Part shown: positions 1 to 64,000 of the stretch, piece by piece
How positions within the stretch are numbered: the stretch's first letter is position 1
Layout: each line of letters opens with the position of its first letter
Source: Salinimicrobium sp.
GTDB lineage: Archaea; Thermoplasmatota; Poseidoniia; Poseidoniales; Poseidoniaceae
Direction of reading: 5' to 3'
NCBI GenBank assembly: GCA_964228865.1
Contig: CAXRAI010000071.1
Location: 2,418 to 66,417 of the forward strand
DNA: 64,000 nucleotides
Notes under the pieces: model-generated
Told to the model about the DNA's origin: nothing
The model's database searches: none
The model's input: only the letters and a program-made list of their open reading frames with translations
Position numbers and translations under genes: made by a program

Positions 1-29
1 GGTCGCGAGTTCGATTCTCGCCGGTGGCT
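1..29 (+). tRNA. 3' part of a tRNA gene truncated by the window edge (isotype undetermined)
   Basis: T-arm GCGAG-TTCGATT-CTCGC lies at 5-21 with a canonical GTTCGA-type T-loop. It is followed by the 7-nt 3' acceptor strand CGGTGGC and discriminator T at 29. CCA is not encoded, and the anticodon lies outside the window. Confidence 0.6.
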
Positions 30-124
30 CCTTCCTCACGAATCCACGTCCTACGCCGGTTCGACCGTCAATCATTAAGGTGCGAATTTTGTGATTTGGC
101 AAATGGAGGGGGCAACTCTTCCAG

Positions 125-319
125 ATGGGATGCACGATGAACGAGCGCCAGCAAGGCATTGACATGAAGCAAAGAGTGAACGAACTGCAGACGCAGGTGG
201 AGGACCTCAAGGCCCTCGTCAACACCCTGCTCAGCGTGATCTGTGAGGAGCCGGACGGTCAGCACTCCGGTGCGGCTCCCGATCTCGCGGGTGGCCCGTC
301 AACGGCCTACTGCATGTGA
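125..319 (+). CDS. small hypothetical protein, coiled-coil-like (64 aa)
   Basis: The ATG is preceded by the GGAGGGGG purine tract 11-18 nt upstream. The segment RVNELQTQVEDLKALVNTLL is heptad-like. The ORF fills the only gap between the tRNA and rtcB. The competing antisense ORF 68..265 looks less protein-like. Confidence 0.35.
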   Translation: MGCTMNERQQGIDMKQRVNELQTQVEDLKALVNTLLSVICEEPDGQHSGAAPDLAGGPSTAYCM

Positions 320-322
320 GGC

Positions 323-1795
323 TCAGCCTTTCACCACGATTCGCGGTGAAAGCTTCGCCACACGGCGGGCCAAACCTGCATCTTCTGTGGCCTCGACGAC
401 ACCGTCAACGGGCTTGTAGGCTTCAGGGGCCTCTTCGGCCAAACCTCGCTCCGTTCCGTGCTTCAGGTGAACGCCCGAAGCTCGGAGGCGTTCCATCAGC
501 GCAGGCACGTCCACTTGTTCACGTGCGGCTGCTCGGGACAAGCGTCGACCTGCGCCGTGACATGACGAGCCAAAGGCCGGGTTCATCTCGGTCTCAGGCC
601 CTGCCAGCAGCCACGAGCCTGTCCCCATGTCCCCTGGGACGAGCACAGGTTGGCCGGTCTTTTTGTGCTCGGGGCAGAGGGCATCGTGACTTCCTGGGAA
701 GGCACGTGTCGCTCCCTTGCGATGAACGCTGCACATGCACCGTTTCCCATCGATGACGTGTTCCTCGTCCTTGGCGATGTTGTGGGCCACGTCGTAGACC
801 GTCGACCATTCAACGGACGAGCGGGTGTGTGCTTCCAGAGCGGTGATCAAACGTTGAGCAAGCACCGCACGGTTGGCGAAGGCATAGTTGGCCGCGGCGC
901 CCATGGCGCCAAGGTAAGCCTCTGCTTCAGGTGAATGCCTCGGTGCTGCGGCCAGTTGACGGTCGGGGATCCACCAACCGTAGCCCTCATGGCGCCACCC
1001 TCCGTCATCTGATACGAATTGCCGCTCGAGGTGACGGACGTGATCGGTGCAGACCTGATGCCCGAGTCCTCGGCTTCCCGAGTGAATCATGGCGACGAGT
1101 TGTCCTTCGTAAAGCCCCCAAGCCTCGGCCGTGTCGTGGTCGATGACGTCCTCAACGGCCTGCAGTTCAGCGAAATGATTCCCGCTTCCTAAGGTGCCAA
1201 GGCTCGTGGCACCCCGCTCGAGGGCTCGGGATGAAACGGCATCGATGTCAGCGTCCAAGCGACCTTTGGATTCGAGGCGTTGCACATCATCGACGGCCCC
1301 GAGGCCGAGGTCTCCCACCGCTGCAGCACCCTCTTCGAGGACCGACATCAAATCACGCGTCGTCAGGTCCACGCCACCTCGCCCAGAAGTCCCCGAGGGC
1401 ACGCGCCCACCAAGGCGACGCGCAAACTTGGCCGGGTCCGGCAGATCGTCGGCCATCATGTCGAAGGCGAGCATGCGCACGCCGCAGTTGATGTCGAATC
1501 CCACCGCTCCAGGGCTGACGGCGCCGCCTTGCTCACCTGCCTCATGGTCGGTGGCCAAGACACCTCCAATGGGCAATCCGTAGCCAAAGTGGTGGTCGGC
1601 CATGGCCCAAACGCGGCCCACAGCACCCGGCAAGGATGCGGCGTTCACCAGTTGTTCTGGTGCACGCTCATCGCCGTTGAGCAGACCATGGAGGTCTGAG
1701 CCGACGATGGCCGCATCCGTGACCATGCGGCCATGCTTTGCGATGCCAATCACGCTGGGCCCTAAGGCCTCCACATGATCCCGCCAATCCGGCAT
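323..1795 (-). CDS. rtcB: RNA-splicing ligase RtcB (3'-phosphate/5'-hydroxyl RNA ligase)
   Basis: The 490-aa ORF carries RtcB hallmarks visible by eye: MADHHFGYGLPIGGV, GFDINCGVRM, GSGNHFAE, SGSRGLGHQV and a C-terminal SSCHGAGR. The length is normal, so there is no intein. Confidence 0.95.
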   Translation of the reverse strand: MPDWRDHVEALGPSVIGIAKHGRMVTDAAIVGSDLHGLLNGDERAPEQLVNAASLPGAVGRVWAMADHHFGYGLPIGGVLATDHEAGEQGGAVSPGAVGFDINCGVRMLAFDMMADDLPDPAKFARRLGGRVPSGTSGRGGVDLTTRDLMSVLEEGAAAVGDLGLGAVDDVQRLESKGRLDADIDAVSSRALERGATSLGTLGSGNHFAELQAVEDVIDHDTAEAWGLYEGQLVAMIHSGSRGLGHQVCTDHVRHLERQFVSDDGGWRHEGYGWWIPDRQLAAAPRHSPEAEAYLGAMGAAANYAFANRAVLAQRLITALEAHTRSSVEWSTVYDVAHNIAKDEEHVIDGKRCMCSVHRKGATRAFPGSHDALCPEHKKTGQPVLVPGDMGTGSWLLAGPETEMNPAFGSSCHGAGRRLSRAAAREQVDVPALMERLRASGVHLKHGTERGLAEEAPEAYKPVDGVVEATEDAGLARRVAKLSPRIVVKG

Positions 1796-1882
1796 GGAAG
1801 ATGGTGCACACAGGTTGCCTTCACGCTTTTGACGGGCGAGCCTTCAAGGAGCGGTGTCATGACCCGAGGCCGGGGAGCGGCA

Positions 1883-4723
1883 ATGGACGGCCTCAGGTTT
1901 CAGACCCTCATCGACCGCGGTTACGACCGCCGTACCTGTGAGGTCAGCGGCTTGCCGTACTGGACGTGTGATCCGAACCGGACCACGAGCGGAGACACCG
2001 ATCAAGACCCGTACACCTTCATCGGAAACCCGATTCTTCCCGGTTTTGAGGAGCGCGGGCATGCCCTCAAAGAGCGCATGCGTGAAGCCTTCTTGTCGGC
2101 CTTTGAAGCCTCAGAGCATACCCGGATTGAGCCCTATCCGGTGCTGGCCCGATGGCGCGATGACATCCACTTGACCATCGCCTCAATCGCTGATTTCCAA
2201 CCCCACGTTACCAGTGGGCTGGCAGAACCACCCGCCAACCCGCTGACGATTTCACAACCGTGCATCCGCTTGACGGACGTTGACGCCGTTGGTCGTTCAG
2301 GACGTCACTTGACGACCTTTGAGATGATGGCTCACCACGTGTTCAATCGCCCGGAGGACGGCATCGAGCATTACTGGATCGAGACGTGTGTTGACTTGTG
2401 TCACCGCCTGCTGACGGACACCTTTGGCATCGACCCAAACGAAGTCACCTACGTCGAAAATCCATGGAGCGGTGGTGGCAACGCTGGGGCTGCGGTGGAA
2501 GTCATCGTGGGTGGTTTGGAATTGGCCACGCTTGTTTTCATGGACCTTGAGGAGCATCCTGAGGGTGACGTTGAACTGAAAGGACTCCGTTACCGCACCA
2601 TGCCTTTGCAAATCATCGATACTGGCTACGGATTGGAGCGCTTCTGTTGGGCTGCGGCTGGCACGCCGACCATCTACGAAGCCATCTATCCGGAATCTGT
2701 GACGTGGTTGAAATCGTTGGCTCACTTCGACAAGGTCTTGGACGATCATTCGGGCATTGACGTCGAACGTCTGCTTGGTGAATTGAGCCGGTTGAACGGC
2801 ATCATGAACATCGAAGCTGGCGTTGATGCCGATGCCTTGCAGGGCACCTTGATTCAACGCCTCTCTGAAGCGGGGGTTGAGGTCGATGTTGAGGTCTTGA
2901 CGGCGTTGACCGAGCCTTTGGCACGGATTTACGCGATTCCTGACCACCTTCACGCACTTGCTCACATGTTGGGCGACGGCCTTGTTCCCTCCAACGCGAA
3001 GGACGGTTACCTTGCCCGCATGCTTGCACGGCGGGTCCTTCGTATGGCCAATGAACTCGACCTTGGCGTTTCCCTGGCCGAACTGATGGGCCACCATCTC
3101 GATCACCACCTTCCCAACCGCAAGATGAAGCAGACGCGAGAAGGCATGCTGCATATCCTTGACCTCGAAGAATCCCGCTACAACGAGATGATGCGAAAAT
3201 CAGACCGTCTGGTACGAAAAGCGCTCGAATCAACGCCACAAGACGCGACCGCTGTGCACGATGATGTGCTCTTCGAGTTGGCCGACGTGCACGGTTTGCA
3301 GCCTGAAATCGTCGTTGGTGTCGGTCGCGACGCGGGTTGGGAGCACCTGGTGGTCCGGGCAGGTTTTGCCGCAGAAATGGCGGAGCGCCACGCTCGCTTG
3401 GCGAAAGAAGCCGCTTCCTCAAGCAAAGATTCGACTTTGGTGGCCGACCTTCCCGATCTTCCCGAAACCACGCTGTTGTTCTACGACGACGTGCATATGG
3501 TGGAGATGGAAGCCAGCGTCCTCGCGTGCAAGCCCCTCGCTCACGCTGAGGTTGAGGGGGCAACGCATGCCGTTGTATTGGACAAGACGTGTTTCTACCC
3601 AGAAGGCGGCGGTCAAGAAGGCGATCATGGCCGGTTGTCCACCGAGGCCAGTGACCGACGTGTCTTGGACACCAGGAAGCAAGGGAATCACGTGCTCCAC
3701 CTTGTCGACGGCCCGATGGAAGTCGGTGACCTGATTCACGGAAGGCTTGATGCCACGAGGCGCCAGCAACTCATGGACCACCACACGGCCGTGCACATTG
3801 TGGGTGGGGCGGCACGCCGCATCCTTGGTCCACACATTTTCCAAGCAGGCGCCAACAAGTCCGTGGACAGCGCTCGCCTCGACATCACCCACCACACGCG
3901 CTTGCAGCGTGAAGACCTCGACGCCATCGAACGCTTGGCCAACGACGTTCTTGCTCACGTTCAACGGACAGAGAAAACGGAATTGGACCGGCGAGATGCG
4001 GACAGAAAACACGGCTTTGATCTGTACCAAGGTGGAGCGCCGAAAGGGTCCTCTGTTCGCATCCTCCGCATCGCAGATCATGACATTCAGGCCTGCGGTG
4101 GAACCCATCACGACGAACCCGGGCGGATCGGCTCCATTCGCATCGTCCGTTCATCGGCCGTTCAGGACGGCGTCGAACGGCTGACCATCGTGGCGGGACA
4201 AGCAGCGCTTCGCTACGCACGCCAACAGGATGCTCTGCTTCGGGCGGCGTCCGATGCCCTGAGCGTGACGCCCGAAGATTTGCCCCGGGCTGCAGAGCGG
4301 TTCTTCACCGAATGGAAGGACCAACAAAAGCGGATCAAGCGCATGGAACAGGAGATCGCCAAGCTCCGAACGAGCGGTGGCGACGGTGGTTCCACGATGG
4401 TCGACGGTGTACGCATCATCGTGCAAGAGGTGGACGCTGACCTCAAGCAACTCACGAACATGCTTGGCGCGATGACACGTGACCCAGAACAACCCACTGT
4501 TGCAGTCTTGGGTTCCCGTGAGGGCGGTGGTAAACTGCTCGTCGCCGTCACAGAAGGCACGGTTGCGGCAGAGCGCTATGACGCCGTGACGCTTCTTCGC
4601 GCAATTTCCCCTCACATCAAAGGCGGTGGCGGTGGCAGGCCAACGTTCGCCCAAGGTGGCGGCTCATACCCTGACGGACTTCCAGAGGCGTTGGCCGAAG
4701 CCAAATCCATTCTTGGGGCTTGA
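1883..4723 (+). CDS. alaS: alanyl-tRNA synthetase, archaeal type
   Basis: The N-terminus RGYDRRTCEVSGLPYWTCDP is typical of archaeal AlaRS. Editing-domain motifs HHTAVHIVGG and CGGTHH are present, as is the C-terminal GGGGGRPTFAQGGG (DHHA1-like). The ORF-track start at 1775 would overlap the divergent rtcB start at 1795, so ATG 1883 (or 1859) is more plausible. Confidence 0.93.
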   Translation: MDGLRFQTLIDRGYDRRTCEVSGLPYWTCDPNRTTSGDTDQDPYTFIGNPILPGFEERGHALKERMREAFLSAFEASEHTRIEPYPVLARWRDDIHLTIASIADFQPHVTSGLAEPPANPLTISQPCIRLTDVDAVGRSGRHLTTFEMMAHHVFNRPEDGIEHYWIETCVDLCHRLLTDTFGIDPNEVTYVENPWSGGGNAGAAVEVIVGGLELATLVFMDLEEHPEGDVELKGLRYRTMPLQIIDTGYGLERFCWAAAGTPTIYEAIYPESVTWLKSLAHFDKVLDDHSGIDVERLLGELSRLNGIMNIEAGVDADALQGTLIQRLSEAGVEVDVEVLTALTEPLARIYAIPDHLHALAHMLGDGLVPSNAKDGYLARMLARRVLRMANELDLGVSLAELMGHHLDHHLPNRKMKQTREGMLHILDLEESRYNEMMRKSDRLVRKALESTPQDATAVHDDVLFELADVHGLQPEIVVGVGRDAGWEHLVVRAGFAAEMAERHARLAKEAASSSKDSTLVADLPDLPETTLLFYDDVHMVEMEASVLACKPLAHAEVEGATHAVVLDKTCFYPEGGGQEGDHGRLSTEASDRRVLDTRKQGNHVLHLVDGPMEVGDLIHGRLDATRRQQLMDHHTAVHIVGGAARRILGPHIFQAGANKSVDSARLDITHHTRLQREDLDAIERLANDVLAHVQRTEKTELDRRDADRKHGFDLYQGGAPKGSSVRILRIADHDIQACGGTHHDEPGRIGSIRIVRSSAVQDGVERLTIVAGQAALRYARQQDALLRAASDALSVTPEDLPRAAERFFTEWKDQQKRIKRMEQEIAKLRTSGGDGGSTMVDGVRIIVQEVDADLKQLTNMLGAMTRDPEQPTVAVLGSREGGGKLLVAVTEGTVAAERYDAVTLLRAISPHIKGGGGGRPTFAQGGGSYPDGLPEALAEAKSILGA

Positions 4724-4724
4724 A

Positions 4725-5477
4725 TCACTGGCCGAGGTGAGCCTTGAGCGCTGTCCGGTCAAAGAACGACACGGCTTGGGCGAAGGCTTCCTCTGGGGAA
4801 AACCATGCACCTTCTGCGATTTCTGAGGGTTCGACTTTGATCTCTTGACCGTCCGTCGCTGTCGAGGTGTAGGTAAACGAAAGGAAGGACAAGCCTCGCC
4901 CGTCAAAGACGCGTTGGGTCACCACAGGCGCAGTGTCATCAAGGTCGATGGAAAGGCCGAATTCTTCGAAGGCTTCTCGGATGCATCCGGCCCGCGGGTG
5001 CTCGTCGTGATCCAGATAGCCGCCAGGGAGGGTCCAATGGCCAACAAAATGACCCCGAGCCACACGCCCCATCAGCACGTGCCCTTCACGGTTGATCACG
5101 ATGGCTTTGCTGACCACCCGGTGCAGGCTACGGTACACGCTCTCTCGTGCGACAGGGTGAACCGCATTGTCGCTGATGAGGTCGTCTTTCCACGGCCATG
5201 TTTCGGGCCAAGCGATGTGTGGGTAGGCTTTGAGCACCACGACGCCCTCGGTCACGTCATCGTGGTTGACGCGGCGAGCAGGCCCGTGCTCGATGCCCAT
5301 GGCTTGCACTTCTTCGGGCGTGGGGAACCGCAACGAGGGAGAATCCACCAACCTGCCCCGTCGCGCAGGCTGTGGGCCTTGGCCGTGGGCATCGACGAGC
5401 AAGACCTTCCCGTCATGCTCGAGATGAACCACGACAGATGGGTGGTCCATGGTTGTCCTGTGAACCCTCACCGGCAT
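4725..5477 (-). CDS. Nudix hydrolase with N-terminal extension
   Basis: The Nudix box GHWTLPGGYLDHDEHPRAGCIREAFEEFG fits GX5EX7REUXEEXGU. The gene is convergent with alaS, with a 1-nt gap. Confidence 0.85.
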   Translation of the reverse strand: MPVRVHRTTMDHPSVVVHLEHDGKVLLVDAHGQGPQPARRGRLVDSPSLRFPTPEEVQAMGIEHGPARRVNHDDVTEGVVVLKAYPHIAWPETWPWKDDLISDNAVHPVARESVYRSLHRVVSKAIVINREGHVLMGRVARGHFVGHWTLPGGYLDHDEHPRAGCIREAFEEFGLSIDLDDTAPVVTQRVFDGRGLSFLSFTYTSTATDGQEIKVEPSEIAEGAWFSPEEAFAQAVSFFDRTALKAHLGQ

Positions 5478-5533
5478 GAACGATGCGGTCCAACCAGCGC
5501 CACCTTCTTGGACGGAGCCGGAGGTTGGGGGGC

Positions 5534-6244
5534 ATGGGCGTTGAACAACTCCACGGGGACCGATGGGCGAAGACCTACCTCATCGTCGATGAACATGCAG
5601 GTGTTGCCTCTTACGTGGACCCCGTGTGGGACACGGTCGATGAGGACCTCGCCTTGCTTGAGGCGCGTGGTTTGCGTTTGCTCCACGCCATTGCCACGCA
5701 CACACACGCCGATCACATCACCGCCTGCTTTGCGATGCGAGAGCGCACAGGATGCGATTACGTGATGTGGCATTCAACGGCGTCGTTGGGCGTCAACGTC
5801 CTCGTCGGTGAAAACGACACGCTGAGCGTCGGTACACACAGCGTCCATTTTCATCACGCTCCAGGTCACACCAACGATTCGATGATCATCGATGTCGCGG
5901 GACACATCATGACCGGAGATTTCCTCTTCACAGGCGACGGTGGGGTGGGACGCGACGATCTTCCCAGCGGCCGTGTGGACGAGCATTGGGAAGCCCTCTC
6001 GGTGCTTTCGCGATTTGCTGGAGATACCGTCGTCTGCACGGGCCACGACCCGCCAGGTACCACGATGCAGAGCCTTTCATGGAATCAAGCCAACAATCCC
6101 GTGCTCAACATGACTTCTTTCGATGAATTTGCGGCGTGGCAAGCCGAGACCAGCGCCCGATTGGGCGGTGTATCGAAAATCAAAACCGCCCTACCAGCGA
6201 ACATTTTCGCCGAGATTCCTGAACATGTTCCATGGTTGGAATGA
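5534..6244 (+). CDS. MBL-fold metallo-hydrolase (glyoxalase II / persulfide dioxygenase-like)
   Basis: The HxHxDH motif appears as ATHTHADHITA, followed by HHAPGHT and a downstream TGD...GH. The ORF-track start is 5483. ATG 5534 (MGVEQLHG) leaves room for the divergent Nudix start at 5477. Confidence 0.8.
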   Translation: MGVEQLHGDRWAKTYLIVDEHAGVASYVDPVWDTVDEDLALLEARGLRLLHAIATHTHADHITACFAMRERTGCDYVMWHSTASLGVNVLVGENDTLSVGTHSVHFHHAPGHTNDSMIIDVAGHIMTGDFLFTGDGGVGRDDLPSGRVDEHWEALSVLSRFAGDTVVCTGHDPPGTTMQSLSWNQANNPVLNMTSFDEFAAWQAETSARLGGVSKIKTALPANIFAEIPEHVPWLE

Positions 6245-6250
6245 GCGCTG

Positions 6251-6502
6251 ATGGCGAAGGGCTTTCAATCACCGCGCGGGCCGGAACACATGGCCTTTGA
6301 GTTCAAGCGACCGACAGCCGTGGTGCTGCTGGCCTTGTTCGTACTGATGACGATGAGCCCGCTGGCTGCCGGCAGCCAAACCATGGGTGATGCTGATCGC
6401 ATGGACGCCTCGCTTGAGGATGCCCTCTGGTCCGCTGAACTCGATTAACACCTCCCAGTCATCATTCAGTGCGAAGCACCAGTCTCTGAGGCCGACCGTG
6501 CC
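6251..6502 (+). pseudogene. in-frame upstream segment of the subtilase gene, carrying the signal peptide and the first strand of the I9 propeptide, cut off by a TAA at 6446-6448
   Basis: ORF 6251..6448 encodes a signal peptide (KRPTAVVLLALFVLMTMSPLAAGS). It is in the same reading frame as 6503..8824. The codons between the TAA and ATG 6503 read HLPVIIQCEAPVSEADRA, which continues into the I9-inhibitor-like propeptide. Confidence 0.6.
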
Positions 6503-8824
6503 ATGCTCTCGCGTTTCGGAGCCACGGTCGAAGGCGAAGCGCCGCTTCTGAACGCGTTGTTGATCAAGGCCAACCCGCATGCCATACGGCAACTCAGCAT
6601 CCATGAACACGTGCACTACATGGAGCTTGACCGGCTCCTGGAGTACTTCTACCTCCCAACCGCACCAGGAGGTGCGCCGACCGGGGACGTTGGTGCGCTG
6701 ATGCATGAAACCGTCCACGTGGTGGACGCCACGGACGCTTGGCACCGTGTGATCGTGCAACCTGACGGGTCGATCTCCTATGACCTCGACCTCGGGTTCA
6801 CGGAATGGGACGGCGACGGTACGGCCATCGTCGATCTCGACACGGGTGTGGACGCCGGTCACCCCGACTACGATTACCTCGAACCATGGACCGGCGAGAA
6901 GACGCTGTATTCTGCGAAATGGACACCGGGCGATGGCTGGGTCGAAACCAGGAATTCCGACACTTCTTCGGGTCACGGCACCCACGTTGGTGGAACGATC
7001 GCCGGCAACGGTGACGCCTCCGCAGGCCGTCGAGCGGGGGTTGCCAAGGGTGGACAACTCATCGCCCTTGGTGCCGGAGACGGTGCCTCGATTTTTGCCG
7101 GTGTGCAAGGCCTCGAATGGACCTACGAGCACTCTCGGCCAGGAGCGAACGAATACCACATCCGTGTGGTGTCCAATTCATGGGGCTCTGACGGTGACTA
7201 CGACCCCGAAGGTGCGATCGCCACATTGACCGACAAACTCACCTTCGAGCATGGCGTTGCGGTCATTTTTGCTGCGTCGAACTCAGGTGGGTCTGGTGCC
7301 GAGTGCTCGGGTGATTTGCGCACCAACGTCTACGCCAACACGCCTTCCGCGATTTCTGTGGCGGCCTTGACCCACGACGGCTCCGCCGTGACTTCCTTCT
7401 CCTCGCGAGGCTGCATGGACCAACAACACACCTGGCCCGACGTGGGTGCGCCTGGCCGAGACATCTGGGCGACCGCACCACGCGGGACGGCCATCGATGC
7501 CTCCACCCGAACGCAGGGTGACCTGTACTACATGGCTATCTCTGGCACATCCATGGCCACACCGCACGTGGGTGGCATTGCGGGTTTGCTTATCGACGTG
7601 GCTCCGTCGCTCGGTGTTGCGGACTACCACCGTGACGATCACGACGAGGGTTCAAGCCTCGTCAACGGTGATGGTGCTGCAGCCTACAGGCAGTTCGAAG
7701 ATTGGGACACGGCCAACTATTCACGGGTCCACGAAGTGGAGTTGATCCTCGAATTGACCTCGCGTTACGAGGGGATGGCCAACAGCTGTGAGGACGGCAA
7801 CGACGAAGACAACTGCAACGACATTCCTGAGGCCTGCTACCGCTCAGCGACCGGGCAGTGCCACGATTGGCGCCTCGGTCATGGTTTGGTGGACGTCGAC
7901 GCGGCCATGGGATTGGCGCGAACGCTGCAGCAATTGCGCGACCCGAACCTTGACGGCTTTGTTGATTTCCCGGATTTCACCGTCTGGGACGCGGCTGAGA
8001 TCAGCGATGTTATGCTGACTGAACGAACGATTCCTGTGAATACGGACCGTGTCAGGCACCAGTGGAAAGGCGATTGGAACCACTTCAACAACGGGCCTGG
8101 CGGCGTGTTCGGCGTGTACACCACCAACGACGCGCACCACATGTTCATCCCGAACGGAACGACCACCTTGGAGGCCTACTTCACGCCGACCGAATACGAA
8201 CTTGACACCGGGCAGGTCGGGGCGCTCCAACTGCGCATTGACATGGGTGAAGACGGCACCAACGACGAGGGCGTTGGGACCCGTGAAAGCGACACTTGGA
8301 TCTACACCCTCGAGGTGGACCCGGCCGATTGGGGCACGTGGACGGAGTTCGACGTGGAAGGGCAAGCCATCACCGTGTGGGGGGCGGTTCAGGATTCGGA
8401 GTTCTTTGAGTCCAGCGTGGCGTACACGGTCGATGTCGTGTTGACGCTCGACCTCAGTGAGCCCCGTGACATTGCGTTTGACCAACGGCCCGGGAGTTAC
8501 TCGGACCTTGATCCGACCTCACCGTCTCCGACCTACACCTCGGACATGGACGGACGGTTGACGTTCACGCGCGGCGTGTTTGACCAAGCCGCCGTGGCCG
8601 CTCTGGCCAACGGACTCATCGAGGATGCGACCAGCGAGGAGGACCTGGGCTTCTTTGGTGCCCTGGCCGATCTCATCATCACCTACACCGGTTCGAGTTT
8701 CGTGGCCCTGATGCTGGTCATTTTGCTGGCCCTTGGTGTCAGCACGCTGGTCAGGAACGCCCGTATCGATACGCCAATCCTGCTCAAGAGCGACGACCCT
8801 CTGGACGCGGAACTCGAGGACTGA
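6503..8824 (+). CDS. subtilisin-like serine protease (peptidase S8) with I9 propeptide and C-terminal TM anchor
   Basis: The catalytic triad contexts are VDLDTGVDAGHPD (Asp), GHGTHVGGTIAG (His) and SGTSMATPHVGG (Ser). The C-terminal hydrophobic helix is FVALMLVILLALGVSTLV. The true start probably lies upstream (see the 6251..6502 feature). Confidence 0.9.
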   Translation: MLSRFGATVEGEAPLLNALLIKANPHAIRQLSIHEHVHYMELDRLLEYFYLPTAPGGAPTGDVGALMHETVHVVDATDAWHRVIVQPDGSISYDLDLGFTEWDGDGTAIVDLDTGVDAGHPDYDYLEPWTGEKTLYSAKWTPGDGWVETRNSDTSSGHGTHVGGTIAGNGDASAGRRAGVAKGGQLIALGAGDGASIFAGVQGLEWTYEHSRPGANEYHIRVVSNSWGSDGDYDPEGAIATLTDKLTFEHGVAVIFAASNSGGSGAECSGDLRTNVYANTPSAISVAALTHDGSAVTSFSSRGCMDQQHTWPDVGAPGRDIWATAPRGTAIDASTRTQGDLYYMAISGTSMATPHVGGIAGLLIDVAPSLGVADYHRDDHDEGSSLVNGDGAAAYRQFEDWDTANYSRVHEVELILELTSRYEGMANSCEDGNDEDNCNDIPEACYRSATGQCHDWRLGHGLVDVDAAMGLARTLQQLRDPNLDGFVDFPDFTVWDAAEISDVMLTERTIPVNTDRVRHQWKGDWNHFNNGPGGVFGVYTTNDAHHMFIPNGTTTLEAYFTPTEYELDTGQVGALQLRIDMGEDGTNDEGVGTRESDTWIYTLEVDPADWGTWTEFDVEGQAITVWGAVQDSEFFESSVAYTVDVVLTLDLSEPRDIAFDQRPGSYSDLDPTSPSPTYTSDMDGRLTFTRGVFDQAAVAALANGLIEDATSEEDLGFFGALADLIITYTGSSFVALMLVILLALGVSTLVRNARIDTPILLKSDDPLDAELED

Positions 8825-8901
8825 AGGGCAGTGATGTGCCACGAAGTCGCTTGCGAGGTTTGGATCGATTTAGCATCCCAGTGGATTGATTGGTGGCGGG
8901 T

Positions 8902-9513
8902 TCACTCGCCTCGGGCAAACGCAATCATTCTGTCGATTGGTATGTGGTCCACCGTATCTTTGCAGTAATGGGCCTCCACCACGCGCCCCTCTTCGTCGAT
9001 CAGCACATCGACCGGAATCGTCGCCATCCGGGACGGCGACAGTGTTCGAGGGAAATATCCCCTGAGCGTCGCGGCCATGAACGTCAAAGGAGAGCGCATG
9101 GCGCCCCACATGAACCGGCCGAATGATTTGACCACACCATGCCGGTCAAAGTGTTCGTAGGTTTCGTCAGCCACAAGGAAAAACGGGACCTTCCGTCCAC
9201 CCATACGCTTCCTCAGCTCGTCGATGTTGGCGTCGAACACACCGACCATCACCGCGTCATCTGGAAACTCATTCCATCGCTTTATGAGCCGATCAATGCG
9301 GATGTTGCAAAAAGGACAGGATGCGAACCTGAAAAACGTGAAAATGACCCTTCGGCCGCGGAAATCTTCCAATGAGATGTTTCGTCCATCCAATGACGGG
9401 AGCGAGAAGGAAGGAGCAACGTCCCCTGGCTTGAGTCGGTTTGACATGTACAAATAAGGTGAGAGACCCCTCTTGATGTCGCCGTTAGGAACATCGTGCG
9501 GTTCTTTTCTCAA
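8902..9513 (-). CDS. thioredoxin-fold peroxiredoxin-like protein (AhpC/TSA/redoxin family)
   Basis: GDVAPSFSLPSLDGRNISLEDFRGRRVIFTFFRFASCPFCN has the redoxin layout with a CPFC active site. A 4-nt overlap with the upstream membrane-protein gene suggests an operon. Confidence 0.75.
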   Translation of the reverse strand: MRKEPHDVPNGDIKRGLSPYLYMSNRLKPGDVAPSFSLPSLDGRNISLEDFRGRRVIFTFFRFASCPFCNIRIDRLIKRWNEFPDDAVMVGVFDANIDELRKRMGGRKVPFFLVADETYEHFDRHGVVKSFGRFMWGAMRSPLTFMAATLRGYFPRTLSPSRMATIPVDVLIDEEGRVVEAHYCKDTVDHIPIDRMIAFARGE

Positions 9514-10664
9514 ATGGAGGGCCGCTTGGGAATCTCACCGGCCGTGTCCGAGCGAGGCAGGGCCTCAAGATCTGCAAAGGACATGCCGCCGCTGACCAAT
9601 TCTTTGGATTGCTCCTTGCGCTCGGCCATCGACATCTTCGCTCCGAACACCAAGCGCCCTTCTGCGCGTGTCAAGTCGTAGGAAATCAGCGGGGAGAATT
9701 GGTCCATCGCTTGGGATTCGAACACGTCCCGCACCGACTTCCCCCGCACCAATGCATAACCCCACTGGTAGGCGAAGCCCACCAAGGCTGCACCGTACAG
9801 CACCGCGATGACCACCGCCGAGAACAGCACCGGGTTGCCGTTGCGGATTTCTTCCATCATCGCCCGAACGAGCAGGAGCATCAAGCCAAATCCGACCACG
9901 GGTTTGAGCAGCGAATCAAGCCAGAGGTCGATGGGCGTTAGGGAAGCGTTGGCCGGGTCGGCGAAAACGAGGTCCGTTTCGAAGGCCGCCCCGAGCACGC
10001 CAACCAGCGCGAGCAGCACCACGTACAGCAGGATCGCAAGGAGCGCTTGGATGCCGGTTGAATCGATGCGGAAGGTCCAGAGCACAACCAGCCATGCGAA
10101 GAGGCCCAAGAAGGCCAAGCGCGGCGCACGTTGGAAGTGGCGCAGGTGGTGCGAGAGTTCCATCACGTGTTCTCGCGACACCTCACCGGTGTCCAAGGTG
10201 CGTGGAATGTGGATGATCTGCCAATTGGTGAGCCGTCGCAGGATGTTCAACGCCGTGGCCAGAAGGTTGCGCCGGATGAGCAGGAATTCCGTGGCCATGA
10301 AAACGGGGAAAGCCAGCAAAATCACCGGTGCCGCGAGCAGCAAGGCAATGGGGAAGACAAACAAGGCCGGAAGGAGGATGAAGTGACCAAGGCCCAGAGG
10401 ATAGATGGTGTCGGCTTCCAACAAGCGCTGGCGTTGTGGGCTGATGCCGGCTTCCCTTGCGCGGTCATTGAGGGCTGTTCGGAAGGCTTCGAGGGGCATG
10501 CCCGCGTGCAAGATTCGACGTACGTCAGCCCGGTAGCTCATGTTGTCGATGGAAGACCCGACGCGAAGTTGCCACGCGATGCGGAGCGGCAGGGCAAGCA
10601 GCACTGGGATGAGCAGGATGCCCAGCGCAGAAGCAAGGGCGTCCATGCCCGGCTCGGTGGCCAC
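9510..10664 (-). CDS. polytopic membrane protein, unknown function (384 aa)
   Basis: There are multiple long hydrophobic segments and no recognisable family motif. The stop overlaps the start of the peroxiredoxin-like gene. Confidence 0.6.
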   Translation of the reverse strand: MATEPGMDALASALGILLIPVLLALPLRIAWQLRVGSSIDNMSYRADVRRILHAGMPLEAFRTALNDRAREAGISPQRQRLLEADTIYPLGLGHFILLPALFVFPIALLLAAPVILLAFPVFMATEFLLIRRNLLATALNILRRLTNWQIIHIPRTLDTGEVSREHVMELSHHLRHFQRAPRLAFLGLFAWLVVLWTFRIDSTGIQALLAILLYVVLLALVGVLGAAFETDLVFADPANASLTPIDLWLDSLLKPVVGFGLMLLLVRAMMEEIRNGNPVLFSAVVIAVLYGAALVGFAYQWGYALVRGKSVRDVFESQAMDQFSPLISYDLTRAEGRLVFGAKMSMAERKEQSKELVSGGMSFADLEALPRSDTAGEIPKRPSI

Positions 10665-10738
10665 GGTTGGCTCACAACCCTTCCCCCTCTCAATGCATCG
10701 GATGCAACCTTCTTGTTCCGTCGGACTAGGCCACCCAC

Positions 10739-11713
10739 ATGCGCATCGCCATCACGGACGGACTGCACCCTGACGCCATCGCCAAACTCCGCGCCGAATG
10801 TGGCGGTGAAGTGGATGAACTTGAGCCGGAATCACTCGGAGCAGATGGCGGGGTCCCAATCACTGCGCTCATCGTTCGAAGCCGCACCAAGGTGACGGCC
10901 GACGTGATGGCCGCGCTCCCCTCCTTGCGTGTGGTTGGGCGTGCTGGTGTGGGTGTGGACAACATCGATCTGGATGCCGCCACGGCCGCAGGCGTTCGCG
11001 TCGTCAACGCCCCTCGGGCGTCCACCCACTCCGTCGTGGAGTTGACCATGGCCCACTTGCTTGGTTCGGTTCGCTTCCTCGGTCCCTCAGACCGTGCCAT
11101 GCGCGAAGGGCGCTGGATCAAGAAGGAGGCCAAAGGCACAGAGTTGTCCGGAAAGCGGCTCGGCTTGGTCGGCTATGGACGCATCGCGCGAGGTGTTGCC
11201 GCGGTGGCCGTCGCCCTCGGCATGGAGGTGCACGCGTACGACCCTTACCTTCCTGAAGGCGTGGACATCGCTCCTGCCACCACCCTGCATGCAGGCCTGG
11301 ACGATTTGTTTCGGTCGTGCACCCACATCAGCCTGCATTGTGGCCTCACCCCAGAAACCCACCACATGGTCGATGCTCGTCGCCTCAACCTGATGCCGCA
11401 GGTCGGTGCTGACGGCGTGGCCTGCGGAGCCCATTTGGTCAACTGCGCCCGGGGCGGCTTGGTCGATGAACACGCCGCCTCAGCGGCGCTTCGCGACGGG
11501 GTGCTCGCCAGTTTGGCCCTCGATGTGTTTGAGGAAGAACCGGTGGGCTCAGGTCATCCGCTGGTTGAACACACGCGCTTCAGCGGCACACCGCACATCG
11601 GCGCTTCCACCCATGAGGCACAACGCCGCGTCGGCATGGACATCGCCGCTGCCGTGCTCGAGACGCTCGACACAGGCAGCTGCTCCACCGTCGTCAACCG
11701 TGATGTGCTCTGA
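10739..11713 (+). CDS. D-isomer-specific 2-hydroxyacid dehydrogenase (SerA-like, no ACT domain)
   Basis: The NAD-binding motif is GLVGYGRIARGV. Catalytic contexts are NCARGGLVDE and TPHIGAST. At 324 aa it is too short to include an ACT domain. Confidence 0.85.
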   Translation: MRIAITDGLHPDAIAKLRAECGGEVDELEPESLGADGGVPITALIVRSRTKVTADVMAALPSLRVVGRAGVGVDNIDLDAATAAGVRVVNAPRASTHSVVELTMAHLLGSVRFLGPSDRAMREGRWIKKEAKGTELSGKRLGLVGYGRIARGVAAVAVALGMEVHAYDPYLPEGVDIAPATTLHAGLDDLFRSCTHISLHCGLTPETHHMVDARRLNLMPQVGADGVACGAHLVNCARGGLVDEHAASAALRDGVLASLALDVFEEEPVGSGHPLVEHTRFSGTPHIGASTHEAQRRVGMDIAAAVLETLDTGSCSTVVNRDVL

Positions 11714-11777
11714 TCACTTCACCTTCAGCGCACCCTCCCTGCGTGGCTTCCTCCATCCCTGATGCGGTGGCCGAGGC

Positions 11778-12035
11778 ATGGGCCGAAGTGTACCAACATG
11801 GCGGGTGCGTGTGGATCAAGAGTTGCAGGCGTTGGCGCCATACCGACGTTTGTTGCCTCACGATGAACAAGCGGTGTTCGATGACATGCTTGCTCATCTC
11901 CGCCAACGACGCGGAGTGGCTGGTATGCTCCCCGCCCATGACCCGTGGACGCCCCTGCTCTTGACGGCCCTGCTCGAAGCATGGGTTCGCCTTCGGTCCC
12001 TGGAAGATGCCTTGGGGGAACGGGATGCAGCCTAG
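11778..12035 (+). CDS. small helical hypothetical protein (85 aa), coupled to polB
   Basis: The ORF starts at an ATG 64 nt after the dehydrogenase stop. Its TAG stop overlaps the polB start region (ATG 12025 lies within GGATGCAGCCTAG). No family was recognised. Confidence 0.4.
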   Translation: MGRSVPTWRVRVDQELQALAPYRRLLPHDEQAVFDDMLAHLRQRRGVAGMLPAHDPWTPLLLTALLEAWVRLRSLEDALGERDAA

Positions 12036-14388
12036 TTGGTTGCTCGATGTGCACGACGAGGGCACTGGCGTGCTCACGGCATGGGTCCGCCAGCAAGGAG
12101 GGCCGGCTCGCTCGTGGCGTTTTGTGGCTCCGTGCATGCTCCACATCACGGCCATTCCCGAACGTCTCCGTGCGCTTCAGGTGTGGCTTGATCAGCCCGA
12201 GGTTCGGTTGCACTATGGCGTGATGGAATGCACGTCCATCGAAGCCCCGATCGCGTTGGGAGGCCCCATGCATCCTGTGCTCGAAGTGACGCTTCACCGA
12301 CCACGAGAGCGCCTCCGACTGGCTCGCGCCATCGACGACCGAGGGCTTCACCGTCACCACACGTTGCTCTCGGTCGACGTCGACCCAGTCCAAGCCTGGT
12401 TGACGGCCCATGGCATCGAACTCTTTGGTGGGGTGCAGTTCTCGACCGCTTCGCTCAACCCCCTCCCCTGTGCGGACGTCATGCACGATGTGCGCGTGCT
12501 TCGCATGGACGGCGACTGGGACGGTCCGCTGCACGACGGTCGGCTGCGGGCGGTCCACTTGACGCCGGTGGAGGCGGTTGGGTTCACGCCGCTTCAGCAA
12601 ACGGACGTGGTTTTGCTCGAGGCCGCAGATGGGATGGAACGCCTGATGGATGCGTTTGACCGGCACGATCCAGATGTCGTTTTGACCGAGGGGGGCGATG
12701 CCCACCTCTTGCCTGCCTTGCGTCAACGGGCGGAGGCATGGGGTGTTCATCTGCGCCTTGGGCGCTCGGCATCGGCCGTACCGACGCCGACGCGACGAAC
12801 CACCGTGCGTTCGTACGGCCGTTTGCTGCGACGAGGCGGACACCATCGCTTGGAAGGACGTGTGCACATCGACCTTGCCACGAGTTTTCTCGGACGAGAG
12901 GCTGGGCTCCCAGGCTTGATCGAACTGGCGCAGGCTTCTGGCCGTCCTCTTGATGCGGTGGCTCGGCGCTCACCAGGTGCCGTGATCAGCGCCATCCAGG
13001 TGCGTACGGCCATGCAGGACGGCGTGCTGATTCCATGGCGCAAGAACCGACCCGAAGACACCACGACCGGGTGGGACTTGCTTCACGCGGATCGCGGAGG
13101 CCTGCATCTCGACCCGAGGCCGGGCCTCTATGACGACGTGTTTGAACTGGACTTTGCCAGCCTCTTTCCAAGCATCATCGCCACGCGAAACATCTCACCC
13201 GAGACCCTTGGATGCACCTGTTGCACCGGGCACGGTCGCGGCTCCTTTGTCCCGCTTGACCCCGATGACGCCAAGCGGTGGTTTCGACAGCGTTCCGTCA
13301 GTCGACGGTTGGATCCTGGTCCACGCTCACCTCCCGCAGCCTTGAGCGTCCCCGGTCTTGAATTGCGCACATGCCTCCAGCAGCACGGTTTGCTTGGTCG
13401 CGTGGTGGCTCCCCTCATCCGGCGTCGTTCGGAACTCAAAGCCCAACGGACGGGTCCTCGTGACGATGCAGACCGCCGTCAAACGGCCTTGAAGTGGCTT
13501 CTTGTGACGTGCTTTGGATACACAGGGTACCGCAACGCACGATTCGGGCGCATTGAGGCGCATGAAGCGATTTGTGCGTGGGCGCGCGAGGTCATGCTGG
13601 AGGGCATTGAAGCAGCCCGGGCCGACGGTTGGGACGTCGTTCATGGCATCGTCGACAGCTTGTGGATCACCGATGCCTCAGGGCGTGGTTTCAACGAGCG
13701 GGCTGAGGCGGCCCAACGTTTGGCGGACCGCCTTGGGGCCACCACAGGCATCCCCTTGGAGGTGGAAGGCCGCTATCCCGTACTGGCCATTCTTCCACGT
13801 CGTTCCGACGGTGCTGGTGCGTTAACACGGTACTGGGGTTGTGGTTTCGATGCGGTCAAAGTCAGGGGCATTGAGGCAAGGCAGCACTCGACCAGTCCTT
13901 TTGTCAAGCGTTTCCAAACGGAGGCACTCGAAGCCCTTCGCCTCCACGTGCTGGCCCACGGTGTGAGCAAAGACGCCATGGAAGCGTTGTTGCTTGAAGC
14001 CCACGATCGGGCTCGGAACCGTTTGATGACCGGACAGGTTGCTCTGCGTGATTTGCTCGTTGCTCAGCGGGTTGAGCGAAGCCTGGAAGAACGCAGCGTG
14101 AACACCGTGTTGCAGCGCGCCATGTCCCGTTCTTCTCGGTTGGGCTGGCCGGTTGCCCTTGGTTCTCGCCTTCGTTTTGTGGAGGTGGAGGGCAACGACG
14201 ACGGGGTTGTGTTGGCCACAGAGTTGGACGGCATGGCCTCAACCCATCTCAGGCCTGCGCTCGAGGTCCATGTCCGCCGCCTCGACCGGGCGGCGTGGTC
14301 GCTGCTTGCACCGTTCGGCTGGAAGTTGGAGCCCCTTCGACGACCACTCGGCCAAGGTCGGTTGCCCGTGCTCCGTAACGGAGCGTGA
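12007..14388 (+). CDS. polB: family B DNA polymerase, exonuclease motifs not recognisable, variant motif C (PolB2-like?)
   Basis: Motif A is [11 protein letters not shown] (13147-13179). Motif B is [19 protein letters not shown] (13492-13548). Motif C reads HGIVDSLW (13642-13665) instead of YGDTDS. The expected ExoI/ExoII positions read [10 protein letters not shown] and [15 protein letters not shown], without DxE or NxxxFD. An alternative start is ATG 12025. Confidence 0.85.
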
Positions 14389-15096
14389 ACGCAGCGGATG
14401 GAGGAGGCACCATGCCCCTCCTTCGCGGCGAAGGCGGAGCACGCCGTCGTTTCCACTGTTCACCTCCAGTCGACTTTGTGCAATGTTGGCCAGCCTTTGC
14501 GCGCGCCACGCATGCGCCCCTGATCCGTGCCGCCCGTCAATCACGACCACGGTGGTGGCGTTGGCGTGCACGGTGCGTTCCAAGTCTGCGCAGAGGTGAC
14601 GTACCAGGTCCCGTTTCTCCCGGGCCCGCAGTTCATCGTCGTCGAACATGGCCATCGGGGCATCGACCACAACAAGGCGTGAACCGCTGTCTCGCACCTC
14701 ATCAGGAAGCCGTTTCACCATGGCCGCGCATTGGTGTGCGGTGAAGCCTCGAGCGACCCGCAACGAACGGAGGGCCCGTGGTCCGACGCCGAGGCGGGCA
14801 AGCCAGGGTGAAAACCGTCCGGGATCCAGCCGACATGCTCCATCGATCCAGTGCACGACATGACCGCTGGCCAACGCGAGCGCAACCCACGCCTCGGCCA
14901 CGGGGCGTGCACGTCGCCCGTGCCGTCCGTCGCCCACCAGCACGTGGACACCGGGTTGGCGAGGTCGGAACTCGGCCGCAGCACGGGAACGAATCGCGGG
15001 TGCTGGATGCATGGGCTCACCGGACCTTCGCGTCCGCCCGAGGAGGTGGTGAAGCCTGTCGATGACCCGTCGTGGGAAGTGAAGCGCAGGCCTCAA
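14239..15096 (-). CDS. RecA/RadB-fold-like protein with degenerate Walker A (ImuA/SulA-like in logic)
   Basis: The layout resembles RadB/KaiC-type RecA folds. VLVGDGRHGRRA occupies the P-loop position (GDGRHGRR at 14911-14934, no GK[ST]). HVVHWIDGACRLDPGRF, and Walker-B-like LVVVDAPMAMFDDDE. The only alternative ORFs in this 730-nt interval are Arg/Pro-rich junk. The start could be ATG 15012. The 3' end overlaps polB by 150 nt. Confidence 0.6.
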   Translation of the reverse strand: MRPALHFPRRVIDRLHHLLGRTRRSGEPMHPAPAIRSRAAAEFRPRQPGVHVLVGDGRHGRRARPVAEAWVALALASGHVVHWIDGACRLDPGRFSPWLARLGVGPRALRSLRVARGFTAHQCAAMVKRLPDEVRDSGSRLVVVDAPMAMFDDDELRAREKRDLVRHLCADLERTVHANATTVVVIDGRHGSGAHAWRAQRLANIAQSRLEVNSGNDGVLRLRREGGAWCLLHPLRSRSVTEHGQPTLAEWSSKGLQLPAERCKQRPRRPVEAADMDLERRPEMG

Positions 15097-15121
15097 ACAC
15101 CTTCGACACCGAAAGGCATCC

Positions 15122-16279
15122 GTGGAGCAAGGTGGGAAGATCCTTGTTCACTGCGATTTGGATGCGTTCTATGCAGCAGTGGAAACCCTTCATCGGGGTC
15201 TTGATCCGGAAGTTCCGCTGATCATTGGGGCGGACCCAAAATCCGGACGAGGTCGAGGCATCGTCAGCACCTGCAATTACGCCGCACGCGCGTACGGTGT
15301 GCGCTCAGCCATGCCCATCAGCGAAGCATGGCGGCGTTGTCCGGCAGCTCCCGCAGGACCAGCGACCTATGTGCGTGGCTCGCACCGGCTTTACGCGCGT
15401 GCTTCGCGACGGGTGATGTCGCTCTTGCGTGAGGTCGGCGGGCCCTTTGAGCAGGCCAGCATTGACGAGGCATACCTCGACGTCACCGAAGCCACTGGGG
15501 GTGATTGGGACCAAGCGGTGGCCTTGTGCGAGCGTTTGCAGCGTGACGTTGTCAAAGCCACGGGGTTGACCGCATCGTTTGGTCTTGGACCGACACGGCT
15601 CTTGGCGAAAATGAGCAGTGAAGAACGAAAACCGCAAGGGTTGTTCAGGCTGATGCCGGGCGATGCGGCGGATTTTTTCCAGGGCCGTCCGCTTCGAGAA
15701 ATACCTGGCATCGGTCCAGCGACGGCCACCGCCATGCAGGAGTGGGGCGTTCAAACCGTGGACGAGGCCTATGGTCTCGGCGAATTGGCCTTGGCCCGCA
15801 TGGTTGGGCCACGTTTCGCCGCCTGGTTGATGGCGGTGGTTGAGGAGCGCACCAGCGACGACGTCAGTGTCCTCCGCTCTCGAAAGTCCATCGGCAAAGA
15901 GACGACCTTTGAACGCGATCAACACGATGAAGAGCACGTTCTCGAGCAGTTGCTTGCGTTGGTGTCACGGGTCATGGAGCGTGCGTCAGAACTCGGTGTC
16001 GTGGGCCGCTTGGGGGAGGTCAAAGTGAGGTACAAGGGCTTCGAAACCCGGACCCACCGGCGTTCTATTCCCGTCGCCATGGACGATCCCGCGGTCTTCA
16101 AGGCCCTTGCAACGCGTTTGTTCGCCACCAGCCTTGAGCGTGAGCGACCGGTTCGGTTGGTGGGCTTCCGTCTCGGGGACTTGGAAGACCCTCCGACCCG
16201 ACAGGTGACCCTTGAGCGGTTCGATCCATCAGGCCAAACGGTGCATGGACGTGAGCACGGGTCGGAACGCCTCGAGTGA
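15122..16279 (+). CDS. dinB: Y-family DNA polymerase IV (DinB/Dpo4)
   Basis: Canonical motifs are all present: ILVHCDLDAFYAAVE, SIDEAYLDVT, LLAKMSSEERKPQG and the HhH segment IPGIGPATA. The start is GTG at 15122. Confidence 0.9.
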   Translation: MEQGGKILVHCDLDAFYAAVETLHRGLDPEVPLIIGADPKSGRGRGIVSTCNYAARAYGVRSAMPISEAWRRCPAAPAGPATYVRGSHRLYARASRRVMSLLREVGGPFEQASIDEAYLDVTEATGGDWDQAVALCERLQRDVVKATGLTASFGLGPTRLLAKMSSEERKPQGLFRLMPGDAADFFQGRPLREIPGIGPATATAMQEWGVQTVDEAYGLGELALARMVGPRFAAWLMAVVEERTSDDVSVLRSRKSIGKETTFERDQHDEEHVLEQLLALVSRVMERASELGVVGRLGEVKVRYKGFETRTHRRSIPVAMDDPAVFKALATRLFATSLERERPVRLVGFRLGDLEDPPTRQVTLERFDPSGQTVHGREHGSERLE

Positions 16280-18772
16280 TTCGGGAAGTTCCATGCCCTC
16301 AATCGGCTGATTCAACGCGATGCCTTGTTCGCGCTTTGTTGACCACACCAGGCTGTTGAAGGCGGTCACATCGCCGGTCAATTGGCGCAGGTCGTCCCCC
16401 TCGTGCTGCCCTTCAGCGAGGTGGCTGTCGACGTGGGCGGGGAACGCACGTGCCTCCACACAGGAGGTGCCATAGACGGTGCTCGTGATGTGGTGGGTGA
16501 AGAAGGGGCAGACTGGGCTGAAGGCAGTGAGGCTGTCACGCACCACCCGATGAAGCACCCAAGCCGCCGTCGTGTCTTCGTCGTAGAGTCGAGTTTTGAC
16601 CATCTCAAGCCAATGGCTCGGCAAAACTCCGGTCAGGAAATTCTTGAGCGCTTGTGTGGCGGTGTAGATGTCCAATTCCGACCAGGCCTTGCGCGCCGTG
16701 GCCATCACCTTGTGATGTTCTGCCAGGATCCACCGATCCTCTGGTTCAAGGTGCTCAGGTTTCTGCTCAAGGTCCTCAGGGACATCGAACTGAGAGGCAA
16801 AGCGAGCGACGTTGTAGACCTTGGTCAGCACCCCGAAATACTTCTGTTCGATTTCTTCAGGGTTGATGTGGAAGTCGTCACCAACCTGTGCGTCACACGC
16901 CTTCCAAAGCCGGAAGCACTCGCTTCCGATCTTGTTCGCCTTCAGGGCCACTGAGCCTTCTGGACCCTTGATGCGCCAACTTCCCGTCCGCCCTCCTGCG
17001 CCGCATTCGAGAACCGAGTCAGCATCGATGCCGTTCCCGAGGGATTTCGACATTTTTCGCCCCCATGGGTCCATCCCCAAACCGTCGATCCAGACGTGTT
17101 TGAACGCGGGCTGGTCGAGCAGCAGGGCGCTCTTGAGCATCGTGTAGTACAGCCACGTGCGGACGATTTCCTTGCCCTGTGGGCGGAGCGCGGTTGGGAA
17201 GCACCGTGCGAAGCGGTCATCGTCTTCCAAAAGCCCGCTGACAAAGAGGTTGGAGTTCGAGGAGTCCATCCACGTGTCGAACACCTTCTCTTCACCGATG
17301 ACGTCCGAGAGCGTTGCTTTCATGTCGTCCCAGCTGCCGAGGAGCGTCCGGTCGTTCCTGTCGAGCACACGGCTCCCCGCAGGTGGGTCCTCACGCCATG
17401 GTTGCACGTAGGTTCCCTTTGGGGGGACGATCACCTTCGAACCGTCGTCCGCGTACCACACCGGGATTTCCGTGTGGTACCACCTTCGGCGTGAAATGGG
17501 CCAATCGATGGTGATGTTGTCCATCCAATCCAACAAGAATTGACGGTTCCGCGGGGGATGAAACTCCACGTCCTCAACCAGTTCCCTGAGGCGATCTTGC
17601 ATGTGGGTTTGCCGCACATACCATTCCTTCAGGAGGATGATTTCCACGGGGTTCTTGCCACGCTCGGAGACGGGAACTTCCTGCTCTTTTTCAACGACGT
17701 TCGCGATCTTGCCTTCTGACTCCAAGTGCTCAATGGCGGCTGCACGGGCCTCGTGCACGGTCATGCCTGAGAGGGGGCCAGCGAGGGCCGTCATTTGGCC
17801 CTCGAGGTCAATCGCTTGGAAGGGGTCGAGCCCCAATTCACGGAAGACGGCCACGTCGTTCTGATCTCCGAAGGAACACACCATCAACACGCCCGAGCCA
17901 AATTCCATCTTCACGGACGGGTGGGTGCGAACTTCGACGACGGTGTCTCGTCCTTCTGTCGGCATGGGGAGGGCCAAGGTTTGGCCGATCAGATCACGGT
18001 ACCGTTCGTCGTCTGGGTGGACCACCACAACACCGCAGGCGCAAATCATCTCTGGCCTCGTCGTTGAAATGACGACTTCTTGACCGTCGTTGGTGTGCCA
18101 TCGCACGTCGACCAACTTGGTCTTGCGCGTGACGCGCTCGACTTCGGCATCAGCGATGGTGGTGCCTTCGACGGGGTCGTAGATGTTCGGACGGAGGTCT
18201 TCAACCACGGCCCCCTGCTCAAACAGATCGATGAAGATGGCTTGCGTGACGCTCCGGTAATCCGGTGCGTCGGTGAGGTACTCTCGATCAAAGTCACACG
18301 AGAGCCCCACGCGCTTCGCCGTGGTTCGCATGGCCTGCGTGAAGGTTTCAATCGTCGAGGCGCACAAGTCGAGGAATTCCCCACGTTCGTACGTCCGCAT
18401 CTTGCGCTTGGTGTTCTTTTCCACGGTGAATTCGATGTTGATGCCGTTCCGGTCCACGCCCCAAGGGAAGTAGACCTCTTTGCCCAGCAAGCGTTGGCTT
18501 CGGGCGATGACGTCGATCATCGAATACTGAGCGACAGCACCGATGTGCCACGTACCGGAAGGGTAAGGTGGAGGCGTATCGATGACAAAGGGCTCACGCT
18601 CGCTTTGAGGGTCGAAGGCATACCTGGCGTTGTAGGCTTCGGGGTCGCTGTAATGCGCTTCCTGGATGCGCTTTTCGAGGTCGATGCTCCACCGCTTCTC
18701 GTTGAGTCGTGGGGTGGGCATCGCGGTCACCTTGCCCAGAGGGCGTTGTGGCCTCGGGTCGCATCTCTTCAA
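16229..18772 (-). CDS. valS: valyl-tRNA synthetase
   Basis: IDTPPPYPSGTWHIGA sits at the HIGH-motif position. The editing-domain signature is TTRPEMICACGVVVVHPDDERY. The KMSKS motif is KMSKSLGN. ATG 18724 (MPTPRLNEKRW) is a plausible alternative start. The 3' end overlaps dinB by 51 nt. Confidence 0.85.
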   Translation of the reverse strand: MKRCDPRPQRPLGKVTAMPTPRLNEKRWSIDLEKRIQEAHYSDPEAYNARYAFDPQSEREPFVIDTPPPYPSGTWHIGAVAQYSMIDVIARSQRLLGKEVYFPWGVDRNGINIEFTVEKNTKRKMRTYERGEFLDLCASTIETFTQAMRTTAKRVGLSCDFDREYLTDAPDYRSVTQAIFIDLFEQGAVVEDLRPNIYDPVEGTTIADAEVERVTRKTKLVDVRWHTNDGQEVVISTTRPEMICACGVVVVHPDDERYRDLIGQTLALPMPTEGRDTVVEVRTHPSVKMEFGSGVLMVCSFGDQNDVAVFRELGLDPFQAIDLEGQMTALAGPLSGMTVHEARAAAIEHLESEGKIANVVEKEQEVPVSERGKNPVEIILLKEWYVRQTHMQDRLRELVEDVEFHPPRNRQFLLDWMDNITIDWPISRRRWYHTEIPVWYADDGSKVIVPPKGTYVQPWREDPPAGSRVLDRNDRTLLGSWDDMKATLSDVIGEEKVFDTWMDSSNSNLFVSGLLEDDDRFARCFPTALRPQGKEIVRTWLYYTMLKSALLLDQPAFKHVWIDGLGMDPWGRKMSKSLGNGIDADSVLECGAGGRTGSWRIKGPEGSVALKANKIGSECFRLWKACDAQVGDDFHINPEEIEQKYFGVLTKVYNVARFASQFDVPEDLEQKPEHLEPEDRWILAEHHKVMATARKAWSELDIYTATQALKNFLTGVLPSHWLEMVKTRLYDEDTTAAWVLHRVVRDSLTAFSPVCPFFTHHITSTVYGTSCVEARAFPAHVDSHLAEGQHEGDDLRQLTGDVTAFNSLVWSTKREQGIALNQPIEGMELPESLEAFRPVLTSMHRLA

Positions 18773-18856
18773 GCCATCCCATCACAAGGGTGTTGAGCAG
18801 GAATCCGCACGCACCGGCAACAGACTTTCAAACGGCGTCCGCGGACCATGAACTGA

Positions 18857-21800
18857 ATGGGCAAGGAAGACGGGCCAGCAGGTGGCGACGCTTCTTCGGA
18901 AGGCCGCCTTTCCGCGTTGCGTCGTGCAGGCCGTGCATCCATGTCCCGAAGGGCCACAGAAGTCAGCGGCGCCGTGAAGAATTTCGATGCAAAATCCGCC
19001 GTTGATGCGATGCTTGAGGCACCGTCGAGCCTTCGGCGAGAATGGCAACGGACCGGTGCGATAGGGGCCATCACCCGCTTTCCGCTGTTGACCGTCCTGG
19101 CCTTCTTCGGCATGACCCTGTTTTTCGTGTCCCACTCGGGATTCTTGGACAACACGGGACTCGACCGGGACCCCGACAACCCAGCCCTCAACGTCAACGG
19201 CGACATGGAAGTCTACCTTCCGGACGGTTCAGAGGTCAGTGCGCTCATCGCCAAGGTGGAAGAAGATTGGACAACCGACGTGATGGTCATCTACATCGAA
19301 TCGAACAAGAACAACATCACCGATCAACGCATCCTCCAAGAGATCAGTTACGTCGAAGAGACGCTCAATCCCTACATTTCCGATGCCGAACTGGACGACG
19401 TCATCTACATCCTCTCACTTTCCACGGTCATCAAGGAAGTCAATTCCAGTGCGCCGCGTGTCCGAACGGCCCTCATCGAAGAGCTCGGTGAATCGGCTTG
19501 TCCACCGGACACCGAAGATTGTGCAAGCAGGACAGCAGCACAGGCCCTCAACGAAATTTTGGCCACCACCGACGTTGGCGCTCGCGCCATTCCAACTCAG
19601 GGCACCATCGATCTCATCGTTCGTGAGATGTACGAGGACGACGGTTCGCCAACGCCAGGTCTTGACAAATTGGCGCGCAACACCAACCCATGCACCCTGA
19701 ACGGTGGGATGTGCGACAACGACGAGGACTACCTCCTCGACCGTGCGGTGATGGCCATCGCGGTCACTGAAAACAAGCCTGCAAAGCAAATCATCGAGGA
19801 AACGCAAGGGCAGCTTGACGAAATTTCCACGAAAAATCGTCCGTGCCTCTTCGATGAGAACGGTGACCCCAACGCCGAAGCAGGCCTCTGCACGTGGGAT
19901 GACCTTGGATTGAACATGACCTTGACGGGTCCCGTGCCCATCACCAACGCCGTGACGGACTTCTCCTTCCAGCTGTTTTGGGACATTTTCCCGATGGCCG
20001 TTGTCTTTGTCGCGGTTGGCTTGTTTGTGTTCCACTGCGATTTGCTTCAGACAGGGTTGACCGGAATACGGCCACTGCAAGGCTTCAAAGTCGTCTGCAT
20101 CGCAGGTTTGCCGACCCTTTGCGCCGTGTTTTGGACGATGGGCATCTTAGGTTGGACCGATTTTGAGGTGACCATGACCGTCATCATCGTGGGGCCAATT
20201 CTGCTTGCGCTCGGCGTTTCTTACGGTCTGCACATCACCAACCGCTACGCCGAAGAAACGGGGACCAAGCAAGAGAAAATTCGGGCGGCCATGTCTTCGA
20301 CAGGCCGTGCGGTCTTTTTGTCCGCGGTGACCACAGTGATCGGTTTCGTCTCGCTTGTTTTCACCCCGATGGCCCCCATCCAAACGGTGGGTATTGCCTT
20401 GTCAGGAGGCATCGTGGTGGTGTATTTCTTGACCATGTTCATGGTTCCAAACCTGACCTTGTTGTTGGATCTGGAGAAGCCGAAACACCCACCGCTTGCC
20501 GCCTTCAACGTGATGGTTGAGGTTCCGGTTCGTCGCTCAAGTTGGGTGCTTGGCGTGTTCTTCGTCTTCATCCTCATCTCGGCCACCGTGGGTCAGGCCA
20601 ACGTGGAGGAGAACATCGATCTTCTCGGCATGGCTCCAGAAGACGAGCAATCCGTCATCAAGATGAAACAATACAGCGACGAATTCAACGCCGGTCAAGT
20701 CGGCATGGTTCTCGTGCACGCCAACGTGACGGGAAACATCAACGACGACGACACAAGCAACGACGATCCCGCATCAATCCTTGAACAAATTGAGGTTCTC
20801 GAGGCCAAAATCAACGAGGTTGACAACGCCTCAGCCGTTTCCATTGTGTTCCTCATGAAAGCGACCGGTGTTGCCGTCTCCATCACCGGTGCACCCATCG
20901 CAGATTTCATCGACGAAACACCGGGGATTCCGGATGAAATCAAAGACACGGCGACGTCCCTGTTGAACCAAGAAATCATTGCCGACGCCTCGTTTTGGGA
21001 CGTGTTGACCAATCCTTCGCAGTACAACATGCCCGGTGATCGTCAATCCCAGATTTTCCTGCTCAACGTCTTTTATGCGTCCATCACGGAAGAAACGCTC
21101 CAGGTCTTCATCAACGAGAACTACGACCGGACCCTCATCTTGGTGGACATGCCGTTCATCCCTGTGGCGGACACCGCCGTCAGTGTGGATGAAATCAACG
21201 TCCAAGCCGCGGCCTTCGCAGGTCCAAAGGGCGAGTACGCGGAGGACATCACCGGCGTGGCCGCGACCGCCATCGAAGTGAACCAACTCATCGTTGACTC
21301 GCAATGGCGGTCCCTTGCCTTCGCGGTTGTGTTGACCATCATCACGCTGGCCATTGTGTTCCGCGACCTGAAGTACTCGTTGTTGACGACCTCACCCGTG
21401 ATCGCCACCGTTGCTCTGCAGTGGTTGGTGATGTGGCAACTGGACGTGCCGTTGTCGTTGGTGACGGTGATGATCGGTTCCATCCTCGTGGGCGTCGGGG
21501 TCGACTTTTCGATTCACATCGCCAACCGTATCCGTGAACTCGGTGGAGGCATCGATGCCATCCGTACCGCGGCGGTCGGCACAGGGATGTCGCTCGCAGA
21601 AGCAGCAACGGTCACCAGTTTGGGCATGATGACCGCCTACCAGATCCCCATCCCCGAGATCAAACCCTTCCTGACGGTGATTCTGATTTTGCTCTGGGTC
21701 GCTGCTGCGGGTGCTTTGGTGCTGCTCCCGGCGATTTTCGTCGCTTTGGAAAAGGCCGGGGTGACCACGGTTGGGGGCCATTCTGGCCTGGCCAACAAAT

Positions 21801-21883
21801 TGGGGCTTGGTCGGAAGTACGTTCAGGCTGAGGACATCGTCTACGATGCCGTCGTTGTGGAGCGTTCTGGCGACGCGTGGTGA
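18857..21883 (+). CDS. MMPL/RND-superfamily exporter
   Basis: The 1008-aa protein has two hydrophobic multi-helix bundles (roughly aa 370-540 and 830-990). Each is preceded by a large hydrophilic loop, which is the MMPL/SSD architecture. Confidence 0.75.
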   Translation: MGKEDGPAGGDASSEGRLSALRRAGRASMSRRATEVSGAVKNFDAKSAVDAMLEAPSSLRREWQRTGAIGAITRFPLLTVLAFFGMTLFFVSHSGFLDNTGLDRDPDNPALNVNGDMEVYLPDGSEVSALIAKVEEDWTTDVMVIYIESNKNNITDQRILQEISYVEETLNPYISDAELDDVIYILSLSTVIKEVNSSAPRVRTALIEELGESACPPDTEDCASRTAAQALNEILATTDVGARAIPTQGTIDLIVREMYEDDGSPTPGLDKLARNTNPCTLNGGMCDNDEDYLLDRAVMAIAVTENKPAKQIIEETQGQLDEISTKNRPCLFDENGDPNAEAGLCTWDDLGLNMTLTGPVPITNAVTDFSFQLFWDIFPMAVVFVAVGLFVFHCDLLQTGLTGIRPLQGFKVVCIAGLPTLCAVFWTMGILGWTDFEVTMTVIIVGPILLALGVSYGLHITNRYAEETGTKQEKIRAAMSSTGRAVFLSAVTTVIGFVSLVFTPMAPIQTVGIALSGGIVVVYFLTMFMVPNLTLLLDLEKPKHPPLAAFNVMVEVPVRRSSWVLGVFFVFILISATVGQANVEENIDLLGMAPEDEQSVIKMKQYSDEFNAGQVGMVLVHANVTGNINDDDTSNDDPASILEQIEVLEAKINEVDNASAVSIVFLMKATGVAVSITGAPIADFIDETPGIPDEIKDTATSLLNQEIIADASFWDVLTNPSQYNMPGDRQSQIFLLNVFYASITEETLQVFINENYDRTLILVDMPFIPVADTAVSVDEINVQAAAFAGPKGEYAEDITGVAATAIEVNQLIVDSQWRSLAFAVVLTIITLAIVFRDLKYSLLTTSPVIATVALQWLVMWQLDVPLSLVTVMIGSILVGVGVDFSIHIANRIRELGGGIDAIRTAAVGTGMSLAEAATVTSLGMMTAYQIPIPEIKPFLTVILILLWVAAAGALVLLPAIFVALEKAGVTTVGGHSGLANKLGLGRKYVQAEDIVYDAVVVERSGDAW

Positions 21884-21921
21884 AGCGAGGATTCAATGAC
21901 CGTGGGGGCTCCCCACACCAC

Positions 21922-22407
21922 ATGAAGGGCCTCTGGCTGATGAAGTCTGAACCCCACGTTTACTCGTACGACGATTTGGTTGCTGACGGCCAAACGCATT
22001 GGGACGGCGTGAGGAATTACCAAGCGAGGAACATGATGCGCGACCAAATGAAGGTCGGTGACCTCGTCCTCTACTACCACTCCAACACCAAACCCCCGCA
22101 TGTTGCGGGTCTGGCTCGGGTCGTGCGAGAGGGCTACCCTGACCACACCGCCCTCGACCCCAACTCCAAGTATTTCGATGCAAAAGCCACGGCGGAGAAC
22201 CCCCGTTGGAGCATGGTTGACCTCGCTCCTGTGGCCGCTTGCCCCACGACGGTGTCGCTTGAAGCCATCAAAGAAGATCCAGCCTTCGAAGGCATGCTGC
22301 TCATCCGTCGTGGTCAACGGTTGTCCATTCAACCGGTCGAAGAGCATCATTTCAGGCGTGTGTTGTCACTCGCAGGCTTTGACGTCGATGCCATGATGGA
22401 GGAATGA
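21922..22407 (+). CDS. EVE (PUA-like) domain protein
   Basis: MKGLWLMKSEPHVYSYDDL...WDGVRNYQARNMMRDQMKVGDLVLYYHSN is the EVE-domain signature. The ORF-track GTG start at 21877 overlaps the MMPL stop. The stop overlaps the next start as ATGA at 22404-22407. Confidence 0.85.
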   Translation: MKGLWLMKSEPHVYSYDDLVADGQTHWDGVRNYQARNMMRDQMKVGDLVLYYHSNTKPPHVAGLARVVREGYPDHTALDPNSKYFDAKATAENPRWSMVDLAPVAACPTTVSLEAIKEDPAFEGMLLIRRGQRLSIQPVEEHHFRRVLSLAGFDVDAMMEE

Positions 22408-23648
22408 CCATGGGGGAGGGTGAAGTTCGTGCAGCGTCCCGAGCCCTGTCCATCGAATACGCCATCCGCGATGTCGTCGTGCCGGCGACGGCCCTCGAAG
22501 CCCAAGGGCATGAAATTCTGAAACTCAACATCGGCGATCCCATCGCCTACCCTGGCCTTCCGACCCCCCAGCACATGGTGGACGCGTACGCACAAGCCGT
22601 TCAGGACGGCATGAACGGATACTCGCCCTCGTACGGGCTTCCACCGCTGCGTGAGGCGGTGGCGGCCGAAGAACGCAGCAAAGGTTGGCCCGCAACTGCA
22701 GATGACATCTATGTCTGCCATGGCGTCACCGAAGCCCTCCAACTGCTCTTTGCAGCCGTGTTGGAAGAAGGCGATGTTGTGCTCGCTCCTGGTCCACATT
22801 ACCCACCCTACATGGCGTACCCGCAAATGTACGGTGCCAAGACGGTGGAATACAGGCTCGACGCCAACGACGGATGGAGGATCGACCTTGCCGATCTCGA
22901 GGCGAAGATGACCGAAAACGTTCGTTTTGTGGTCCTCATCAACCCAAACAATCCAACGGGGAACGTGGCGACACCTGAGGAGGTTGATGCCATCCTACGC
23001 ATCGTCAAGGCTTGGCCTCAATGCATGGTCATCGCGGACGAAATTTACGACGGTTTGGACTTCACAGGGCATCAGGTTTCGGTGGCCAGCCGTTCCGTCG
23101 ATGTTCCCGTGATTACGCTCAACGGCGTTTCGAAGGTGTTCTTTGCTCCAGGTTGGCGCATCGGGTGGTTTGGGCTTCACGATCCAACACGCACCCTCGG
23201 TGCAGTGCGGGACGCGTTGGAGCGCTTGCTGCGCTCACGCCTGTGCGCTTCCACACCAGCCCAACAAGGCTACTTGGCCGGCTTGACGGGAGATCGGTCG
23301 TGGATGGGCTCCTACTTGGAGCGGGTGAAAGCACAGCGCCAACGTTGCCTTGAGCGGATAGCGGCCATCGACGGGCTTGAGGTTGAAGCCCCCGGCGGTG
23401 CGTTCTACATGTTCGTTCGCTTGACCGACAACCGGTGGGCGTCAAACGACAAGCAATTCGTGCTGGATTTGCTCCACGAAGAGCACGTCTTGTTGGTCCA
23501 CGGCAGCGGTTTCAGTCCAGAACGGGGACGTGGTCACGTGCGGCTGGTGTACTTGGCTGACGTTCGGGTCTTGGACGAGGCGTTTGACCGCATCGAGCGC
23601 TTCCTCAATCGACATCGAGCGACGGCCATGTCGGAGATGGATTCTTGA
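22404..23648 (+). CDS. class I/II pyridoxal-phosphate aminotransferase (alanine/aspartate aminotransferase-like)
   Basis: NPNNPTGNV is present, and the PLP-lysine context is LNGVSKVFFAPGWRIGW. The overall length is typical for the family. Confidence 0.9.
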   Translation: MTMGEGEVRAASRALSIEYAIRDVVVPATALEAQGHEILKLNIGDPIAYPGLPTPQHMVDAYAQAVQDGMNGYSPSYGLPPLREAVAAEERSKGWPATADDIYVCHGVTEALQLLFAAVLEEGDVVLAPGPHYPPYMAYPQMYGAKTVEYRLDANDGWRIDLADLEAKMTENVRFVVLINPNNPTGNVATPEEVDAILRIVKAWPQCMVIADEIYDGLDFTGHQVSVASRSVDVPVITLNGVSKVFFAPGWRIGWFGLHDPTRTLGAVRDALERLLRSRLCASTPAQQGYLAGLTGDRSWMGSYLERVKAQRQRCLERIAAIDGLEVEAPGGAFYMFVRLTDNRWASNDKQFVLDLLHEEHVLLVHGSGFSPERGRGHVRLVYLADVRVLDEAFDRIERFLNRHRATAMSEMDS

Positions 23649-23671
23649 GCAAGTCCTGACCCCCTTTCCCC

Positions 23672-26600
23672 ATGAACCGGGTGCTGGCGCTGTTGCTGGG
23701 CTCGGTTTGGCTCCTGCCCTCGGTTGCAGCTGAAGTGGTCATCGTTCAGCCCAGCGAGCCCAGCGCCGAACTTGCGATTCCTTTCAGCATTGCAGTGGTG
23801 GCCGCGCTTTTGCTCTGGCGCTGGTTCGTGCCTCGTCAACTCGCATCCCTGCAAGTCGCCTTCGAAATCGACGATGACCTCTACGAAGTTCACAGGATCT
23901 CCAAGACCGTCGGGGAAGCACGCGAACTGCTTGGTGAACGTTCGGTCAGCAAAGGCGCCATCCTGTACATGATGGGCATGACCGGAATCCTCCTCTTGAT
24001 TGCGGAGTTGATGTTCGATCCGAACACCTTCTACCTGCCGAACCTCTTCCTCATCGGTTTGCTTGTCGGACTACCAATCCTCATTTCACCGTGGGAAACG
24101 CTGAACGCGCAGTTGATCGGGGTTGGGAAAGCCAACATGAAAGCCGGATTTGCCTCCAGGCTTGGTCGTTTGACCACCCTCCCCTTGTTGGTGGCCGCAC
24201 TGCTGGGTACCGTGATTCTTGGTCTGCAGTTGGAGGGCACCATCACGCCCGAATGGATTGCGATTTCCATGTTGGTCTTCATGGGACCTACCATCATCGC
24301 CTATGGGCGTATCATGGGGGCGTCGTGGAACGTTCTCTTGTTGAACAAATGGAGGTCCTTCCGTGGGCAAACCACGGCCATCGATCCTGAGCACCCAAGT
24401 TTCGTCAACCGTTTGGTCGCGATCATCCTCGTGCTGTTCCTGTTCACGATGCCCTTGACGGCCTTGAACGGCATCGTGACGGTGATTTACGTCGTTTCCG
24501 TTGAACCAACAAACACAGAGGAGATGCTCAACTACGGTGGAATCATTGGGTATTCGATTTACACCAACATCGACCTCATCATGGAAATCGTTGGGCAACT
24601 TGAGGCCCTCAAGAGTCTGCCTCAAGTGCTTTCGTTGTACTTGTCGTTGAACGTCGCCATCGTCGGTTTGGCGTTCATCTTTGAACTCACCAGAAACTTG
24701 CTGCTCGGTGGACAATCCTTCGGGGGTACTTTTGGTGTTCAATTGGCTCCCCCGAGGGACATCCGAAGCGAAGTTGGCGTCCGAGGGAAGTTGGTCGCCT
24801 TTTGCTTCGCTGGTTTTTCAGGTTACACCGTGCTTTTGCTTCTCTTGGTGTGTTACAAGGAATTCGGGGACGTCATGCCATACACCGATTGGCTGAACCA
24901 ACAGGACTTCGATGAAGAAATGCGGCTTCTGACGACGTGGATGTTCATTGCTGTTGGTCAGTCGATTTTCATGCTCACTTGGCTCGCTTCCATCAGTCAA
25001 TTCGGGAGGCTGCGTGGTCTACGGTTTGACATTGATCCTGACCAACGTCGTGACGGTGCGGTCATGCTGACCGAAGGCAACAACCTTCGGATGATGATCG
25101 ACAAGGCAGCCCAAAACGACGATTTGGACATGTTGCGCCGCCTCCAATCTGCAGAATTTACCGACGACGAAGCCCTCATTCGTCACGAAAAGGCACGTGC
25201 AAAAATGTGGGAATTGGCCCTCCGTGGCTTGTGGCCTCAAGCCTCTGAAGAAGCCAAGAAGGTGCTTGCTCAATCTGGCGGGGACGACGATGAATCGCGT
25301 CTTCTGTTGGCCGTTTCCTACCTTGCCAGCCGTCGTTTGGACGCGGCCCGTGAAGCCCTTTTCGGTCTCGAACAACCCGAGGGTTATGACGAGCCCGAGC
25401 TGATTTCCTTCCTGTGCGAATGGTTGGATCCATGGCACGGTCGTGTCGACGAAGACGACTTGTGGGATTGGGAGAACAACTCCACCATCGACCACCTTCA
25501 AGACATGATGAAGATGCTCGAATCTTGGGATCCAAATCCAGACACCATGAACCGTCACGAAGACCGCCTTTCACGCATCGGTCGCATCTCCCGTGTCGCA
25601 CTGTTGCGCGCCCAACGCCGCCACAAGGAAGCCCTGAAACTGGCGCTTGATTGTGTGCGCGCAGACCCCACTGGGGTTCGTCCACGGATCGCGGTGACCC
25701 TGTGCCTCGTGGACCAGGGGCGTTGGCATGAAGCAAGAACCGTGCTCGATGAATTGAATGCCAGCGACCCCAACGATCCCCGCGTCAAGAGCCTCATGGC
25801 CTTGATGGGTCACCATCCAGATTTGGAGGAATTTGAGGTGGCCATGGCCATGGAGCCAAGGGCGAAGGGTCGGAATTACCTCGATGAAGCACCCATCAAT
25901 CCAATGGCTGGCGCATTGATTCGAGGTGGTTTGGACGAGGCCTTGACGGCCAACGCTCTCATTGTGGCCCATGAAGCCGTGCGGCGTACCGTTAGCCCTG
26001 GTCACAGAATATCTCCCATCACCTACCTGATCCATTTCGGTTTGATCATCCCGTTGTGGGGCATGGGTGCCGCTTACTTGGCCACCTTGCGCGGAACCAC
26101 GGTTGGGGTTGGGGCCGCCCTTGCTTTGGGTGGTTTGCATTTGATGTACGTGCGCCTCCTCAAGCAGCAGCGCCACGTGGTCAAGCAACGTGACCAGCGC
26201 ATGATGATCGAGCTTGGCCGGCGCTTGAAGCGCCGACGCGCCGTCCCCACAGAAGCCAACACGCCTATTGGAACACATCTCATTCTCACCGGCCTGTTGC
26301 TGACGGTCAACGGCGTGGTGCTTGACATCGGTTTGCCGGCTTGGTTGTCGGCAAGGAACGAAGAGGTCGCGGACCGGTCCATGCAAGCGCGGCTCAAGCG
26401 TCGGGCCTCGAAGATGGAACGGGCCAAGTCACCACGCACCAAACCCCTCGGACGTGGTTGGTGGCTCAAACGCGAAGACCCGACGGACGGTGGGCCTGCA
26501 CTTGACGCGCTGATCGGCCCTTCCGCTTACCGAGGCCGTGCTGCTGCGGAAGGCCTCAAGCAAAAACTCGGTGGCAGCATCTCTGGTGGACCTGCTCGAC

Positions 26601-26695
26601 GCCTGTCGGTATCAGACCTCGACATGGCTGGACGTGGGGCTCCCATGAACACCCGAAGGTCAGAGCGTTTCCCTGGCTCAACTCGGCCCCGTTGA
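23672..26695 (+). CDS. large polytopic membrane protein with central TPR-like helical-repeat domain (1007 aa)
   Basis: It has an N-terminal signal-like helix and about 9 hydrophobic helices. A soluble region of about 380 aa follows with TPR-like repeats (for example LLLAVSYLASRRLDAAREALFGL). More TM helices and a basic tail complete the protein. No family was recognised. Confidence 0.65.
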   Translation: MNRVLALLLGSVWLLPSVAAEVVIVQPSEPSAELAIPFSIAVVAALLLWRWFVPRQLASLQVAFEIDDDLYEVHRISKTVGEARELLGERSVSKGAILYMMGMTGILLLIAELMFDPNTFYLPNLFLIGLLVGLPILISPWETLNAQLIGVGKANMKAGFASRLGRLTTLPLLVAALLGTVILGLQLEGTITPEWIAISMLVFMGPTIIAYGRIMGASWNVLLLNKWRSFRGQTTAIDPEHPSFVNRLVAIILVLFLFTMPLTALNGIVTVIYVVSVEPTNTEEMLNYGGIIGYSIYTNIDLIMEIVGQLEALKSLPQVLSLYLSLNVAIVGLAFIFELTRNLLLGGQSFGGTFGVQLAPPRDIRSEVGVRGKLVAFCFAGFSGYTVLLLLLVCYKEFGDVMPYTDWLNQQDFDEEMRLLTTWMFIAVGQSIFMLTWLASISQFGRLRGLRFDIDPDQRRDGAVMLTEGNNLRMMIDKAAQNDDLDMLRRLQSAEFTDDEALIRHEKARAKMWELALRGLWPQASEEAKKVLAQSGGDDDESRLLLAVSYLASRRLDAAREALFGLEQPEGYDEPELISFLCEWLDPWHGRVDEDDLWDWENNSTIDHLQDMMKMLESWDPNPDTMNRHEDRLSRIGRISRVALLRAQRRHKEALKLALDCVRADPTGVRPRIAVTLCLVDQGRWHEARTVLDELNASDPNDPRVKSLMALMGHHPDLEEFEVAMAMEPRAKGRNYLDEAPINPMAGALIRGGLDEALTANALIVAHEAVRRTVSPGHRISPITYLIHFGLIIPLWGMGAAYLATLRGTTVGVGAALALGGLHLMYVRLLKQQRHVVKQRDQRMMIELGRRLKRRRAVPTEANTPIGTHLILTGLLLTVNGVVLDIGLPAWLSARNEEVADRSMQARLKRRASKMERAKSPRTKPLGRGWWLKREDPTDGGPALDALIGPSAYRGRAAAEGLKQKLGGSISGGPARRLSVSDLDMAGRGAPMNTRRSERFPGSTRPR

Positions 26696-26793
26696 AGTCC
26701 TCACAACGCGGCGCTGTCCGTCGTTTTGCTCCGAACAGAGCACGTCAAGTTCTATAACCGGTGCGAGGCACGGAAGAAACCGGGGTCTTAGCC

Positions 26794-29700
26794 ATGGCCA
26801 TGAATCACAACCAGATGGCGTACGTCGCCATCATCACGACGCTCATTTTCGGCTCGTTGTTCGTTGGAATCAGTGGATTCTGGCAAACCAATGAACGCGT
26901 TGGAGATTTCGAGAGTGCCGCCGAAGAGGACATTTTTGGAGAGGGCACGGAATCCGTCGATACACTCGATTCGGACGGAGACGGGCTTCCCGACACGCTT
27001 GAACAGACCCAGTACGGTACGCTCATCGACGACCCCGACACCGACGGCGACGGTATGTCCGATGGATGGGAGGTGGCCCATGGCCTGAATCCCCTCGACA
27101 ACGGAGAATCCGACGACGTGACGCTCGACCCAAGTGAGGCCGACACGGAAGACGCCACGAAAAAGAACGAGACGGATGCGTGGCCTGACCCCAACCAGGG
27201 CCCAAATGGCGACCCTGACCGTGACGGTTTGACCAACACCATCGAGCAGGAACTGGGCACTGACCCACAGCGAGCGGACACGGACAACGACGGATTGAAC
27301 GATCGTTGGGAGTCCATGTACTCCACCGAGGTGATCACGGTCGGAGGCGTTGTCACGCTCTTCGATCCACTCCGAGGAAACTGGGATTGCTTGTTGCTCG
27401 ACGCTGGAACGGAACAAGCCCTGGAGGACTACTACGACGATGACGAGTCCACGCCCAGTTGGGACGACTTGGCCAACTCCGAGGGCAAGCACTCGTGCGA
27501 CAGCGTCCTCGACACCGACGAGGACGGTTTGCCAAACTGGCTTGAGGAGAACTACGGAACAGACCCCACATCTCGGGACTCCGACCAGGACCTGATCGAC
27601 GACATCGTTGAGGTGTCCACCGAATTGGTGAACATCTTTGTCGGAACCGGCGAAGAGTGCAACGTTGCCTTGGTTGAGTCGATCACCCTCGTCGCACCCT
27701 TCCAAACCATGGACGATGCATGGTTCATGGGGGACATGGACGGCGATGGTTTGCTGAACGGCCCCTCCGATTGGGACACCGACGGTGACGGGATGCCTGA
27801 CGGCTTCGAATACTGCTATTCGCACCTCGCTGAACTTCCGCCTGCGCTCGACAACACGATGCTGTTGAACCCCGCCAACGCCTCTGATGCCTATGGCGAC
27901 TGGGATGAAGACGGCCTGAACAACCTCGAGGAGTACCTTGTGGCCGAAACCTTCGGTCCAACCAATTTCACCTCACCATGGCGGATTGACACCGACCTTG
28001 ACCAGATGCCAGACGGTTGGGAGTCCAGCAACGGGCTCCACCCACGGGACGGAACCAACGGCGATGAAGACCCTGATCGCGACGGTTGGGACGCCGACGG
28101 TGACGGTGCTGTGGTGTACGCTGAATTGGTCAACAGCGTGACGGTCATCGGCGTGGACGTGGACTTGGACGATTGGGTCATCGCCAACCAAACCGTGGCA
28201 CGCGGTCAGATCACCCTCGCAGGCGGCAACAAGCAGACGGTGTCGCTTGGCTCGCCCGTGGACGGCTACGTGTACGACATTCATGTGGCGGTGGGCGACG
28301 TGATTGAATCACGACTCGACGTCTGGATGGACATCGTTGAGCCAGAAGAGCAATTCACGAACGTCATGGAATACAACGCACGCGACCGGGACGGTGATGG
28401 CGTGGTCGACGGTCGGTCCACCGACCCACTCGTCGCCGACACCGACGGCGATGGCCTCCGCGATGGCATCGAGGTCATGGGTTGGGAAATCCTCGTCGTG
28501 AACGTCGGTGTGCAGCGGATCAAGGTGACCAGCGATCCCGGGCTGTACGACACCGACGCCGATGGCTTGTCAGATTTCATTGAATTCAGTGAACTGTGCG
28601 ACACCGGTTCAAACGCCTCAAACCCCGACACCGACGGTGACGGACTTGGTGACCAAGCCGAAGCCCTTTCTGGCTTTACGTGGGAAGGTGAATCTTACTT
28701 CACCGACGCCTGCATGTTCGACACAGACAACGACGGCTTGGAAGACGGTGAGGAAGTCATCGCCGGTCAGGACAACTTCCTGACCCACGCCAACAACTCC
28801 GACACCGACGACGACGGCTTGAAGGACGGCAATGAGGTGCTCTTCGTTCCACGACCGTTCCAAAAGCCAACCAATCCGCTCATCAACGACACCGATGCGG
28901 ACGGTATGCTCGACGGCTGGGAAATGCAGGTCAAATCCGCAGAGGACAACACCAACTCCCACAGCCTTTGGGTGGCCGCCAGCTCGTGGTCGCGCCCCGG
29001 TTGTGAATCCACTCAGACCAACAACTGCCTCATGGAGCCCGGCGGTTACGTCTGGCAAAACTTCCTCGGAGGCTTTGTTTTGGAAGCGAAATACGAGGTG
29101 TGGGAGATGAACCTCAGTGGCTTCAGCATCCCTGCAAACAACCTGTGCGACGGATGTTCTGGCCGATGGGCGCTTGACCCCTCGCTGGATTCCCTGCCCG
29201 ACGCGAACTACGATGTGGACAACGACTCGCTGATGAACTCTGCAGAGGCTCCCGACCGTTGGAACACCAACCCCGTTGACGATGACACCGATCAAGATCA
29301 GCTGCCCGATGGGTGGGAAGTGCGTTACAGCCAACTTGCGCTTGAACGTGGATTGGTGGACAATTTGTCCATCGCTTCCTCTGGAGCCCGCGGTGTCATG
29401 GACCCCTCAATGGAAGACAGCGACCTTGATGGCATCACGGACGGCCAGGAGGACCCGGACCGCGACGGCCTCAACCGGAGCGGTTTGGTCAGGAAGTACT
29501 GCCCCGGGTACGACGACCCAACCAACAGCCAATGTCACATCAACCCAGACACCCCGGACGGCGTTCGGTTCTATGACAATCTGGAGAACTACACGAATTT
29601 CGAAGAGTTCCAAAACGGAACAGACCCCGTGACCAACGATACGGACGGCGACGATTGGAACGACGGCCCCGAGGTCTACTACCAAGACCACGACAACGAT

Positions 29701-29880
29701 GGAATGGCCACGGGATGGGAATACCACTTCGAGTTCGATCCGTATGATGCAGCAGATCGAATGGTCGATACGGACGGTGACGGCCACGTCAACTACTGCG
29801 AATACAAGTGGGACACCAACCCGAGGAACCCCCTCTCGTTCCCCGGCCAAGGTCAACTGTGCGATCCATTCGCTGAGTGA
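26794..29880 (+). CDS. very acidic secreted/anchored protein with more than 20 thrombospondin type-3-like Ca-binding repeats
   Basis: The N-terminal TM/signal anchor is MAYVAIITTLIFGSLFVGISGFW. The DxDxDGxxDxxE unit recurs throughout (DSDGDGLPDTLE, DTDGDGMSDGWE, DTDNDGLNDRWE ... DTDGDGHVNYCE). The start was taken at ATG 26794 rather than the track start 26761. Confidence 0.8.
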   Translation: MAMNHNQMAYVAIITTLIFGSLFVGISGFWQTNERVGDFESAAEEDIFGEGTESVDTLDSDGDGLPDTLEQTQYGTLIDDPDTDGDGMSDGWEVAHGLNPLDNGESDDVTLDPSEADTEDATKKNETDAWPDPNQGPNGDPDRDGLTNTIEQELGTDPQRADTDNDGLNDRWESMYSTEVITVGGVVTLFDPLRGNWDCLLLDAGTEQALEDYYDDDESTPSWDDLANSEGKHSCDSVLDTDEDGLPNWLEENYGTDPTSRDSDQDLIDDIVEVSTELVNIFVGTGEECNVALVESITLVAPFQTMDDAWFMGDMDGDGLLNGPSDWDTDGDGMPDGFEYCYSHLAELPPALDNTMLLNPANASDAYGDWDEDGLNNLEEYLVAETFGPTNFTSPWRIDTDLDQMPDGWESSNGLHPRDGTNGDEDPDRDGWDADGDGAVVYAELVNSVTVIGVDVDLDDWVIANQTVARGQITLAGGNKQTVSLGSPVDGYVYDIHVAVGDVIESRLDVWMDIVEPEEQFTNVMEYNARDRDGDGVVDGRSTDPLVADTDGDGLRDGIEVMGWEILVVNVGVQRIKVTSDPGLYDTDADGLSDFIEFSELCDTGSNASNPDTDGDGLGDQAEALSGFTWEGESYFTDACMFDTDNDGLEDGEEVIAGQDNFLTHANNSDTDDDGLKDGNEVLFVPRPFQKPTNPLINDTDADGMLDGWEMQVKSAEDNTNSHSLWVAASSWSRPGCESTQTNNCLMEPGGYVWQNFLGGFVLEAKYEVWEMNLSGFSIPANNLCDGCSGRWALDPSLDSLPDANYDVDNDSLMNSAEAPDRWNTNPVDDDTDQDQLPDGWEVRYSQLALERGLVDNLSIASSGARGVMDPSMEDSDLDGITDGQEDPDRDGLNRSGLVRKYCPGYDDPTNSQCHINPDTPDGVRFYDNLENYTNFEEFQNGTDPVTNDTDGDDWNDGPEVYYQDHDNDGMATGWEYHFEFDPYDAADRMVDTDGDGHVNYCEYKWDTNPRNPLSFPGQGQLCDPFAE
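26968..29802 (+). repeat. coding tandem array of TSP3-like DxDxDGxxDxxE units (at least 22 copies, irregular spacing)
   Basis: The units were counted by eye in the translated ORF. They are degenerate at the nucleotide level. Confidence 0.7.
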
Positions 29881-29892
29881 GCAGGCGGCGTC

Positions 29893-31332
29893 ATGATGGT
29901 CCAACCACGGGTCATCGTTCTCATCGCCGTTCTCCTCTTGCCTTGTTTCCCTTTTTCATCAGGAGAAACCGCTCCATCGGATGATTTCACCTTCAGCCAC
30001 GACCATGGTGAGGTTCACGTTGAAGGTGTCTTTGAACTGTCAGGACACTCCAACCTTGCCCTCAATGACGTCGCATGGGAATTGATCGATGCCTCAACCG
30101 ATGTGACGTTGGCCAGCGGGGACTTCCTTGACAAGGTCACACCAAACACCGACGCAACGTGGTCCTGGTCGCACAACCTTACCGTACCGGAATCCGGTTG
30201 CTCATGCAGGTTTGTCGTGCATCATGGTGCCTCGGACGCGACGTCCTCTCAGCTGGTCCTTTACCTCGGGAGTGGCCTCGCTTGGGCGCCGGTTTGGCTG
30301 AACCAGCCCATGGGGGAGGTGATCCTCACAGACGTTGACAACGTCTCCTTGGAACTCCCACTTGTGTTCCCACCTGCTCGTGCGAACGGTTCCATGGTCG
30401 AGATGGAACGTTGTCCTGCGAGCAGCAACGGGGTATGCACATCGCCGTCATCCATGCTTACCGCTCCCCTTCTCCATGATGGAATGAGCACCAGCATGAC
30501 CTTCACGCCGGAGGATTGGGACCCCGAAGGGCACTGGGCCATCACGTCGATGGTCGTCGTTGACGCTGTGCTTGCACGTTCGACGTCCGTGGCTTGGCAT
30601 CTTCTTCATGACAACACACCACCCTTGGTGGCCATTGAATCCGTGCCGGTGGCCAACGAGTCCGAACGTGTTCTGGTGGTCGTCAACGCCACCGACGCCA
30701 CAAGTCAGCACGTGGTCCTTGTTGACCTTCGGGCCACCTCACCTTCGGGTGGGGTGATCCTGCTTGCCAACACGAGCGGGGCGGCTGAATTCATCTTCCA
30801 ACCGGATGCAGCCGGAGTTTGGAACCTCCAAGCCACCGTTCAAGATGGGGCTGGATTGACTCAGATGGCCCATCATGCGTTGACGGTAGACAACCTGGCA
30901 CCCGAAGCCAAAATCAGGCTCAACGGTGCGCTGGTGGAAAACGGGGATACGCTCCAAGTGAAACTCGGACAGCCGCTGCAGCTCGACGCGTCCACGTCGC
31001 AAGACACCGCAAGCGATCTTTTGTCGCTCAACCATGTCTGGTGGATCGGTGATGATCTTCGCCTCTCCGGTGTGAGTCTACTCACCGAGGAACGATTCCA
31101 AGACCCGGGCACGTTCGAGGTTCGTCTTGAGGTCGTCGACGACGATGGGGCCTTGGATGAGATTCAATTCATCCTCGAGGTCACCGAAGAAGGACCACCG
31201 CTCGCAGATGCGGTCGTCGTGGGTCCCTTGTTGGTGGTCGTCGTCGGTGTGGCGCTCGGCGTGCTGTTCTACGTCCGTCAACGTTCTGAGGCCGCTGATA
31301 TCCCAACCTGGCCGAGTGAGCAAGAACGTTGA
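29893..31332 (+). CDS. secreted PKD-domain protein with C-terminal TM anchor
   Basis: The signal-like N-terminus is VIVLIAVLLLPCFPFSSG. The PKD-like motif is WWIGDDLRLSG...GTFEVRLEVVDDDG. The C-terminal helix is VVGPLLVVVVGVALGVLFYV. The gene starts 12 nt after the TSP3 gene. Confidence 0.75.
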   Translation: MMVQPRVIVLIAVLLLPCFPFSSGETAPSDDFTFSHDHGEVHVEGVFELSGHSNLALNDVAWELIDASTDVTLASGDFLDKVTPNTDATWSWSHNLTVPESGCSCRFVVHHGASDATSSQLVLYLGSGLAWAPVWLNQPMGEVILTDVDNVSLELPLVFPPARANGSMVEMERCPASSNGVCTSPSSMLTAPLLHDGMSTSMTFTPEDWDPEGHWAITSMVVVDAVLARSTSVAWHLLHDNTPPLVAIESVPVANESERVLVVVNATDATSQHVVLVDLRATSPSGGVILLANTSGAAEFIFQPDAAGVWNLQATVQDGAGLTQMAHHALTVDNLAPEAKIRLNGALVENGDTLQVKLGQPLQLDASTSQDTASDLLSLNHVWWIGDDLRLSGVSLLTEERFQDPGTFEVRLEVVDDDGALDEIQFILEVTEEGPPLADAVVVGPLLVVVVGVALGVLFYVRQRSEAADIPTWPSEQER

Positions 31333-31355
31333 ACTGACGTGCAACGCTTGATAGC

Positions 31356-32741
31356 ATGTCGACCCCTGCTCGGTTCATGTTTGATGGGGTCTTCCAAGAC
31401 CTGCCCCCCGCCCCGGCACCGTTCTCGACCGGTGAAGTCCGAGCACGTCAGGCACGACTGACCTCCGGGTTGTCGATGGACACCCTGATTTTGCTTCCTG
31501 CACCGCACGAGGCAACCCGTTCGAACGACGTCCACTACCGTTACAGGTCTTCGTCTGACCTGATGTACTTGACCGATTGGGCAGAACCAGAATCCATGGG
31601 CTACGCCTTCCATGACGGTGATGGTTGGGTCTGGGGCCTTTGCGTTCAACCCAAAGACACCCTGAAGGAAATCTGGGAGGGGCGCCGACTTGGTGCTGAG
31701 GGTGTGCTTGCGTTGGGCATGGTGGACCGTACGCACAGCATTCACGACCGCGATGAGGTGGTCCGCAATTTGCTCGGAAAAGCAAGCCGTGTCCTCCTGC
31801 GGCAAAACGTCGACCCCTCCTTGGATGAATTGGTCCGCATCGCGATGACGGAGCGTTCTCGCCCTCGGCAACAGTTTGGGACCGGGCCGGTGTCCATCGA
31901 GGATCCGAGTGCGCGAATCGCTGAGCTTCGCTTGAGGAAATCGAGCGAAGAAATCGCGATGATGCGTCACGCAGCAGACATCTCTGCCCGGTCGCATGTG
32001 GCGGCCATGAAGCTCCCTTCGAAAGACCTCAACGAACGGCATCTGCAGGCTGTCATCGAGGGCGGATTTGTCTTCGGAGGTGGCGATGGATGGGCCTATC
32101 CGTCGATCGTTGGATGCGGCGTGAACGCCACAATCCTCCACTACACGGTCAACGATTCGGCATGTGAACAAGGGGATGTTGTGCTCATTGATGCAGGGAC
32201 CGAGTACAAGGGCTACGCATCGGACATCACCCGCTCGTGGCCGATTGGCGGTCGTTTTTCAGAGGCTCAACGGGAACTCTACACCATCGTTCTTGATGCC
32301 CAAAAAGCCGCCATCGATGCGTGCCGCGTCGGAGAGCCGTACAACGCCCCCCATGACGCCGCCCGTCGGGTGCTTGCCGAAGGCCTGATCGCGCTTGGCG
32401 TCATTGACCAAACCTTGGAAGAGGCCTTGGACATGGAGACCGGTGAACTTCGGTGGTGGTACATGCACAACACCGGTCATTGGCTTGGCCTGGACGTTCA
32501 CGATGTTGGCGTGTATCGACCCAACGGAGAACCTCGCTTGCTTGAGCCTGGCATGGTGCTCACCGTTGAGCCCGGTTTGTATTTCGGTGCATGGCGACCA
32601 GACGTGACCTGTCCTCCCAAATATGCTGACATTGGCATCCGTATCGAAGACGATGTGTTGGTGACCGATGACGGTCCCGTGGTGCTCTCAGACGCATGTC
32701 CAAAGGAGATGGACGACCTCGAGGCCATCGTCGGAGCGTGA
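31356..32741 (+). CDS. pepP: Xaa-Pro aminopeptidase (M24B)
   Basis: The AMP_N-type N-domain is marked by YRYRSSSDLMYLTDW. Pita-bread metal-ligand contexts are IDAGTEYKGYASDITR, HNTGHWLGLDVHD, LTVEPG and IRIEDD. Confidence 0.9.
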   Translation: MSTPARFMFDGVFQDLPPAPAPFSTGEVRARQARLTSGLSMDTLILLPAPHEATRSNDVHYRYRSSSDLMYLTDWAEPESMGYAFHDGDGWVWGLCVQPKDTLKEIWEGRRLGAEGVLALGMVDRTHSIHDRDEVVRNLLGKASRVLLRQNVDPSLDELVRIAMTERSRPRQQFGTGPVSIEDPSARIAELRLRKSSEEIAMMRHAADISARSHVAAMKLPSKDLNERHLQAVIEGGFVFGGGDGWAYPSIVGCGVNATILHYTVNDSACEQGDVVLIDAGTEYKGYASDITRSWPIGGRFSEAQRELYTIVLDAQKAAIDACRVGEPYNAPHDAARRVLAEGLIALGVIDQTLEEALDMETGELRWWYMHNTGHWLGLDVHDVGVYRPNGEPRLLEPGMVLTVEPGLYFGAWRPDVTCPPKYADIGIRIEDDVLVTDDGPVVLSDACPKEMDDLEAIVGA

Positions 32742-32745
32742 GCGT

Positions 32746-33921
32746 GTGTGGGCGTCCATCCTTGAGCAGCAGGCCCAGTGGACACCAGACGATCCAACCG
32801 GGGTGCGTTTGTCTGCAGAAGATGCCGTGGTGCTTTACGAAACAGCGCCCCTTCACGCGCTGATGAGTGCTGCTTTGCACCGCCGTCAATTGCAGGTGCC
32901 CGGAAGTGAGGTCACGTACCTCATCGATCGGAACGTGAACTACACGAACGCCTGCACCATCAACTGCCAGTTCTGCTCGTTTTACCGACCCGTCGGTCAC
33001 GAGGAGGTGTACACCCAAACCATCGATGAGATCTCCAACCGTTTCTCGGAGTTGGAGGCCATTGGCGGCGTCCGAGTTTTGATGCAAGGAGGTGTCAACC
33101 CAGACCTCCCCTTCTCATGGTACACCGACGTCCTCCAAGAACTCCGTGTACGCCACCCCTCCATCGACTTGGACTGTTTCAGTCCAATCGAAATTCAAGG
33201 CATGTCGGAGATCACGGGTATGGAGACCATCGATGTCCTTCGCGCGCTGAAGGATGCCGGCATGCACGGTTTGCCAGGCGGAGGTGCCGAAATGCTCGTC
33301 GAGGGGGTGCGTCGGGACGTTTCCCCGAAAAAAGGCGGCCCTGAGCAATGGATTCGCATCATGCGGGAAGCACAATCCCTCGATCTCGTGACCAGCGCCA
33401 CGAACGTGTTCGGTTTTGGCGAGGGTGCAGAAGAACGCGTCGAACACCTCGTCCGCGTTCGTGGCATGCAGGACGAGGCCATGGCACGTGGTGAACGTCC
33501 CTTTACTTCCTTCATCGCGTGGCCTGTGCAATTGGAAACCAATTCATTCGGTCGACGTAACCGGGGTCAAAATCGAGTTGAACTCGGCGCTGGCCCTTCC
33601 GAGTACCTCCGGCACGTTGCGATTGCGCGCCTCATGCTCGACGTGGTCGACCACATCCAAGCCTCTTGGCCAACGATGGGTGTCGACGTGGCTCAAATGG
33701 CACTCCTTGGCGGGGCTGACGACATCGGTTCCACGATGATGGAGGAAAACGTTGTTTCTGCGTCCGGGACTTCGAAGATTTCCGCCAGTGAACGTGAACT
33801 TCAACGCCTGATCCGACGCGCAGGCCTGACGCCGCGCCGCCGCAACAGCCGCTACGAATTGCTCGAAACCCCAAGCGAGGGCGATGAACAGCTCGCTGCT
33901 CCAGTTCCCCTCTTGGCCTAG
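32746..33921 (+). CDS. radical SAM enzyme of the MqnC/MqnE/CofH family (futalosine-pathway menaquinone synthesis likely)
   Basis: NYTNACTINCQFCSFYR carries the CxxxCxxC cluster motif in the context typical of this family. GTG 32746 lies just after the pepP stop, whereas the ORF-track start at 32668 lies inside pepP. Confidence 0.78.
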   Translation: MWASILEQQAQWTPDDPTGVRLSAEDAVVLYETAPLHALMSAALHRRQLQVPGSEVTYLIDRNVNYTNACTINCQFCSFYRPVGHEEVYTQTIDEISNRFSELEAIGGVRVLMQGGVNPDLPFSWYTDVLQELRVRHPSIDLDCFSPIEIQGMSEITGMETIDVLRALKDAGMHGLPGGGAEMLVEGVRRDVSPKKGGPEQWIRIMREAQSLDLVTSATNVFGFGEGAEERVEHLVRVRGMQDEAMARGERPFTSFIAWPVQLETNSFGRRNRGQNRVELGAGPSEYLRHVAIARLMLDVVDHIQASWPTMGVDVAQMALLGGADDIGSTMMEENVVSASGTSKISASERELQRLIRRAGLTPRRRNSRYELLETPSEGDEQLAAPVPLLA

Positions 33922-36900
33922 GTTCGACTTGGCAGCGGTACGTCGTACACCACCCAAATCTCCGCGTGGATGTTGCGACCTCCGGACTCCGTTTCACCCG
34001 TGGGCTGGTACTCCGCCCCGTTGAACAAACCACGGTAGCTCAGGGTTTCCGTCGCCCCTGGCGTGACCCAGTCGGTGATGTCGTAGGTCCATTGCTTCAC
34101 GTCCTGACCTGCACACCATCCCGCTCGCCCGAAAGGCCACGAACCAAACTGATTGGCCACCACACCCCGCCGCACTTCTTGTTCACATCCAGTGTTGCTG
34201 TACACGATCGGATGCCATTCGTAGGCCGTGTTGCTGCCAATGGAGAAGTGGTGTTCATGGTCGCAGAACTCCGCACAGTTTGCGTCGTCCTTTTGGAAAC
34301 CATGTCCTGTGATGGTGGCGACGATTCGAACGCGTGATGCGTCGGTGGGAATGTTGAGCGTGTGCTCGCGGTCGTAAAGTGCGGGATCGTTGTAACTCCC
34401 GTTGAACTGACCACCGGTGAAGGCGAAGGTCGCTGAGGACGGTCGGTGATCAACGGTGCTTTCACCCCACCTCGAAAAGAGGAGGGTGATGGTCAAACTC
34501 CCCCCGTTCGCTCCCCGATAGGTGAAGCGTCGATCCTCACCATCGTCGAGCATGAAGAGGTAAGGTGACAGGTCCGTCAACCAACGCCCTTCACGTCCGT
34601 AGGTGGTGATCCACCGTGCGAACTCTGTACCACATTTTGAGGAATTGTCACGGTTGCAGATGCGCAGGTTCGCTTCATAGTCCCATTCATGGCAGCCCGC
34701 ATATCCACCGGACGAGGTCTGGTAGCGATCCCGTCGTTCGGAACATGCGTGCTCGTGGAACATTTCCAACGTATCGTAGGTCTCCAAATCATGGACCAAA
34801 TCGAACGTTGCGTTCATGGCGGTGGTGAAACCACCACCCCAGCCACCTTGATGCTGGTCCTGGAACATGAGGTCCACGGCCTCTACCGCCGGGTCGTTCC
34901 TCCTGATTTCGACCGGGTGTTCGGCATGCCACATCCACGCTTCATGGGACATGTGTTGTGGGTCATACGTCGTGCTGGAGGTCCCCCACGTGTAGGTTGA
35001 ACCGGTTTGACGGAGCCGTTGGAAACGGTCGATGCCAAAGGTGGTCGGCTCACCAAGCGCAGACAGGGCTTCACCAAGGTCACCGGTCGCACCGCTCAAG
35101 TCGAGGTCGAGGTAGTGGATCCTTCCCTCCCATTTTTCTTCCTCATCAGAATTGAGGCGTTGTTCAACGTCGGATTTTCGGTCGGTCACTTGCGACCTGT
35201 ACGCACTGTCGTAGGACCCGTACACCAGATGCGTGTCCTCAGGGAGGTTTCGAGTCAATGTTCCTGGATTCATGGTGAAGGTGGACGAACTGGAGCTGCT
35301 GCCGCTGGTCTTCATCAACAGGAAGAGGTAGGTGCTGTTTCCGTCCCAGAGGTCGGAAAACGTGAGGGTTCCAGAAAGCGTGGGAACCGTGAAATCACCA
35401 ACGGTCTGGAAGGGTCCGCTCACAACAGGCGCACCTTGTGTGCTGGTCCATGGAACGGGCAATTGGACCACCGCACAACCGCGTTCGTCAATCGTCCATC
35501 GTGAGGGGCTGTCCGGGCACTCGTCGTTTTGGAGGTGGACGCCATCCCCATCCACGTCTTCGCATCCGTCAGCATCGACTTGGGCAGCAGGAGGTGTACT
35601 CGGGCAAAGGTCAACCGCATCCACCACCCCGTCGCCATCGGTGTCACGCTGATCTGCAGCACAACCGAATTCATCCACCGGAGCTCCAAGCGTTGATTGC
35701 GGGCACACGTCGAGCATGGTTCCGTTCAAATCGGTGTCGTGAACACCGTCGTTGTCATCGTCGTCGTCCTCGGTAGCATCCAGGCAACCGTCCCGGTCCC
35801 AATCCGTAGAATTGTCTTGGAACCAAGCGGACTCGCCCTTGGGGCATGCATCGTCAACGTCGAGCACGTTGTCGTCGTCATCGTCCAAATCCTCACCGTC
35901 ATCCCTGCAACCGTCCAAATCCCAATCCATAGCCCGAAGGCTCGTCCAACCGGTCTCTCCTTGCGGGCAGGCGTCCTCCACGTCACGCCGGCTGTCGTTG
36001 TCGTCATCGTCGTCCTCACTCGCATCACGGCATCCGTCCATGTCGTGGTCTTCGAGTGAGGTCGATGTCCACCCTGATTCTGAGAGGCATCCGTCCACAC
36101 CGTCCTCGAGTCCATCGTCGTCGTCGTCGTTGTCCTCGTCACGGTCCCTGCATCCGTCGCCGTCATGGTCGGTCGTGGTCTTGCTTGTCCAGCCTTGAGC
36201 ATCACCGACTCCGTCGGGACATCGGTCCACATCATCATGCACACCGTCACCGTCTGCGTCCACCACGACTTCACTCAAGATCAGACGGACGCTTCGCTCA
36301 TCGGTCGCGGTATCAACAGGACCAACACAGATGGCGGTGATGACGACGACGGGGGGCATGCCTTGCTCGACTTTGCTCACCGAGAACGTGCGGTCATCGG
36401 CAAGTGGGATGTCTTCGATGGCCTGGTCGGATCCAAGGTCCATGGTGACGCTGCATGTGGTCGCGTCAAGGTCATGGTCGGGCCGGTCACGCAACGATGC
36501 AACACGTCCTTCGAAAGCCACCAATCCTTCGTCCGCATTGACCGCGACGGGAACCACAAGTCGAACGCCAGCCTGGCCGACGGCCACGGTGGCGTCAAGG
36601 CTCAATGGTCCCGATTCAAAGGTCACGCCTTCTGTGGGAAACAGATCGACGCTGAGGGTCACTGCTCCCGTCGATGGAGCCATGATGGCGATGACGAGAT
36701 GTTCCCCTCGTGAGACCGCCACGTCGCTCTCCACGCTCGGTGCTGCTCCTTCGACCGAGGTTCGCACATCGCCAACTGCGATGCGTTCAAGATCTTGTGA
36801 TGGAATCCCTTGCACCTCAAAGATCAACAGGTCACCAGCCACTGGATTCCGGATCGATTCGGACAGAACAAGTCGCCAAGAGGTGGTGGGGAGAACAGGG

Positions 36901-37007
36901 GTTTCCGTGTCCTCTGGCAATGGTTCAACGACGTCTTCTCCCATCCCGAGGCAGCCGGCCATGAGCATGGTCAGAACCAAGGCAACAGCGGTCAGCGGTC
37001 GTCGCAT
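33918..37007 (-). CDS. lipoprotein with Cys-containing acidic TSP3-like repeats and a C-terminal PNGase F-like (peptide-N-glycosidase F) domain
   Basis: The lipobox-type signal is MRRPLTAVALVLTMLMAGC (ATG 37007). The C-terminal roughly 330 aa align by eye with PNGase F: CHEWDYEANL versus CDEWDRYANV, FARWITTYG versus GRFITPYW, ITGHGF...CAEFC versus ISGWGH...CAEWC, and RAGWCAG versus RAGWCPG. Confidence 0.78.
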   Translation of the reverse strand: MRRPLTAVALVLTMLMAGCLGMGEDVVEPLPEDTETPVLPTTSWRLVLSESIRNPVAGDLLIFEVQGIPSQDLERIAVGDVRTSVEGAAPSVESDVAVSRGEHLVIAIMAPSTGAVTLSVDLFPTEGVTFESGPLSLDATVAVGQAGVRLVVPVAVNADEGLVAFEGRVASLRDRPDHDLDATTCSVTMDLGSDQAIEDIPLADDRTFSVSKVEQGMPPVVVITAICVGPVDTATDERSVRLILSEVVVDADGDGVHDDVDRCPDGVGDAQGWTSKTTTDHDGDGCRDRDEDNDDDDDGLEDGVDGCLSESGWTSTSLEDHDMDGCRDASEDDDDDNDSRRDVEDACPQGETGWTSLRAMDWDLDGCRDDGEDLDDDDDNVLDVDDACPKGESAWFQDNSTDWDRDGCLDATEDDDDDNDGVHDTDLNGTMLDVCPQSTLGAPVDEFGCAADQRDTDGDGVVDAVDLCPSTPPAAQVDADGCEDVDGDGVHLQNDECPDSPSRWTIDERGCAVVQLPVPWTSTQGAPVVSGPFQTVGDFTVPTLSGTLTFSDLWDGNSTYLFLLMKTSGSSSSSSTFTMNPGTLTRNLPEDTHLVYGSYDSAYRSQVTDRKSDVEQRLNSDEEEKWEGRIHYLDLDLSGATGDLGEALSALGEPTTFGIDRFQRLRQTGSTYTWGTSSTTYDPQHMSHEAWMWHAEHPVEIRRNDPAVEAVDLMFQDQHQGGWGGGFTTAMNATFDLVHDLETYDTLEMFHEHACSERRDRYQTSSGGYAGCHEWDYEANLRICNRDNSSKCGTEFARWITTYGREGRWLTDLSPYLFMLDDGEDRRFTYRGANGGSLTITLLFSRWGESTVDHRPSSATFAFTGGQFNGSYNDPALYDREHTLNIPTDASRVRIVATITGHGFQKDDANCAEFCDHEHHFSIGSNTAYEWHPIVYSNTGCEQEVRRGVVANQFGSWPFGRAGWCAGQDVKQWTYDITDWVTPGATETLSYRGLFNGAEYQPTGETESGGRNIHAEIWVVYDVPLPSRT
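35510..36260 (-). repeat. coding tandem repeats: four ~120-nt (40-aa) units plus degenerate flanking copies
   Basis: The protein units follow GWTS...DxDxDGCRDxxEDDDDDND...DxCP. On the + strand, GTC/ATC-rich poly-Asp tracts recur near 35755, 35875, 36000 and 36120. Confidence 0.75.
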
Positions 37008-37032
37008 GCTCCGCCATGCATAGGACGGGACC

Positions 37033-38091
37033 TCAACGTGTCGGTGCCGGTTCGGCGTGTTCAGCACGTCCATCGGTCAACTCGACGTTCAAGTGCGGAA
37101 TGGTTGTCTTTGGCCATCTGGCGAAAACAGGTGTCACGTGGAGCAGGCGCCCATGGACCGGATGATCGCAGGCCACCACCACCTCCCAGTGGATGCGGAC
37201 CAAGGCATCGTACATGGTGCCAGGCCAAGGCCCTTCAGGAGCTTCCACCGTGACTTCCTTGTTGATGATTTCACACCAAGGTCCACGTGCTGCCAAGCGC
37301 ATGGGTCGAAGGTACACGTCGCCTGGCCAGTCATGCCGTCCCATGGGTGAGTCTTCTCCCAGTCCAGTCCCGTCACCGAGTGCTGGCTCCATTCCGGCCA
37401 GTGCAGTGGTCATGCCAGGGGGCGGTTGTCCGTGTGGGTCTCTGTTGAGCGTTTGCAGGATGTGGTGTCGGCGTGGGGAAAGGACACCACACTGGAGGCT
37501 TGCGAACACGGCATGTTGTGCTGCGACTCCATCGATCTGAAGGGTCGTCGGGCCATCGCTGGTCACGTGGTCAACGTTCACCACGAGGTTCAATTCGTCG
37601 TCAGCGATGATGTTCGTTTGCCTACGAAGGTCACCCACGTTCACGGCCAACCGCAACACGAGTGGCGTCAAAATAAGCGGGACCACGATCAAACCCAACA
37701 AGGGGTAATCCAGCAAGCCCAGTCGGACGCTGTCGGTTCCAAAGGTGGGAATGTTGAGCGCATCGAATCCCGGTGCGAGGGCAAGGTACAGCAACGTCAG
37801 CAGCATCATCGCGGCGACCCCGTCGACCATCCTGCGCAAACGGCGGTGAAGCGGTCGAGGTTCAAGGAACCAACCGGTGCGTTGAGCCTTCACGGCACTT
37901 GGAAAAGGACGAGATTCCAAGGCACCCGCATCAGCGTTGGGAAGGCCTCGCCGCTCGACAAACCACCCTTCAGCGGTCTCAATCCTGAAATTGGCTCCAA
38001 ACGTACGGTCGATGATTCCGGTCACGGGCTCTAATTCCGATGGATTGAGCCTTCTCGGGTCAAACGGTGGATGACGGTACACTTCCTCCAT
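37033..38091 (-). CDS. membrane protein, unknown function (352 aa)
   Basis: Two or three central hydrophobic helices (AAMMLLTLLYLALAPGF, LLGLIVVPLILTPLVL) are flanked by soluble domains. The gene sits between the GGR-family gene and the PNGase F-like gene on the same strand with short gaps. Confidence 0.5.
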   Translation of the reverse strand: MEEVYRHPPFDPRRLNPSELEPVTGIIDRTFGANFRIETAEGWFVERRGLPNADAGALESRPFPSAVKAQRTGWFLEPRPLHRRLRRMVDGVAAMMLLTLLYLALAPGFDALNIPTFGTDSVRLGLLDYPLLGLIVVPLILTPLVLRLAVNVGDLRRQTNIIADDELNLVVNVDHVTSDGPTTLQIDGVAAQHAVFASLQCGVLSPRRHHILQTLNRDPHGQPPPGMTTALAGMEPALGDGTGLGEDSPMGRHDWPGDVYLRPMRLAARGPWCEIINKEVTVEAPEGPWPGTMYDALVRIHWEVVVACDHPVHGRLLHVTPVFARWPKTTIPHLNVELTDGRAEHAEPAPTR

Positions 38092-38100
38092 GCCTTCACC

Positions 38101-39333
38101 TCATGCGGTCAACATCGCCCAGCCTGCTTTCAGGGCCAGTGGCCTGAAGGAGGGTACCTTCCTCAACATTTCAATTCCAAGCGGAACCGGATGCTCAATG
38201 TCCCCGAGGCGATTGATCATGGCCGTCACCTCGGGTTTGGCAAACACCGAGACGTGGCGCTCCAAGGTGTCGTCATCGCTTTCTGTCAAAAACAGGTTTC
38301 GGAGGGCCCTTGCCCGTGTCTGGTGACGCCTCAATTCGTCCCAAGGACGGGCAATTTTCTTGAGATGATCCTCAGAGAGTTTGTCGGCATGGATGGCTTG
38401 AGCCAAGGTGTCAGCCACCATGCTGACCTGCTTGAACCCAGGGCCAATGCCTCCGCCGGTCGTGGGTTTGGCCAAACCAGCAGCATCCCCGAAGAGCATG
38501 GCGCGTTCACGTACGGGCCGACGAACCATGCCCCCGGGAATTGGGCCACAATACCTGGCCACAATTTGGCAATTGGCGAACCGCTTGGCATGGCGGGAGG
38601 TGTGCATCAGGGCATGAAGCAAGGATTCGGGGGACGATTCATCGAGTCGTTCAGGTGAAGACCACAAGCCAATTCGATGCGTTCCAAATCCTGTTGGGAT
38701 GGCCCAAGCGAAGAATCCGGGTGCGATGGATTCGCCTGTGAACATCTCAAGCCAACGGTCCTCGGTCTCGAAACCGGTGACTTCGACCTGGTTACCAATC
38801 ATGATCTCCTTCGGTCTTCCGCTTCGCAACCAATGGCGAACACGGCTGTGGGCGCCATCGGCTCCAACGACCAATCGACAGGTGGTGGTGCCGGCAACAG
38901 AACCTTGTTGATGGTGAACACGCCATCCTTCCCCATCGATGGAAAGGAGACCTGTGGCCGTGGTTGAGAGGCGAAGTTTTGCTCCAGCCCGAATTGCTTG
39001 CTCGACGACGCCCTCGTCGAAGCGGTTTCTGCACACCGCGCTGGTGCGCGTTTCACCTGGCACCCCAACCGACACGGAGGCGTGGTGTGGGCCGTGGATC
39101 GTCGCTCCATCAATCTCCTGAAGGACGGTGTGCTCAAGGCCGACTTCGGCCATCGACCATGGGTTGACCAGACCAGCGCATTGGAAGGGCCTTCCAATGG
39201 AGGCATGCTCTTCGAGCATCAGGACATCGACGCCACGTTCAGCAAGAACCGTGGCCAAGCGAGCGCCAACCGGACCCGCTCCGACCACGATGACGTCGTG
39301 GTCCATGAACAGAAACCGGGGGGTGGACCCCAT
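38101..39333 (-). CDS. geranylgeranyl reductase family FAD-dependent oxidoreductase (archaeal lipid saturation)
   Basis: The FAD-binding segment is DVIVVGAGPVGARLATVLAERGVDVLMLEE. The family motif is LFGDAAGLAKPTTGGGI. Confidence 0.88.
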   Translation of the reverse strand: MGSTPRFLFMDHDVIVVGAGPVGARLATVLAERGVDVLMLEEHASIGRPFQCAGLVNPWSMAEVGLEHTVLQEIDGATIHGPHHASVSVGVPGETRTSAVCRNRFDEGVVEQAIRAGAKLRLSTTATGLLSIDGEGWRVHHQQGSVAGTTTCRLVVGADGAHSRVRHWLRSGRPKEIMIGNQVEVTGFETEDRWLEMFTGESIAPGFFAWAIPTGFGTHRIGLWSSPERLDESSPESLLHALMHTSRHAKRFANCQIVARYCGPIPGGMVRRPVRERAMLFGDAAGLAKPTTGGGIGPGFKQVSMVADTLAQAIHADKLSEDHLKKIARPWDELRRHQTRARALRNLFLTESDDDTLERHVSVFAKPEVTAMINRLGDIEHPVPLGIEMLRKVPSFRPLALKAGWAMLTA

Positions 39334-39345
39334 GAAGCATGCGCT

Positions 39346-42087
39346 TCATTCCTTCTTTGCAAAGCGGTACCTGACCTGCTGGGCTTTGTTCAGGTACAGG
39401 ATGGCCGTGAAAGGATTCCCCTTTTTGGAAATCAAGTCCGAGAAGGGTCCAACCTGCCCTTCTGTGATCAACGTGGCCGCCTCTTCACGGGTCAATTCAC
39501 GCTTCGACAATTCACGGGCGATTTGGATTTTGCAACCCGAGCCTGCTTCTTGCGGCTGGAAATGCGTCGGTGTTTCGACGATGGCAACGTTGGTTTTCGG
39601 ACACACGGCGACCACACCTGGAACCACGTCGAATTTGGTTGCGTCAGAGGCGGCTTGTCGAGGGGGGAAATCGTACTCAATTTTCTTGCCGTTTAGGACC
39701 AGATATGCGCTGAAAGGTTTCCCTCGTCGGGAAATGAATCCTTCGAGGAGGGCTGATTTTCCTTCGGTCAGGATGGCGCGTGCTTCCTCTGGGGCGATGA
39801 CACGCTGACACATTTCTGCGCGGATGCCTCGGAACGTGCATTCCTCGGCATCGCACGCGTAGCCGTCATGACCTTGACGAATCGTGCCTGATGTACAGAC
39901 AGGGCAGGCGGCAATGGCTTCGTCCGTGGCCTCGACGCTTCCTGCTCCGTTTCCTTTGGTGGTCACCTTTCCTGCATCGCTAAGGGTCACCGATGCGGTG
40001 TATTCTTCACCCGTCCGGCTAAAGAAACCGTGCAAATCTTCGAGGCTCTTCGCTTCAATCAAACGTGCTGCGGTTGAGCGGTCAAACCAACGCCCTGAAG
40101 TGTCCTTCCAGAAGATGAACTTGCATCCTTCCTCGGCGCCGAGGTTTGCCACGCATTGGTAGGCCAAGGTGGTTTCGCGCACGGGTTCACCGCACGATGG
40201 GCAAGTGGCCAAGTCTTCCTCATCCGCGTACAAAAGCGACCGATCATGGTCCTTGATACGGTGAACCATGGTGGTGGTTCGCTCGACGATGTCGTCCATG
40301 TAGACCGAGCGTTCAATCTGACCGCGCTGGACCTGCAGAAGCCTGTGCTCCATCTCCCCGGTCAACTCAGGTGAAGTGATCCAATCCACGCCGATGCGTC
40401 GGAGCATGTCGATCAGCCGCAAACCGATGGCTGTCGCGCTGATTTGGCCGCTTCGTGCTCGGCGAATGTAGTTGCGATCGATGAGTTTCTCGATGGTCTC
40501 GGCACGGGTGGCGGGGGTGCCAAGGCCCGTGTCCTTCAGGGCCTCAGAGAAATCGTCGTCTTCGACCTGACGGCCCGCGTGTTCCATCAACGACAGGAGG
40601 CGCGCTTCCTTCAATCGACTGGGAGGCTTTGACATCTCCTCGTGGAAGGTCACGTCTTCGAGCTTGGCTTCGGTCCCGTCTTTTATGGCGCCCCACTGTT
40701 CTGGGATGGCTTCCTTCTTGATCTCGATGTGTCGGAAGCCAGGGTCGACAAGATGTTCAACGCTCTTGACGAAATCTTGGGACCCTGCGGTTGCAGTGCG
40801 CGTTTCGACCCTCCATGTTGAGCGGTCGGACCAAGATGCAAGGAAACGCCTGGCGATCAGGTCGAACAATTTCGCATGGTCGGCAGGAAGGGCCTCGCTT
40901 GGAAGCATGCCTGTGGGGACGATGGCGTAGTGGTCGCTGACCTTGGCATCGTTGAAATTCCGGTCGGCGTTTCGCAGACCCTCGGATTGGAGACGCCCAA
41001 CATGGGCGGTGTATTCTTTGATGCCGCCAAGCGTTTCGATGATTTCGTTGACCTTCTCCGTCATGTCAGAGGGCAGGTATTGCGAATCTGTACGGGGATA
41101 CGTCGTGACCTTGTACCGGTCGTAGAGGTCTTGAGCCACGCTCAAGGTTCTCCGTGAGGGCCATGACCAGAGGCTGTTGGCTCTGCGCTGCAGACTGGTC
41201 AAATCAAAATTCAACGGTGCGCGCTCATGCTTCGGCCTTTCTTCCACCGTCACGGTGGTGGTTGGCGCCCCTGCCAGGTCGGCCTCGACGGCGTTCTTTT
41301 CCTCAAGGTCCAAGATGCGGTTGGCTTTGTATTCTGGACGCTCTTCGTCCGCTTTGTGGTCGCGACGAACCCATCGGGCAGACCACATTGCACCATCGGC
41401 GTGCACGTCGGCCGTGATGTTCCAGAAGGGTTCCGGCACGTAACTCAAGATCCGATGCTCTTCATCTGCAATCATGGCCAGGGTCGCAGTTTGAACCCTA
41501 CCAAGGCTGATGGTGGTGCGTTCACGACGTCCTTTCAGGAAGGTGTTTCCCACACGTGAACCGTTCATACCGATGATCCAATCCGCTTCAGAACGGGAGC
41601 GTGCTGCTGCTCCCAAGTTGTCGAAGGAGGTGCTGGGTTGACGGCTTTCCCAAGCCGTTGTAATGGCATTGGAGGTCATGGATTGGAGCCACATCCTGGA
41701 CGTGGGGGCTTTTGCTCCGGTGTGCTCGATGATGCTCCTGAAAATGAGTTCACCTTCTCGAGCAGCGTCACACGCGTTGACAATTTCAGTGACTTCTTTC
41801 GACGTGACTCGCTTTTTGATGGCGCTGAGCACCTTCCGGTTGCGCCCTCCTTTGGCTTTGTATTCGAACGGATCTGGGACGATGGGGAGCCTGTCGATGG
41901 TTTTTCGCCAGTTCTTGAACTCGGCGTCGTAGTCTTCTGGGAATTTCTGTTCGACCAAATGGCCGATGGCCCAGGTCACCACAAGGTCATCCCCGAGCCA
42001 AGCGTCGTCGGCCTTTTTGGTGGCTCCGAGCACCTTGGCAATGTCGTCTGCAACGCTGGGTTTCTCCGCGATGACGACGACGGTCAT
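39346..42087 (-). CDS. topA: type IA DNA topoisomerase (topoisomerase III-like) with Zn ribbons and C-terminal repeats
   Basis: The Toprim N-terminus is VVIAEKPSVADDIAKVLG. The catalytic Tyr context is VTTYPRTDSQYL. Zn-ribbon motifs CPSCG and CPVC are present. There are two C-terminal repeats (ISRRGKPFSAYLVLNGKK... and ISKKGNPFTAILYLNKAQ...). Confidence 0.92.
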   Translation of the reverse strand: MTVVVIAEKPSVADDIAKVLGATKKADDAWLGDDLVVTWAIGHLVEQKFPEDYDAEFKNWRKTIDRLPIVPDPFEYKAKGGRNRKVLSAIKKRVTSKEVTEIVNACDAAREGELIFRSIIEHTGAKAPTSRMWLQSMTSNAITTAWESRQPSTSFDNLGAAARSRSEADWIIGMNGSRVGNTFLKGRRERTTISLGRVQTATLAMIADEEHRILSYVPEPFWNITADVHADGAMWSARWVRRDHKADEERPEYKANRILDLEEKNAVEADLAGAPTTTVTVEERPKHERAPLNFDLTSLQRRANSLWSWPSRRTLSVAQDLYDRYKVTTYPRTDSQYLPSDMTEKVNEIIETLGGIKEYTAHVGRLQSEGLRNADRNFNDAKVSDHYAIVPTGMLPSEALPADHAKLFDLIARRFLASWSDRSTWRVETRTATAGSQDFVKSVEHLVDPGFRHIEIKKEAIPEQWGAIKDGTEAKLEDVTFHEEMSKPPSRLKEARLLSLMEHAGRQVEDDDFSEALKDTGLGTPATRAETIEKLIDRNYIRRARSGQISATAIGLRLIDMLRRIGVDWITSPELTGEMEHRLLQVQRGQIERSVYMDDIVERTTTMVHRIKDHDRSLLYADEEDLATCPSCGEPVRETTLAYQCVANLGAEEGCKFIFWKDTSGRWFDRSTAARLIEAKSLEDLHGFFSRTGEEYTASVTLSDAGKVTTKGNGAGSVEATDEAIAACPVCTSGTIRQGHDGYACDAEECTFRGIRAEMCQRVIAPEEARAILTEGKSALLEGFISRRGKPFSAYLVLNGKKIEYDFPPRQAASDATKFDVVPGVVAVCPKTNVAIVETPTHFQPQEAGSGCKIQIARELSKRELTREEAATLITEGQVGPFSDLISKKGNPFTAILYLNKAQQVRYRFAKKE

Positions 42088-42109
42088 GATTGGGTCGGCC
42101 CCGTCGAGC

Positions 42110-42538
42110 CTACTTGAACGATGTTGTGACCTGCCGGCTTCGCCAAGCCTCCTCGTCCCAAGGGTCCTCTAACCCCGGGCCTCCACATCCAAGGCACCCG
42201 GGATATCCCGCCTCAAGAAGCGAATGTGCCATGGTCGCAACGTCTTGGAAACTCACGCCGTGATGGCCTTCTGAGCTGAACAACAAGCAGCGATGGTCCG
42301 CGGTGTGTTCCCACGTCACGAGGGGAAGGTCAAGTTCCGTGTCGCGAATGCACACGGATGTGGAGGGGTAAACGTCTGGGAGTTCCAACCGCCCAGGATT
42401 GGTGTCGCTGATCGCCGACACAAGCCGGTGTGCCGCCTCGAGGTCCACTTCCAAGACTTCGAACGCCACGCTGGTTGTACGAAGCATGCGGCGAGCGGCC
42501 TCCCGGACCGCCGGCCACCGCACGTCATCTGGGCGCAT
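42110..42538 (-). CDS. hypothetical protein (142 aa)
   Basis: The ORF was trimmed to ATG 42538, because the track start at 42823 would overlap pyrD by 240 nt. It lies 22 nt upstream of topA on the same strand. No motif was recognised apart from the C-terminal GYPGCLGCGGPG. Confidence 0.4.
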   Translation of the reverse strand: MRPDDVRWPAVREAARRMLRTTSVAFEVLEVDLEAAHRLVSAISDTNPGRLELPDVYPSTSVCIRDTELDLPLVTWEHTADHRCLLFSSEGHHGVSFQDVATMAHSLLEAGYPGCLGCGGPGLEDPWDEEAWRSRQVTTSFK

Positions 42539-42582
42539 AGCCCCACGAGAAGCCCGTAAGGCTTGAAGGATGCCCGTGAACG

Positions 42583-43662
42583 GTGATGGGCATGGGTTGG
42601 GCGTACCGCACCTTCGTCCGGCCCGTCCAACGTTTGCAAAGCAGTGAGGGTGCACATGGGCGAGCGCTTCGCATGCTCCGCCTTGCGTCAGCGACGGGCG
42701 CAGGCCGAACCGCGTTGCGGACCCTGTACCGGCCACGGAACGCAAAACCTGTCGAAGTGTGGGGGCTGACGTTCCCGAACGCGTTTGGTCTTGCAGCGGG
42801 CATGGACAAACGCGCCGAAGCATTACGAGGCTGGTCCAGCATCGGATTCGGTTTCATCGAGATTGGTGGCGTGACCATGCATGCCCAAGACGGCAATCCA
42901 AAGCCTCGCATGTTCAGGGACGATCGCTCTCGCTCCCTCATCAACCGGATGGGTTTCAACAACGACGGATCTGAAGCGGTTGCGCAACGAATTCGGAAAG
43001 ACCTCGCCCGCAAAGGTCCGTTGCCCTGCCCGCTTTTTGCCAACCTTGGGAAGTCAAAAATCACGCCAAATGAAGACGCGCTGCTTGATTACGTCACGTC
43101 GATGGAGCGCCTTCACGACGTGGTGGACGGTTATGTGGTCAACGTTTCATCTCCAAACACCCCGAACCTTCGGGATTTGCAACACGAAGAGGCGCTGAAG
43201 GGGTTGCTGGAGGGGTTGGCACAGCGGCTGAATGTTCTGAACGATGCCGTTCCAACTCCTCGGCCAATGCTCGTCAAATTTGCACCTGACCTCGCCATTG
43301 AAGGGCTCCTTCGCTTGGTGGATGTGGCGCGCGAAGCCGGTGCTGACGGTGTTGTCTTGACCAACACCACCGTTGAACGTGGCCCTCCAAGCCACCCGTC
43401 TCACGCACGGTTTTTGGCGGAAAAAGGCGGTCTATCGGGTGCACCCCTGAAAGAACGGAGTACCGCCATGATACGTGCTGTTCACGAGCACACGGGTGGC
43501 ACTTGGCCGATCATAGGCGTGGGTGGCATATCCACCGCGGCGGATGCAAGGGAGAAATTGGACGCCGGAGCCACGCTCCTCCAAGCGTATTCCGCTTTTG
43601 TCTTCGAAGGACCCTCCCTGGTTCGGTCCGTGGTGGATGGTCTGGACAAAACGTCGCCTTGA
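42583..43662 (+). CDS. pyrD: dihydroorotate dehydrogenase (quinone), class 2
   Basis: Family motifs are present: FPNAFGLAAGMDK, GFGFIEIGGVT, NRMGFNN, ANLGKSK, NVSSPNTPNLR and IIGVGGI. Confidence 0.92.
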   Translation: MMGMGWAYRTFVRPVQRLQSSEGAHGRALRMLRLASATGAGRTALRTLYRPRNAKPVEVWGLTFPNAFGLAAGMDKRAEALRGWSSIGFGFIEIGGVTMHAQDGNPKPRMFRDDRSRSLINRMGFNNDGSEAVAQRIRKDLARKGPLPCPLFANLGKSKITPNEDALLDYVTSMERLHDVVDGYVVNVSSPNTPNLRDLQHEEALKGLLEGLAQRLNVLNDAVPTPRPMLVKFAPDLAIEGLLRLVDVAREAGADGVVLTNTTVERGPPSHPSHARFLAEKGGLSGAPLKERSTAMIRAVHEHTGGTWPIIGVGGISTAADAREKLDAGATLLQAYSAFVFEGPSLVRSVVDGLDKTSP

Positions 43663-43687
43663 TAGGCGACTCCTCCGACCCCACACC

Positions 43688-44074
43688 ATGCTGACCCGCC
43701 GGGTCAAATTACTCCTGACCGGGGCGGTCATCACCCTTGGTCTTCTCGCAACGATCCTCGTTGATGCACCAGCACCCACGATGACCGTGGACGAATTGAT
43801 CGCGGAAGCCTCAGAAGGTCGTGATGTCGCCGTGCGAGGAGAAGTCCTCGACGGGAGCATCGACAACGGGACATCGAGTTTTGTGTTGGAAGGTGAATCG
43901 GCGACCCTGACCGTTTCCTTCCTCGACGCGACCGTCTCCAATGGCTTGGGCGACAACAGGACCGTGTATGCCGAGGGAACCCTCACACAAACCGCCGATG
44001 GATGGGTGCTTGAAGCCACGACCATCAAGACATCCTGCCCTTCAAAGTACGAAGAAGAAGCGACGACTGATTGA
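43688..44074 (+). CDS. ccmE: CcmE-like haem chaperone, Cys-type (CxxxY) variant
   Basis: It has an N-terminal TM anchor and then a CcmE-like OB-fold layout (VAVRGEVLDGS...FVLEG...LTVSF...VYAEGTL). It ends in KTSCPSKYE. The CPSKY at 44036-44050 replaces the bacterial HxxxY haem-binding motif. Confidence 0.6.
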   Translation: MLTRRVKLLLTGAVITLGLLATILVDAPAPTMTVDELIAEASEGRDVAVRGEVLDGSIDNGTSSFVLEGESATLTVSFLDATVSNGLGDNRTVYAEGTLTQTADGWVLEATTIKTSCPSKYEEEATTD

Positions 44075-44080
44075 AATAGA
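44071..44080 (+). promoter_or_regulatory. possible TATA-like box for the SRP RNA gene
   Basis: This is the only AT-rich stretch (TTGAAATAGA) in the gap. It is centred about 25 nt upstream of the predicted 5' G of the 7S RNA. Confidence 0.3.
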
Positions 44081-44098
44081 GTCAGCGTGACGCCAAAC

Positions 44099-44406
44099 TG
44101 GGATAGGTGGGGGGCTCGGCGTACCCTGTACCGCACATCGTCGTCATGGCGGACCGAATGCCCCGGGGCGGCGAACCCGACCCGTGGTCTCCCGCTTGCG
44201 GACGTTGATGTCTCGCCACCACATGACCCGGGTGCCATGAACCGTCTCCGGAGGGAGACGGGAATCGGATAACCGGGGGAACAGGTCAGGCCGGGAACGG
44301 AGCAGCCCTACCTGGGGCCATGGGTGCTGTGGGGATCCGGGATGGAGGAAGCCAGCGGATTAGGGCCATGGGGACGAGCGTCCACCCGGGGCGCGCCCAC
44401 CTCAAA
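44099..44406 (+). ncRNA. ffs: signal recognition particle RNA (archaeal 7S RNA), ends approximate
   Basis: The 5' GGAUAGGUGGGGGGCUCGGCGUACCCUGUACC resembles the conserved archaeal 7S 5' domain. The helix-8 SRP54-binding motif GGUCAGGCCGGGAACGGAGCAGCC lies at 44284-44307. The 3' CCCACCUC can pair with the 5' GGUGGG. The interval of about 300 nt has no credible ORF. Confidence 0.8.
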
Positions 44407-44890
44407 CATCCAGCAGGACGTCGGCGTACCAGGCTGGTCCCACCAACGTTGGCATGCCTTCGCCGATTCCTGGTAGGCTCTCGCCCGGTTCAAGCCGTGA
44501 GAGAATGAGGCCATGGCTGCTGACCGCCTTGACTTCCACGCCGCGGTCCAAGTCCTTCGCGTCGACGTACGAGACCATGGCATGTACGCTCGCATGATCT
44601 TGGTGTTCTGCCAACTTCACGTCAGCCGTCAACATCCAACGTCCCTTCGTCTGAGCCTGATACAAGACCTCATCCAACCAAGCGAGAAGAAGAAGTTCGG
44701 CGTCGACACGTCCCTCCTTGGCGTCCAGCATGGCCGTCCATTCCCCATGCAACACCCGAGCGGTCGTGGTGCCCGTCACGTCCATGGCGGCCAACAGGCC
44801 CAAGCCAGCCTCAGCGAACACACGCTCTTGTGTGGGCGCCATGGCACGCAGGCCGAGGTCTGCCGTGGTTGGCCAAATCCAGTGGCTCAC
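44402..44890 (-). CDS. archease (RtcB activator/chaperone)
   Basis: The N-terminal TTADLGLRA matches the HTADxG motif. The acidic LLLAWLDEVLY segment, EVKAVSSHGL and the C-terminal DVLLDV are also present. GTG 44890 lies 4 nt after the upstream gene stop; the ORF-track start at 44944 overlaps that gene. Confidence 0.85.
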   Translation of the reverse strand: MSHWIWPTTADLGLRAMAPTQERVFAEAGLGLLAAMDVTGTTTARVLHGEWTAMLDAKEGRVDAELLLLAWLDEVLYQAQTKGRWMLTADVKLAEHQDHASVHAMVSYVDAKDLDRGVEVKAVSSHGLILSRLEPGESLPGIGEGMPTLVGPAWYADVLLDV

Positions 44891-44894
44891 GCGC

Positions 44895-45956
44895 TCACCG
44901 TTTCGAAATCTGCAGGTTCCAAGCCGTTTCCCGCATCCGTTCAATCAAGTCATCCCTGGTCAACACGAAGCGGTCAGTTCGATCGGCGCCAAGGATGCAT
45001 TCTGAAGCGGCATTCGCCATCAAAGCGGTCGCTTGCACGTCCATGCCTGTGGCCACCGCAGCGGTAATGGCAACAGCGGCCGCATCGATGAGGCCGATCA
45101 TCTGCTTGAGTTCGGTGAGGGTGCAATCGACGTGTGCATCTTCACCTTCCTGACCGTAAATCGTCACACCAGTGGACCCTTCGAGCACAAGGAGGTGCCC
45201 CCAGCCATGTTCTTCCAACAGCCCGTGGGCTGCTTGGGCAGGGTTGTCCGCGCCCAACCTTCGGCGCATCAATTCCAAACCTTGGGATTGCATGACCACC
45301 CAAGCCACGCCCTGCGTCCGGTGAAAACCGGTCAATTTTGGATCTGCGATGACCGGCACACCTGCAGCATTGGCACGTTCAATCAGGCGTGCGGCTCCTT
45401 CGTCCGTCACCACGCCTTGGCCGTAATCGGAGAGAATGACCGCCGCTGCGCCTTCGACTTGTTCACACGCCAAGTCGTACATTGCATCAAGGGCGGGTCC
45501 TGGCATCGGTTCGTCTGCTTCGATGTCCCAACGAAGCATCAGTTGTTCATCCCGAACAAGGTTCTGCCGGGTGGCCAGCAGCCTTGTTTTCACCGTCGTG
45601 ATTCGTCCTTCAACGATGCTGATGGTGTCGGTGTTGACGCCTTCCTCGTTCAGGTACTCCAACACGCTCACGCCAGCGGTGTCGTCACCTACGACGCCAA
45701 ACAAGCACGGTTTGAAACCAAGCGACACCAGTCCACGGGCCACGTGGGCTGCAGCCCCTACGGCTTCTTCTCGACGTGTTTCCTTGAGCACAGGAACAGG
45801 GGCTCTCGTGTTGAGGTTGTCAGCGAAACCGTGGATGTAACGGTCCATCATGATGTCACCCACCAACACCACGTTGGTGGACGGCAGGTTCCCAAGGGTG
45901 CCAATGATGGACGTCAACCGGTCATGAGCGTCCATTTCTGAGTCGGTCATCCCCAT
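44895..45956 (-). CDS. PfkB-family sugar kinase, RfaE domain-I-like
   Basis: VVLVGDIMMDRYIHGFADNLNTRAPVPVLKE matches the RfaE/HldE kinase N-terminus. The C-terminal ANAASECILGA segment is typical of PfkB kinases. Confidence 0.78.
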   Translation of the reverse strand: MGMTDSEMDAHDRLTSIIGTLGNLPSTNVVLVGDIMMDRYIHGFADNLNTRAPVPVLKETRREEAVGAAAHVARGLVSLGFKPCLFGVVGDDTAGVSVLEYLNEEGVNTDTISIVEGRITTVKTRLLATRQNLVRDEQLMLRWDIEADEPMPGPALDAMYDLACEQVEGAAAVILSDYGQGVVTDEGAARLIERANAAGVPVIADPKLTGFHRTQGVAWVVMQSQGLELMRRRLGADNPAQAAHGLLEEHGWGHLLVLEGSTGVTIYGQEGEDAHVDCTLTELKQMIGLIDAAAVAITAAVATGMDVQATALMANAASECILGADRTDRFVLTRDDLIERMRETAWNLQISKR

Positions 45957-45977
45957 GGAACGTACCCTGCGCCCACA

Positions 45978-46694
45978 TCATTTCATCATGTCGTGGAGCA
46001 AATTCACCACGTGCGCTTTCAAAGAGGCGCCAAACGGCCCAAGTTCCTGACGCAACGTGGTCAACATGGCTTCTTCATCATCGCTGATGACGCCATCGTT
46101 CAATGCCGTGTCCAAGCACGACAAAAACACGGCTTCTGGGCCGTCAAGCGTGATTGGAGGTTCATCGACGAGGACGTTGGCCTCCTGCATCATCTGCCCA
46201 AGCTCATGGCCTGTGCATCCAAGCATCCGTGCCGCAACCTCTTGCATGGCCCTGCTCGATCGGTGCTCCAAGTCATGCTGAGGTGCTTGGCCCCTTGATG
46301 ATGTGATGTGCTGCATCCGCCCGTCATCGATGATGTCCAGGGTGCGTTCGAATCCTTGCGCTGTTTCGGTCGTGTGGTTTCGATGAACCTCTCGAAGGCG
46401 TTCGACCTCGACAAAGCCCGAACCAGAAAGGACGTGCACACGAACACGTTGCCGCCTTCCATCCACGTGTTTCAACACAAGGTTCACCCATCCCTTCTCC
46501 ACGAGGCGGCGCAAGGCTCGAGGGATGTGTTTTCGCTGGATTCCGATGGCTGAAGCAATTCCAGTTTGCGTTTGTTCTTCTGGTGCTGCACCTCGTCCAG
46601 CAGGATCCACATGTTGCAAGTGAAGCAGAAGCCGTTCCAAGACCGGAAGGGTTTGGCTTCCGGCGCTCATGGCCCGAAGGAGCGTCGATGGCAT
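45978..46694 (-). CDS. winged-helix transcription regulator-like protein
   Basis: The wHTH pattern is TQTGIASAIGIQRKHIPRALRRLVEKGWV...RRQRVRVHVLSGSG. The C-terminal region contains LNDGVISDDEEAMLTTLRQELG (TerB-like motif). Confidence 0.55.
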   Translation of the reverse strand: MPSTLLRAMSAGSQTLPVLERLLLHLQHVDPAGRGAAPEEQTQTGIASAIGIQRKHIPRALRRLVEKGWVNLVLKHVDGRRQRVRVHVLSGSGFVEVERLREVHRNHTTETAQGFERTLDIIDDGRMQHITSSRGQAPQHDLEHRSSRAMQEVAARMLGCTGHELGQMMQEANVLVDEPPITLDGPEAVFLSCLDTALNDGVISDDEEAMLTTLRQELGPFGASLKAHVVNLLHDMMK

Positions 46695-46743
46695 AGGAAT
46701 CTTCCTCCGTTTCGTCTATGAGTGGGCGCCGTCAGGACGATGC

Positions 46744-47850
46744 ATGGCGGGTCGTGATCTTCGGCCTCGCCCTCGCCCTCAACGCCCTCTTGGGAGCCGC
46801 CCAGAGGGGCCACGCGAACGTTGGGCTCCGCCGGAGGAACACGAGCAAGGTTGGGTGGTTCCTGCGAAGCTTGGCCAGCGGTTGTACGAAAAAAGCAGGC
46901 TTGGGCAACGGTTGCAGGACGGCAGGGTCGTTCTCTCACCTGAAGAGGTCCTCTTTTGCCATTGGAATCGGCATCTCGCGCTTCCGTTCGATGGATGGCT
47001 TGAGGAAGCGTTGACCAAGGACCCCCACCTCCTTCAACGTGCCGTGGTCCTCGACGTAGCCAGATCTGGTGGTGAGGTCCTCGTCCTCAATGTTCCAACA
47101 GAACCGCGTTGGGGCCTTCGTTGGTCGAGGCATTCCAAACCCCCTGCGCCAGCGGAGGCCAACGCGGATTGGTCCACATCCACAGCGGACGTGAATTGGA
47201 AGGGCGTGTTGGAGGACGCCATCAACGACGACAGGTCAGGTCTTCTGAGCGAGTGGTACATCGTCGATGAAGAGTTGGACGTGACGATGTACCATGTCCA
47301 TCCGGTTCAGTTTACAGGTGCCCTCCAACCATGGTCACGACTTGATCCGAGGCAACGTGGACTCTTGGAAGAGGCCTGGAAGGTCAAGGTCGCATGCGGT
47401 GACGGCTACCGACTGCCCCTCATTGACGGAGGTTGGCCATGGCCACAAGTTGGAACCACCCACGCTTCCGGTCGCCAATTGAACGCAGAAGAATCGGCCA
47501 TCATGGCGCATCATGTGGACGGTGAGGACCTGAATCCTACCGCTCAGAAGGCCCAGTTGCTCATGGAGGCAGGCGTCATGCTTCGTCCGGGATTCAAGTA
47601 CGGCTGCAGATGGCGCGCTTACGACGATGAAATCGATGTTTCCCACGCCCCTTGGTTGGTGCAAACCGATGACCAACGGCCTGTCCGTTGGCAAGAAGTC
47701 TGCCTCGCTGTCCGCCTTGCAGAGGGCGTCAACAAAATTTGGGTCACCGAAGTGAACGGTCATTGGTTGGCGGTTCGACGTGCGCTTCCCGGTCGGCCTG
47801 CGCAAGGTCGGCATGTACGTCAAGCGGCCGACCCCACGGATCCAAACTGA
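46744..47850 (+). CDS. endA: tRNA-splicing endonuclease, two-unit (alpha-prime-2 type)
   Basis: The C-terminal catalytic unit is RPGFKYGCRWRAYDDEIDVSHAPWLV...VRLAEGVNK. The N-terminal unit is degenerate (LYEKSRLGQRLQDGRVVLSPEEVLF). ATG 46744 was chosen because the track start at 46669 overlaps the divergent regulator start. Confidence 0.8.
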   Translation: MAGRDLRPRPRPQRPLGSRPEGPRERWAPPEEHEQGWVVPAKLGQRLYEKSRLGQRLQDGRVVLSPEEVLFCHWNRHLALPFDGWLEEALTKDPHLLQRAVVLDVARSGGEVLVLNVPTEPRWGLRWSRHSKPPAPAEANADWSTSTADVNWKGVLEDAINDDRSGLLSEWYIVDEELDVTMYHVHPVQFTGALQPWSRLDPRQRGLLEEAWKVKVACGDGYRLPLIDGGWPWPQVGTTHASGRQLNAEESAIMAHHVDGEDLNPTAQKAQLLMEAGVMLRPGFKYGCRWRAYDDEIDVSHAPWLVQTDDQRPVRWQEVCLAVRLAEGVNKIWVTEVNGHWLAVRRALPGRPAQGRHVRQAADPTDPN

Positions 47851-49909
47851 CGGCTGCATCACCGGGTGAATCGCCATCTTGAGGGGCGGTTGCTTGCCGG
47901 GTCGGGGCAGGACGACGGGGCCACAGCAGGGACACACCAACCAACATGAGGCACAAACCCAGAGCGACTTCTGGTTGACGAAGAAGGTCCAGCCCTGATT
48001 CCTGTTGCTCGGCGGTGAGGGTCACAGGGAGGATCGTGCGACCACCATCGAGGTCAATGAGGTGAATCTCACCCCGAACCAACATGCCTTCCTCCAACAA
48101 ACCGGCTGGGTCGAGCTGAATGGACAGCGCATCGGTGTCTTGGTCGAGCGTGATGCGCGATGGTGCTTCGGCGATGCGTGACAGCGGTCCTTCCACGAGA
48201 ACGGTATAGGTGGACGAGCCATCCCCATTGCTGCTGACATCCAATCTGAGGGTGCTTTCCTGCATCACTGGAATCGAGGATTCGTAGGCTTCATCCTGAG
48301 GTATTCTGTTGAGCACCGTGACAGGGACGTCGAGGTTCAACTGCGTTCCTCCGCAGTTCAAGGTGCCCGAAAGACGGTCGACAACGTCCCCCACCAACGG
48401 TGATTGTGCCTCCAATTCGATGCGTGTGGTCCCCTCAGGCATCAACGTGGATGGGAAGGTGACCACGCCACCAAGGTCCATCCTCATCGTTCCTTCAAGG
48501 GTGCACGGCGCATCGGTGTTGCTCAGCACGATCGACAATCCATCGTTCGCAGTGATTCGTAATCCATATGCGGGCACATTCAGATCCAATCCATGACCGC
48601 ATTCTGGTGCGCTGAACGACACGGCCGTTCCATTACCGTCGATCGCTTGAACAATCTCTGCGGTCCAAGGCACCCTCAATCCACGATGATCCCGAATTTC
48701 AATCCCTTCAGCCCCAAACCGGTCTCCGATGTGGAAGGTGTCGCCCTCTACGCCATCGTCTTGCCCATTGAGCAAACCATCGTCTCCGTCTGCTTCGATG
48801 ACCTTCAACCATGGCCGGCCAGGATCAACGTTGACCTCGTTTTCTTCTGGGTCTCCCGCGGCTTCGTCAAGCAAGGTCACGAGGACGCCCTGACCCGGCA
48901 AACGGTCGTCGTAACTGTTTCCGCCCTTGAGTTCAATGAAGAGCCGCTGCTCGGGCGTGAGGTCAATTCGAAGCGCTTTGCCTCCGTCGTGACGGGGGGT
49001 CAAATCAAGCGTTGGCCCAAGGCATGTTCCTTCCCGTTGAACGGGAAAATCGAGCACCACATGTTGGCTGGTGTCAAGCCCAATCCGTTCCATGGTGGCG
49101 GAGGTAGGAAGGGCTGGCCAAACACCATCCCCGTTCCAATTTCCGGAGGCCATAATGTCCCAGTCACCCACGCCGTGCCATGAACCGGTCCATGATGGAT
49201 CATGCACAGGATAGAGGTCGATGGCACCCACCTGGTGCAACATCTCATGCAGGATGGTGCCGCTGGCCCCTGTTCCACCGCGCATCGTGGCCATCGCATA
49301 GTGCGCAACCTCAACACCAGCCTCGACCTTGATGGGGTCCATCAGGTGGGTGAAATGCGACCAAATTCTGTCAGGTCCACCCGAGCCGCTTTCTTGGCCC
49401 CGGCTCGTGTGAAGCAGAAGGAACCGGTCGACGGTCCCGTCATCGTCCAAGTCATGCGAAGGCCAGTCCACAGCATCGTTCTTCATGCTAAGCAACACTT
49501 CCGAAACCAGACGGCTGGGGAGAAACTCGCCCTCTGCGGAGAAGTCACGTCCCGAATTGCTGTCCTTTCCATAAAACGTTGAATCCGCCTGCGCACGAAT
49601 GACCTCTGGATGAACCGTGAAGTTGACGTGTTCTCCTCCTGCCATCAGTGAGAGGTAATCCGTGATTTCGCCATCGATCAAGGTCGTGGCTTGTGCGACG
49701 CCAAGCCCTGTGCTTTGTGTGGTCGCGTCATCAAAATCAACAACGACGACCAGCCAATGTTCCTGCCCATGTTGCCAGGGGAGCAAACTGTCCTCCTGCG
49801 ACGCTTGCGGGTCAGGCGTCAAGCGGTTCAACCATCCATCGCTTTGCGTCAACGCTGCTCCACTGACCAACAAGGTCAGCGCGGCGAGGACCGTCAGGAC
49901 ACGTTGCAC
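47744..49909 (-). CDS. secreted M6-like (immune inhibitor A-like) zinc metalloprotease with C-terminal TM anchor
   Basis: The signal peptide is MQRVLTVLAALTLLVSGAALT. The zinc motif ILHEMLHQVGAIDLY fits HExxHxxGxxDxY. The C-terminal helix is ALGLCLMLVGVSLLW. Confidence 0.75.
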   Translation of the reverse strand: MQRVLTVLAALTLLVSGAALTQSDGWLNRLTPDPQASQEDSLLPWQHGQEHWLVVVVDFDDATTQSTGLGVAQATTLIDGEITDYLSLMAGGEHVNFTVHPEVIRAQADSTFYGKDSNSGRDFSAEGEFLPSRLVSEVLLSMKNDAVDWPSHDLDDDGTVDRFLLLHTSRGQESGSGGPDRIWSHFTHLMDPIKVEAGVEVAHYAMATMRGGTGASGTILHEMLHQVGAIDLYPVHDPSWTGSWHGVGDWDIMASGNWNGDGVWPALPTSATMERIGLDTSQHVVLDFPVQREGTCLGPTLDLTPRHDGGKALRIDLTPEQRLFIELKGGNSYDDRLPGQGVLVTLLDEAAGDPEENEVNVDPGRPWLKVIEADGDDGLLNGQDDGVEGDTFHIGDRFGAEGIEIRDHRGLRVPWTAEIVQAIDGNGTAVSFSAPECGHGLDLNVPAYGLRITANDGLSIVLSNTDAPCTLEGTMRMDLGGVVTFPSTLMPEGTTRIELEAQSPLVGDVVDRLSGTLNCGGTQLNLDVPVTVLNRIPQDEAYESSIPVMQESTLRLDVSSNGDGSSTYTVLVEGPLSRIAEAPSRITLDQDTDALSIQLDPAGLLEEGMLVRGEIHLIDLDGGRTILPVTLTAEQQESGLDLLRQPEVALGLCLMLVGVSLLWPRRPAPTRQATAPQDGDSPGDAAVSLDPWGRPLDVHADLAQADREAHVEPPTNDRSLR

Positions 49910-49945
49910 GGTGTCAGGTCCCTCGCATGGGGTTTCAATGCTCCT

Positions 49946-51181
49946 TCACCTCGGGTCACGCTGCAGCCAAAGTTGCTGTGGGGGCAATGAGGCGGGAAGG
50001 GGACCAAACACAACATCCCTTTCGGTCGTTGCCAGGTGTTCGATGGTGCGTTGGGCTGCCGCTTCTTGGGACCATGGGTTCACGAAAGCGGAGAGCAACA
50101 GATCCCGTTGACAGGCCATGGAACGAGGTTCAATGCTCGGTCTGCGATGCTCGATGTCGCGCAGGTTGAGCCCGCGCAGTTGAGCACCTGCAGACGCCAC
50201 GGCTTCCTTGAAGGCCTGAGGAAGTGGCGCGGTGGAACACCCCACGACCACCACATCCGTTGCTCTGCCGTCTTGAATGCGTTCGATCAACGACGTGCGT
50301 TCGTTCATTCGAGCACACAAACCCTGTGCAATATGGTGCCCTGTGCTCTCTTTCGGAGGATATGGCGGGAGGCCAAAGGCACCTTCGCAGGCGCAATCCA
50401 CCACGAGCAACCTCCGCCTACCTCCTTCTGCGTCAAGCACCGTCGGTAAACTGCGTGGAGCCGTGTTTCGCCACGGGAGAAGCGGCATTTCGAGCAGAAG
50501 CGCGCTTGCGATCGCCAACGGCCATCTTAGGTCGTTGGTGGTGGTCCACGTGGACGTGACGATCAGCAGCACCACGGGAAGCGAGATCCGCCAGCGCCAT
50601 GTCGCGATGTTCTCCCTATGAAGCCGTCCAAACACACCCGCGCCGAGGGTTGCTCCCACCGTTGCCCCCAACAGGGCGAAAATCCACATGACCGCCAACG
50701 TCAGTTCGACCAACTGTACGGCATCAAGGGCAAGCGTGAGTCCAGTCGTATCGACGGTGGTCATGGCCTGGGCGTAGACCCATGGGGCTCCACGCCATCC
50801 GAACCACAACGCGATGGAAACGCCGACGATGGACGTGACGACCATCCCCAGACGGAGGCGACGACGTTCGCTTGGCAACAAGCCGGGCGAGGCAAAGGAC
50901 ACGGATTGGTGAACCACGAGCGGCAGACTCAGCACGGCCGCACATACGATGGCTGTTGTCCATCGCAATCCAATCCATGCTCCGGGCTCAAAGACCACCA
51001 TGCAAGAAGCACATGGTGACAACACGCTGAGCCACCACATCAACAGGTCATCCGTCCGTTGCGAGAGCACGACGGTCATGGCGACCAAGATCAACACGAC
51101 AAGGGTCACGCGGGCGGAGAACTCCTCCAAGTGCCCAACAATGGAGAGGCGTTCATCCGATTCCAGCCGAAGGTCGGCCAC
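49946..51181 (-). CDS. tatC: TatC-like twin-arginine translocase subunit fused to a ~165-aa Cys-rich C-terminal domain
   Basis: The TatC N-terminus is IVGHLEEFSARVTLVV. There are six hydrophobic helices, and the conserved loop is FASPGLLPSERRRL (compare FIAPALYKHERR). The extension begins about RRRLLVVDCACEG. Confidence 0.7.
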   Translation of the reverse strand: MADLRLESDERLSIVGHLEEFSARVTLVVLILVAMTVVLSQRTDDLLMWWLSVLSPCASCMVVFEPGAWIGLRWTTAIVCAAVLSLPLVVHQSVSFASPGLLPSERRRLRLGMVVTSIVGVSIALWFGWRGAPWVYAQAMTTVDTTGLTLALDAVQLVELTLAVMWIFALLGATVGATLGAGVFGRLHRENIATWRWRISLPVVLLIVTSTWTTTNDLRWPLAIASALLLEMPLLPWRNTAPRSLPTVLDAEGGRRRLLVVDCACEGAFGLPPYPPKESTGHHIAQGLCARMNERTSLIERIQDGRATDVVVVGCSTAPLPQAFKEAVASAGAQLRGLNLRDIEHRRPSIEPRSMACQRDLLLSAFVNPWSQEAAAQRTIEHLATTERDVVFGPLPASLPPQQLWLQRDPR

Positions 51182-51193
51182 GTGGCGTCACCT

Positions 51194-52207
51194 TCAGACC
51201 AGGTCCTTCGAGACGGGGTCTGCGCGCGCTTGCACGATGGTCCTGTAGACCCCGTACGCAGCCCAGAGGGTCAACATGCCAAGCAAAAGCGCGTAGCCCC
51301 ATGGTTGCCCGCTGTCCACGGACCAAGCGAAACCAAGTCCAAGTCCTGCGGCAAGCAGGCCCCTGCGGATCCCTTGTGGCACGGCCAACCTTCGGTCGAG
51401 GTGGTTGGGCCCACCGCCGAAACGGCGCTCGTAGAATTCACCCTGCACCACAGCACCGACGATGAAAATCGACAGCGTGGTCCAGTAGTACACGTTTCCG
51501 TTTTCGAAAAAGGACTCAGCAAGTTTGGCTTGTTCTGCTGCTTCCAAGGCTTCCGGGTCCTCTTCAGCGACGAAGAGGCTCTCGTAGTCTCCGACGCTGA
51601 TGGTGCGGAGGTCACGGTCGTTCACATCATCGTCAACGGTGGAACCTGGTTCGCTGATCATGAAGGACAACACGTTCCATGCATCGTTGGCGTTGGGTGC
51701 ACCGTTGCCGTCCACCGCGTTGCCCACGAGCTGGAACCGAACTGGTCCAATGTCCTCAGCAGGAGCGGTCCATGTGATGGTCCAATCGTTTCCTACGGAG
51801 CCTTGGGAGACGGCCCCCGGTTCTTCAGCCACCTGAATGCTGCCTTCGCCTGCCGTCAGGGTTCCGGCTCCGTAATCCCAGAGCATGTATCCGCCTTCGC
51901 CATACTCAGCATGGCCCAGGCTGATGGTGAAGGTGTAGGCTGCACCAAGGTCGTAGGAGCGAGGCACGCCAGAAATGGACACAACGACTGCCGTTGAAGG
52001 ATCGCCGTCACCGTGACAGGTGCAGCCGGATTCGACGGTCAAACCGCCACCGTTTTCCCACGGTGGGCCGTTTGGGTTGGCCAAGGCAGGCATGGCCACG
52101 AGCAACGCGACCATCAGCAGGACAAGGCTCCGATTGAAGGCTCGACCCATCGTTCCACCCTTGTTTCCTCGTCGTGGCCCTCGCCCTTTCAACGTTGCTT
52201 CATGCAT
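51194..52207 (-). CDS. secreted beta-sandwich (Reeler-like?) protein with three C-terminal TM helices
   Basis: The signal peptide is SLVLLMVALLVAMPALA. The pattern GCTCHG...VVVSISGVP..Y..GAAYTFTISL...GGYMLW...WTAP...FQLVGNAVDGNG resembles Reeler-type domains. The family call is tentative. Confidence 0.5.
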   Translation of the reverse strand: MHEATLKGRGPRRGNKGGTMGRAFNRSLVLLMVALLVAMPALANPNGPPWENGGGLTVESGCTCHGDGDPSTAVVVSISGVPRSYDLGAAYTFTISLGHAEYGEGGYMLWDYGAGTLTAGEGSIQVAEEPGAVSQGSVGNDWTITWTAPAEDIGPVRFQLVGNAVDGNGAPNANDAWNVLSFMISEPGSTVDDDVNDRDLRTISVGDYESLFVAEEDPEALEAAEQAKLAESFFENGNVYYWTTLSIFIVGAVVQGEFYERRFGGGPNHLDRRLAVPQGIRRGLLAAGLGLGFAWSVDSGQPWGYALLLGMLTLWAAYGVYRTIVQARADPVSKDLV

Positions 52208-52224
52208 CGGCGCAGTGCAGCGAC

Positions 52225-53676
52225 TCAGGACTCCTTGATGGCGTTGTTCAACTCGGTCATCATTTTCTTCCCGTCACCGAACAGCATCATGGTTTTGTCC
52301 ATGTAAAACAGGTCGTTGTCGACGCCGGCGTATCCCACGGACAAGGACCGCTTGACGATGACGATCGTCCGCGCCATGTCCACGTCCAAAATTGGCATCC
52401 CGGCCAATGGGCCCTGATCGGTCCGTGCAGCAGGGTTGGTGGTATCGTTTGCTCCAATGACCAGCGCAATGTCAGCTTCTGGGAATTCAGAGTTGATCTC
52501 GTCCATCTCGATGAGCTGCTCGTACGGGACGTTGGCTTCAGCCAAGAGGACGTTCATGTGGCCCGGCATGCGACCGGCCACCGGATGGATGGCGTACTTC
52601 ACCTCCGTGTCGTACTTTTCAGCCACAAGATCCGCGAATTCCTTGACCTGATGTTGGCACTGCGACACCGCCATGCCGTATCCTGGTACGATGATGACCT
52701 TCTGGGCACCGTCGACCATCATGGCAACTTCATCTGCATCAGAGCCGACCTTGGTCCTCGTCACGGTTTCCTTGTCGGTTCCACCGAAGGAGGTGAACAG
52801 GACATTTGCAAGGGTCCGGTTCATCGCCTTGCACATGATGAACGTCAGGATGAGGCCGCTGGCTCCAACAAGTGAGCCTGCGACGATGAGCACGCTGTTG
52901 CCAATGATGAATCCCGTGAACGCGGCGGCAATACCAGACAAGGAGTTCAGAAGGCTGACCACCACAGGCATGTCAGCTCCGCCAATCGGCAGCACCAGCA
53001 CCACACCAAGCAGGCAGGACAGACCAATCACGCCCCAAAGGTAGGAGGTGTTGGTGGGCTCTCCCAATTGAAGGAAAATCAGAACAAACACGCCAACAAG
53101 CATGACGACTTTCACGCCATTGAGCCACGACGGACCCCACGTTGGCGTGCGGATCCACTTGCCGAAAAGCTCGATGCCGCCTTTGAGTTTGTACATGGCC
53201 AGGATGCTTCCGGTCAACGTGACCCAGCCCACCAAAGCAGACAGGCCAGCAGCGAGAACGGTCACTTGGAGCTCCAACCCTTCAGGAACGGTGCTCGCGT
53301 CATCCAACCAGCGCCATGTCTCCGACAAGGCGACGAGGGCAGATGCTGCGCCGCCGAATCCGTTGAACAAGGCCACCATTTCTGGCATACCCGTCATCTC
53401 AACACGAACGGCCATGATGTAACCAATACCACCTCCGAGGAGAATGCCACCTGCGATGAGCGCCCATTCAATTCCGGTCGTGAACCCCATTTGGAGGACG
53501 GTCGTCAAGACGGCGACGAGCATGCCCATGGCCCCGTAGAGGTTTCCTGTGGGTGCGGTACGTGGGTGCCCGAGTTTCTTCAATCCGAAAATAAACAGGG
53601 CTGCGGAAACCACGTATCCGAGGTTGATCCACGCCGCGGAGGAACCAACATCAATCCAAGGTTCCATCTCAAGCAC
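52225..53676 (-). CDS. pntB: NAD(P) transhydrogenase subunit beta
   Basis: The N-terminal half is a membrane domain. The dIII domain motifs are VIIVPGYGMAVSQCQH, AIHPVAGRMPGHMNVLLAEA and VIGANDTTNPAA. Confidence 0.92.
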   Translation of the reverse strand: MLEMEPWIDVGSSAAWINLGYVVSAALFIFGLKKLGHPRTAPTGNLYGAMGMLVAVLTTVLQMGFTTGIEWALIAGGILLGGGIGYIMAVRVEMTGMPEMVALFNGFGGAASALVALSETWRWLDDASTVPEGLELQVTVLAAGLSALVGWVTLTGSILAMYKLKGGIELFGKWIRTPTWGPSWLNGVKVVMLVGVFVLIFLQLGEPTNTSYLWGVIGLSCLLGVVLVLPIGGADMPVVVSLLNSLSGIAAAFTGFIIGNSVLIVAGSLVGASGLILTFIMCKAMNRTLANVLFTSFGGTDKETVTRTKVGSDADEVAMMVDGAQKVIIVPGYGMAVSQCQHQVKEFADLVAEKYDTEVKYAIHPVAGRMPGHMNVLLAEANVPYEQLIEMDEINSEFPEADIALVIGANDTTNPAARTDQGPLAGMPILDVDMARTIVIVKRSLSVGYAGVDNDLFYMDKTMMLFGDGKKMMTELNNAIKES

Positions 53677-53980
53677 CCCCCCGCTTCTTTCCGGCGATCA
53701 TGCTGAGCATTCGGTTGGTGACCGCGAAACCACCGACCACGTTGATCATCGCGAGTGTCAGGGCGACGAAGGCCAAGAGGCCCGAGACGGCGGTATTTCC
53801 ACCATCAAAGGCAACGTTGGCCCCAATCAGGGCCCCCACGATGCTGATGCCAGAAATGGCGTTCGCGCCAGACATCAGCGGCGTGTGCAGGGTGGCCGGC
53901 ACCTTGGTGATGAGCTCGAAACCGAGGAAGATCGAGAGGACAAACAGCGTGATGCTTGCGATCAGGGTTTCAGGCGTCAA
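53669..53980 (-). CDS. pntA: NAD(P) transhydrogenase subunit alpha, membrane part (PntAB)
   Basis: The 103-aa protein has 3 TM helices. GFELITKVPATLHTPLMSGANAISGI matches the PntA C-terminal segment. It overlaps both neighbouring genes. Confidence 0.85.
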   Translation of the reverse strand: MTPETLIASITLFVLSIFLGFELITKVPATLHTPLMSGANAISGISIVGALIGANVAFDGGNTAVSGLLAFVALTLAMINVVGGFAVTNRMLSMIAGKKRGGA

Positions 53981-55149
53981 GCGACCACCTCCCCGAGCCG
54001 GGTTTGCTTTGGATGAATGGCACCGTCCTTGCAGATGAGCACTCCACCCATGCCCGGAACGTGGAAATCGCTGCCGTCAGGGGCTCCGACCAAGATGTCA
54101 TCGTCTTCCGAAACGATGACCTCGCCTTCGTTGACCAACGAGCACATGAAAGTGGTGAGGTTGTTTGAGTACAGCATGGACGCGGTGGTGGCCAGCGTCC
54201 CTGGAAGGTTGCTCGTGCCCACCACAATAACTCCGTTGTCCGTGGTGGTGACTTCACCGGCCACAGTGGATTCGCAGTTCCCACCCACATCGGCGTTCAT
54301 GTCAACGATGACGGCACCTCGCTTGAAGGACGCAACGGCCGAACTCGGGACGGTGATGGGGGCTGGTCGGCCAAAGATTCGTGCGGTGGTGATGACGATG
54401 TCAGCATCGGAGGCAACACCGCACACCGTGTCGTTGACTTTCTGAATGAATTCAGGCGTCAAAGGTTTGGCGTATCCAGAAGCGTCTTCAAAATCATCCA
54501 TGCCATCCACTTCAATGAAGCGGCCACCAACGGATTCAATCTGTTCCGCTGCAGATTTGCGAACGTCGGAGGCATAGACCACAGCACCAAGGCGCTTGGC
54601 GGTGGCGATGGCTTGCAATCCAGCCACACCAGATCCCATCACCACCACTTTGGCTGGACGCACCGTTCCTGCGGACGTTGTCATCATTGGAATGCCCTTG
54701 GGCACGTGAGCGGCTCCAAGGAGCACCGCCTTGTACCCTGCCAAGTTGTCCTGGCTTGAGTTCACGTCCATGGACTGGGCGCGAGAAAGCCGTCGTGGGA
54801 TCATGTCCATCGACATGAGGGTCACGCTGGCGTCCATGCATGCTTTGACACGCTCCGGATGACGGAATGGGTCGGCCACGCACACGAGGTTGGTACCTGC
54901 CGCCATGCCTTCGATGCCTGGAAATCCAACAGCAAGAACATGGGGGCATGCCAACACATCCTCCCGTGTACCGATGCTTGCACCCGCATCAATGTAGGCT
55001 TGGTCGTCATGGCTCGAGGTCAATCCAGCACCGCTCTCCACGACGACTTCGAAGCCTGCTTTGGTGAGCTTCCGAAGGCTCGACGGTACAATGGCGACTC
55101 GGGTTTCTTGGTCCGATTCTTTGACGACACCAATGCGCATTCCAAACAC
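53977..55149 (-). CDS. pntA: NAD(P) transhydrogenase subunit alpha, soluble dI part (PntAA)
   Basis: The fold is alanine-dehydrogenase/PNT-like: MRIGVVKESDQETRVAIVP, with the NAD-binding motif VVVMGSGVAGLQAIATAKRLGA. Confidence 0.92.
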   Translation of the reverse strand: MFGMRIGVVKESDQETRVAIVPSSLRKLTKAGFEVVVESGAGLTSSHDDQAYIDAGASIGTREDVLACPHVLAVGFPGIEGMAAGTNLVCVADPFRHPERVKACMDASVTLMSMDMIPRRLSRAQSMDVNSSQDNLAGYKAVLLGAAHVPKGIPMMTTSAGTVRPAKVVVMGSGVAGLQAIATAKRLGAVVYASDVRKSAAEQIESVGGRFIEVDGMDDFEDASGYAKPLTPEFIQKVNDTVCGVASDADIVITTARIFGRPAPITVPSSAVASFKRGAVIVDMNADVGGNCESTVAGEVTTTDNGVIVVGTSNLPGTLATTASMLYSNNLTTFMCSLVNEGEVIVSEDDDILVGAPDGSDFHVPGMGGVLICKDGAIHPKQTRLGEVVA

Positions 55150-55252
55150 CTCCGCAGGAGCGGTGATTCAACCCAACGGTAGCGGGTTCTTCAACACCAC
55201 GGAACACACCTGTGGTCTCTTGACCGCGAGTTTATGGCCCGGGTCCCGAACC

Positions 55253-56209
55253 ATGACTCAGGTCGAGCACATGGCGAACGGACGGAGGAAAATTGCGGTC
55301 ATCGGAGCGGGGAACGTCGGAGCCACGTGTGCCTTCGTTCTCGCCCAGATGAAAATCGCTGACATTGTGTTGCTGGACATTTTCGAAGGCTTCGCCAAGG
55401 GCAAGGCCCTTGACATGTCCCAAAACGCCACCGTGCTCAATTACGATGGAAGCATCACCGGTACGGCCTCCTACGAGGACATCGCTGGTTCTGACGTGGT
55501 CGTGGTGACCTCCGGGTTTCCGCGAAAGCCAGGCATGTCCCGTGAAGATTTGATTGGAAAAAACGCCGACATCATCAGCCAAGTTGGAGCCGGTATCCGT
55601 GACCATGCACCGGATGCCGTGGTGATCGTGGTCACGAACCCTCTGGACTTGATGACCTACCACATGCAGAAGGTGACCGGATTCCCACATGCGCGAATCA
55701 TTGGTCAAGCCGGCGTCTTGGATTCTGCTCGCATGGCCCACTTCATCGCCCTTGAGCTCAATTGTGCCGAAGAAGACGTGTCCCCCATGGTCTTGGGAGG
55801 CCACGGTGACACGATGGTTCCCTTGCCTCGCTACACGACGGTTGGTGGAATCCCGATCACCCAACTGATGCCGGAGGATCGAATCGCCGCAATTTCTGAG
55901 CGTACCGCGAAAGGTGGCGGTGAAATCGTCGCCCTGCTTGAGAAAGGTTCAGCTTTCTACGCGCCTGGATCTGCCGCCGCAATCATGGCAGAAGCGGTGC
56001 TCAACGATCGTCGACGCCTCATTCCTGCCTCCTGCCACCTGACGGGACAATATGGGCTCGAGAACGTCTACATCGGGGTCCCTTGCATCATCGGCGCCAA
56101 CGGGGTTGAGAAAATCTTCGAACTCGACCTCCTCGAACACGAACTTGAGTCGCTTCAGACTTCGGGCAATTTCTACAAGAGCCAATTGACCGATGTGCTG
56201 GGCTACTGA
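55253..56209 (+). CDS. mdh: malate dehydrogenase (LDH-like family)
   Basis: Supporting motifs are KIAVIGAGNVGATCAFVLA, LLDIFEGFAKGKALDM, GFPRKPGMSREDL and VLGGHGDTMVP. The ORF-track start at 55061 lies inside pntA, so ATG 55253 (or 55271) is more plausible. Confidence 0.9.
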   Translation: MTQVEHMANGRRKIAVIGAGNVGATCAFVLAQMKIADIVLLDIFEGFAKGKALDMSQNATVLNYDGSITGTASYEDIAGSDVVVVTSGFPRKPGMSREDLIGKNADIISQVGAGIRDHAPDAVVIVVTNPLDLMTYHMQKVTGFPHARIIGQAGVLDSARMAHFIALELNCAEEDVSPMVLGGHGDTMVPLPRYTTVGGIPITQLMPEDRIAAISERTAKGGGEIVALLEKGSAFYAPGSAAAIMAEAVLNDRRRLIPASCHLTGQYGLENVYIGVPCIIGANGVEKIFELDLLEHELESLQTSGNFYKSQLTDVLGY

Positions 56210-56916
56210 ATTTCGCTGGTCCGGACGATCGCCAAACCCTTGCCCTCGAACGCCGTGGTCACGCGGCCTTCTGGCATGTCATCAAGCGACCCTTGAATGA
56301 GCACCCAGCCGGTTTTCCCCCTGCTCCTCATTCGGGTGAGGACTTCTTGTCCCAAGAAGCACCCTTTGTTTTCGTGCACCAAGGATTCCAGGCCGCAGGC
56401 GTATGGGTGGTGTTTTGGCGTGATTTCCATGCCGTGTTCCGGCCAACGGTTGGTGATTCGCCACCTCGTCCAGGCATCTGGTTGCTCTTCTGCATCAGAA
56501 CTCGGTTGACCGGCGATCACGTGAACCGACAAATCTGGGTGAATCCTTGCGGTGGTCACGCCGTTCACCGTGACCCACGTCCCTTCCACAGGATCCTTCC
56601 CTCCAGTTTCGTACACCACGTGATTCCGAGTGCTCAAGTCCATGAGTGAGACGTTTTGCCCAAGTCGTCTGGGTTGCAGGTGTTCGAGCAACGGGCCCCA
56701 CGCGTCTTGGTTCACCAAGAGTACCACGCCTTCTTCCCTGACCAACGCGGTGGTGGCTGCGATGATCTTGGCCGCTCGGTCCGTGAACACCGTCCTCAAG
56801 GCCGTCCCTGGACTGTTCGGTATGCGGTTGGTGCTGAGGCCATCAATGAACGAGACCGCGTCGCTGCCTTGAACAAAAAGAATGCCGACATCAACCCGCA
56901 GGTGCGAAAACGACAT
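56203..56916 (-). CDS. ygfZ: YgfZ/GcvT-like folate-binding protein (Fe-S cluster maintenance)
   Basis: The KGCFLGQEV signature matches KGCYxGQE. A GcvT-like N-terminal half is present. The protein is 237 aa. Confidence 0.78.
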   Translation of the reverse strand: MSFSHLRVDVGILFVQGSDAVSFIDGLSTNRIPNSPGTALRTVFTDRAAKIIAATTALVREEGVVLLVNQDAWGPLLEHLQPRRLGQNVSLMDLSTRNHVVYETGGKDPVEGTWVTVNGVTTARIHPDLSVHVIAGQPSSDAEEQPDAWTRWRITNRWPEHGMEITPKHHPYACGLESLVHENKGCFLGQEVLTRMRSRGKTGWVLIQGSLDDMPEGRVTTAFEGKGLAIVRTSEIQ

Positions 56917-56922
56917 GCTGTC

Positions 56923-57303
56923 TCAGCCGAAGGATTCGCCACAGCCACATGTGCTCCCCGCATTGGGGTTGTTGATTTTGAATCCGCCACCCATGAGTCG
57001 GTCTTCATAGTCGATTTCGATGCCATCCAAGAGGTGGCTTGAGGCGTTGGGGACTTGCACGTTGATGCCCTCGATCTCCAAGCTTTGGCAATCGGGTTCT
57101 GAGCCTTCGATGATCTGCAGGTCGTACATGTAGCCCGAACATCCACCCGACAACACACCCACGAGCAAGGATTGACCTTCGGTGTCACCAAAGGCATCAC
57201 TCAGCATCGCTCGCGCCTTCGCGGTGATGGTGAGGTTGACGTTTACGGGGGCTGGAGCCTCCACGGGCAGTGCAGGGGCCGAATCGCAAGTTCCGCAATC
57301 CAT
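56923..57303 (-). CDS. iscA: A-type iron-sulfur cluster carrier (IscA/HesB family)
   Basis: SGGCSGYMY and the C-terminal CGCGESFG supply the three cluster-ligand cysteines. There is an extra N-terminal MDCGTCDS. Confidence 0.88.
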   Translation of the reverse strand: MDCGTCDSAPALPVEAPAPVNVNLTITAKARAMLSDAFGDTEGQSLLVGVLSGGCSGYMYDLQIIEGSEPDCQSLEIEGINVQVPNASSHLLDGIEIDYEDRLMGGGFKINNPNAGSTCGCGESFG

Positions 57304-57341
57304 GCTCTTCCCACGAGGTCCTCGTTCATCAACCTGTGGCG

Positions 57342-59474
57342 TCAGCGTCGCTTGGCTGCTCGCTTCTCCTTCTCCTTTCGGAGGATTTTACATCGTCGGA
57401 TTTGTTCCTTTGCAAGGGCAACCTCATCAGGCGTCAGTCCGCGTGATTCGCCTTGCTCAAAGCACTTGATGGCGTCATCATAGCGTTCCATTTCAGCGTA
57501 GGCCACACCCATGTTGTAGAGGGTTTGACCGCGGACTTGCGCGGGACGAATCATCATCGCCTGGTAGTAGGCATCCACACACTTTGGATAGTCTTCCATG
57601 TAGTAGTAGCAGTTGCCTCGTGCGTTGAGCACAAGGATCACTTTTTCTTCATCGTCGGCCAACAGACTGAGCGATTTGTCGAAACAGGAAAGCGCTTCAC
57701 GGTACTTTTTGTCTTCAAGCAACTGTGTTCCTCGGTTAAACCATTCACGCCCTTGTTGTGCGTCTTGTTCAGGCGTGGTGGTGCGCACCGGTGCAGCGAT
57801 GTTGGACGTGGCTTCCAAGGCTGCCGCAGCCAAATCGACGTCAGGAGACGGGGACTGAACCACAGGCTCTGGCGCGGGAGGAGGGCTGGTCAACAGCAAC
57901 GATGCAGCATCGTCCACATCGACGGGATTCTCCTCGACTGGAGGAGCGGGAAACACCGGTGCAGGTGATGCGTCAAGGTCATCTTGGACGTGCGTGTCCA
58001 CGTCTGTTGCGGTGTCCTCGCTCGGGAGCGCCGTCATCACCTCAGCCGATGGTGAGGAAGCCCCGCGTGCGCGTTCGTGGCACTTCGCAGCCTTCTCGAG
58101 TTCCCCAGCTGCTTCCAGGGCTCGAGCCATGCCGGTCCATGCTGTCGCATCTGTGCTGTCCCTGGTGACTTCCGCCTTCCACAAACCAATGGCCTCGAGG
58201 TGTTGGAGTTGCAAGCTGTGCGCACGTGCTCGTAGGCGTGGTGCATCGTTGGCCAACAACAGTACGACGCGGGCACCGAGTTCTGGGGCTTCTGGCAAGG
58301 TTGGAGGTTGGTCCGGCAGGTGTTCAAGCGCAGATACCTCACCTTCGCCAAGGTCGAGCAACCACGAGGCCAACGCAACTCGGTCACCCTCAGGTGCTTC
58401 TGGTCCAAGGCGTTCCATCGCTTCCTCAAACCATGCCTCCGGGTGATCCTTGCGTGTCAACAATTGCCAACGGCGGTTCCCGACCTCGTCGCTCGCCCCA
58501 CGTTGAATGGCGTTGGTGTATGCATCAACGGCTGCGCCGGTTTCACCTTTGGCGGCATGAACATCACCGACGAGGGTCCATCCTTCGTGACGTTGATCAT
58601 CGAGTCGGATGCTGTGTTGTGCTGCACTCAGCGCATGGTCTTCCAAATTCAGTCGGTGCATGGCCGTGGCTGCGGTGATCCATGCTTCGATGTTCTCCGC
58701 TGCGTCCGTCCTCAAGCGGTCGCGGAGCAGACCAATGGCTGCTTTCGGATGCCCTGCTTCCAACTCATCCTTGGCCTGTGAGATCAGGTCGTCGAGGGTG
58801 ATCTCCTCGGCTTCGTCACCTTCAACGGTTTGAATCGGGTTCGGTTCGTGGTCCTCCTCAGCCTCGACCATGGATTCTTGGACCTGCCTCTGTGCAGCCA
58901 CCACGCTTGCAGCTCGTTCCAGTTCTTCTTGGTCCAAGCGGCCGTCACCGTCGCTGTCGTGGTGGGTGGATTCCTCAAGAACGGCTTGAGCATCCGTCAC
59001 CCCAGCCTTGTCCATGGCTTTGGTGAGGTGTTCATCCTCCCACGTGGCGGTGGGGGTGGGACGTTGAACAGGCAAATCAGGTTCAACAGCTTGTCCGCTT
59101 TGGCATCGACGTCGAATGTCCAACAGCTCAGGGTGATCCGGGTAGTGCGTCAAGGCCCTGGTGGCCATGGCCCCAGCACCGTCGGTGTCGCCCATGCGTT
59201 CGAGCAACACGGCGAGGTTGGCCGTTGCCGGCGCGTGGTCTGGGTCGAGGTCCAAACAGATGGTGAAGGATTGCTTTGCTCCCTTCGCGTCGCGCTGACC
59301 TTCGAGCAAAACACCACGGTTGTACCACGCCATTGAGTTGGATGGATCCATGGCGATGGCCCGGTTGAATCGATCCAGTGCTTCACCGTAGTTCCGACCG
59401 CGTGACAACGCCTCGCCCTCCCTCAGCAAATCGCTGACGTCCGGGGCATCTTCGACCATGGCAGACTCGGTCAT
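57342..59474 (-). CDS. TPR-repeat protein (710 aa)
   Basis: TPR-like units occur at both ends (AWYNRGVLLEGQRDAKGAKQSF; ARGNCYYYMEDYPKCVDAYYQA; LYNMGVAYAEMERYDDAIKCFEQ). There is an acidic/Pro-rich linker and a basic tail KEKEKRAAKRR. Confidence 0.75.
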   Translation of the reverse strand: MTESAMVEDAPDVSDLLREGEALSRGRNYGEALDRFNRAIAMDPSNSMAWYNRGVLLEGQRDAKGAKQSFTICLDLDPDHAPATANLAVLLERMGDTDGAGAMATRALTHYPDHPELLDIRRRCQSGQAVEPDLPVQRPTPTATWEDEHLTKAMDKAGVTDAQAVLEESTHHDSDGDGRLDQEELERAASVVAAQRQVQESMVEAEEDHEPNPIQTVEGDEAEEITLDDLISQAKDELEAGHPKAAIGLLRDRLRTDAAENIEAWITAATAMHRLNLEDHALSAAQHSIRLDDQRHEGWTLVGDVHAAKGETGAAVDAYTNAIQRGASDEVGNRRWQLLTRKDHPEAWFEEAMERLGPEAPEGDRVALASWLLDLGEGEVSALEHLPDQPPTLPEAPELGARVVLLLANDAPRLRARAHSLQLQHLEAIGLWKAEVTRDSTDATAWTGMARALEAAGELEKAAKCHERARGASSPSAEVMTALPSEDTATDVDTHVQDDLDASPAPVFPAPPVEENPVDVDDAASLLLTSPPPAPEPVVQSPSPDVDLAAAALEATSNIAAPVRTTTPEQDAQQGREWFNRGTQLLEDKKYREALSCFDKSLSLLADDEEKVILVLNARGNCYYYMEDYPKCVDAYYQAMMIRPAQVRGQTLYNMGVAYAEMERYDDAIKCFEQGESRGLTPDEVALAKEQIRRCKILRKEKEKRAAKRR

Positions 59475-59513
59475 CGTGTCCTTCCTGTTCGTTCCGAGGA
59501 TAAGGATTGTTGC

Positions 59514-60293
59514 TTGATGGTTGAGGCGGAGGGTTCCTCAATCATGGGCCAATCGGGTGTCATGGTGGAGGTTGCGGGTCCGCATGGTCTCTTCTTCATC
59601 CACGTCCAACCCGGCGACTTCCTCCGTGGATGCTCTCCTCAGCAAGGTCGACGCGATGAAGGCCCGCCAACACCCTGCACGATCGAAACCACGTATGCGC
59701 TGAGTGCTCGCCCTGTCACGCAGCAGCAGTGGGAGTTGGTGATGGGAGAAAATCCATCCAAGTTCAACGAAGGGTGGACGGCCGGTCTTCGTCCCGTGGA
59801 CTCTGTCTCACGTGATGACATCGAAGTTTTTGTTTCACGTCTGAATGAGCAGACCGGTGGCGAGCTTGCCAACCGTAACGGGCTGTACAGGTTGCCGAGC
59901 GAAGCAGAATGGGAATATGCCGCACGGGCAGGGACCGGAGGTCGCTGGTGGTTCGGAGACGCCGACACAGATCTGGATGCTTTTGCCTGGCATGCTGGAA
60001 ATGCCGGTGGCGTCACACGAGAAGTTGGGCAGAAGCAGGCCAATCCATGGGGATTCCACGACATGGCTGGAAACGTTGCTGAATGGTGTGCGGACAGTTA
60101 CGTTCCCAGCCTCGACCATCGGCATGCCGTACAAGATCCAATCTCTACACCTGACGCCCGAGGTGTACTTCGTGGAGGTGCGTGGTACATGGAATCCGAT
60201 TCAACGCGGTGTGCATCACGGCACAGTGCACCTTCATCCTCGCGAAAAGACGGATTTGGATTCCGTCTGGCGTGGCAGCCTCAGGACCATTGA
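59514..60293 (+). CDS. formylglycine-generating-enzyme family protein (SUMF1/FGE-sulfatase domain)
   Basis: Supporting motifs are VTQQQWELVMGENPSKF, EAEWEYAARAG, NPWGFHDMAGNVAEWCADSY and GVLRGGAWY. The start is possibly ATG 59562. Confidence 0.8.
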   Translation: MMVEAEGSSIMGQSGVMVEVAGPHGLFFIHVQPGDFLRGCSPQQGRRDEGPPTPCTIETTYALSARPVTQQQWELVMGENPSKFNEGWTAGLRPVDSVSRDDIEVFVSRLNEQTGGELANRNGLYRLPSEAEWEYAARAGTGGRWWFGDADTDLDAFAWHAGNAGGVTREVGQKQANPWGFHDMAGNVAEWCADSYVPSLDHRHAVQDPISTPDARGVLRGGAWYMESDSTRCASRHSAPSSSRKDGFGFRLAWQPQDH

Positions 60294-60766
60294 TCCATGT
60301 CGGGCCCTTTGGGTTCGATGCTTTGCCCGCTTGGCACGAGGCCGGGCTCGGTGGACCACGGGACTTCGCCATCACTTGGCATCAATTTCATCACGCCAAG
60401 GGCCACAAACCCACGAACGGCTGCTGTGCTTCGCTCAACGACGGGAGTGGCTTCTTCTTCGTAGGCCTGATTCAAATGGTGAACAATGGTTTGGAAATCA
60501 CGCGTTCCGTCCGACAATTCCCACAACAGGCTGTTCATGGCATCCAAGGGCCGGAGGACTTCCTTCGGTGCTCGAAACACCCTCGCAAGGATTCGCTCAA
60601 ATCGGCTGAACCGTTTTTCGATCCTGAGGACCACGGGCCGCCCGGTGTGCACGTCGGCCGCACACCGTTTGCCAACTGCCCCCCTCCAACCCCACCACAC
60701 AGGCGCACGGACGGGATGAAGCCCGTGAAGCGGGTGCTCCTCAGGGACCACGACATCAACGCTCAT
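60281..60766 (-). CDS. PqqD-like (RRE-type) domain protein
   Basis: LRPLDAMNSLLWELSDGTRDFQTIVHHLNQAYEEE fits the PqqD pattern (LxxxGxxxWxLxDGxxTxxxIxxxL). The ORF was trimmed to ATG 60766, because the track start at 61015 runs over the upstream gene stop. Confidence 0.6.
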   Translation of the reverse strand: MSVDVVVPEEHPLHGLHPVRAPVWWGWRGAVGKRCAADVHTGRPVVLRIEKRFSRFERILARVFRAPKEVLRPLDAMNSLLWELSDGTRDFQTIVHHLNQAYEEEATPVVERSTAAVRGFVALGVMKLMPSDGEVPWSTEPGLVPSGQSIEPKGPDMDQWS

Positions 60767-60930
60767 GGTTTCCACGTCCAGTAGAGCAAGATCAGCATCG
60801 ACACGATTCCTGCTGCTGCCGAGATGCGAACAAGGTGTCGACGCCCTTCGAGTCGATCCAGCCACCATGTGGTGGCTCCAAACAGTCCTACGGCTGACAT
60901 GAGGATGGCCCATGCCGTGCCTTCGTCCAT
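60763..60930 (-). CDS. small two-TM membrane protein (55 aa), below the ORF-track length cut-off
   Basis: My hand translation gives MDEGTAWAILMSAVGLFGATTWWLDRLEGRRHLVRISAAAGIVSMLILLYWTWKP. A GAGG lies 8 nt upstream of the ATG at 60930. The stop overlaps the PqqD-like start as ATGA. Confidence 0.4.
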   Translation of the reverse strand: MDEGTAWAILMSAVGLFGATTWWLDRLEGRRHLVRISAAAGIVSMLILLYWTWKP

Positions 60931-60945
60931 GGGCAATGCCTCGGT

Positions 60946-63900
60946 TCAGGGAGATTCTTGTTGGTGCTGAGCAAGCCATTGTGGCCCATAATGCTCCCAT
61001 TGTTCCATCGTCCAACCCTCAGGCAAACCCCCAGCAGGAAGTGGAGGTCCACGTTGTGGTGTGGCAGGCGGTCCAGCACTGATTGGTTCAGCCGCATTGG
61101 CAACCGGTTCAGAGGTGGATGCCGGTGGACCTGCTGCGGATTGAACCTCGTGCACTTCACCGACGTCCACTTCGCGCTTGCGTCGCACCACCACGAGTGT
61201 GATTCCTGCAACCAACACCAGCACACCTCCTCCACCAAAGGCCATGATTTGACCGCTGAATCCTTGGGGTTCTTCGGGCACAACCCAGGCGAATGTGGTG
61301 TTTTTCGATGCCACATGGACGCCGTCTGATGTGGTGATGGTCACCGAAAAATCACCTTCGGACGGACCACCGTTTTGCAGCACTGAGCATCCGACCTTCC
61401 GCTCGGTGGCCACAATGTGGCCCGGTTCAAGCTTCACATGAGCAACACCTTCTGTGGTCAGGGCTCCCAAGCCATCGCATACGACCGCCCATTCGCTTGG
61501 GTGCGAGAACGAGAACGAGAGGTTTTCTTCAAACGACGAGGACGATGAAAAATCCAACGTAATTTGATGCGCCCCTCCGAGTTCGGCACGGCCGTCAGGT
61601 ACGCTCCAATTCGCAGCGACCTCACGGCGTTGGTCCACCTCAATGAGGTGACTTAATTCGATGGTGTACGGTCTGTTCTCTTCGTCCAGTCCACCCCGGA
61701 CGGTGACCTCAATCACGATTCGGGTTCCAAGCGGCGCTGAATCTGGGACGTTGAGGTCGAGTTGGAAGATGCGTTCACTTCCCGTTCCCAACCCAATCAC
61801 GTGTGGCATGTCCAAATCGAGCCCGGAACCACCGTCGATGCTGAGGAAGGTGACCATACCCGTGAGGTCTTGGGTCGAACGGACCGAGACCTCGATGTAG
61901 ACTTCTGGATCCGGCGCATTTCCAAGGTTCATCACCGTGCCGTTGACGGAGACCGAATCTCCTGCGCGCACAGCCGTCATGCTCCGTTCGAGAACCATGC
62001 CCGGCTTCCTCACTGGCTCGACCAAGACTTCGAAATCGTGGATGTCCAGTTCGGTTCCTCCGTCCACGGCCCGGAGGCTCAAGGCCACCGGGATCCCTGC
62101 CGGTGCGGTCGTCGGTGCCAGCAACATCAATTCAAGGGCGTGGAATTGACCGTCGGTGGACGGAACGGGTAGGTTGAACGGCATCGTGATGTTTTCTTCG
62201 TTGACCCGCCACCAGGTGGACCATGAGTCCGGCAATCCATCGACCAAGAGGTGGACGTCGATGTCCGTGTTCCCTTGATTGTCCAAGGTCACGTCCATCG
62301 AGGTAGGGGTGCCGGGCATCAGGCGAAGGAAGGTCTCGTTGGCGTTCATGCTTGCTTCACGGACCTCGATGACGTCGGGCCCGTCCCACCACGGGGATTG
62401 CAGTTCCATTCCGCTGCGCTCTGACGTCAGAAGCAATCGAACCTGAGGAGAGGTCTGGTGAGCCTGCAATGCAGCTGGAGCCGTCAGGGTCATCGACACA
62501 CTCACGGTCGATCCAGCCGTCATCACGGCTTGTGTCCGACTGATTGAAGCGATGGCCCACCCTTCATGTCCCGGGCTTAATTCAGCTTCGAGTGCGAGGA
62601 TGTCTGGCCGATCGGCCAAGTTTTGGATGTCAACCACCATGGTGGTGGATTCCCCTCCTTTGACAGCACCAAACGGGCTGGTTTGGCTGAAATCAAGGTC
62701 GGAGACCATCGATGCCGCGACGTCCAAATCCAAAGCATCCAACCTCGATGTGTCGTTTTGGGCGGTGGCCGTGAGCACGGCTGTTCGCACGGTGTCTGGC
62801 TGCGCGCCTTGCGGTACGGTCAGGAGCAGGTCGATGCCGACCTGTTCGCCCGGCCTGACAAGAACGCTGTTTGATTGCGACCATGCGAAATCTACGTTCC
62901 ATCCACTCGGGAGAGCGCTGGTGTCGATGGTCAGATCAAAGACATCGGAAGCCGCGCCTTCGTTCCTCAGTGTGGCGACAAAGGGGCAGGATTGCTGAGC
63001 TGGACATGATGGCCTTGTTTCAGGCCCCACGAGCACTGGAACGCGGTCGGCCAAGACGGTGAAGGTCATCGGACCTGTGGCATGGATCTCATCATGATCT
63101 GTGCTTGCGTTGAACGTCATGGGGACGAGTCCAACACTCGCATTGGCGTCTGGCTTGAACCTCACGGAGATGTCCATTGATGTGCCAGGCAAGAGGGTAA
63201 ATCCAGTGCTTGGAACCGAACTCCCGTCCATGAAGGTGGTGTAGGTCTCCCAATCAGCAGGGAGGCCTTCGACCCCAGGAACGACACCGGTCGAAATGTT
63301 GCCGTCGTTGAAAATCCGCAAATCCACGCTGCCCCAAGACCCCGGAACGGCGCCAGTGGTTCCTTGGCCTTGGACGCGAACCCCATACGCCTCTGCGCGC
63401 GCTGCCTGATCGTAAATGATCACGACTTCATCCATCCACAAACCGATGTCTTGCACACTGCCGTCGGTGTTGAGGGTCCACCGGAACGCAGAGTTGGCAT
63501 GCAGGTGTCGGTCTGGTGCAAGAGGGATGACCGGTGTGGTGTACCCACCCGAATCGATGGTGAACGTGTTCCAACTGGCACCGTCCGTGAAGAAATCCTG
63601 ATCGATGGTCCCTGCAAATCCAACCAATTCCTCCCATGTTCCAGTGTTGGTTTTCGCTTCGACCGAAACACGGTCTGGGCTGATCACGCTTCCTGTGTAG
63701 AAGAAACTCAATCCCATGGTACGTGTGCCGCTGCTCAATCCGTCAGCAAAATCGAGGGTTGGCGAGGTCAATCTGGAAATGGAATTGGCACTGTAACTTG
63801 AGGACTGACCGTTCCCCACGTGGCATGAGGAACCCATGGATATCGACGTGTCGCTGTTCAATGACCACTCTCCCGTTGCCGTCCAATTTTGCAAGGTATC

Positions 63901-64000
63901 ACAGTTCCAGTAGATGGCCCCTACCGTCATGCGTCCGTTGCCGACATCATTGTTCGGATTATCGTCTGGTGTGGCTGACAAGACCTCCAGACGAAGGGAA
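60946..64000 (-). CDS. giant cell-surface protein with repeated CARDB/NEW3-like beta-sandwich domains, C-terminal TM anchor and Pro-rich tail (5' partial)
   Basis: The frame stays open upstream of the TTG at 63981 to the window edge. At least 5 repeats follow the pattern xNxGNxxD...LPxxW (IFNDGNIS...LPADW; LRNEGAASD...LPSGW; LDNQGNTDI...LPDSW; MNLGNAPDP). The TM helix is GGGGVLVLVAGITLVVV, followed by RRKRE. Confidence 0.75.
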   Translation of the reverse strand, partial: SLRLEVLSATPDDNPNNDVGNGRMTVGAIYWNCDTLQNWTATGEWSLNSDTSISMGSSCHVGNGQSSSYSANSISRLTSPTLDFADGLSSGTRTMGLSFFYTGSVISPDRVSVEAKTNTGTWEELVGFAGTIDQDFFTDGASWNTFTIDSGGYTTPVIPLAPDRHLHANSAFRWTLNTDGSVQDIGLWMDEVVIIYDQAARAEAYGVRVQGQGTTGAVPGSWGSVDLRIFNDGNISTGVVPGVEGLPADWETYTTFMDGSSVPSTGFTLLPGTSMDISVRFKPDANASVGLVPMTFNASTDHDEIHATGPMTFTVLADRVPVLVGPETRPSCPAQQSCPFVATLRNEGAASDVFDLTIDTSALPSGWNVDFAWSQSNSVLVRPGEQVGIDLLLTVPQGAQPDTVRTAVLTATAQNDTSRLDALDLDVAASMVSDLDFSQTSPFGAVKGGESTTMVVDIQNLADRPDILALEAELSPGHEGWAIASISRTQAVMTAGSTVSVSMTLTAPAALQAHQTSPQVRLLLTSERSGMELQSPWWDGPDVIEVREASMNANETFLRLMPGTPTSMDVTLDNQGNTDIDVHLLVDGLPDSWSTWWRVNEENITMPFNLPVPSTDGQFHALELMLLAPTTAPAGIPVALSLRAVDGGTELDIHDFEVLVEPVRKPGMVLERSMTAVRAGDSVSVNGTVMNLGNAPDPEVYIEVSVRSTQDLTGMVTFLSIDGGSGLDLDMPHVIGLGTGSERIFQLDLNVPDSAPLGTRIVIEVTVRGGLDEENRPYTIELSHLIEVDQRREVAANWSVPDGRAELGGAHQITLDFSSSSSFEENLSFSFSHPSEWAVVCDGLGALTTEGVAHVKLEPGHIVATERKVGCSVLQNGGPSEGDFSVTITTSDGVHVASKNTTFAWVVPEEPQGFSGQIMAFGGGGVLVLVAGITLVVVRRKREVDVGEVHEVQSAAGPPASTSEPVANAAEPISAGPPATPQRGPPLPAGGLPEGWTMEQWEHYGPQWLAQHQQESP

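Follow-up and report, generated by a model that had tools for sequence, protein, structure and literature searches.

The ImuA-ImuB-DnaE2 (ImuC) cassette of bacteria, to which the locus described here bears a likeness, brings together an inactive RecA-fold protein and an error-prone polymerase in one damage-inducible unit. In archaea, an operon consisting of PolB2, arCOG07300 and an inactive RadA was reported by Makarova et al. 2014 (PMC4104785). Models of a PolB2-iRadA-3xPPB2 'mutasome' were presented by Timinskas et al. 2025 (PMC11791011), whose operon group 3b takes in Poseidoniales operons and whose high-confidence complex models need no Y-family partner. In Sulfolobus, insertion is performed by Dpo4 and extension by Dpo2 (PMC8721586, PMC8764526), a sequential action that was demonstrated in vitro (PMC8721586).

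We here report on positions 11714-15086 of a 64,000-nt window (the whole stretch of DNA that was analysed), which very probably constitute a Poseidoniales (Marine Group II) PolB2 translesion module made of two co-regulated convergent units, with dinB lying outside the module. Judging by their sequences, PPB2, PolB2 and iRadA are the already described archaeal PolB2 'mutasome' of published operon group 3b (PPB2-PolB2-iRadA); all sequence-level hallmarks of the PolB2 module that could be tested were found. The three-gene module is already known, and the new item is a conserved promoter element, CACTTTCACTTTCA, shared by PPB2 and the convergent iRadA.

Gene content of the locus and comparison with known systems

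Gene content, motifs, folds, synteny statistics and motif conservation were computed directly. The features of the locus are as follows.

11714..11727, plus strand: putative damage-response-like promoter element TCACTTCACCTTCA upstream of PPB2, identified by position and conservation in the clade
11778..12035, plus strand: PPB2 (arCOG07300 / Pfam DUF8156, PF26485), 85-aa accessory subunit with N-terminal arm MGRSVPTWR
12007..14388, plus strand: PolB2, B-family polymerase with a dead exonuclease and IVD as motif C; ATG 12025 is a possible start
14239..15012, minus strand: iRadA, inactive RadA/Rad51-core protein of 257 aa; ORF open up to TTG 15096
15073..15086, minus strand: putative promoter element oriented toward iRadA (reverse complement CGCTTCACTTCCCA), identified by position and conservation in the clade
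15093..15100, plus strand: box TCAAACAC upstream of dinB, conserved in dinB-linked intergenic regions
15122..16279, plus strand: DinB/Dpo4-type Y-family polymerase, neighbour of the PolB2 module and not a fixed member

A first-pass annotation of the window had described four adjacent genes, among them an 85-aa ORF whose stop overlaps the polB start region, a convergent RecA-like ORF and a divergent dinB; the ORF listing of the window returned all four at the same coordinates and in these orientations. The PPB2 stop is overlapped by polB whether the latter opens at ATG 12007, yielding a 793-aa ORF, or at ATG 12025, a start that fits a 100% identical database protein of 787 aa. The RecA-like ORF (14239-15096, minus strand) converges on polB, the 3' ends overlapping by 150 nt, and likely starts at ATG 15012 rather than at TTG 15096 since its homologues are 257 aa long. 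It is separated from the divergent dinB by a shared intergenic region of 109 nt. Many independent metagenomic contigs repeat this arrangement, which is therefore not due to chance.

The comparison with ImuA-ImuB-DnaE2 that had been drawn at first holds as an analogy only: the polymerase of ImuABC belongs to the C-family and that of the locus to the B-family, PPB2 has no counterpart in the bacterial cassette, and ImuB is a catalytically dead adaptor whereas DinB keeps D12 and D115/E116 and is not a fixed neighbour. Much closer is the PolB2 mutasome, with Sulfolobus Dpo2 as its prototype (PMC4104785, PMC11791011), with which the locus shares a motif C reading IVD and a dead exonuclease, an N-terminal arm of the MGR(S/T) type that includes Arg3 and Arg9, a RadA core devoid of the N-terminal domain and of a working Walker A, a clamp motif carried by either iRadA or PolB2 and not by both, and the gene order of group 3b. 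The locus differs in that iRadA lies on the opposite strand with its 3' end overlapping polB2, whereas the published genes are mostly co-oriented (PMC11791011); in that the published D(K/R) motif of PolB2 reads D-L (HIDLATSF), so that the sequence does not preserve one of the published contacts; in that an orc1/cdc6 gene is absent nearby; and in that a canonical dinB is the divergent neighbour, a linkage counted in the published Table S1 and not discussed in the text (PMC11791011). A likeness to the E. coli Pol V mutasome (UmuD'2C-RecA-ATP), drawn by Timinskas et al. (PMC11791011), lies in the union of a translesion polymerase with one RecA/Rad51-family protomer and an accessory protein that is small and oligomeric, but the catalytic subunit is here of the B-family rather than the Y-family, a dedicated inactive RecA-family paralogue takes the place of the active recombinase, and the accessory proteins are unrelated. 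Finally, an exonuclease-less B-family extender acting after a Y-family inserter is found in Rev1/Pol zeta and, in vitro, in Dpo4 and Dpo2 (PMC8721586), the latter giving the two-polymerase idea of the first-pass annotation an experimental precedent. A physical coupling of DinB to PolB2 would be hypothetical here, and the accessory subunits show no kinship with Rev7, Pol31 or Pol32.

PPB2 and iRadA

The assignment of PPB2 to its family was based on close homologues and motifs. A 94% identical homologue carries a precomputed PF26485, homologues share the N-terminus MGR[ST]V[PA]TWR, and the arm agrees with the MGRT motif as published, including Arg3 and Arg9. In line with the helical character originally ascribed to the 85-aa ORF, its AF2 model (pLDDT 72, pTM 0.44; moderate confidence) displays an arm (residues 1-7) followed by three helices (8-23, 28-43 and 57-84).

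The degenerate Walker A of the RecA-like ORF (GDGRHGRR, aa 27-34) and the Walker-B-like stretch LVVVDAPMAMFDDDE (aa 113-127) proved real, the former not being conserved among homologues. RadA is a weak sequence match to iRadA. Foldseek searches with the AF2 model (pLDDT 75; core 1-205 confident) yielded RadA/Rad51 ATPase cores as top matches (E ~1e-10, TM 0.6-0.7), indicative of a RadA/Rad51 core fold that lacks the N-terminal domain, and the family profile finds 863 cluster representatives; the ORF thus has both homologues and a RecA-like predicted fold. The disordered C-terminal tail of iRadA holds a PIP-like QPTLAEW (14344-14364), and a PIP-like motif is absent from PolB2 in the clade whose iRadA carries it. 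In sister clades, QPSLLDF-type motifs are located at the C-terminus of PolB2 in place of the iRadA motif, reproducing the published 'either/or' pattern.

A conserved element upstream of PPB2 and iRadA

The element CACTTTCACTTTCA is located ~50-75 nt upstream of both PPB2 and iRadA and contains the damage-response motif A(N)TTTC of Sulfolobales twice. Upstream of PPB2, TCACTTCACCTTCA, a variant of the lineage-wide consensus that is one base shorter, occupies positions -64 to -51 from the ATG; the consensus and its fixed position (start -61 to -73 from the ATG) were found in ~40 of 47 unique Poseidoniales PPB2 upstream regions. The iRadA-side copy spans -61 to -74 from the iRadA ATG. A PWM trained only on PPB2 upstream regions yielded 23 matches upstream of iRadA versus 24 in the remaining ~780 kb (both strands) and, at >=13 bits, detected the element in 16/49 iRadA upstream regions in the sense orientation compared to 0/49 in the antisense orientation. 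The window's own iRadA-side copy scores under the PWM threshold, scores being low in this clade because one repeat is a base shorter, and the element was identified there by position and conservation within the clade.

Like the Orc1-2-bound A(N)TTTC element of Sulfolobales (PMC5817253, PMC6061795), the element, with its two tandem ACTTTC units, is non-palindromic, lies upstream of the presumed core promoter and precedes members of the same gene family, dpo2 (PolB2) of S. islandicus being Orc1-2-dependent. It differs in being a tandem dimer rather than a single hexamer and in occurring in another phylum (Thermoplasmatota), and a hexamer match by itself is weak evidence. PPB2-polB2 and iRadA form two convergent transcription units, which the same direct-repeat element, placed before each at about equal distance, would keep co-regulated; the element is probably DNA-damage-responsive.

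At dinB-linked loci, the element falls within the common iRadA/dinB intergenic region, and dinB may share it with iRadA. It is conceivable, if doubtful, that this one element drives both genes from a bidirectional promoter, such that an inserter and an extender would be jointly induced by DNA damage while DinB is no subunit; such an arrangement extends, and does not exclude, the module proposed above. The dinB GTG is 36 nt away from one end of the element and the iRadA ATG ~61 nt from the other, but the element is non-palindromic and oriented toward iRadA, not dinB. A second box, TCAAACAC, lies 22-29 nt upstream of the dinB GTG. It is conserved as T(C/G)AA(A/G)CAC in 23 of 24 unique intergenic regions inspected at dinB-linked loci, locus L003 being the exception. 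Visual inspection of the sequence upstream of iRadA at loci without dinB revealed no such box, and it is probably part of dinB's own core promoter. Throughout the dinB-linked subclades, both boxes are retained in an otherwise variable spacer. The element is nonetheless equally present upstream of iRadA genes devoid of a nearby dinB, which assigns it to iRadA. The binding of A(N)TTTC by Orc1-2 in Sulfolobales, the Orc1-2 dependence of dpo2 induction (PMC5817253, PMC6061795) and the in vitro succession of Dpo4 and Dpo2 (PMC8721586) would agree with joint control, yet the Y-family dpo4 is not damage-induced in S. islandicus.

Linkage of dinB to the module

DinB matches IMS (3.6e-38) and IMS_C (9.1e-23), and in an alignment with E. 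coli Pol IV its D12 and D115/E116 fall on D8 and D103/E104; from these motifs it is, as first annotated, a canonical, catalytically intact Y-family polymerase. A PIP-like QVTLERF is found at aa 361-367. The first-pass annotation had proposed a multi-subunit translesion module with DinB as fourth component. The exonuclease-dead B-family polymerase, the ATPase-dead RecA-fold protein and the small helical protein stood as its parts; the membership of DinB was not supported. Across Poseidoniales-type loci with enough flank (downstream flank fetched, 2.5-8 kb), dinB was present in 19 of 45 evaluable loci and absent within the fetched flank in 26, counts that overstate the number of independent events because metagenomic loci are not phylogenetically independent. 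Where the contig was long enough, dinB-positive loci carried a 2-hydroxyacid dehydrogenase (20/20) and ValRS (18/19); neither was found in the dinB-negative loci (0/26), and the three-gene module therefore changes context without dinB. In a NJ tree of PolB2, the DinB-positive loci were paraphyletic, with two DinB-negative clades. Some Poseidoniales lineages hold a conserved block of 2-hydroxyacid dehydrogenase, PPB2, PolB2, iRadA, DinB and ValRS. The co-occurrence is visible already in the published Table S1 (PMC11791011), where group 3b shows IMS in 46/95, 2-Hacid_dh_C in 45/95 and tRNA-synt_1 in 42/95 operons.

An obligate role for DinB as a subunit of the PolB2 complex, be it physical or functional, is improbable. 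dinB remains adjacent and divergent to iRadA over PolB2 divergence down to ~41% identity, but since it travels with ValRS and the 2-hydroxyacid dehydrogenase, housekeeping synteny accounts equally well for the linkage. Despite the conserved element within the 109-nt intergenic region and the sequential action of Sulfolobus Dpo4 and Dpo2, IMS occurs near polB2 in only 4/1375 group-1a operons of Table S1, the published complex models do without a Y-family partner, and the predicted catalytic integrity of DinB, its own PIP-like motif and its own promoter box are typical of a stand-alone Pol IV/Dpo4. The linkage is limited to part of Poseidoniales, and dinB is a lineage-specific neighbour, not a module constituent. 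DinB is an ordinary Y-family polymerase that stands alone, equipped with a clamp-binding motif and a conserved promoter box of its own, and may act as inserter upstream of PolB2.

The polymerase and its proposed function

The 793-aa ORF matches Pfam PF00136 (E=2.6e-16). An alignment with PolB of Deep Vent and P. abyssi, made with HMMER, bore out the motifs first noted: motif A is retained (LDFASLFPS versus LDFRSLYPS), motif B is diverged yet recognisable against the reference KILANSYYGYYGY, and IVD replaces DTD in motif C (HGIVDSLWI). Recognisable Exo motifs are likewise missing from this alignment, Exo II being destroyed (NGDSFD to GGDAHL) and Exo I and Exo III having no alignable region. Haloarchaeal PolB2 entries in the published supplement have a near-identical motif region (HGIVDSIWV).

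Complex formation, extender activity, damage induction and any DinB-PolB2 hand-off are inferences, and the mechanism that follows draws on the published AlphaFold models and on homology with Sulfolobus Dpo2. As an exonuclease-free extender, PolB2 would elongate mismatched or lesion-paired primer ends. One iRadA would bind PolB2 via a Rad51-like oligomerisation contact, and a PPB2 trimer would bind PolB2 with its arm (MGRS...R9) inserted between PolB2 and iRadA near DNA. PCNA would be recruited in this clade through QPTLAEW of the iRadA tail.

An early proposal of Makarova et al. 2014 (PMC4104785), by which the PolB2-iRadA-PPB2 proteins would be catalytically inert and serve replication regulation or origin use rather than translesion synthesis, fits the lost first Asp of motif C and the diverged motif B. 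We find it very unlikely, as S. islandicus and S. solfataricus Dpo2, with a similar motif C change (IID), are robust polymerases without proofreading (PMC11791011, PMC8764526), targeted mutagenesis requires Dpo2 (PMC11791011), and orc1/cdc6 is a neighbour in 0/95 group 3b operons (published Table S1). It is hardly credible that PolB2 is an ordinary replicative or repair PolB (PolB3/PolB1 type) with a degenerate look caused by misalignment, for although it matches PF00136 and archaeal PolB structures (E ~1e-26), the Pyrococcus-type alignment itself returns the altered motif C and Exo II, I548, V549 and D550 are invariant in 13 diverse homologues, scores fall far under the NCBIfam cut-offs of all PolB equivalogs, and PPB2 and iRadA flank the gene in every case. 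PolB2 has 1254 homologues at E<=1e-10, and the labels among the best 120 of these are mostly marine-metagenome or Poseidoniales.

Gene content and organization of the PolB2 locus

Open reading frame calling bore out the four adjacent genes claimed by the first-pass annotation, which occupy the following positions of the window:

11778-12035, + strand, PPB2 (85-aa ORF)
12007-14388, + strand, PolB2 (793-aa family-B polymerase ORF)
14239-15096, - strand, iRadA (RecA-like ORF)
15122-16279, + strand, DinB ORF

A database polymerase 100% identical to PolB2 is 787 aa long, so that the start of polB2 points to ATG 12025, which also overlaps the PPB2 stop. Since iRadA homologues are 257 aa long, ATG 15012 is the most likely start of iRadA, and the divergent spacer between this gene and dinB is then 109 nt. 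The polB2 and iRadA genes are convergent and share 150 nt at their 3′ ends (14239-14388), so that the tail of iRadA, PIP-like motif included, is read from the strand opposite the codons of the PolB2 C-terminus. This overlap was rejected as a conserved functional feature, its length ranging from -16 to 219 nt (median 62) in 57 unique loci. A 51-nt 3′ overlap also joins dinB to the convergent valyl-tRNA synthetase (ValRS) gene (16229-16279), and the 3′ ends of these two genes show the same overlap or nearly abut in related loci.

The gene set is already known. Makarova et al. (2014) predicted an operon consisting of an "inactivated" PolB2, a small α-helical protein (arCOG07300) and an inactivated RadA paralogue (PMC4104785). 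The two partners were named PPB2 and iRadA by Timinskas et al. (2025), whose paper presents a model of a PolB2:iRadA:PPB2x3 heteropentamer and likens it to the Pol V mutasome (PMC11791011). Poseidoniales operons are placed in group 3b in that work, with the order PPB2-PolB2-iRadA, and the published models include Poseidoniales representatives (PMC11791011). The window matches this PolB2 mutasome in motif C, the degraded Exo II, the PPB2 arm, the iRadA core and the clamp motif, and its gene set is a catalogued group-3b PolB2 operon. The first-pass annotation, which had proposed a multi-part translesion module likened to ImuA-ImuB-DnaE2, was thus right as to the kind of system, albeit one already published; the bacterial system, however, requires a C-family DnaE2 and a dead Y-family ImuB, whereas the window encodes a B-family polymerase and an intact DinB.

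PolB2 and its two partners

DNA_pol_B was the sole Pfam match of PolB2 (E=2.6e-16), and the matches of NCBIfam PolB models fell far under their cut-offs. Upon alignment to Pyrococcus-type PolB structures, motif A was found to be kept (LDFASLFPS) and motif B to be recognisable, while the DTD of motif C is replaced by IVD (HGIVDSLWI versus YIDTDGLY), with I548, V549 and D550 invariant in 13 diverse homologues. The NGDSFD of Exo II reads GGDAHL in the same alignment. Exo III was not identified within the aligned segments, and no Exo I was recognised because nothing N-terminal of residue 207 was aligned by HMMER. Judging from these motifs, the active site of the proofreading exonuclease is lost in PolB2; motif alignment and the 13 homologues thus agree with the first reading of this protein as a polymerase with motifs A and B, an altered motif C and no recognisable Exo motifs.

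The ...HGIVDSLWI of the window PolB2 belongs to the same motif block as the published haloarchaeal PolB2 rows, which read ALKWILVACFGYQGF...HGIVDSIWV (PMC11791011). A SYG...GRxHID block is also present, in which S269, Y270, G271, G284, R285 and H287 are invariant and D289 nearly so. In the published models, iRadA and PPB2 are contacted by a PolB2 loop in which D(K/R) comes after a Rad51-like oligomerisation motif (PMC11791011); in the window PolB2, the conserved Asp is followed by Leu rather than by K/R.

PPB2 proteins are described as ~90-aa, three-helix proteins with a conserved N-terminal MGRT arm carrying Arg at positions 3 and 9 (PMC11791011). The window PPB2 begins with MGRSVPTWR; these nine residues do not vary among close homologues and correspond to the "MGRT" arm with Arg3 and Arg9. 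Its AF2 model consists of a free arm (residues 1-7) and three helices (8-23, 28-43 and 57-84). The 85-aa ORF had no Pfam match even at E<=10; because relatives with a precomputed PF26485 assignment were unmatched as well, the Pfam copy scanned must have come without the PF26485 model. PF26485/DUF8156 is carried by PPB2 homologues up to 94% identical, and membership in the family is based on these homologues and on the motifs.

The suspected RecA-like nature of the third ORF was upheld by Foldseek, the top matches of iRadA being RadA/Rad51 ATPase cores (E ~1e-10, TM 0.6-0.7). Its AF2 model comprises a confident core (residues 1-205) and a disordered tail and is devoid of the N-terminal helical domain, the first core strand following after some 20 residues. 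The Walker A sequence is GDGRHGRR, in which Arg replaces both Lys and Thr and which varies or is deleted among homologues. A profile of the iRadA family found 863 cluster representatives.

A PIP-like clamp motif that changes host protein

In the published mutasomes, a PIP motif is found at the C-terminus of iRadA or PolB2 and rarely in both (PMC11791011). PolB2 proteins of the window clade are without a PIP-like motif, and the tail of iRadA carries one instead, over which a short helix is predicted (aa 220-223):

14344-14364, - strand, PIP-like QPTLAEW (iRadA aa 217-223)

The reverse applies to sister Poseidoniales clades, in which the PIP-like motif is at the C-terminus of PolB2 and none is found in iRadA. 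The PIP-like motif, for which clamp binding is predicted, thus switches host protein between Poseidoniales clades, and at the level of motifs the "either iRadA or PolB2" pattern of the published mutasome is matched. Among the compared relative loci (labeled L001 to L088), the PolB2 C-termini of L012, L014, L015, L017, L018, L032 and L084 read QPSLLDF or QPTLLSF, and some DinB-less clades (e.g. L055, L057 and L059) have a PIP-like motif in both proteins.

DinB is a lineage-specific neighbor of the PolB2 module

DinB matched the IMS (PF00817, 3.6e-38) and little-finger IMS_C (PF11799, 9.1e-23) domains, and NCBIfam Pol IV models up to 1.7e-75, slightly under their cut-offs. Its alignment to E. 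coli Pol IV spans positions 4-363 with DxD and DE conserved, the catalytic D12 and D115/E116 being aligned and all three carboxylates kept. A PIP-like QVTLERF lies near the C-terminus (aa 361-367). By these criteria, DinB is a canonical Pol IV/Dpo4 enzyme.

A search of genome contigs with one PolB2 protein gave one locus only (L008, "Euryarchaeota archaeon UBA495"), and wider sampling was therefore taken from metagenome contigs. Altogether, 88 loci were annotated with purpose-built HMMs; 63 of them had a convergent iRadA, and 45 of these, reaching 2.5 kb or more downstream of polB2, were evaluable for dinB. The dinB gene was present in 19 of these 45 loci and absent in 26. Wherever the contig reached, dinB-linked loci had a 2-hydroxyacid dehydrogenase gene upstream (20/20) and the ValRS gene downstream (18/19), whereas neither neighbor was found in any of the 26 loci without dinB. 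In a rough neighbor-joining tree of PolB2, the dinB-linked loci were paraphyletic, with two dinB-less clades, one of which was nested within them; this pattern indicates that, on at least two occasions, the three genes of the module came into a new genomic context together and dinB did not follow. Distant loci with a detectable iRadA (31-36% identity) displayed a co-oriented iRadA-PPB2-PolB2 arrangement and no dinB.

The same neighborhood of DinB, ValRS and 2-hydroxyacid dehydrogenase is already in a published supplementary table, where IMS occurs in 46/95, 2-Hacid_dh_C in 45/95 and tRNA-synt_1 in 42/95 operons of group 3b, and IMS in 4/1375 of group 1a (Table S1 of PMC11791011); Timinskas et al. 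tabulated this co-occurrence without discussing it (PMC11791011). Together, the locus survey and Table S1 identify dinB as a lineage-specific neighbor within a conserved housekeeping block rather than a component of the mutasome. Of the co-location proposed in the first-pass annotation, the linkage of PolB2, PPB2 and iRadA therefore stands; that of dinB, and with it the extension of the module to DinB as a fixed part, is not supported by 26 of the 45 evaluable loci or by the group 1a counts.

In Sulfolobus, Dpo2 is an exonuclease-free extender of mismatches and lesions that works after Dpo4 (PMC8721586, PMC8764526). By extension from Sulfolobus biochemistry and the published models, PolB2, iRadA and a PPB2 trimer would form a PCNA-tethered extender complex, probably damage-inducible, while DinB would act independently as a possible inserter.

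A position-fixed element common to the promoters of both module units

Among the abundant organisms of the sunlit sea surface are the uncultured Marine Group II archaea. The possible significance of the locus is regulatory: a short, position-fixed element is common to the PPB2-polB2 and iRadA promoters and lies beside dinB. It is the sole item of this analysis for which no description was found in the literature searched, queries with the motif string and with Poseidoniales and PolB2 having returned nothing relevant.

When the regions preceding the PPB2 ATG were aligned, a direct repeat emerged with the consensus CACTTTCACTTTCA; it contains two ACTTTC units and starts at -61 to -73 in ~40 of the 47 unique Poseidoniales regions, irrespective of which gene stands further upstream. 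Across Poseidoniales (L001-L063, L074 and L084), the element is found ~50-75 nt upstream of the starts of both PPB2 and iRadA. A weight matrix (PWM) trained solely on the PPB2 upstream sites and applied at a threshold of at least 13 bits yielded 23 matches upstream of iRadA, in the orientation of this gene, versus 24 in the remaining ~780 kb on both strands. Sense matches at this threshold occurred in 16/49 iRadA upstream regions and antisense matches in 0/49, compared to 1.8% of random 350-nt regions. When other repair genes were looked for beside the element in these loci, the 24 other matches proved to be mostly inside coding regions or beside unrelated or unannotated ORFs, such that no regulon could be defined from them. 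The window has the following sites:

11714-11727, + strand, element copy TCACTTCACCTTCA, upstream of PPB2
15073-15086, - strand, element copy, reverse complement of TGGGAAGTGAAGCG, upstream of iRadA
15093-15100, + strand, second box TCAAACAC, 22-29 nt upstream of the dinB GTG

Both element copies (TCACTTCACCTTCA and TGGGAAGTGAAGCG) correspond to the consensus minus one base and are conserved within the window clade. One repeat being shorter by a base, the element of this clade scores poorly with the PWM, and its call is based on position and within-clade conservation. Outside the locus, the PWM had a single match in the window (45137-45150), antisense within a PfkB kinase gene. Loci of the co-oriented iRadA-PPB2-PolB2 type in which iRadA could be detected (L068-L081) lacked the element, bar one weak match. 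In a high-GC lineage with PolB2 proteins 31-36% identical to that of the window (L064, L066, L076, L082, L085 and L088), polB2 is immediately preceded by GCACTTTCAC and, after it, a C-rich stretch (CCCCTCCCCC), an arrangement that recurs upstream of PPB2. CCCTCCC follows the element in the window clade too.

In Sulfolobales, Orc1-2 binds an element with the sequence 5′-A(N)TTTC-3′ that is located upstream of BRE/TATA, is needed for damage induction and sits in the circuit inducing dpo2 (PMC5817253, PMC6061795). The ACTTTC unit of the Poseidoniales element fits A(N)TTTC in both sequence and position, a likeness that we regard as a lead rather than a test. A scan of 10 further ORFs of the window turned up no Orc1/Cdc6 gene. 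An element common to both units would explain how the two convergent transcription units into which the module is divided can remain co-ordinated.

Whether the element also serves dinB is a separate matter. In dinB-linked loci it is situated in the iRadA/dinB spacer, its end being 36 nt away from the dinB GTG. Beside it is the TCAAACAC box, which is kept as T(C/G)AA(A/G)CAC in 23 of the 24 unique spacers of dinB-linked loci, was not seen upstream of iRadA in dinB-less loci and probably belongs to the core promoter of dinB. The presence of the element in this shared spacer, adjoining the second box, makes co-regulation of dinB possible; yet the element is oriented toward iRadA and is found with or without dinB nearby, and the Y-family polymerase of S. 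islandicus shows no damage induction. The broadest reading, that CACTTTCACTTTCA is a Poseidoniales DNA-damage-response element, functionally homologous to the Orc1-2-bound A(N)TTTC, which would co-ordinate both units of the PolB2 module and, in dinB-linked lineages, dinB through a bidirectional promoter, is one that we advance tentatively and consider rather doubtful. Were this damage-response reading true, an Orc1/Cdc6-type regulon over PolB2 would reach from Thermoproteota to uncultured marine Thermoplasmatota, and the related GCACTTTCAC box of the distant high-GC lineage points toward the same reading. The element further offers handles for a regulon search in complete MAGs and for a test in diel or UV metatranscriptomes, and bears on whether an Orc1-2-type damage response like that of Sulfolobales is widespread in archaea.

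Other observations in the compared loci

A conserved multi-pass membrane protein without Pfam match, with homologues in L029 and L035, is encoded at 9510-10664 (- strand) of the window, divergently from the 2-hydroxyacid dehydrogenase gene. L028, L029 and L035 present a moderate PWM match at or just inside the 5′ end of this membrane protein gene, which is probably due to chance. In a single case (L049, 5186-5199, + strand), an element match of 13.6 bits precedes, by 17 nt, a 123-aa ORF that could, at a guess, encode an OB-fold ssDNA-binding protein. The iRadA gene of L002 (~8001-9140 of a 2.0-Mb contig; P0015/P0016) is apparently frameshifted near its 5′ end and consists of two overlapping ORF pieces with an unaligned N-terminus, reflecting either an assembly error or a pseudogene. 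Finally, in a single dinB-linked locus (L033), polB2 and iRadA lie apart by ~2.2 kb of additional sequence.

Follow-up and report, generated by a model that had tools for sequence, protein, structure and literature searches.

The open reading frame at 12007-14388 is a bona fide, typical PolB2 of Poseidoniales (Marine Group II). According to our analysis, its product is very probably the catalytic subunit of the archaeal PolB2 mutasome, a proofreading-free enzyme with a two-Asp polymerase site and a likely role as a translesion extender. Its motif C, which reads HGIVDSLW, and its decayed proofreading domain are already known as hallmarks of the PolB2 family and are nothing peculiar to this gene, since the replacement of YxDTD by HxxxD together with a loss of the Exo motifs is what defines PolB2 (PMC8764526). 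The gene lies in a window of 64,000 nucleotides, the whole stretch of DNA that was analysed, in the following company:

11778..12035, + strand: PPB2 (arCOG07300), 85 aa, with the N-terminal arm MGRSVPTWR; shares 11 nt with the start of PolB2
12025..14388, + strand: PolB2, 787 aa from ATG 12025
14239..15012, - strand: iRadA, an inactivated RadA paralogue of 257 aa, taken from M29 of an ORF beginning at 15096
15122..16279, + strand: Y-family polymerase of the DinB/Dpo4 type, divergent from iRadA (Pfam IMS, E 3.6e-38; IMS_C, E 9e-23)

The longest ORF over the PolB2 gene begins at 12007 and comprises 793 aa; the start codon is probably the ATG at 12025 (M7), where database homologues also begin. 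Residue numbers throughout are counted from the ATG at 12007, and conservation counts refer to a sample of 80 Poseidoniales PolB2 sequences. Pfam PF00136 matches the ORF (E 2.6e-16), a search with the protein found 2265 homologues, and the family profile, run against PDB chains, points to a KOD-type PolB (E 3.7e-51). The best Foldseek matches are the PolB enzymes of P. abyssi, 9N and KOD (E ~1e-33) and E. coli Pol II (E 4e-28). Among NCBIfam models, NF004418 gives 346 bits, NF004416 320 bits and the best 'DNA polymerase I' model 83 bits. The scores for the PolB2-type models lie under their curated cut-offs (for NF004418, 346 vs 692 bits), and for a named PolB2 to serve as reference we therefore turned to the annotated pNRC200 gene of Halobacterium salinarum NRC-1 (WP_010904193.1, NF004418, 'type B DNA-directed DNA polymerase'). 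The window protein is 36% identical to that reference over 607 aa (E 8e-91), and 22% identical, in an hhalign comparison, to the canonical PolB of its own genome. Judged by identity and profile scores, it is nearer to named PolB2 than to canonical PolB1 or PolB3.

The polymerase site is laid out as follows:

13147..13179, + strand, aa 381-391: motif A, aligned to LDFRSLYPSII of Thermococcales PolBs by phmmer and the family profile
13492..13530, + strand: motif B, aligned to KILANSYYGYYGY, with K496 kept
13642..13665, + strand, aa 546-553: motif C, HGIVDSLW, carrying the PolB2 signature HxxxD

Three independent alignments agree on these assignments, namely phmmer, the family profile against PDB chains, and hhalign against the genome's own canonical PolB. 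The earlier note had claimed that motif A retains its catalytic Asp and that motif C keeps the second Asp alone, and both statements are borne out. The motif A residue, D382, is found in 80/80 orthologues; at the steric-gate Tyr position, 387, the window protein has F, as do 77 of the 80, the other 3 having Y. In motif C, H-G-I-V-D-S aligns on Y-I-D-T-D-G of the Deep Vent and KOD-type polymerases by phmmer and the family profile, so that H546 stands for the Tyr and I548 for the first Asp, and the second Asp is retained as D550. H546 and D550 are present in every one of the 80 sequences and position 548 has I in 75 of them and V in the other 5, HGIVDSLW being also the most frequent motif C reading in distant PolB2 representatives. 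The same note held motifs A and B to be kept. That is right for motif A and, within motif B, for K496 and G504, but motif B is only partly canonical, with V-T-C-F replacing N-S-x-Y. This altered string is itself invariant in 80/80 orthologues save for position 498 (L in 76), and it is found again in distant PolB2 representatives.

With H546, D550, D382 and K496 unchanged in all 80 sequences, the pattern is no product of chance. The triphosphate-binding R474, K478 and K496 occur in 80/80 orthologues and R473 in 79/80, and the K/R608-Y609 primer-contact motif is likewise in all 80. Mean majority frequency across the sample is 0.85-0.88 in palm and fingers and 0.51 in the Exo domain. The AF2 model of PolB2 has a pLDDT of 75.6, and its confidence is low near motif A, at the Cys cluster and in some of the fingers. 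Besides this low local confidence, points that count against reading the protein as an active PolB2 are that motif B is without its canonical Asn and that the NCBIfam PolB2-type scores stay below cut-off.

Pfam PF03104, the exonuclease domain, has no match in the protein, and the Exo motifs were for this reason located through profile alignments:

12496..12525, + strand, aa 164-173: Exo I-equivalent strand, by profile alignment to KOD and Deep Vent
12667..12711, + strand, aa 221-235: Exo II-equivalent, on which phmmer, profile and hhalign concur
12856..12873, + strand: GRVHID strand of the degenerate exonuclease domain, with G284, R285, H287 and D289 in 80/80 orthologues

The segments at the Exo I and Exo II positions, like the motif A and motif C strings, are located where the earlier note had put them. 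Its view that both sites are lost stands for Exo II, where the segment aligns with TYNGDSFDL, the Asn falling on G229 and the catalytic Asp on L234, a column that varies widely in orthologues (H24 L15 G10 W9 E5 A5 D5). At Exo I it stands only in part. Here M-D168-G-D170-W sits on F-D-I-E-T, so that the motif reads DxD rather than DxE with both acidic residues present, though the two columns are unconserved among the 80 orthologues (led by E38 A14 D7 and by E18 V12 D9) and close relatives have MEAEW, MDGRW, MDGQW or LEGVW. In none of the 80 orthologues are the three mapped Exo I/II positions all acidic. The YxxxD of Exo III has no counterpart in the window protein, as that note had also stated for the region before the palm: hhalign puts it on AQASG. 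By motif spacing, we estimate that the stretch linking the GRVHID strand to the next helix is short of its Thermococcales counterpart by some 40-50 residues, and in the AF2 model a strand at 286-289 passes directly into a helix at 294-311, the Exo III helix being missing. The profile alignments thus yield no complete exonuclease site, and the assignments of the motif A and motif C aspartates hold.

The AF2 model also has a strand at aa 164-172 within a confidently folded Exo domain. We kept the HMMER placement of Exo I on VLRMDGDW because it fits the strand-strand-strand-helix order of the model and the spacing to Exo II. A different placement, of FDLET on RAVHLTPVE, came from hhalign against the genome's own canonical PolB and was dropped for its very low column confidence. 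The GRVHID strand resembles the GRIHFD strand of Thermococcales and other canonical archaeal PolBs, which we take to be no catalytic motif. Taken as a whole, the Exo domain looks like a folded scaffold with a decayed active site, and exonuclease activity would accordingly be absent; since Exo I reads D-x-D and D289 does not vary, some residual metal binding in the domain is, strictly speaking, conceivable.

Two further elements of the protein are conserved:

13087..13101, + strand: ADRGG, the PolB2 D(K/R) motif (D362-R363), with D362, R363, G364 and G365 in 80/80 orthologues
13213..13374, + strand: cysteines C403-x-C405-C406 and C456 (in HTC), all four in 80/80 orthologues

In PolB2 proteins the D(K/R) motif is described as contacting the PPB2 arm, and the loop preceding it is said to bind iRadA (PMC11791011). 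Going by its position, ADRGG may make this contact with the PPB2 arm here and would be equivalent to 253-DK-254 of Dpo2. As to the cysteines, CxCC is common among distant PolB2 representatives, and in Poseidoniales the CxCC and HTC cysteines flank an insertion of ~45 residues. We can offer only tentatively, and as the less probable outcome, that the four cysteines bind a structural metal (Zn or Fe-S) where palm and fingers meet and that the insertion is a lineage-specific interaction module; if true, such a site would be new for PolB2.

The neighbouring genes are those expected of a mutasome. PPB2 is encoded immediately upstream of PolB2 on the same strand in 78/78 loci, its N-terminus reads MGR[TS] in 75/80 sequences examined, and its AF2 model (pLDDT 88.3) has a free N-terminal arm and three main helices. 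The protein has no Pfam or NCBIfam match; its features agree with the published description of PPB2 as a helical protein of ~90 aa whose N-terminal MGRT arm bears Arg3 and Arg9 (PMC11791011). The iRadA gene is convergent with PolB2, overlapping its 3' end by 150 nt, and has this downstream, opposite-strand position in 76/76 loci. Its family profile matches the RadA/Rad51 ATPase core (E 6e-8) without the N-terminal domain, and Pfam Rad51 matches 13/15 members. Walker A reads GDGRHGRR here, and the canonical GxxxxGK[ST] is kept in 21/71 Poseidoniales iRadA sequences. The DinB polymerase beyond it has intact catalytic motifs (DLDAFYAAVE, SIDEAYLD), matches NCBIfam Pol IV models at a best E of 1.7e-75, none reaching its curated cut-off, and adjoins iRadA in 49/64 loci with enough flank, as counted from tblastn hits. 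The chromosomal order 2-Hacid_dh, PPB2, PolB2, iRadA, DinB, ValRS is fixed across Poseidoniales orthologues of 36-86% identity. The same genome carries, on contig C58, a canonical PolB with FDLET, YNIDNFD, YCRRDA and YSDTDS, and it has PolD as well, from which it follows that replication is independent of the PolB2 gene.

The experimentally characterised relative for comparison is Dpo2 of Sulfolobus. It polymerises robustly, shows no detectable 3'-5' exonuclease, extends termini that are mismatched or lie opposite a lesion and, with its HxIID motif, is as active in nucleotide incorporation as the replicase Dpo1 (PMC8764526). Compared by its published description, Dpo2 of Sulfolobus islandicus and Saccharolobus solfataricus shares HxxxD with the window protein, 401-IID-403 corresponding to I548-V-D550. 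Like the window PolB2, it has D(K/R) before motif A, has lost the Exo motifs and is encoded with PPB2 and iRadA (PMC8764526, PMC11791011). The two differ in that Dpo2 is, by that description, the smallest PolB2 and its Exo domain is far more eroded, whereas the window protein has 787 aa, a folded Exo scaffold and the insertion after CxCC, and the Poseidoniales iRadA lies on the opposite strand. The Halobacterium pNRC200 PolB2 shares ELDFxSL.P, ALKWxLVxCFGY and ADRGG, and its motif C reads HGIVDSIW against HGIVDSLW here. Unlike the window protein, it has 722 aa, CDC in place of CxCC and no insertion, and its gene is plasmid-borne beside orc4, with no PPB2 or iRadA annotated within the 8.6 kb inspected.

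The PolB2-PPB2-iRadA mutasome was described by Timinskas, Timinskas & Venclovas (2025), who assigned Poseidoniales operons to group 3b and modelled them as high-confidence PolB2 complexes (PMC11791011). In Table S1 of that work the neighbours in 95 group 3b operons include 2-Hacid_dh_C (45), IMS (46) and tRNA-synt_1 (42). The window locus matches group 3b in gene order and neighbours and is another instance of it, with nothing substantive that differs; the opposite orientation of iRadA and the DinB neighbour are not discussed in the text of PMC11791011. Our literature search for Poseidoniales and PolB2 together found no paper text, the Poseidoniales operons occurring in the supplements of PMC11791011. 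In architecture, Pol V (UmuD'2C-RecA) and ImuA-ImuB-DnaE2 are analogous, each combining a polymerase with a small oligomeric accessory protein and a RecA/Rad51-fold protein, and the bacterial mutasomes, like that of PolB2, have a clamp-binding motif on one subunit (PMC11791011). The bacterial catalytic subunits are, however, of the Y or C family and not of the B family, and their accessory proteins are unrelated to PPB2. Rev3 has a canonical DTD motif C, a Cys-rich domain at its C-terminus that binds metal, and partners in Rev7, and stands outside the PolB2 subfamily. A functional analogue is nevertheless seen in Pol zeta (Rev3), a family-B enzyme without proofreading that takes over from a Y-family inserter to extend termini which are mismatched or opposite a lesion (PMC8764526).

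We propose that the catalytic metals would be bound by two aspartates, D382 in motif A and, as the second Asp in motif C, D550, and that the incoming dNTP would be held by R473/R474, K478 and K496. The first motif C Asp, judged from family-B structures to be no metal ligand, is exchanged for Ile, and the Tyr of that motif for the invariant His. The folded exonuclease scaffold with its decayed site would give no proofreading. Its homology with Sulfolobus Dpo2 makes translesion synthesis the most likely role, in which the enzyme would extend primer ends that are mismatched or lie opposite a lesion. For this it would associate with a trimer of PPB2 and a single iRadA (PolB2 : iRadA : PPB2x3), both encoded alongside, and the adjacent DinB polymerase may be the inserter. 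Catalysis by the window PolB2 would be an extrapolation from the crenarchaeal Dpo2, and we infer mutasome formation and the translesion role in a similar way.

The earlier note's main suggestion, a proofreading-deficient and yet polymerase-competent enzyme, is thus favoured by the invariant or nearly invariant metal and dNTP ligands, the drifting Exo acids and the Dpo2 literature. Its contrast with 'a dead PolB2' was a false one, as the protein is a PolB2 and the PolB2 family has been shown to be active. One could still take the protein for a catalytically dead polymerase homologue, confined to a structural or regulatory part in a larger assembly such as a replication or origin-associated complex, given the broken YxDTD, a motif B without Asn and the lost Exo motifs. 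This, the first view taken of PolB2, was the interpretation published by Makarova et al. 2014 (PMC4104785), and some other family-B enzymes are indeed crippled by losing the first motif C Asp (PMC8764526). We consider it unlikely here: the direct metal and triphosphate ligands are kept in 79-80/80 orthologues and the active-site regions are the most conserved of the protein, which is not expected of a dead scaffold, and Dpo2 with HxIID matches Dpo1 in incorporation (PMC8764526). The idea of a dead PolB2 (Rogozin 2008; Makarova 2014) is overturned for the whole family.

It is very improbable that a weak 3'-5' exonuclease was kept or regained in the Poseidoniales lineage with D168, D170 and D289 as metal ligands. 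The D-G-D falling exactly on the D-x-E of Exo I, the invariance of D289 and the confident AF2 fold of the domain would suit such an enzyme, but L234 occupies the place of the Exo II Asp, the Exo III Tyr/Asp helix is missing, Exo I varies even in close relatives, the three mapped positions are acidic together in no orthologue, and D289 belongs to the GRxHxD strand that we take to be non-catalytic in canonical archaeal PolBs. The exonuclease of Dpo2, moreover, is undetectable (PMC8764526). An origin as a second replicative or a mobile-element polymerase, derived for instance from a casposon or provirus, rather than as a chromosomal repair enzyme, would recall the haloarchaeal PolB2 genes, frequently found on megaplasmids, and the IS200/IS605 transposase adjoining the Halobacterium copy. 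We regard it as extremely improbable in Poseidoniales, where the gene keeps its chromosomal context across divergent orthologues, its GC content (0.63) is not atypical of the window (0.55-0.63), no integrase or cas1 is found among the genes around PolB2 in the window, and canonical PolB and PolD are already present in the genome.

With the reading as a translesion PolB2 preferred, the main value of the result is one of annotation. The fitting label for the gene is PolB2 translesion (extender) polymerase of the PolB2-PPB2-iRadA mutasome, and its orthologues in the 80 sampled Poseidoniales genomes deserve the same PolB2 label rather than "DNA polymerase I/elongation subunit" or "inactivated polymerase". 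The conserved cluster that joins PolB2 to a Y-family polymerase fits the inserter/extender model from Sulfolobus biochemistry and adds no new mechanism to it. Poseidoniales are abundant archaea of the surface ocean, strongly exposed to sunlight, and the presence of a PolB2-DinB cluster in them suggests that the pathway is of ecological importance.

According to our analysis, the strongest constraint in PolB2, the family-B polymerase of the window, falls on the metal-ligand aspartates and on the triphosphate- and primer-binding residues, and the catalytic residues of the exonuclease are unconstrained. The gene, its motif C and the relevant neighbours are listed here, with residues counted from ATG 12007.

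12007-14388, plus strand: PolB2, longest ORF, 793 aa
aa 546-553 of PolB2, plus strand: motif C, HGIVDSLW
11778-12035, plus strand: PPB2, 85 aa, N-terminus MGRSVPTWR, directly upstream of PolB2
15096-14239, minus strand: iRadA ORF, RadA/Rad51 ATPase core by family profile (E 6e-8)
15122-16279, plus strand: Y-family polymerase of DinB type, motifs DLDAFYAAVE and SIDEAYLD both intact

Motifs were placed by phmmer against PDB chains, by a 26-sequence family profile against PDB chains, and by hhalign of that profile with the canonical PolB from the same genome; for the polymerase motifs these three independent alignments gave the same assignment. All strings quoted in the earlier note were found where it had put them (aa 381-391, 546-553, 164-173 and 221-235). 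Residues 381-391 align on LDFRSLYPSII, and D382 is therefore the motif A aspartate, which is retained as claimed. H-G-I-V-D-S of motif C aligns on Y-I-D-T-D-G, with His546 for Tyr, Ile548 for the first Asp and only the second Asp, D550, left in place, again as described. Motif B, which had been regarded as kept, aligns on KILANSYYGYYGY and retains K496, but has Val, Thr and Phe in place of the canonical Asn, Ser and Tyr and is therefore only partly canonical. In the fingers, the profile alignment sets R474 and K478 on R460 and K464 of KOD-type enzymes, and the KxY primer-contact motif is represented by R608-Y609.

The exonuclease motifs had been considered lost, which holds for Exo II and Exo III; at Exo I a D-x-D had been overlooked. 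In all three alignments TEGGDAHLL falls on TYNGDSFDL of Exo II, where Asn becomes Gly and the catalytic Asp becomes Leu234. No Exo III YxxxD was found in PolB2, in agreement with its reported absence before the palm; hhalign sets the motif on AQASG, and AF2 models GRVHID (aa 284-289), an invariant strand, as passing straight into a long helix. From the motif spacing we estimate that this region is some 40-50 residues shorter than in Thermococcales enzymes. At Exo I, M-D168-G-D170-W falls on F-D-I-E-T in the profile alignment, and we prefer this placement because only with it does the AF2 secondary structure (strands 164-172, 179-188 and 200-203, helix 207-220, strand 224-227, helix 230-245) give the DEDD-fold order; an alternative hhalign placement, of negligible confidence, was rejected on the same secondary structure. 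Pfam matched the PolB2 protein solely to the family-B polymerase domain (PF00136, E 2.6e-16) and returned no exonuclease domain, which is kept in the model as a confidently folded scaffold. Foldseek likewise assigns the predicted structure to the archaeal PolB fold (E about 1e-33 to P. abyssi, 9N and KOD, and 4e-28 to E. coli Pol II).

These motif features are not special to the window gene. The comparison covered 80 related loci, every one of them Poseidoniales (Marine Group II), whose aligned orthologues share 36-86% identity with the window protein. D382, K496, H546, D550, R474, K478 and Y609 are invariant in 80 of 80, R473 is kept in 79, and the first-Asp position of motif C is Ile or Val throughout. 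The two Exo I columns hold Glu 38, Ala 14, Asp 7, Ser 6 and others, and Glu 18, Val 12, Asp 9, Cys 8 and others, the Exo II Asp column His 24, Leu 15, Gly 10, Trp 9 and others, and in none of the 80 are the three mapped Exo I/II positions all acidic. Mean majority frequency is 0.85-0.88 in palm and fingers versus 0.51 in the exonuclease domain. That the D-x-D of the window protein supports a residual exonuclease is unlikely, as Exo II and Exo III have been lost and the Exo I spot of close relatives holds MEAEW, MDGRW, MDGQW or LEGVW.

Cysteines C403, C405, C406 and C456 (window 13213-13374, plus strand) are also invariant in all 80, and CxCC recurs in distant PolB2 representatives. In Poseidoniales they flank an insertion, some 45 residues long, that is missing from Halobacterium PolB2; the AF2 model is unreliable here, and Thermococcales PolBs carry a disulfide in the equivalent position.

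HMMER, run exhaustively over 1.84 billion representatives, gave 502 clusters at E <= 1e-30, and among the best 147 representatives HGIVDSLW is the commonest motif C, alongside a motif B like that of the window protein. On plasmids, tblastn matched 103 records, mainly haloarchaeal megaplasmids, annotated among the matches listed as "type B DNA-directed DNA polymerase"; the pNRC200 protein of Halobacterium salinarum NRC-1 (36% identity over 607 residues, E 8e-91) adjoins orc4, reads HGIVDSIW at motif C and, like PolB2, carries ADRGG. That PolB2 itself is a mobile-element polymerase is unlikely in view of its fixed chromosomal synteny throughout the order.

PPB2 lies directly 5' of PolB2 on the same strand in 78/78 loci, and iRadA 3' on the opposite strand in 76/76. 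In database homologues, as in every close relative, the protein starts at the seventh residue (MQPSWLLDV or MRPSWLLDV), so the true PolB2 start is most likely ATG 12025, with a product of 787 aa. With this start, the last 11 nt of PPB2, its stop (12033-12035) included, lie within PolB2, an overlap that points to translational coupling of the two genes. MGR[TS] occurs in 75 of the 80 PPB2 sequences examined, and the PPB2 model (AF2, pLDDT 88.3) shows three main helices behind a free N-terminal arm. iRadA, which probably starts at M29 (nt 15012) to give 257 aa, lacks the N-terminal domain, and its Walker A, GDGRHGRR, is a degenerate P-loop. Canonical GxxxxGK[ST] (e.g. GPGHSGKS) occurs in 21 of 71 Poseidoniales iRadA (loci L003-L082), and the commonest variants retain the Walker B Asp; some Poseidoniales may thus have an 'inactivated' RadA that is still able to bind nucleotide.

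At window 14344-14370 the C-terminal PIP-like core Q-G-R-L of PolB2 (CAA GGT CGG TTG) is antisense to the PIP-like QPTLAEW of iRadA. Since CAA and TTG are mutually reverse complementary, QxxL in these codons is QxxL on the antisense too, and one of the two clamp-binding-like motifs could owe its existence to the convergent overlap of 150 nt; past QPTLAEW the tail of iRadA is poorly conserved compared with the well-conserved PolB2 C-terminus. The divergent iRadA and dinB leave about 110 bp between likely starts (15012-15122), plausibly a common regulatory region, and the 3' ends of dinB (plus) and the ValRS gene (minus) form another convergent overlap, of 51 nt (16229-16279).

DinB adjoins iRadA in 49 of 64 loci with enough flank. 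In the other 15 (L016, L024, L052, L054-L057, L060, L062-L064, L066, L067, L072, L082) the 2-Hacid_dh and ValRS neighbours are missing as well; all have PolB2 orthologues of <=40% identity, which suggests a second, lineage-specific genomic context.

The surroundings of PolB2 fit the PPB2-PolB2-iRadA system exactly. PolB2 was tied to the small protein arCOG07300 and an inactivated RadA by Makarova et al. (2014, PMC4104785); Timinskas et al. (2025, PMC11791011) named PPB2 and iRadA, modelled a PolB2:iRadA:PPB2x3 complex, described an N-terminal MGRT arm of PPB2 with Arg3 and Arg9, gave the conserved D(K/R) motif of PolB2 a new role, contact with this arm, and located PCNA-binding motifs on either PolB2 or iRadA. 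The D(K/R) motif, A-D362-R363-G-G here, is invariant in 80/80 orthologues. Their Poseidoniales entries belong to operon group 3b, PPB2-PolB2-iRadA (95 operons; neighbours 2-Hacid_dh_C 45, IMS 46 and tRNA-synt_1 42, Table S1), and the DinB link is absent from the discussion in their text. The window locus is flanked by 2-hydroxyacid dehydrogenase, DinB and ValRS, exactly the tabulated neighbours, and therefore even its genomic context was already catalogued.

In PolB2 enzymes YxDTD is "mutated into HxxxD", and in structures the second Asp of motif C ligates metal, with the first pointing away (Feng et al., mBio 2022, PMC8764526). Purified Dpo2, the PolB2 of S. islandicus and S. solfataricus, is a robust polymerase with undetectable 3'-5' exonuclease, inserting weakly opposite lesions and efficiently extending mismatched and lesion-opposed termini (PMC8764526). 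This result contradicts the view of PolB2 as a dead scaffold protein, from which near-invariance of every catalytic-site residue would not be expected either. Conserved site residues, drifting exonuclease residues and homology with Dpo2 instead favour the enzyme proposed in the earlier note, probably polymerase-competent and proofreading-deficient.

By homology with crenarchaeal Dpo2, it would be logical to suggest that PolB2 synthesises DNA with no proofreading and elongates aberrant primer ends, presumably while bound to PPB2 and iRadA and anchored to PCNA, with the adjoining DinB possibly inserting before the extension. Replication does not depend on PolB2, since the genome, in which PolD, canonical PolB, PolB2 and PolY were found, encodes the PolD large subunit DP2 (contig C72) and a canonical PolB (contig C58, locus L001, 91-2922) with FDLET, YNIDNFD, YCRRDA, DFKSMYPS, KILMNSFYG and YSDTDS all intact. 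The original observation is thus confirmed with small corrections, and the features of PolB2 are the textbook signature of a family that had been described before, in a genomic context that had likewise been tabulated.
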